Source: Eledone cirrhosa
Lineage: Eukaryota
Assembly (NCBI GenBank): GCA_964016885.1
Contig: CAXHJY010001403.1
Location: forward strand, 1 to 64,000
Reading direction: 5' to 3'
Length of the DNA: 64,000 bases
The position numbers and the translations under genes are program-made. Shown piece by piece: positions 1 through 64,000 of the stretch. The notes beneath the pieces were generated by a model. It was not told the DNA's origin. It made no database searches and saw only the letters and a program-made list of their open reading frames with translations. Positions within the stretch are counted from its first letter, which is position 1. The number at the start of each line of letters is the position of its first letter.

Positions 1-22806: not shown

Positions 22807-23811
22807 AGCCAGTAACAATAATAGTTAAGATTTAAGCCAGTACATATACAATATATATGTATACATACACACAACTATATACGTACATACACGTACATCT
22901 GCGAAAACGTACTCCATTCATACATATACATGCATATATACATAAACTCGTGCACACGTTTACTAGACTCATATATACACATACCTGCTCACATACGATC
23001 TTGTACGCCTAAATACACATACATATATGTGTGTATACATATAATTATATATACATATATAAATATACACACATATGTACATACATATGCACAAACACAC
23101 ATACCTATACATAAATACACATATGTTCAACATATACACATATATATGCAGCACAGGCCTGAAATCGTACACCAAAAGCGTGAACCTTCGTGAAAATTGT
23201 CAACCATTGGACTCAATCATTACCTTAAAATCACGGTTGATAGGATGATAAAATGATACCTTTGTTATTTCAATATAATTGTTATTATTAATACAATACA
23301 ATGTACACGTATACTAAATTGTTTTTAATGCTTTGGTGCATGAATTACCGACGACCCTCCCTGCCATGAAACTTTAAATGCTCGCTCTCATACTCAAGCA
23401 CGCAAACGGATATCTGTGAATATACAACCGCATAGTTGCCCTACCAATCACACCACAATACAGGCATACGCTCCTCCACAAAAGTAGGGCTGATGGCTAT
23501 ATATATATATATATACCTTCTCAATTCAGATACCACAACAAAGTAATGTTGGATCATTAGTCGAACATCCACACCATTAGACCATGCACCTTCACTTAAA
23601 GATAAATGAACAACTGTTATATTAAAGAGGTTTGGAGATCAATCAATGTAATCGTCAATTAACTACACGAATCCTCTTGACATTGTCCTTCTGGGAATAA
23701 CACAAATATAAGCAGAATAATGTCTAACGACATCATTTGATAAGATGAATGATGATTGAGATTTAATGAGGAAATAGAGAAATTCTGTCAACATTTTGTT
23801 TATATATTCAC

Positions 23812-24048
23812 ATGAATTGGCAGTATGAGTAGAGTGTCAGGCACCATGCTCTGCAGCATTGAGTTACCTTCTGAGTTCAAATCCTGTCGAGGTTAGCTTT
23901 GACTTTCATCCTTATGTGGTCGATAATATAAAGCACCAGTAATGCACTGTGGTCGATAATATAAAGTACCAGTAATGTACTGGGTCTATTTATTGATTTA
24001 ACGCCCCTCCTTCAAATTGCTGGCATTCTGCTTAAAGTAGAAACAATT
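23812..24048 (+). mobile_element. tRNA-derived SINE, diverged, with an internal ~31-bp duplication
   Basis: gagttcaaatcc B-box; tgtggtcgataatataaag.accagtaatg occurs twice. Confidence 0.8.
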
Positions 24049-24286
24049 AGCCCATCTCCCTTATCATCCTCCGAGGGAACGCCTTCTCCATTCTGTCCCC
24101 CCCCCCCGGGGCTGTGGAGAGGCCAGCAGGTGGAACCCCATTTGCTCACCATACAGAGAGATGGGGAGGGCGAGAGAGGCGGTGACGGTGGGAGTTCGCT
24201 CTTACACGTTGGGATCATATCATTGTGGATGTGTTCATTATCTATATAGAAAATTATTTCCTCTGTCTTATTCGATTAGATTATGT

Positions 24287-26990
24287 CAGTGTGGACATTG
24301 GTATATTCTACGACCCCCTGGTAATATACATACAGTGTGGGGACATTGACATTCTACGACCCCCTCGTGATATATATACAGTGTGGGGACATTGACATTC
24401 TACGACCCCCTGGTGATATATATATACAGTGTGGGGACATTGACATATTCTACGACCCACTGTTGATATATATACAGTGTGGGGACATTGACATATTCTA
24501 CGACCCCCTGGTAATATACATACAGTGTGGGGACATTGACATTCTACGACCCCCTGGTGATATATATACAGTGTGGGGACATTGACATATTCTACGACCC
24601 ACTGGTAATATATATACAGTGTGGGGACATTGACATTCTACGACCCCCTGGTGATATATATATACAGTGTGGGGACATTGACATATTCTACGACCCACTG
24701 TTGATATATATACAGTGTGGGGACATTGACATATTCTACGAGCCCCTGGTAATATACATACAGTGTGGGGACATTGACATTCTACGACCCCCTGGTGATA
24801 TATATACAGTGTGGGGACATTGACATATTCTACGACCCACTGGTAATATATATACAGTGTGGGGACATTGACATTCTACGACCCCCTGGTGATATATATA
24901 TACAGTGTGGGGACATTGACATATTCTACGACCCACTGTTGATATATATACAGTGTGGGGACATTGACATATTCTACGACCCACTGGTGATATATACACA
25001 GTGTGGGGACATTGACATTCTACGACCCCCTGGTGATATATATACAGTGTGGGGACATTGACATATTCTACGACCCACTGGTAATATATACACAGTGTGG
25101 GGACATTGACATTCTACGACCCCCTGGTAATATATATACAGTGTGGGGACATTGACATTCTACGACCCCTTGGTAATATATATACAGTGTGGGGACATTG
25201 ACATATTCTACGACCCCCTGGTAATATATACACAGTGTGGGGACATTGACATTCTACGACCCCCTGGTAATATATATACAGTGTGGGGACATTGACATAT
25301 TCTACGACCCCCTGGTAATATATACACAGTGTGGGGACATTGACATTCTACGACCCACTGGTAATATATACACAGTGTGGGGACATTGACATATTCTACG
25401 ACTCCCTGGTGATATATATACAGTGTGGGGACATTGACATATTCTACGACCCCCTGGTGATATATATACAGTGTGGGGACATTGACATATTCTACGACCC
25501 ACTGGTGATATATACACAGTGTGGGGACATTGACATTCTACGACCCCCTGGTAATATACATACAGTGTGGGGACATTGACATTCTACGACCCCCTGGTGA
25601 TATATACACAGTGTGGGGACATTGACATATTCTACGACCCCCTGGTGATATATATACAGTGTGGGAACATTGACATATTCTACGACCGCCTGGTGATATA
25701 TATACAGTGTGGGGACATTGACATATTCTACGACCCCCTGGTAATATATACACAGTGTGGAGACATTGACATTCTACGACCCACTGGTAATATATACACA
25801 GTGTGGGGACATTGACATATTCTACGGCCCCCTGGTGATATATATACAGTGTGGGGACATTGACATATTCTACGACCCACTGGTAATATATACACAGTGT
25901 GGGGACATTGACATTCTACGACCCCCTGGTAATATATATACAGTGTGGGGACATTGACATTCTACGACCCCCTGGTAATATATATACAGTGTGGGGACAT
26001 TGACATATTCTACGACCCCCTGGTAATATATACACAGTGTGGGGACATTGACATTCTACGACCCCCTGGTAATATATATACAGTGTGGGGACATTGACAT
26101 TCTATGACCCCCTGGTAATATATATATACAGTGTGGGGACATTGACATATTCTACGACCCCCTGGTAATATATACACAGTGTGGGGACATTGACATATTC
26201 TACGACCCCCTGGTGATATATATACAGTGTGGGGACATTGACATATTCCACGAGCCCCTGGTGATATATATACAGTGTGGGGACATTGACATATTCTACG
26301 ACCCCCTGGTGATATATATACAGTGTGGGGACATTGACATATTCTACGACCCACTGGTGATATATACACAGTGTGGGGACATTGACATTCTACGACCCCC
26401 TGGTAATATACATACAGTGTGGGGACATTGACATTCTACGACCCCCTGGTGATATATACACAGTGTGGGGACATCGACATATTCTACGACCCCCTGGTGA
26501 TATATATACAGTGTGGGGACATTGACATATTCTACGACCCCCTGGTGATATATATACAGTGTGGGGACATTGACATATTCCACGACCCCCTGGTAATATA
26601 TACACAGTGTGAGGACATTGACATTCTACGACCCCCTGGTGATATATATACAGTGTGGGGACATTGACATATTCTACGACCCCCTGGTAATATATACACA
26701 GTGTGGGGACATTGACATTCTACGACCCACTGGTAATATATACACAGTGTGGGGATATTGACATATTCTACGACCCCCTGGTGATATATATACAGTGTGG
26801 GGACATTGACATATTCTACGACCCCCTGGTGATATATATACAGTGTGGGGACATTGACATTCTACGACCCACTGGTGATATATACAGTGTGGGGACATCG
26901 ACATATTCTACGACCCCATGGTGATATATATACAGTGTGGGGACATTGACATATTCTACGACCCCCTGGTGATATATATACACAGAGTGT
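24287..26990 (+). repeat. 46/48-bp minisatellite, about 57 units
   Basis: Unit cagtgtggggacattgac(at)attctacgacccMctggtRatatataYa. Confidence 0.97.
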
Positions 26991-27189
26991 GAAAGGATAG
27001 GGTCACATTTTACCCTGAACCGGCTGATACATACACATTGCGTGTGGTTACTGGGATACACGTTTTACCCCAGCCTACTGTGACAGATTTTGGAGGGCGG
27101 GGCACCATGTCTCTATCCTTGTAAAACAAAATCCAATGGAGGAATGGCAAGGGTGTTAGAAAGATAGATTGAAACTATTAGAATTGCTG

Positions 27190-27780
27190 ACGACAACAGC
27201 AACAACATCACCCCCACCCCCACCACCACCATCACCACCACCATCACCACCACTAACACCAACAACAAAAAACACGCCAACAAATACAGCATCAATATCA
27301 CCACCACCACTACCACCACCATCACCACCACCACTACCTTCACCACTACCACCACCACTACCACCACCATCACCACCACCACCACCACCACTACCCACAA
27401 CAAAAGCTACACCACCATCACCACCACCACCACTACCACCAACCAAAGCTACACCCCAGCACCACCCACCACGATAATTTACCATCACCGTCACCACCAC
27501 CACCACCACCACCACCACCAACAGCAACAATAAAAGCAACACCATTACCATCACCACCACCACTACCACAACAAAAGCTACACCACCAATTGCTACTACC
27601 ACCACCACCACAAGTTGCACCACGACCACCACCAACAGCAATAAAAGCAATACCATTACCATTACCACCACCACTACCACCAACAAAAGCTACACCAACA
27701 ACAGCAACAACAACAATAAGAATCCTAGCAACAACACCACAAAAAACACAACCATACCACTGACACAACAACAACAGTTT
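27190..27780. repeat. (ACC)n/(ACA)n low-complexity tract
   Basis: Direct reading. Confidence 0.9.
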
Positions 27781-28224
27781 GTCCATATCAAACTATAAAA
27801 CCACATATTTTCCACTTGTCATTGTAGACTAATTGTTGTTAAATCATCCTTAAAATACTTCACCTCAGCGGCTCTGAGGTTGTCAAGTATAGCAAATATA
27901 CTTGTACCTCGTTAATGAGAGAGAGAGAGGGGGGGTATGAGAGGGAGTGGGGCGGCAAGAGAGAGAGGGTGTGAGAGGGAAGGTGACAGAGAGGGGGTGT
28001 GAGAGAGAAGGTGACAGAAAGGGAGGAGGGGATGAGTAGACACATAAACACATACACGTGGTTATTATGTTGTTGAACATAGCAAATACACTTGTACTCT
28101 ATTACTGAGAGAGAAAGATTGAGAGAGGAGAGAGAGGGAAAGAGAGAGAGAGAGAACGAGAAAGCGAGCAGACACTCAAATACATATATACTCACACGAT
28201 CAAAGACATATCCACACACTAATA

Positions 28225-28410
<186 letters not shown>

Positions 28411-28545
28411 TACTACTACTCCCGTATATATATGATATATACCTCTTCTAAGTGACTCAGTCTTCCTTTCATCACAAAACCTGAACAGACATTCGTCAAC
28501 ACTTATTTTTTAATTCTTGATTTTAAAATTTGAATTGTAATATTT

Positions 28546-28585
28546 GATATTTGATAAGATTGATTAATTCGAAACCGGTAATATT
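28546..28585 (+). ncRNA. Variant minimal hammerhead (U3-A8)
   Basis: gatat-TTGATAA-gattgattaattc-GAAAC-CG-GTA-atatt. Confidence 0.6.
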
Positions 28586-28989
28586 TCATATGTTTTATAA
28601 AACTCCATTTAAAAGAAGATGCTTCTTTTCTTTTTTCCCAATAATGTCAAGGATTAAAGAAATAAAAAAGGGAAAATCATACGTTGAATAGAGTTTGGTG
28701 CTGTTTCTAGTCTTAGTTTTTTCTACATTAATATATATATGTATATATATATATATATATGAGATATTTCGAGTTGAATCGGAGGTAACCACAGTAAGTA
28801 AGGTACTCAATACATAGCAGAGTACAAAAGTTTTAATATAGAGGAGCTACAGCTATTTCGTGAGAAATCATCAGGGCTTCGTGATGATTTCTCACGAATG
28901 AAACAGTTCTAGTCCTGTAGAAGCTCTTCTATATTAAATATATATATATATATATACATACATATATATATATATACATATATATATAC

Positions 28990-29040
<51 letters not shown>

Positions 29041-29093
29041 TATATATATATATATACATATGTGTATATATATGTGTATATATATATACATAA

Positions 29094-29133
<40 letters not shown>

Positions 29134-29194
29134 GTATATATATATGTGTATATATATACATATATATATATGTATATATGTATATATATATGTG

Positions 29195-29227
<33 letters not shown>

Positions 29228-29241
29228 GTGTATATATATAC

Positions 29242-29355
<114 letters not shown>

Positions 29356-29363
29356 GTATATAT

Positions 29364-29401
<38 letters not shown>

Positions 29402-29424
29402 GTATATATATATATATATATATT

Positions 29425-29921
29425 GGTGACTTTGGACATCCTGCAGGACTAAAAACAAAACCTGTCAAAGGGCAAAGGAGCTCTTAAGAGTCAATGGCCA
29501 TCCAAAATCACCGGGAGAGATGACCCCTTAGCCTTTGTCAAGGCAGAATTCTAGGAGAAGGAAAACTCTGATATAACACCTGCAACCCTGATGGTATCCA
29601 ATGATGTTGACTTGTTCTTCTTTTTGGTAAATATCATCTTGGTTAAGAGAGTGGGACTGGCTTTGTGCAGTGCCTTTGCTCACTATAAAAGCTTCACGGC
29701 ACAGGCATTGCTTTATATCTGGATATCTCTCTGCACTTGTCCTCACATGGTACCATGGGCCCAGCACTATGTGTCAATAATTGTCACAAGTGTAGTGTTT
29801 GTACCAGAGTTTTCAAGTCGCTGGCTGGACTAAAAAGTCACACTCGTTCAGCGCTTCGGTAGGGGTTCTCCTACATGGATATAAAGTAGTGGCCGTACTC
29901 GAAAACGAGTTGGCAGCCACC
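29425..29921 (+). mobile_element. 5'-truncated copy of the RTE-5'UTR-like non-autonomous element, inserted in a TA array
   Basis: Reverse complement of 6986-7483. Confidence 0.8.
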
Positions 29922-34260
<4,339 letters not shown>

Positions 34261-34411
34261 TGTATGTATATATATATATGTACATACTACTGTACGTCGG
34301 TATACATATATGTATGTTCGTGTACATACTTATATTTAAGTAACAGCCGTAATAAGAGTGGGAAATGAAATATCGTTTCATTTTTTCCGTTTATATATAT
34401 ATATATATATA

Positions 34412-34716
34412 TATAAAGAAAAAGGGATGAAATCGAAAATGCAACTGAAGTCTTATTTTTTTTTAAAATATATATATTTATTTGGTTCCTTTACCGGTTT
34501 CGCAGTTCTTCTGCTTTTCAAAAGGTGAGTTGAGATGGAGGGTCTGTGGTTTTTCTCACATCTGAGGTGTGAGAAAAACCACAGACCCTCCATCTCAACT
34601 GACCTTTAGAAAAGCAGAAGAACTGCGAAACCGGTAAAGGAACCAAATAAATATATATATTTTTAAAAAAAATAAGACTTCAGTTGCATTTTCGATTTCA
34701 TCCCTTTTTCTTTATA
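34412..34716. mobile_element. Near-perfect 305-bp palindrome made of two head-to-head pLTR-like HHR arms
   Basis: Arms 34412-34560 and 34568-34716 with a 7-nt spacer. Confidence 0.9.
34488..34525 (-). ncRNA. Variant minimal hammerhead (U3-A8)
   Basis: Reverse complement cctt-TTGAAAA-gcag aagaa ctgc-GAAAC-CG-GTA-aagg; the right-arm copy at 34603-34640 has TAGAAAA. Confidence 0.75.
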
Positions 34717-34828
34717 CTTCCACTCGTGTAGGACACCTCGGTTATTTTTCATTTTGTAAAAAAACCCTCACTTTCTAATATATATATATATATATATATT
34801 CATATATATACATACATATATATATATA

Positions 34829-34905
<77 letters not shown>

Positions 34906-34964
34906 CACATATATATATGTATATATATATACATATATATATATATGTATATATATATATACAC

Positions 34965-34998
<34 letters not shown>

Positions 34999-35056
34999 GT
35001 AGATGTATATATGTATATATATATGTATATATATATACACATATATATATATATAA

Positions 35057-35102
<46 letters not shown>

Positions 35103-35103
35103 G

Positions 35104-35138
<35 letters not shown>

Positions 35139-35524
35139 GTATATATATGTATATATATATATGTATATATATATGTATATATATGTATATATATATATGT
35201 ATATATAAATATGTATATATGTATATATATATGTATATATAAATATACATATATATACATATATATGTATATATATATGTATATATAAATATATATATAT
35301 ATGTATATATATATGTATATATATATATATAAATATATATATGTATATATATATATATGTATATATATGTATATATATATATAGGTAGATCTCACACAAT
35401 GCAGCCTCGGCAGATGAGTACTGCTTGATTATGGCTGACAGCTGATGAAACAAAGGTACCATAGTAAAAACTAATATATGGAACATTATATTATGTAACA
35501 TTATTTTAATTTATATTCAATTGA

Positions 35525-35645
35525 GTTCCGATGAGCCACTCTGTTTTTTTAAATTTGTTAATTATTTTCAACTGAACCAGATCAGTTATGATACATAGTC
35601 TTCTGATCCAGAAATATTATACGGAGTAGCGAAACAATTGTAAAC
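35525..35645 (+). ncRNA. Type I hammerhead with long stem II and U4C core (CCGATGA)
   Basis: gtt-CCGATGA-gccactctgt...acggagtagc-GAAAC-AATT-GTA-aac; lies within repeat 35427-35778, which is inverted to 58800-59153. Confidence 0.7.
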
Positions 35646-35775
35646 GGGCATTATTATTATTAATATTATTATTATTATTATTCTCTACATTCCTTACATC
35701 AAACTAAATATGTTGACAGTCTTTTAATAATGTCTTCCTTGTGAAATTTGTGGTTTTGTTTTGCTTAACTAATGA

Positions 35776-35848
<73 letters not shown>

Positions 35849-35885
35849 GAAAGATTTGAATGGATACAGTTTAGTTGAAAGGAAT

Positions 35886-36006
35886 TTATTGACACGTGTT
35901 TCTATAACAGTTACATAACCTGAAAACGGCTGCTATCTACAAAGTTTTAGTTATGCAGACATTCAATATTTCAATGTTATTATTTACTGTCATTTCATCA
36001 GAATAA
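35886..36006 (-). ncRNA. Type I hammerhead at the 3' end of the Naiad-type PLE
   Basis: Reverse complement ttatt-CTGATGA-a atgacagt...actgttat a-GAAAC-ACGT-GTC-aataa. Confidence 0.85.
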
Positions 36007-36575
36007 TATTACTGAGGACCTATTTTGGTTTTTATAGAGAATATTAGGAGGGAGGGGTGAAGTTGTTAGAAGAATAGTTGAGGGAGTGGTTTTTTGATAG
36101 CAGTGAGAATTTTTGGTGGCAGTGAGTGATTAGATTCCCATCTGTTGTTTTGACATTTTTATAGAATATATTATTGGTTATTTTTCTAAATTTATAGAAG
36201 GATTAGAGATAGTAAAGATATGCGTGGTTGGTTTTGTGTTTGCACTTAATTTACATTCAGACTTAAATTTTTCTTTCAAGTGTACGTATCCTTTCACCCA
36301 CGCATTCACACACAAATATATTTGCACACCTCTACAAAATACATATACTCACATTCACATATTCATACTTACATACATATACACATGTATACATATATAT
36401 ATATATATATACACACATGTATTCATGTACATACATACGCGTTCATGTGTATACATTTTCATACTCAACTTATCTTTATATACACACGTATAGACACACA
36501 CATATATACATACATACTCTAGTCTATGTGTACACATATACACATACATACACATCCATACATATATATATATAT

Positions 36576-36644
<69 letters not shown>

Positions 36645-36912
36645 CACTTTAATACATGAATACACTTACATCTAACTATACACATCAAACATATATATAT
36701 ATTTACTTATTTATATACATTTTCACATATATATACATACTTATGGACGTTTTTAGACACATTCATTATCGCATATTTGCACCTATTCTCATCAGCATAT
36801 CTTTCCATTATTAGTGTGGTAATTTAAGGTTATTAATATATGTTGAGAAGAGATTGTTTTTATATTTTTCTAACTAGATTAAGGTTTATATAGTTGGGGG
36901 GATGTCCCTCTT

Positions 36913-39150
36913 TTATGTAATATTCGGCTTGTAGTGGGAAAAAAGGGTTTTAGTTCTGTGACGGCAGAATAATGTTCGTTCAATTCTGTTATTCAGCAAT
37001 TTCTTCTTGTGTGTGATTATGTAATAAATCTCAAGATTACACAATTTGCAGAAATTTTGGCTCCTGGAAAAGCTTTGGGTTTTAGCTAATTTCTCCCATT
37101 TTAGGGTAAACTTTTGATCGCTATCCCTGAGCGTCCAGGCTTTTTCTGCTAAAGTTGTTGCATTTCTTTGGCTCTGGTGTTTTATTGAGTAAGAATGCCT
37201 ATATAATCGAGATTTAAACGATGTTGCCGTTGATCCCACGTAATACCACTCGTTGCCTCCGGATTTAATGGTACACTTATAAATAATATTTTTTTCCAGG
37301 CAGTTATTGCCGAGGGGGCAGTTGTCAGGATAGGTGCAGTTACAGTTGTGTACGTTGGGTTTTCTCTGGAGTAGTATTGCGGACGAACTTAGGTGTGGTT
37401 TATTTATGTTCTGTAGTGTATTGTCTACTGTTTTTTTTGTGTTCTTTGTACTTAAGTTCTTAGTGTTTTCGTTTAACCTTCTAGTATTGATCTTTTTTAT
37501 GTGTTGTTCAAGGTTTAACGCTGTAGAGTATGACAGTCTTATAGTGGTAGGGTTTAGGATTTTGTGGTATTTGTGTGATGTAGGAAAATGTCTCTTAATT
37601 ATTTTAAAGAAGAGTACTGGTAAATTTGTACTAATGGAACTATTGTATTCGGGGTTATACCATAAGTACTCTTTGCATCGCTTTCTATTAGTTTTGTTTG
37701 TTGGTTTACTGGTGTGCATACTATGGTAGTAAGTGTGGTTTGGTGTTGTGTTATTATATCTACCCATGTGGGATTTATTTTGGGTGTTTTGATTGTTCCC
37801 ATCTATATACTCTATTTTGTTGAGGTAGCCTGCTTTACTAAGGGCGTTATCGTAGTACTTGGCGTGTTCCTTAAATACTTGTATGTTAGAAGATAGACCT
37901 GAGATTCTAAGGGAAATATGTTTAGGGATAGATTTAATTATAGAGATGGGGTGGTTAGAGCCAACATTTACGTATTTGAGATTTTCATTCAATTTATGAA
38001 ACGGTTTAATCAAACCAGAGTTTAAATTGAGTGTGACATCCAGGAAGTTAACTACTTTAAGGTTGTATTCATATGTTATAGTTAGTCCTATTTCGAGTAG
38101 TAGTTTTCTTATATCTTTGCGTAGTTTTTCTAGTTTTTGGTTATTTAGGTTTTTAACTAGGAGGAGAACATCGTCGCGGTATATTCCGCCGTGGAAATTG
38201 CTGAATTTTTCCTGGAGTCTAAAGGCGATAAATAACCCCACAATATCAGTTATTTCCGCCGAATCGTTAGAGCCCATTGTTATGTCAAAGTTAGAGGGTC
38301 TATCTTTACGTACCCAATAACTGTTCTCAAATTTGACTATAGTTTTCCTAGCTTCTAATATAATCTTAATTTCATCGTTTGTAAGGTCAGAGTTATCCTT
38401 AGCAAACTTAATGGCTCTATTCAAAGTTTCAGGTGATATCGATGAGTAATATTCATCGATATCAAACTGGATAAACTTAGATTTATTCTTATTGCTAATG
38501 CTATTAAACCATCTTATTGCTTCTTGGGTCTTCCCACAGAGTTTAATGTCAACCTTAGCCTTAATTTGGGGGATGATTCTATCTCAGATATATTTGCTTA
38601 TTTTACCTATATCTGATTTAGAGGGGCAGATTAATCTAATTTTAGGGTCATTATCAAAGTTTACCTTATGGTCCTTAAGATTGAAGGTGGGTACCGCCGG
38701 TAAGAGTGGTCCTGTCCTATCTTCGATTCCGAGATTTTTCACTATTTCGCATGCCTCATCATTGATGTGCTTAAGAGTTACCTCATTCGTTTTTCTATAT
38801 TTTTTATGTAATTCTTTTCGAATGAAGTTGTTGTATGTAGTGCAATCCATAGTATACAGGTTTGATGTTTTGTCCGCTTTTACTACAATTCCTTTGGTGT
38901 TTTTAAGGTCGTCCAGTAGTTTTTTTAATATCTTTCTGTAATTTGCTGTTGGTGTTGCGTCCTTTGAATTTAATTTTAAGGATTAGGTTCATAAGGTCCT
39001 GCTCAAATGCATCTAATAGTGGGTTGGTGGGTGGGTTTTTACAAGTCCTAAAACCGAAATTGTTGTTTACACCACTTTCTAATGTTGAGTTGATACGGCT
39101 TCTATCATAGTGGAGCGTTTTCCACCTGACACGTCGAATGAATTCATTAG
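36913..39150 (-). pseudogene. Naiad-type PLE RT and GIY-YIG endonuclease, with an in-frame TGA at 38584-38586 and a probable upstream frameshift
   Basis: RRVRWK, KADKTSNLY, LKDHK, RLICPSKSDIGKISK, FIQFDIDEYYSSI, FDITMGSNDSAE, GIYRDD, NFLDVTL, CNC..CPL...C, IIYKC..YYVGST, CKLCNLE, CRHR. Confidence 0.9.
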
Positions 39151-39192
39151 TCTACTGTGTGTAATATTTATATTACAACACAACGGAAAATA

Positions 39193-39254
<62 letters not shown>

Positions 39255-39322
39255 AAGGTTTAGTAAATAATGAAAAAGTTTCAAAATAAATTTTAAAAAA
39301 TTGACTTTACCTACTATAGTTA

Positions 39323-39404
39323 CCTTTACCGATCGGTTTCGAATCCCAAAAATAAAACGTAGGCCATACGGCCCTCGTTGCAAAGAGAGATTCTCGTCAG
39401 AAGG
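39323..39404 (-). ncRNA. Type I hammerhead, family C, intact
   Basis: Reverse complement cctt-CTGACGA-gaatc...gattc-GAAAC-CGATCG-GTA-aagg. Confidence 0.88.
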
Positions 39405-39805
39405 TTCTTTTCATTCAAAGAATATAAAATTCCTGAATTTAAATCACAAACTAGCGCTATCAAAGACTGTTCCTGGGATGAGAGTGGATGATGTAGAACA
39501 GGTTTATCAAGGGCCGTAGTAAAGATAGAGGCAAAAGGAGGTAGGTCGAACTAGCCACCGCTGTTATCAGCAGCAGTCGGAATGACCCGGTTTGTTCTCA
39601 ACGTATGTGGAGGTAGTAGTAATATGAAATACGTCCTTTCACGCACAAGGCGCCAAGGTACGCATGTATTGTCCAACCAAGTGCCAGTGTGGTTCAATGG
39701 CGGGTTAATAAATTAACGAGCCAGAACAAATATAAACAAGGTTTAGTAAATAATGAAAAAGTTTCAAAATAAATTTAAAAAAATTGACTTTACCTACTAT
39801 AGTTA

Positions 39806-39887
39806 CCTTTACCGATCGGTTTCGAATCCCAAAAATAAAACGTAGGCCATACGGCCCTCGTTGCAAAGAGAGATTCTCGTCAGAAGG
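39806..39887 (-). ncRNA. Type I hammerhead, family C, intact second copy
   Basis: Identical motif displaced by 483 nt. Confidence 0.88.
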
Positions 39888-39984
39888 TTCTTTTCATTCA
39901 AAGAATATAAAATTCCTGAATTTAAATCACAAACTAGCGCTATCAAAGACTGTTCCTGGGATGATATGTATATATAAATATATG

Positions 39985-40065
<81 letters not shown>

Positions 40066-40368
40066 GTATATATATATGTATATATATATGTATATATATG
40101 TATATATATGTATATATATATATATGTATATATATATGTATATATATGTATATATATGTATATATATATATATATATGTATATAAATATATGTATATATA
40201 TATGTATATAAATATATATATATATATATATATGTATATAAATATATGTATATATATATGTATATATATATATAAATATATGTATATATATATGTATATA
40301 TATATATAAATATATGTATATATATATATAAATATATGTATATATATATATATGTATATATATATAAA

Positions 40369-40408
<40 letters not shown>

Positions 40409-40466
40409 TTTATATATATATACATATGTATATATATGTATATATATATATATATATACATATATT

Positions 40467-40518
<52 letters not shown>

Positions 40519-40558
40519 CATATGTATATATATGTATATATATATATATACATATATT

Positions 40559-40590
<32 letters not shown>

Positions 40591-40595
40591 CATAC

Positions 40596-40630
<35 letters not shown>

Positions 40631-40652
40631 CATATATTTATATATATACATA

Positions 40653-40720
<68 letters not shown>

Positions 40721-40724
<4 letters not shown>

Positions 40725-41030
40725 AATAATGGAACTGCGGCGTTGCAAATGGGTTACATATGAAGAAGTAAGTCCTTCGTCAGTGGCCTTCCAACCGTCC
40801 TAGGCATTTCATCACTTTAAAGGCCATATGCCTCAGGTTGATGCGAACAACGGCTAAAAAAAGTCGTTGGGACACGTAAATAAAGGGGACGCTAGGGTGA
40901 ACAAACAAAATGGTTTAAGCAACAGAAAGTGAGAAGAAAGATACATATATATATATATATACATATATATATTCATTAGTTAAGCAAAACAAAACCACAA
41001 AGCAAAACAAAACAAAACCACATATACACA
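40721..41030. repeat. TA-embedded dispersed repeat modules (second copy at 47644-47960)
   Basis: tgataataatggaRctgcggcgttgcaaatggg... and attcattagttaagcaaaac... occur in both places. Confidence 0.85.
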
Positions 41031-41221
41031 TATATGTATATATATATATACATATATGTATATATATATATCTGTTAGAACACGAAAAGTGTGAAACAAC
41101 AGAATGTTCACTTTTCGTGTTCTAACATATATGCCTAGCTTCTTCATAAATTTTTCGGGGATAGCCGTGGTGGTGGTGATCGTATGTCATTGGCTAATTT
41201 TCAACCAATCAGAGTAAGTGT

Positions 41222-41284
<63 letters not shown>

Positions 41285-41829
41285 TATATATATATATTTA
41301 TACTATTCCCCCTCTCTCTATATATATCTTACGCTTTCGCTTTACACTCCTCCCCTTCAATAACACATTTCCCCCTCTCTATATATCTCTTCCACTGTTA
41401 CTTACGCCTGTTTCTCTCTATCTGTTCCGTCTCTATATATATCTCTCTTACTCTTTCGCTTTGCACTCCTCCCCTTCAATACCATCTCTCCCCCTCTCTA
41501 TATATTTGTTACTCTATCGCTGCACGCTCCTCTCCTTCAATATATCAATTACACACGCTTTACACTCCTTTATCCCCAGCGCCCCTATATATACACCCCC
41601 CTCCCGCATCTATATTTTAATGTTCCATTGCACCGTGAATATATGTGTCTATATATATATATACATATATATTGTATATACACATTCATGTATGTGTATA
41701 CACACTCATGTATGCATATAGACTGGTTTTATGTGTGTATTGTAAATTTGTACTGTTAAAACACGAAACTAACATTCGATTGACACTTTGATTACCTGTA
41801 CAGGCAATAGTTATTAGAATGCTGTTGAA

Positions 41830-41860
41830 GTGTGTATATATTTTTGGGGGACATCCTGTA
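41830..41860. mobile_element. Tc1/mariner-like terminal inverted repeat end
   Basis: gtgtgtatatatttttgggggacatcctg|ta resembles a CAGGGTGTCCC-type TIR with a TA target; partner not found. Confidence 0.45.
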
Positions 41861-43008
41861 TATACACACATTATATATAATACAATAAACAGATAAATAC
41901 ACACATATATATATGAGCTTATTTAATTATAAATATTGTGAATTTTTAACTCAGTTCAATTATATATATAAATGGCTTCTACAGGACTAGAACTGTTTCA
42001 TTCGAAAGAAATCATCATAATATTGAGAGGGGGGACTAGATAAAATATTTCAAATCAAATGTGTATAAGTTATAAGTTAAAATGTATAAATAGAGACGAT
42101 AGTGGAGGTATATCTGTTTAGTGGAATAGTAGACGATAGAATTAAATACAGACGAGAATCTCCCTTTAATGAAACAGCAGACGATAGAATTAAGGCAATT
42201 TAAATTTTAAACATTTGCATTTTTGCCTTTCATCGTTACGGGATCGATAAAATAAAGTACCAGTAATACACTGTCACTATAAGTAGACGACTTTCAAATT
42301 GAATTGTTGGTTCCATTTCTTTAGTATTTTCAATTGTAGTTATCTACTTAAAAAGCGTTACACGGTTAGAGACATAATTCGTAAGTTATATCTTCCCTAT
42401 TAAACCATTGCATTATTTCGCCTACAATAGAACAAAAATGAAATGTTCTTTAAAGAAACAGGAATATAACTTTATAAAAAAAAAAAGTTGCATCCGCTTC
42501 TTTTATCATTGATAATTTTTTCGTTTTAATATTAATTGTTTTTTGTAGTTGTTTATATTAAAAATCTTACTGTAATATTTACTTAAACGAAGGCAGACAT
42601 CTAAACTTATAGATTAATCTTGAGCGAAGGACTAGATAAATCTCTCTCTCTCTCTCTCTCTCTCAACGAAGAATGATAACATTTCAAGCAAAGAGTTTAA
42701 TTAGGTAATGACTTACAAATTTGTTTCAGTATATCTTTAATATAATATTATTAACTAATTATTATAATTAGCGCTTCAGGCTTTGTCTATATACTGAAAC
42801 AAATTTGTAAGTCATTACCTAATTAAACTCTTTGCTTGAAATTTTATCACTCTTCGTTTTGAATTTCTCCTAAGTATTCAATACTCTGTTGAGAAATACA
42901 TTTTACATAAACAGTCTTTGTACCATTTATACGGTATTAATTACTTATATTTATATATATATATATATATATAGCGTATGATTAGAACTGTGTTTATTAT
43001 TAATATTT

Positions 43009-43197
43009 GGTGAATTGGCAGTATCGGTAGAGGGTTGGACGCCATGCTTTGACGCATAGAGTTACGGCCCTTGCCATTCTGAGTTCAAATCCCGCCAAGG
43101 TTAACTTTGCCTTTCATCCTTATGGGGTCGATAAAATAAAGTACCAGTAATGTACTGGATAATTGCTGGCCTTGTGCCAAAAGTAGAAACAATTATT
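43009..43197 (+). mobile_element. tRNA-derived SINE, full length
   Basis: tggcagtatcggtagag A-box-like, gagttcaaatccc B-box, conserved core and tail. Confidence 0.88.
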
Positions 43198-43249
43198 AAT
43201 ATTTTAATGGATTTAATGAAAAATTTTAGGTGTTCATATATATATTCTA

Positions 43250-43310
43250 AAAATGCGCGAAATCGTGAATCCGCGATAGTTGAACCGCCAAGTAGCGAGG
43301 TATCACTGTA
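43250..43310. mobile_element. pogo/Tigger-like TIR end
   Basis: gaaccgccaagtagcgaggtatcactg|ta. Confidence 0.45.
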
Positions 43311-43336
43311 TATATGTTTAAATATATAGTGTAGCT

Positions 43337-43801
43337 GTGATGTATCTCGCGAGTGAATCGAGACCTGTCACTGATTTTGGTGTCCCCACTGCCGATGTGA
43401 ATGAGCAACGCTGCACTTGTGAATTGGGTCTTGATGTTGCAGGCAGTTCATATACTTACAATGATGCGGTCCCACAAGCTTGTTCACATTCCTGTGCTAA
43501 TAATCTAGATGGGCGTATTAAATTGGATGTGAAAGCAGCTTACCGGATGCGGAATCGGGAGAAGTTGAGACAAAAACAGGCCGATTATAGAGCTGTGAAT
43601 TTTGCTAAATTAACACAAAAACAGGCCAAGTATAGATGTTCAAAACGGTATGAGTTGGCAAACAAGCAGGCCAAGTATAGATCTGCAAATTCAGCTATTA
43701 TATCTCAAAAGCAAGCCGAGCGTAGAGCTTCTAAACGTACCGAGTTGGCTAAAGAGCAGACCAAGTACAGATCTGCAAATATCTTATTGCACAAACAATA
43801 A
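43337..43801 (+). other. ORF fragment with 15-aa KQAxYR repeats, origin unknown
   Basis: About five 45-bp in-frame units. Confidence 0.4.
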
Positions 43802-43827
43802 TTCTGCACAAATGTTGCTCCATTATT

Positions 43828-44008
43828 TTGGCAGTATTGGTAGAGGGTCGGATGCCATGCTTTCCAGCATAGTTACGTCCCTTTACGATCTGAGTTCAAA
43901 TCCTGCCGAGGTTGACTTTGCCTTTCATCCTTACGGGGTAGATAAAATAAAGTACCAGTAATGCACTGGGTAATTGCTGGCCTTGTGCCTAAAGTAGAAA
44001 CAATTATT
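43828..44008 (+). mobile_element. tRNA-derived SINE
   Basis: Same family motifs. Confidence 0.85.
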
Positions 44009-44189
44009 AGATCTAATGTTGCAACGATACAGTTAAATGTTGTCTGTGTATTTAAAAAAAGATTTGCTTATAATCTTTTCAAATTTCATTACGCCAATGA
44101 TTCAAGCTCAAATTGACATTATCTAAAAAATTGTACAAACAGCGGTGGATTAGCAGTAGTGAACAGATAAATCAGTCAATTTATTAAGA

Positions 44190-44846
44190 TTGACTTGGCA
44201 TCAATCAGCAAGACCTTCATTAGCTGCTCTCCAGCCATCTATTTAAAGCTGTATACATCTATGGTACGAATACACTTGGAGTTTGCGTCATCAGTCTGGA
44301 ACCCCTATCTTGCTCAGAACATTGACCTCCTGGAAACTGTTCAGAGACATGCAACCAAGCGCATACCCTCCATCAGACACCTACCATACCCTGAATATTT
44401 TGCTTCCCTCTGGCAATGGACTTGGTAAACACCCACAAAGTTATTAACCATCCGACCAACAACAACCCCGAACACCTTTTTGATCTCCATGTGTTTAACA
44501 CGTGGACATGCCTACAAAGTCAGAAAACAACACAGCTCCCATGACTTTAGGAAATATTTCTTCATGCTCAGAGTTGCTGAAGGATGGAACAAACTTCCTG
44601 CATCAGTTGTTAGCTGATGACACACTGCATCCTTTAAAACCATCATACATTCCGAAATACACCAAAACTACACCTGATGTCCCCCTTCCATACACATGCA
44701 CATATGTGTATATCATGACTCATGCACTGTTCTTTTTTCCTGACGTTTTTATATTACCCTATGTATTATATATGCACTTTTGATGAGTTGTAGTGCACCT
44801 CAGCATTGTACACAATATTTTCATTATTATTATCATTATTATTATT
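44190..44846 (+). mobile_element. Decayed CR1-like LINE 3' end with (ATT)n tail
   Basis: LYTSMVRIHLEFASSVWNPY..LETVQRHATK; TRGH...WNKLP in another frame. Confidence 0.8.
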
Positions 44847-45315
44847 ACACTCATTGATCCATTTTGCACTAACTCTGCATCAAGCACCCTCACCTAAATA
44901 TTAACCAATCAAGGATCCAATACAGCTATCTGTTGGATGAGTATTGTATAGTGCCAAAAACGAAACCAATCAGTTTAGCAGAAAGTTTCCAGACAAGAAA
45001 CACGCATATTTTGCTATCCTCAAACACGTTTACACATGGCATGAAATATAACTAATCCGAGATGGCTAGGTTTCATCTTCTAATTGGATATACGAAATCC
45101 ATTATGTCTTGACAACAACATGAGGTAACATTATGTTATTCACAGACACACTTTGTACACTGTTCCATATCAGAATGTATTTCCTTCGTCACATTCACAA
45201 ACAGTATTGAAAATATGTTCTTCGGCAAATAAAAATGTTTTGTTCATAATATTTCAACTAGCGATTGCTCTACTCCACGCACGACCACCATAAATTAATG
45301 ACCAGCTCAACACAA

Positions 45316-45487
45316 GTATTGGTAGAGCGTCAGACACCATGCTTTGCAGTATTGTTATGGTCCTTTGCATTCTAAGTTCAAATCCTGCCGAGGTTAACTT
45401 CGACTTTCATACTTACTAATTCGATAAAATAAAGTACCAGTAATGGACTGCCGTAATGGATTTGTGCCGAAAAATAGAAACACTATT
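45316..45487 (+). mobile_element. tRNA-derived SINE, diverged
   Basis: Same family motifs. Confidence 0.75.
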
Positions 45488-46041
45488 AATGTGCAATAAG
45501 AGCAAAATATAACGACATTGCTCAATTATTTTATCTAATGTTGTAATAACACAAGGAAATGTTGTTTGTGTATTTTTTTTTATATTTGCTCATAGGCTTT
45601 TACAATTTCGCTCAGCCAACAAATATTAAAAAGTGAGTTGCTTAAGATAACAATTTAATCACAAATTGTTGCTATCTTTTAATACACTCCAACAAGTCAT
45701 CAAATTATGTACAATAAAAACAAATCTTATTAATTTGCTCAGGGAATATAAAGAAAATGTATATACACTGATAATTGCAATTGTATGTAAATATTTTGTT
45801 TTTGTATTGTTTATTTTATGTTTTCTATTATGTATAATATATTGATTTAATATTGATTGTTTTTTGTAGTTGTTTATATTAAAAGTCTGAAAATATTTTT
45901 ATACATCTTACACTAATATTTATAAGATAATTTATAATAACAATTACATAATCTAATTACATTACAACGATAATTTATTATTAATATATATCCTGTTTAA
46001 CTAGAGTTATTACAAGCGTTGCCTTAAAAAAATATTAAACT

Positions 46042-46992
46042 AGACATGAAAAATGCGCAAGCTCAAAAGTGCCACAGAATGTTATAATAAACCTTCAAAA
46101 GTGTGGGACTAGAGTTGTTGCTAAAAAATATTGTAATCATTATATATCGTACATTCTGTGGCATCCTTTATAAAAATAGCTTAAACCAACGAAGCCTTTA
46201 TTTTTACGCTATTTCACTTAGTTAATTCTTAGAGTGTAACATATAAAAATAAATACATCTATGTTTAATGTAATAACAGCTATAAATAATTACGTAATAT
46301 TATTATCATATACTCATAGTAACAAAATAATTGTGTTGAAAATTAATATGATGCTTATATGAACGATCAAATCTATAATGATAATTTCTTAAATATACTA
46401 ATAGTAAAATAATTTAGTTATCTATTGTTACATTTTCATAGAACTATAATATTAACAATCGTATTGCATTATCAAATTTTTATCACTACAAACTTTCATA
46501 TTGGAATTACCTTAAGCCACTTATTATTACTTCGCTTTCGTACTTTTACAGCTGTAGATATTGCGCTGTATCTTATATCTAATATCAATATTTCATGGTA
46601 ATTTGCATGCAGTGTAAAATAGGTTTATTAATAACTTTAATATGAAATGTATTATACAGGGCTGCGGAGTCGGCCAAAAATTGACTGGCTCCAACTCAGG
46701 ATCCGATACTCCATTATTTCCTAAATTTCAGCTCCGCAGCTCTGTTATTATATTAATTAATTTATTTTATAGTTGTAAATCATATTTTTATATGTTACAC
46801 TCTAAGAATTAACTAAGTGAAATAGCGTAAAAATAAAGGCTTCGTTGGTTTAAGCTATTTTTATAAAGGATGCCACAGAATGTACGATATATAATGATTA
46901 CAATATTTTTTAGCAACAACTCTAGTCCCACACTTTTGAAGGTTTATTATAACATTCTGTGGCACTTTTGAGCTTGCGCATTTTTCATGTCT
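46042..46992. mobile_element. ~950-bp foldback element with ~210-bp apparently perfect inverted arms
   Basis: 46042-46251 is the reverse complement of 46783-46992. Confidence 0.85.
46657..46744. mobile_element. 88-bp hAT-type MITE
   Basis: TIR cagggctgcggag / ctccgcagctctg; 8-bp TSD gtattata/ttattata. Confidence 0.75.
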
Positions 46993-47044
46993 TACATATA
47001 TGTATATATATATACATATATGTATATATATATATACATATATG

Positions 47045-47158
<114 letters not shown>

Positions 47159-47304
47159 ATGTAGGAGGTGAGTTTTATTGTAGTACAATAAAGCAATGCA
47201 GATATCGGATAAGAAGCACTCTACAGTTTGTAGGACTGGAGTATACATAATATATATTATATAATATATATTATATAATATATATTATGTATATATATAT
47301 ATAT

Positions 47305-47353
<49 letters not shown>

Positions 47354-47585
47354 CATATATATATGTATATATATATATGTATATATATATATGTATATAT
47401 ATATATGTATATATATATAAATATATGTATATATATATATAAATATATGTATATATATATATAAATATTTGTATATATATGTATATATATATATATATAT
47501 ATACATATATTTATATATATATACATATATTTATATATATATACATATATTTATATATATATACATATATGTATATATATATACA

Positions 47586-47647
<62 letters not shown>

Positions 47648-48045
47648 AATAATGGAGCTGCGGCGTTGCAAATGGGTTACATATGAAAAAGTAAGTCCTT
47701 CGTCAGTGGCCTTCCAACCGTCCTAGGCATTTCATCACTTTAAAGGCCATATGCCTCAGGTTGGTGCGAACAACGGCTAAAAAAAGTCGTTGGGAGACGT
47801 AAATAAAGGGGACGCTAGGGTGAACAAACAAAATGGTTTAAGCAACAGAAAGTGAGAAGAAAGATACCTATATATATATATAAATACATATATATATATA
47901 TTCATTAGTTAAGCAAAACAAAACCACAAAGCAAAACAAAACAAAACCACATATACACATATATGTATATATATATATACATATATGTATATATATATAT
48001 ACATATATGTATATATATATACATATATGTATATATATATATACA

Positions 48046-48099
<54 letters not shown>

Positions 48100-48238
48100 T
48101 GTATATATATGTATATATATAATGTAGGAGGTGAGTTTTATTGTAGTACAATAAAGCAATGCAGATATCGGATAAGAAGCACTCTACAGTTTGTAGGACT
48201 GGAGTATACATAATATATATTATATAATATATATTATG

Positions 48239-48302
<64 letters not shown>

Positions 48303-48364
48303 TATATGTATATGTATATATATGTATATATATATATGTGTATATATACGTATATACACATATA

Positions 48365-50430
48365 CAAAAAAAATCAACAAGCTGAAATACTGTCAGCAGC
48401 AACACATCAACTTGACTGCCATTTCATCACTAGAGATTAAAAAACATAACCTCCAAAACAACATAATGTCCCTCATCAACAATCAGAGAAGAGCTGAAGA
48501 GGCCTGGGCCATTGAGAAGATCAAACTCAATCCCAAAGTGTTCTTTTCATTTGCAAAAAAACACAAAATCACTGGCTCTACTGTTGGCCCTCTAATTGAT
48601 GAAAATGGCACTCTTCAAGACAATGCTAAAACCTTGGGTGAGATACTGCAGAAACAATACTGCTCTGTTTTCAGCAATCCTGATATGGCCGATCTGGGCT
48701 GTATCGGCGATGTTACTCCCCATTACACCTTATCGGACATAACGTTTGGCGCCCCTGATGTCTTGGCGGCAATAAAGGAAATCAAGCATAATTCAGCAGT
48801 AGGTCCCGATAGGTTCCCTGCTTGTGTCTTGAAGGCGTGTCAACACCAACTTGCATCTCCTCTTGCCAATCTGTGGCGGAACTCACTGGATGCTGGATAT
48901 GTGCCAGAAAACCTTCTATCCCAGTCTGTTGTCCCAGTTTTCAAAAAGGGAAACAAATCCCTTGCCGTGAATTACCGTCCAATCTCACTCACCTCTCATA
49001 TCATTAAGGTATTTGAGCGAGTGGTGAGATCGCGAATGACCCACTTCCTTGAGAGTAACAATATGCTGAACTCCAACCAGCATGGATTCCGTAATGGAAG
49101 GGATTGCCTGACGCAGCTACTGCATCACTTTGATGACATTTTGAGAGCCTTGGGAGAGGGTTCCAACACTGATGTTATCTACCTTGATTTCAGCAAGGCC
49201 TTTGACAGGGTTGATCATAACATTCTACTGAGAAAGCTGTCCAATATTGGTGTCACTGGAAAGCTGCTGCAGTGGATCAAGAGCTTCCTGTCAAACAGAA
49301 CCCAACATGTTGTAGTTGAGGGAGTCAAATCAAGCCCAGCCAAAGTCAGTAGTGGGGTCCCACAAGGCACTGTGTTGGGCCCACTTCTCTTCATCATCTA
49401 TATTAATGACATCACTGACATCATCAAACACAGCAACATTAAAATTTTCGCTGATGATTCCAAGCTCCAAAAGGTCATCAATGGCGTGGATGACCGGATA
49501 AGCCTTCAGTCAGACCTACTGGCTGTTACCCAATGGGCAGAAAAGAACAACATGTTACTGAACGAAGACAAATTCGAACTGATCCACTTTGGAAAAGAGG
49601 ATGCTCTGAAACTCCCGTACTCCCTTCCCTCCGGGGAAACTCTCGTGGCATCTAACAACATCAGAGACTTGGGAGTAACCGTGGACAGCAACATAAGCTG
49701 GACCACGCATATAAGCAGCAAAGTTGACATGGCCCGCAGAATGTGTTCCTGGATCCTCAGAACCTTCCAGTCGAGAGATTCCCGCACCATTATCCTTCTC
49801 TTCTCTACTTTCGCCCGACCACACCTTGAATACTGTTGTCCACTGTGGTCTCCCCACACGAAACAAAGTATCATGAAACTTGAAGCTCCTCAAAGGGCAA
49901 TCACGAAAAAGATAGATGGCATGTCAGACCTTGACTACTGGGGTCGATTAGAAAACCTGAAACTTTACTCACTCCAACGTCGCCGTGAGCGTTATATTAT
50001 CTGCATGATGTGGAAAATGTTCCATCATCACTGCCCAAATGATGTTGGCATCGCCTTCAAGATACACCCAAGGCTTGGGCCCCTTGCTATCCGTCCCATT
50101 CAAAAATTTAAATCGCAACTCATAACAACAATACGGCACAATTATTTCACCTCAATCGGCCCTGCTCTCTTCAACATCACACCAGGACACGTCAAAACAG
50201 AAACTGACCACACAAAATTCAAGAAGTCTTTGGACAAATTCCTCCAAGTAATCCCGGACAAACCACCCACACCCGGATATGTCTCCGCAAACAGTAATTC
50301 TCTTCTCGAATGGGCCATAGTGCCCAAATCCTGAATTGAAAGACTTCGCCAGGTGGTGCTATTAAGTTAGACATGGCCTGGGCCAATACTGGCCAAAACA
50401 TTTCAAAGTTATTCAAAGTTATTCAAAGTT
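48365..50430 (+). mobile_element. CR1/L2-group LINE, 5'-truncated (no endonuclease), open RT frame to 50334, (ATTCAAAGTT)n tail
   Basis: NPKVFF, GPD, NYRPISLTS, QHGFR, DFSKAFD, PQG, FADD, YCCPLWSP. Confidence 0.95.
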
Positions 50431-51574
<1,144 letters not shown>

Positions 51575-51609
51575 GATATTAAATAAATGGAAACTATATT
51601 TATAAAACC

Positions 51610-51686
51610 ATATTTATTTCATTATATATATTTCAGGGATATCATATTAACAATATGTTATGCCTTCTTCAGACAAAATACAATAT
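51610..51686 (-). ncRNA. Type I hammerhead, same family as 8404-8480
   Basis: Reverse complement atattgtattttgt-CTGAAGA-agg..catatt gtt aatatg..cct-GAAAT-ATAT-ATA-atgaaataaatat. Confidence 0.82.
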
Positions 51687-51821
51687 AGACAGTTTTATAA
51701 ATAAATAGATCTGACATACCGTTCAACATCGACTTGTATTTGAAAAGTTGATTTGGCAGTGAAAAATTGTAAACAGAAAGAAAGAAAGAAAGAAGGAAAG
51801 AAAGAAAGAAAACGAAGAAAG

Positions 51822-54800
51822 ACGTCATGCAAGTCTCGCAGATGCCTCGGCAGCCTGTTGAAGAGTTGAGGGCCCTTGAATCCTAGGCTATTGCAATACC
51901 TGCTCCTTATTCTAGATGTGGAAGACGGGACCTTTGGCACCACACAGTGACGTCCTGTTCGACGGTTGGTCCAGCTCCCAATGCCAAAGTTTGGTGCTAG
52001 TCCCTCCAGGATTTTCCACATGTAGATCACTGCGTATCTCTCCCGTCTTCGCTCCAAGGAGTAGAGGTTCAGTTCCTTCAGCCTCTCCCAGTAGCTTGTC
52101 TCCCTCATCTTGGCAATCCTCTTGGTGCAGCTTCGCTGGATTGCCTCAAGCTCTGTGGTTAGTTTGACACTATGGGGTGACCACAGCTGGGAGCAGTAGT
52201 CCAGGCGGCTTAGGACAAAAGTCCTCCACAGTGTCAACATGGTGTCTCGATCTCTTGTAAGGAAAGTCCTCAAGATCCAGCCAGCGAATCGTCTACATGC
52301 TGTCGCCACCTTCATGATGTGTGAAGAAAAAGATGCATCATCGCTCATGTCTATGCCCAGGTCTCGTATCGATTTTGACACGGGGATATCGGTCCCTCCT
52401 GGTCCTGTGTAGCTGTGTTCCGCTATATTTGTGTTTGTGTTTGCAGGTTTGTATTGTAGGGCTTGGAATTTGCCAGCATTAAACTGCATGTTGTTTTCTT
52501 CCGCCCATCTGTATATGGCATCCAGATCCTGCTGTAAGAGGGCAGCGTCAGCCGGGTTTTTGATTGCCTGTGCTACCTTAGTGTCATCAGCATAGCTAGT
52601 GAGGGATGTTGTTGCATGCACCACAGAGGGCATGTCCGAGAGAGCCACCAAAAACAGTAGTGGTCCCAGGACTGTCCCCTGAGGCACCCCACTTGTTATC
52701 GGTGTTTCCCTCGAGAGGGCCCCATTTGCTGCGACTGCCTGGCTTCTGTCCCTCAGGAAGCCATGCAGCCACTCACCTACTTTTCCAGTTATGCCGAGTC
52801 CGTGTAGTTTGTGACATATCATTCCGTGGTCGACCTTGTCAAAGGCCTTCGCAAAGTCAAGATATATCACGTCTACATGTGAGCTGTCTAGTAGCTGTCT
52901 CAGTACCCAGTCGTAGTGATGTAGCAGCTGTGTAAGGCAGCTTCTTCCTGGGCGGAAGCCATGTTGCGTGCTAGTCAGGCGGTCATTTTCTTCGAGGAAA
53001 GTGATTAGTTTCTTTCTGACGACTCGCTCCATGACCTTACTGATATGCGACGTCAGGGAGACTGGCCTATAGTTCTTGGCCTCCGCTCTACTACCTCCTT
53101 TATGGATAGGGCATATTGTGCCTTCTTTCAGCTCCCTGGGTAGTACACCGCTAGCCAAGGAGCTTCTGAAGAGCATCTTCAGTGGAGTTGCTAAGGCCCG
53201 CTTACATATTTTTAGGAGAACTGCTGGGAATCCATCAGGTCCAGCAGCCGAGTCTGTTCTAATTTCATCAATGGCGTACACCACATCCTCCTCCGTTATG
53301 TCTATGTGGTTGATGGTTGCCATTTCTTCATGTAGTGTTGTGGCATCAAAGAACTCCTCTGGATTCGTTATTTGCATGTGCCTCAGTGGACATGTGAACA
53401 CACTTTTGTACTGTTCGTTCAGTATTTCACATATCTCTTGGGGATTTTCAGTTAATGAACCGTCCGTGTGGAAGAGTGGTCCAATCTTGCAGTGTACTGA
53501 GGCAGTTTCTTTTGCAAATTTAAAGAAGGCCTTAGGGTTTGTTTTAATGTTTTCTATGGCCCTGTTCTCTTTCCTTGCCCTCTCATTCTCATGTGAAAAC
53601 TTGAGTGCAATCTCGGTGTCAAGTAGTGCACGTTTCAAATAGGATTCCTTCTTGTTTTGGTTTTGTTGACTATTCAACTGGTTTGAGAGTTTAGTTCTAC
53701 GTCTCATAAGGATTTTCCTATCTCTGGGAATAAGATTTTTGTGTCTGTTTGCCTCTTTCTCCGGGACACACTTTTTGCATATGGTGTGTATCGTTGTCAT
53801 GAAGTGTTGAAATTGTGTGTTAGTGTCTTGTGTGGCGATGTTTGCACTCCATGTTTGCTTCCGGATTTCACTCTTAATCTTCTTTCAGTCAGCCCGTAGA
53901 AGTTAAGGCTGGATAGCGTCCCGGAGCTTCTTGGTGGTTTTGTCTCTGTTGGTTCTCTTGGACCACATATCATTAGCTCTACCAAGTTATGATCCGAGAG
54001 AATTGTTGGTGTCACCTTTACATTGTGGATGAGCACTTCGTTGTTTGTAAAATAGAGGTCCAGGACATTTTCGCCTCTTGTTGGGAGGAGTATTGCTTGC
54101 TCCATGAACAGCCTGTGTGTGAGGGCCAGCAGGGATTCCGTCTGTCTCTGTTCTATTGACGTCATTCCAGGGAGGAGGTGGCCCTCAGGCCATTTGACCT
54201 TTGGTAGGTTGAAGTCTCCCAGCAGTAGGATGTTGAGACCCTGGTCCAGTTTGTCAAGGACCTCTTCTATCCTACTTAGGCTATCCTCAAATTTACCCTC
54301 ATGACTGGGGGCATCGGGCGGCCGATATGTGACACATATTACCGTCTGTAGTTGCTTCATATGTATTATCAGTGTGTCACAGACTGAGTTTGAATGTGTC
54401 AACAGTACAATTGGTGTGACATCTTCACGGATATACAGAGCAACCCCACCATGAGTTCTCTCCTTCCTGTCCGAACGAAATACAGTATATTTCGGTATAT
54501 GTATTTCTGCATCAGCTATACTGCTTGTCAGGTGCGTTTCGGTTAGTGCCATGCATAGTGCTTGATTGCTTATGGCTAAGTCTCCCAGGTAGGAAATTTT
54601 ACTCATGTTGCTGAGTTTCACCAGGCCCCTGACATTCAGCAGCAGCACTGGTGTGACTTTTGGGGTGCCAGTAATGGCTGTCGGTATGACACCTGGTCTG
54701 GTGTCAGCGGCGGCGACTCTGGGTCCCTTAACTGCGGTGGTCTCGAGTGCTGGTGTGGATGACCCTGGCTCTGGAGACGATGCAGCCAGGTCAGCTGTCC

Positions 54801-55066
54801 CACAATCTTCTCTGCCATCACTATAAAATTTTCTGATCTGCTGCTGCCATCTGTATCTCGTCGGCATGTGCGTGCCTTCTCCTTGTTGGTGCAGCACGCG
54901 TGACATCAGCATACTTCTGGAGCGGCTTATTTCGGCTTAGGCTGGGGCATGTTGCGCGAGTATGATGGGCATAGTTCGTTTGAGACCTAGGGTGGGCGAA
55001 TCTGCATCCCATCCCTGTCTCTCCATGCCAGCATGTCCCGTTCTTGAAAAACTTGCACATTACTTG
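51822..55066 (-). mobile_element. CR1/L2-group LINE: CCCH Zn-finger ORF1 remnant, APE endonuclease and RT; frameshift and stop near 53890; truncated at both ends
   Basis: [22 protein letters not shown]; LNVRGL, TETHL, HGGVALY, YRPP, GDFN, SDH; NYRPVSLTS, DFAKAFD, PQG, YADD. Confidence 0.93.
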
Positions 55067-55067
55067 G

Positions 55068-57907
<2,840 letters not shown>

Positions 57908-58083
57908 AGAATGGAAATACTAGAGTGTGTTGGAGTTAAACACCCTCTTCGTATTATAGAAATGACAGTATAGGTATAGCTCAATGTAATTAAACAGAGC
58001 CGAAGAATTATGAATTAATAGGACGAAACATTGTTGGCTAATAAAGACTTTTGATGTATTGAAGGCTTCTTTGGTTTATCTTC

Positions 58084-58163
<80 letters not shown>

Positions 58164-58216
58164 ATGTATATATGTATATATATTTATATATATATATATA
58201 TGTATATATGTATATA

Positions 58217-58263
<47 letters not shown>

Positions 58264-58537
58264 ATATATTTATATATATATATATATATGTAAATATATG
58301 TATATATATATATACATATATGTATATATATATATATACGTATATGTATATATATATATACATATATACATATATTATATATATATACATATATGTATAT
58401 ATATATATACATATATGTATATATATATATACATATATGTATATATATATATACATATATGTATATATATATATACATATATGTATATATACATATATGT
58501 ATATATATACATATATGTATATATATATATATATACA

Positions 58538-58624
<87 letters not shown>

Positions 58625-58933
58625 TTCAAGAGTAACCAATCTTAAAGAGAGAGATGGAGATAGGAGAGGAGATAGGAGAGGAGAGATTGGTGAATTAGTT
58701 AGAAGCCAAAGCGTAAAGGCATGTGCTCAGTGTGCAATATGCAGTAGAAAGCAGCTAGGTGGCTCGGTTCATGCAGAAGTTAGGTGCGCAGAGCTGGAAA
58801 TATTCATTAGTTAAGCAAAACAAGACCACAAATTTCACAAGGAAGACATTATTAAAATATTGTCAACATATTTAGTTTGATATAAGGAATGTAGAGAATA
58901 ATAATAATAATAATATTAATAATAATAATGCCC

Positions 58934-59054
58934 GTTCACAATTGTTTCGCTACTCCGTATAATATTTTTTGGATCAGATGACTATGTATCATAATTGATT
59001 GGTTCAGTTGAAAATAATTAACATATTTAAAAAAACAGAGTAGCTCATCGGAAC
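58934..59054 (-). ncRNA. Hammerhead with CCGATGA core and a non-cleavable GUG triplet; same family as 35525
   Basis: Reverse complement gtt-CCGATGA-gctactctgt...acggagtagc-GAAAC-AATT-GTG-aac. Confidence 0.65.
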
Positions 59055-59161
59055 TCAAAGGAATATAAATTAAAATAATGTTAGATAATATAATGTTCAA
59101 TATATTAGTTTTTACTATTGTGTCCTTGTTTCATCAGCTGTCAGCCATAATCATATATATA

Positions 59162-59606
59162 TGCATGCTACTGTACGTCTGTATACATATATGTATGTAC
59201 GTATACACACATACTTACATTTCAGTAAGTGCCGTACTAAGAGTGAGAAATGAAATTTCGTTTTCATTTTATTTCAACTTATCGTTTTCGGTATGCCTGA
59301 CCGACTTGACTCACTCGATATGCAACTTAGGCTGCTCGGCCGTTAATTTTCATAAGGAAAGTATATACTTTCGAACGTTCAACTATCTGGCAGAAGGGTA
59401 TACGGTGCTGATGATAGCTAACAAGCTTGAAACTAGTACATCGTTCCTGTGTCAGTGTTGAACAAAAAAAAAATGGTGATGTGGTTGCCTTAACACCGTA
59501 CGACATAAAATTCAGGGCGTTCAGTTTGTTTACAAACGAACAAAGCGGCGTTATAACCAGCGTCCGCTAAACTGATGCGTGCATATATGTATGTGTACCT
59601 GTATGT

Positions 59607-59657
<51 letters not shown>

Positions 59658-59712
59658 TGCTACTGTATGTCTGTATACATATATGTATGTACGTATACAC
59701 ACATACTTACAT
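59162..59712 (+). mobile_element. Family A monomer plus the start of the next unit
   Basis: Homologous to 19986-20461. Confidence 0.9.
59402..59444 (+). ncRNA. Minimal type I hammerhead, family A, intact
   Basis: acggtg-CTGATGA-tagctaacaagctt-GAAAC-TA-GTA-catcgt. Confidence 0.88.
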
Positions 59713-59793
59713 ATATATATATATGTATATATATATATATGTATATATGTATATATGTATATATGTATATACATATATACATATATATATATG

Positions 59794-59891
<98 letters not shown>

Positions 59892-60474
59892 CTTGCCTAT
59901 TTTGTAATGGGTAACCTCTGGTTGCCTATGGAGACGTAAGATCTTCTTTTACACTTTTTTTTATCGATCCAGTATCTCTTTCTTCTTTTTCCCTTTTTCC
60001 CTTTTCTCCCTTTTTCCTGTATTAATTTTCCGTTCTTTATTTTTAATTCGTACGACTTTTCATGTAGCTTGTATAAGACATTTTGTTTCGTGGCGGTACC
60101 CTTAGAGTTAGCACCAGTATTTTTTTTTTTGCGGGACCCTGAATTATATTCTCGTACTAGTCTACTTTCTTGCACTGGGTGGTTGCTGGCCCGGTGTTTG
60201 GGGTAGAAACCGTTATTTATTTATTTTTTTCGTGGTGGTCTCTGTAGTATTCCGACCCCCACCTCTGTTGACCCGTCACCGTACGATACTCGCACTTATA
60301 CCCCGCTTAAGGGTCCCTTTATCTCCGTCACACCTAGGTTTTTTTTCTATCATTATCATTTGTTTTCTTATTCTTTTTATTCTACATTATATATATATAT
60401 ATATTTTTTTTTTAAAATCTATCTATCCATCCTTTTACTCACTTATTTGTTTATTTACTCATTTATGTTTTTCT

Positions 60475-60733
60475 TGTGGAATATTATTTACGTATTTCTT
60501 ATTTACTTATGTGGAATATTACTTATGTATTTTTTATTTACTTATGTGGAATATTATTTACGTATTTCTTATTTACTTATGTGGAATATTACTTATGTAT
60601 TTCTTATTTACTTATGTGGAATATTATTTACGTATTTCTTATTTACTTATGTCGAATATTATTCATGTATTTCTTATTTACTTATGTGGAATATTATTTT
60701 TGTATTTCTTATTTACTTATTTATGTATTTCTT
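60475..60733 (+). repeat. 34-bp tandem repeat, about 7.5 units
   Basis: tgtggaatattaYttaYgtatttcttatttactta. Confidence 0.93.
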
Positions 60734-61063
60734 CAGCCTAGCAATAGCGAGAGAATTAAGTCTTAGTAACCAGATTCTGCTTATATTTCTTTTCTCTCTC
60801 AGTACCTTTTACAGTTTTACATTTTCATCGTTCTACTTACCGTTTTGACCTCCTCCCCCACCCTCTCCCAGGCGTCCTCTTTGACCTCACACCCAGCTGT
60901 AGCTGGCACCACCAACGCATGGATGGGTCTACTCCTCCCCCTCTCCCCTTTTCTCCTACTGGCAGGTTTGGCTACCTCCCCCACTAACTTGCCATCGCAG
61001 AATTACTACTACCTTGCAGGATGACCAATCCTGGTGATTATCTCTTTGACCATATATGGAATT

Positions 61064-61158
61064 GCCCCTTGACAAGTTCGGCTATTTAAATACCAGAACT
61101 GATTTTTCATTCTGTACAGAATTAGCCGCCGAAACGGCTTGAGCTCAGCCGTCGGGGT
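61064..61158 (+). ncRNA. Type I hammerhead, U3-A8 variant with a full stem III
   Basis: gcccc-TTGACAA-g..cggcta...tagccg.c-GAAAC-ggct tgagctc agcc-GTC-ggggt. Confidence 0.8.
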
Positions 61159-61170
61159 CTTACTTACTCC

Positions 61171-62466
<1,296 letters not shown>

Positions 62467-62600
62467 GTATGCTAGGGAAAGGATCAGGGGTGTATAACAC
62501 TCCACTTATCCAGCAGGCAGTATGAGGTTAGCTCAATGTCTGAGGAGAGAGCCGTAATATAATAAATAAATAACAAAGAACGCTTATAGCATATGCATAT

Positions 62601-62658
62601 CTTTACTTGCTAACATTGTTTCATCCACACTATAAGTGGGACTCATCAGAGCATAAAG
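62601..62658 (-). ncRNA. Type I hammerhead
   Basis: Reverse complement ctttatgct-CTGATGA-gtcc cact tat agtg t ggat-GAAAC-AAT-GTT-agcaagtaaag. Confidence 0.82.
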
Positions 62659-64000
62659 GTTAATTACATACCATACTTGCCGAATCCCACTCTATTATAT
62701 TTGCTAAATGCCCTCTACTAAATAGAAAGTCTGAAATTTTTTCCTCTTGCCCCCACCGAATATTAAGCTCTTTCTTCTACTTTAAACCTGTTAGCTAGCA
62801 CGTCCTTATTCCTCCAGTTGGGCTGTCTTGTGTAACTGTCTCTGACTGAGTGTAACTGTCTCCTAATGTTGGTCGTCTATGTATACGAGTCTATGAATGT
62901 ATACGTATGCCTGTGGGAGGATATTGATCTTGATATTGGGGTGTGCAGGGGAGTGTATGTTAATAAGCACCCCTGTTTGGTACAGTGGATGTAACCCATC
63001 CACGCTGGCCTACCCACCATTAGTGCATTGGTGGACCTATCCTGACGTATATCTTGTTGATCTGTACCTCTGTATGCGCATGAGTTGTGATGTAATGTAT
63101 TTATGTAAAGCGTGTACTGTGATTTAGGCTGCACTAGTAGAAATTTAGCCTGTAACTGTGGCGGACCCGAGCCATCCTGCCGTAAGCAGTGGATACGTGG
63201 CGCATATATGTGTTGCCCTCATATTCTGTGGTTCAAGATCTACAGGCTGACCTCTGGGAACTCTTACCCGGGGTTGTAGTCTTTCTAGCACGATCGGCCT
63301 TCCTTATATTGACGGTCGTTTTTATGATCCCGAAAGTAACGTTTTGGCCCCGATGGCCCTCCGTAGTTACTAACGGTCTGTGTACACTCGAATCGGTCAA
63401 TGGCACGTGCAGACATGAATATCTCCGTAGGATTTCAACTTTATTTTAATACATCTCATCGTATGTATTTGTTTTGAATATATTACCTGTGGTGGTGGGT
63501 CTGATCTAATGTGGTATTTCGGTGTTTAATATTTAATATTGTATTTAATATCGTATTTAATATCGGCTTTGACCCGGGTGTCCTACGCTGTGTGTGTGTG
63601 CGTGTGTGCCCGTGTATACATTTATATGTGTATGGGTGTAGGTGGTTATATGTGTCTGTGTGTATATATAAAAAAAAATATATATATATATATGTATACC
63701 GTCTCTGCATGTGCATGTGGTGTGTATACGTGCATATACGTACTGAACATATTGATGTGTACAATCTTGTGATGTCCCAATGCGGTGACTTAATGGCTCT
63801 TGAAGCTATCTTTTTATATTTTGTATGCGCTACAACTGTATCTGCTTGCTTTAACCTCACGCTTGCTAATGTATGTGAATTCTTCTACCTCCTTTGATGC
63901 ACCTCTCTGACCATTTGACTCCTGCCCGTGTTGAACCGGTTTGTGATTACCCCACCGCTCGAGTGATACTGGTGACTGTGACACTTAGCGCCTTCGTGGG

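Follow-up and report, generated by a model that had tools for sequence, protein, structure and literature searches.

The window analysed here is a 64,000-nt stretch of Eledone cirrhosa DNA (contig CAXHJY010001403.1, positions 1 to 64,000, forward strand), in which two near-identical repeats, each with a hammerhead motif on the minus strand, lie between TA tracts. The arrangement raises the question of what kind of element the repeats belong to, from which template they were copied and which enzyme inserted them. A preliminary description took them for a young, ORF-less retrozyme of about 1.5 monomers that would yield a 483-nt circular RNA and was probably mobilised by the RT of a PLE.

Layout and genomic distribution of the family C insertion

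The direct repeats (39247-39481 and 39730-39964) are 235 nt each, are offset by 483 nt and differ by a single mismatch (39294/39777), with 248 nt of spacer between them (39482-39729), which bears out the repeats, intact minus-strand hammerheads and bounding TA tracts initially described. The features of this insertion, which we call family C, are the following.

39247..39964, minus strand: whole family C insertion, a single arm of 1.49 monomers, with its 5' end at monomer position 329 and its 3' end at start site 1 (position 80)
39327..39809, minus strand: 483-nt monomer from cut site to cut site, predicted to be the released RNA
39805..39888, minus strand: upstream type I hammerhead, cut after 39810, supported by core conservation and compensatory stem changes in older subfamilies
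39322..39405, minus strand: downstream type I hammerhead, cut after 39327
39730..39737, minus strand: start site 1, internal copy, monomer position ~80, GUUUAUAU; the insertion ends at the second copy (39247)
39622..39629, minus strand: start site 2, monomer position ~188, UUUCAUAU
39622..39729, minus strand: 108-nt "tail" between the start sites, a concept taken from the available text of PMC11167929
39597..39612, minus strand: CTCC-N6-GTTGAG motif, 9 nt past site 2, common to Hydra PLE 5' UTRs; candidate RT-binding hairpin
39196..39251, no strand: (TA)n target, common to the inverted arm of the adjoining PLE-A copy
39964..40721, no strand: (TA)n-rich tract at the 5' end of the insertion

The longest ATG ORF within the monomer encodes 44 aa and lies on the opposite strand, and no tRNA-derived promoter was found in the window. 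The monomer folds modestly (z = -2.3) and forms no viroid-like rod. A plant LTR retrozyme was ruled out, since the motif is type I rather than type III and the "spacer" belongs to the repeating monomer. The insertion is an ORF-less metazoan non-LTR retrozyme and a young copy, and its 1.49 monomers agree with the length first estimated.

A 24-nt core of the family has 1,206 exact matches in the 3.0-Gb genome and none for the reversed control, so the repeat is not a product of chance. A pattern for the junction of site 1 with TA sequence, older subfamilies included, gave 1,700 matches compared to 6 for its control; the corresponding genome-wide pattern for site 2 gave 19, was too narrow and was set aside. 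We mapped 145 match groups and kept 134 insertions, dropping 11 groups that were short, below 84% identity, cut by a locus edge or segmental duplicates. Forty-three of the 134 were collected with less bias, by walking along chromosome C1 (median 1.44 units), while the others were picked by full-length similarity and are biased toward multimers. All 134 are head-to-tail multimers of 0.6-12 units in total, and at least two intact hammerhead cores occur in one arm of 84/134 (14/43 in the less biased subset). Near-identical copies lie on many contigs, indicating that the family is dispersed and mobile, and at least two subfamilies, ~11% apart, are each very young.

Both hammerheads in the window are identical in design, with a 5-bp stem I, CUGACGA, a 7-bp stem II, GAAA and a palindromic stem III, and carry a long, branched loop on stem II. 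Cleavage is predicted between GUA and AAGG in both, as the preliminary description had placed it for a 483-nt unit. The core is kept in 129/134 and 131/134 insertions, and in older subfamilies stems I, II and III all show compensatory changes, which points to structural constraint. Stem III is mostly palindromic across the family, with a 3-nt loop instead in some older copies; the palindromic form has been tied to dimeric hammerhead activity in the accessible part of PMC4209133. The predicted active fold is less stable than the MFE by 2.1 kcal/mol. A search of Rfam with 39255-39960 gave no hammerhead match at E values up to 10, and with the whole window the matches listed (150 of 685) held only microsatellite noise. 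Since 8/9 predicted Xenopus elements failed to cleave in vitro, according to the text available of 10.64898/2026.07.22.740005, self-cleavage of the family C hammerhead cannot be assumed. Comparison of the stretch with contigs from three sequencing runs yielded no information on strand, ends or expression.

Hammerheads of this kind occur in the pLTRs of PLEs (PMC4209133, as far as its available text goes), and local tandem amplification from pLTRs has been proposed (10.64898/2026.07.22.740005, in the part available). We therefore considered whether the repeats are what remains of the ordinary pseudo-LTRs of an autonomous PLE, or else a satellite grown at the DNA level. None of the loci sampled, among them L001-L130 by tblastn, L208-L297 as judged by their flanks and 40 regions around site 1 junctions, held a family C copy that served a PLE ORF as its terminal repeat. 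The only PLE-linked candidate, L321, was rejected as a 45-nt chance fragment nested in the TA tract of another PLE. Thus the arrangement that the preliminary description had named as decisive against a retrozyme, copies always attached to a PLE ORF, is not what the sampled loci hold. Nor is a satellite expected to form insertions that are dispersed, end at fixed 3' sites and have inverted arms, and the pseudo-LTR or satellite explanation is largely refuted. Searching for a partner by its hammerhead in 20 regions (15 at further core matches, 5 at other family C matches) returned family B or C throughout, none of the 27 matches to a short-stem hammerhead pattern adjoined a PLE ORF, and no autonomous family among those examined carried the retrozyme's hammerhead or tail sequence.

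The window holds further repeats. A 355-nt family, repeated in tandem every 476 nt, lies between TA tracts at 19941-20913, 21044-21399 and 59220-59582, and a hammerhead scan of it found none. LINE-type RT ORFs lie at 48214-50334 (plus) and 51695-54936 (minus), one with an AP endonuclease; a 47-48-nt minisatellite of ~57 copies occupies 24289-26982. Near-identical dispersed duplicates pair 6987-7483 with 29425-29921 (497 nt, inverted) and 16914-18318 with 49005-50409 (1,405 nt, direct).

Two 3' end sites and the neighbouring Hydra-clade element

The 3' ends of 199 arms fall almost entirely at two places: 115 at monomer positions 76-84 (site 1) and 76 at positions 172-196 (site 2), together 191/199, and 189/199 arms run into TA-like sequence. 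The two sites lie 80 and 188 nt past the cut, 108 nt apart. The 5' ends, in contrast, are scattered round the monomer. The circularly permuted copies anticipated in the preliminary description are accordingly present at the 5' side, where ends vary, but not at the 3' side, where they are fixed.

Sixty-five insertions consist of two arms placed head to head: in 57 each site takes one arm, in 2 a single site takes both, and in the other 6 one end is atypical. Site 1 is therefore paired with site 2 in 57/59 informative inverted insertions (p=3e-15 against 0.5). Which arm is longer is not fixed (27/57), and both arms exceed one unit in 15 insertions. The copy in the window, with its one arm, represents the simple case. 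The rule also holds in sister family B (5/5 inverted copies), which has a 484-485-nt unit, 3' ends at positions ~92-96 and 199 and the same hammerhead 3' core; its window copy, at 21560-22380 on the minus strand, has one core mutated. We found no earlier report of a one-arm-per-site rule in the main texts of the open literature searched.

Next to the retrozyme lies a separate insertion, PLE-A.

35849..39195, minus strand: Hydra-clade PLE copy (PLE-A), ORF broken by a frameshift and a stop; the main arm ends at its own site 1
~39140-39195, plus strand: short inverted arm of PLE-A, ending at PLE-A site 2 and sharing its TA tract with the retrozyme insertion

The translations of PLE-A, read by eye, show a C-terminal endonuclease-like motif, RWK, DKT and a CxCX5C linker, and its target is (TA)n. 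We therefore assign it to the Hydra clade from these protein marks as they are described in the available text of PMC8557442; a Pfam search of PLE-A gave no match. The preliminary description had called this neighbour a Naiad-type element, which we reject, since Naiads have an N-terminal GIY-YIG and DKA. Its 3' region holds two hammerhead-like cores, both imperfect, and measures ~1.1 kb (35849-36912; L131-L150) with an internal TA/GT microsatellite in a unit of ~3.6 kb. The PLE-A family is young and often intact (146 of 147 scored matches at 97-98%), and the genome encodes an intact PLE-A candidate enzyme of 773 aa. A Hydra RT query returned 42,192 first-look candidates in the genome. A second PLE family, at 8699-12272, is of the Penelope/Neptune type (GLKF, DKG, C-terminal GIY-YIG), has an inverted arm and is represented by many intact 784-aa frames in the genome.

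PLE-A follows the one-arm-per-site rule in 9/9 complete inverted copies, with sites 115 nt apart, in a set drawn from 20 regions of which several were selected for opposed ORFs. The tails of families C and B and of PLE-A are similar in length (108, 107 and 115 nt), compared to ~40 nt in the other intact PLE family of the window. In addition, a motif of the form CTCC-N4-10-GTYGAG lies 4-9 nt past site 2 in all three, a definition made after inspecting them. Upstream of five further Hydra-like N-termini (39-55% aa identity) the motif is intact in 3/5 and degenerate or truncated in 2/5; in the other PLE family, 24/24 loci lack it, many of them truncated at the 5' end. No earlier report of the shared motif was found in the main texts of the open literature searched. 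Plain alignment of the site 2 region with PLE-A was not significant, 185/2,570 windows scoring equally well.

Because the two-site rule, the tail lengths and the motif agree, a Hydra-clade driver of the family C retrozyme is likely on these sequence comparisons, despite the unshared hammerhead and the non-significant alignment; PLE-A itself is only a candidate. Mobilisation by a PLE, as originally suggested, is likewise supported by the two-site rule, the (TA)n target and the motif common with Hydra PLEs. A further non-coding family (L061, L223, L276) has the same site 1 hairpin and a CTCC/GTCGAG motif, and the motif also occurs in several other repeats, one at window position 8526 (plus).

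The template for copying

Successive units meet at the cut site without a scar, with 0/381 junctions carrying an indel there. Seamless junctions would be expected of a circle, and they also fit an uncut linear multimer transcript, in which case PLE-type twin priming would be kept, the hammerhead would be mostly passive and long arrays would be remade by DNA-level duplication. They count against a cleaved linear monomer on which the RT jumps from 5' end to 3' end, building multimers without ligation. Non-LTR RTs do jump templates, and, as such a monomer would predict, a number of 5' ends coincide with the cut site. The arrays are nevertheless not subfamily mosaics, divergence being 0.25% within an arm and up to ~12% between subfamilies, and we regard copying from a cleaved monomer as very improbable.

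We asked whether variants shared among units could separate a circle from a linear multimer. Forty-three distinct rare variants are common to all units of an insertion, one of them spanning 11 units across both arms. In columns covered by at least three units, rare variants occur in all units (23) or in one (108) more often than in subsets (13), a distribution that speaks against the linear multimer. A>G changes make up 11/43 of the all-unit variants compared to 10/202 of the single-unit variants (Fisher p=1.4e-4), and 6/23 compared to 7/108 when at least three units are required (p=0.012). Such enrichment in the all-unit class would follow if a single monomer were edited and the edits copied at every turn, and it too disfavours the linear multimer, although the contrast comes mostly from one older subfamily (~5/25 vs 6/48 in the two youngest). 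Editing of A to I prefers U or A before the edited A, and 9/11 all-unit A>G changes follow U or A against a background of 65%, a weak signal that would fit such editing.

Single-unit variants show a different bias, T>C outnumbering A>G by 48 to 10 on the RNA strand, on both genome strands (134 insertions) and most strongly in an older subfamily. RT wobble error was left aside as its source, given a several-fold spread in rate between subfamilies and only 15 T>C vs 6 A>G in the youngest, and no antisense editing context was seen for these changes.

Homogeneity of the arrays initially looked like strong proof of a circle (0.23% vs 5.4% in 52 insertions) but failed against nearest siblings and was dropped. 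Compared to its nearest sibling insertion (n=86), divergence within an insertion was lower in 35 cases, equal in 17 and higher in 34 (p=0.39). Since it is not below nearest-sibling distance, array homogeneity does not prove a circle, and the test is neutral toward the linear multimer.

Some observations do favour a linear multimer. In vitro, the anole PLE used unprocessed RNA as its main substrate and did not need hammerhead cleavage (PMC11167929, in its available text). In two arrays (G000:C2:370972997 and G000:C17:7692804) linked variants alternate every second unit, and the arms of one two-arm insertion have a unit-specific variant in common, in register, which points to templates that were sometimes dimeric or linear, or to duplication of the DNA; the alternating arrays, with a triplicated locus that has 3.48 vs 2.48 units, are evidence that arrays can change at the DNA level. 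However, copying from a linear template can only make arrays shorter, and arms of 9-10 nearly identical units nevertheless occur. The 5' ends, moreover, show a mild excess at the cut site (11/199 vs 2.5 expected) that hints at cleavage in vivo, although microhomology and the palindrome may inflate it. Taken together, we consider the uncut multimer unlikely, and a circular template is favoured for family C by these sequence patterns.

Proposed mechanism and relation to known systems

We propose, at a probability of roughly 65%, that the predicted circle of the 483-nt monomer is inserted into (TA)n by a Hydra-clade RT-endonuclease that primes at two fixed sites. An array with two hammerheads would be transcribed, from a promoter that our searches did not find, and then cut, and the monomer would be closed by a host ligase, as reported for other retrozymes. 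A Hydra protein, probably as a dimer, would bind near the CTCC/GTYGAG element and nick both strands of (TA)n; each DNA end would pair with a UAU(AU) site, at position 80 or 188, and be extended round the circle. The cDNAs may then be joined to each other, giving an inverted two-arm insertion, or to the far end of the target, giving a single arm as in the window. A more specific version, which we advance tentatively and at somewhat under even odds, is that an asymmetric Hydra PLE dimer copies the ribozyme-made circle by rolling-circle reverse transcription, with one fixed site per active site, 108 nt apart, and is recruited by a CTCC/GTYGAG hairpin copied from Hydra 5' UTRs.

That metazoan non-LTR retrozymes are tied to PLEs is already published, and both mobilisation by PLEs and a circular template have been proposed for them (Cervera and de la Pena 2020, PMC7229834; Li, Clavereau, Pollet 2026, 10.64898/2026.07.22.740005; each in its available text). 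Family C resembles these elements in its non-coding tandem units with a type I hammerhead, low GC and dispersed multimers. Its 483-nt unit compares with RNAs of 170-400 nt in PMC7229834 and 51-972 nt in 10.64898/2026.07.22.740005, and its long, branched loop II is a further difference. The strict (TA)n target, the two fixed 3' ends with paired inverted arms, and the motif that links it to one PLE clade do not appear in the portions available of those retrozyme descriptions. A circle was shown for coral and mussel retrozymes, according to the same partial sources, and is predicted for family C.

With Hydra-clade PLEs, as far as the available text of Craig et al. 2021 (PMC8557442) describes them, family C shares the (TA)n target, partial tandems, inverted 5' copies, a one-end tail and a hammerhead upstream of the ends. 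It differs in lacking an ORF and in its tail of 108 nt (30-40 nt is described there for PLEs), and it has no extended sequence identity with any Hydra family that we examined. Chlamys MRC1-type elements, in the same source, are also ORF-less PLE passengers with multicopy head-to-tail insertions; unlike family C, they have 3' sequence in common with their partner and mostly no hammerheads.

In vitro, the RT of the green anole Poseidon PLE starts at two internal sites, which lie downstream of the hammerhead and set the tail; nicking and extension take place on both strands of the target, a dimer is predicted and the reaction needs the RNA that lies 3' of those sites (Frangieh et al. 2024, PMC11167929, in the part available). 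Family C fits the two internal start sites and the extension on both strands. Poseidon start sites are described there as having no target homology and no strand difference, in contrast with the UAU(AU) matches to (TA)n in family C and arms that nearly always end at different sites.

In the text available of PMC7229834, 10.64898/2026.07.22.740005, PMC8557442 and PMC11167929, copying of retrozyme circles by PLEs is so far only proposed, and the origin of PLE tails and inverted copies is left open. Family C offers a young substrate of 483 nt on which two start sites are mapped, together with a target that is known and a motif that is a candidate for binding, and the same genome encodes an intact candidate enzyme of 773 aa. 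The Hydra link makes the driver testable, as a concrete enzyme-substrate pair for this mechanistic question. If the asymmetric-dimer version is true, the 483-nt RNA would serve as a donor that is complete in itself and specific to one clade, from which concatemers are inserted into (TA)n.
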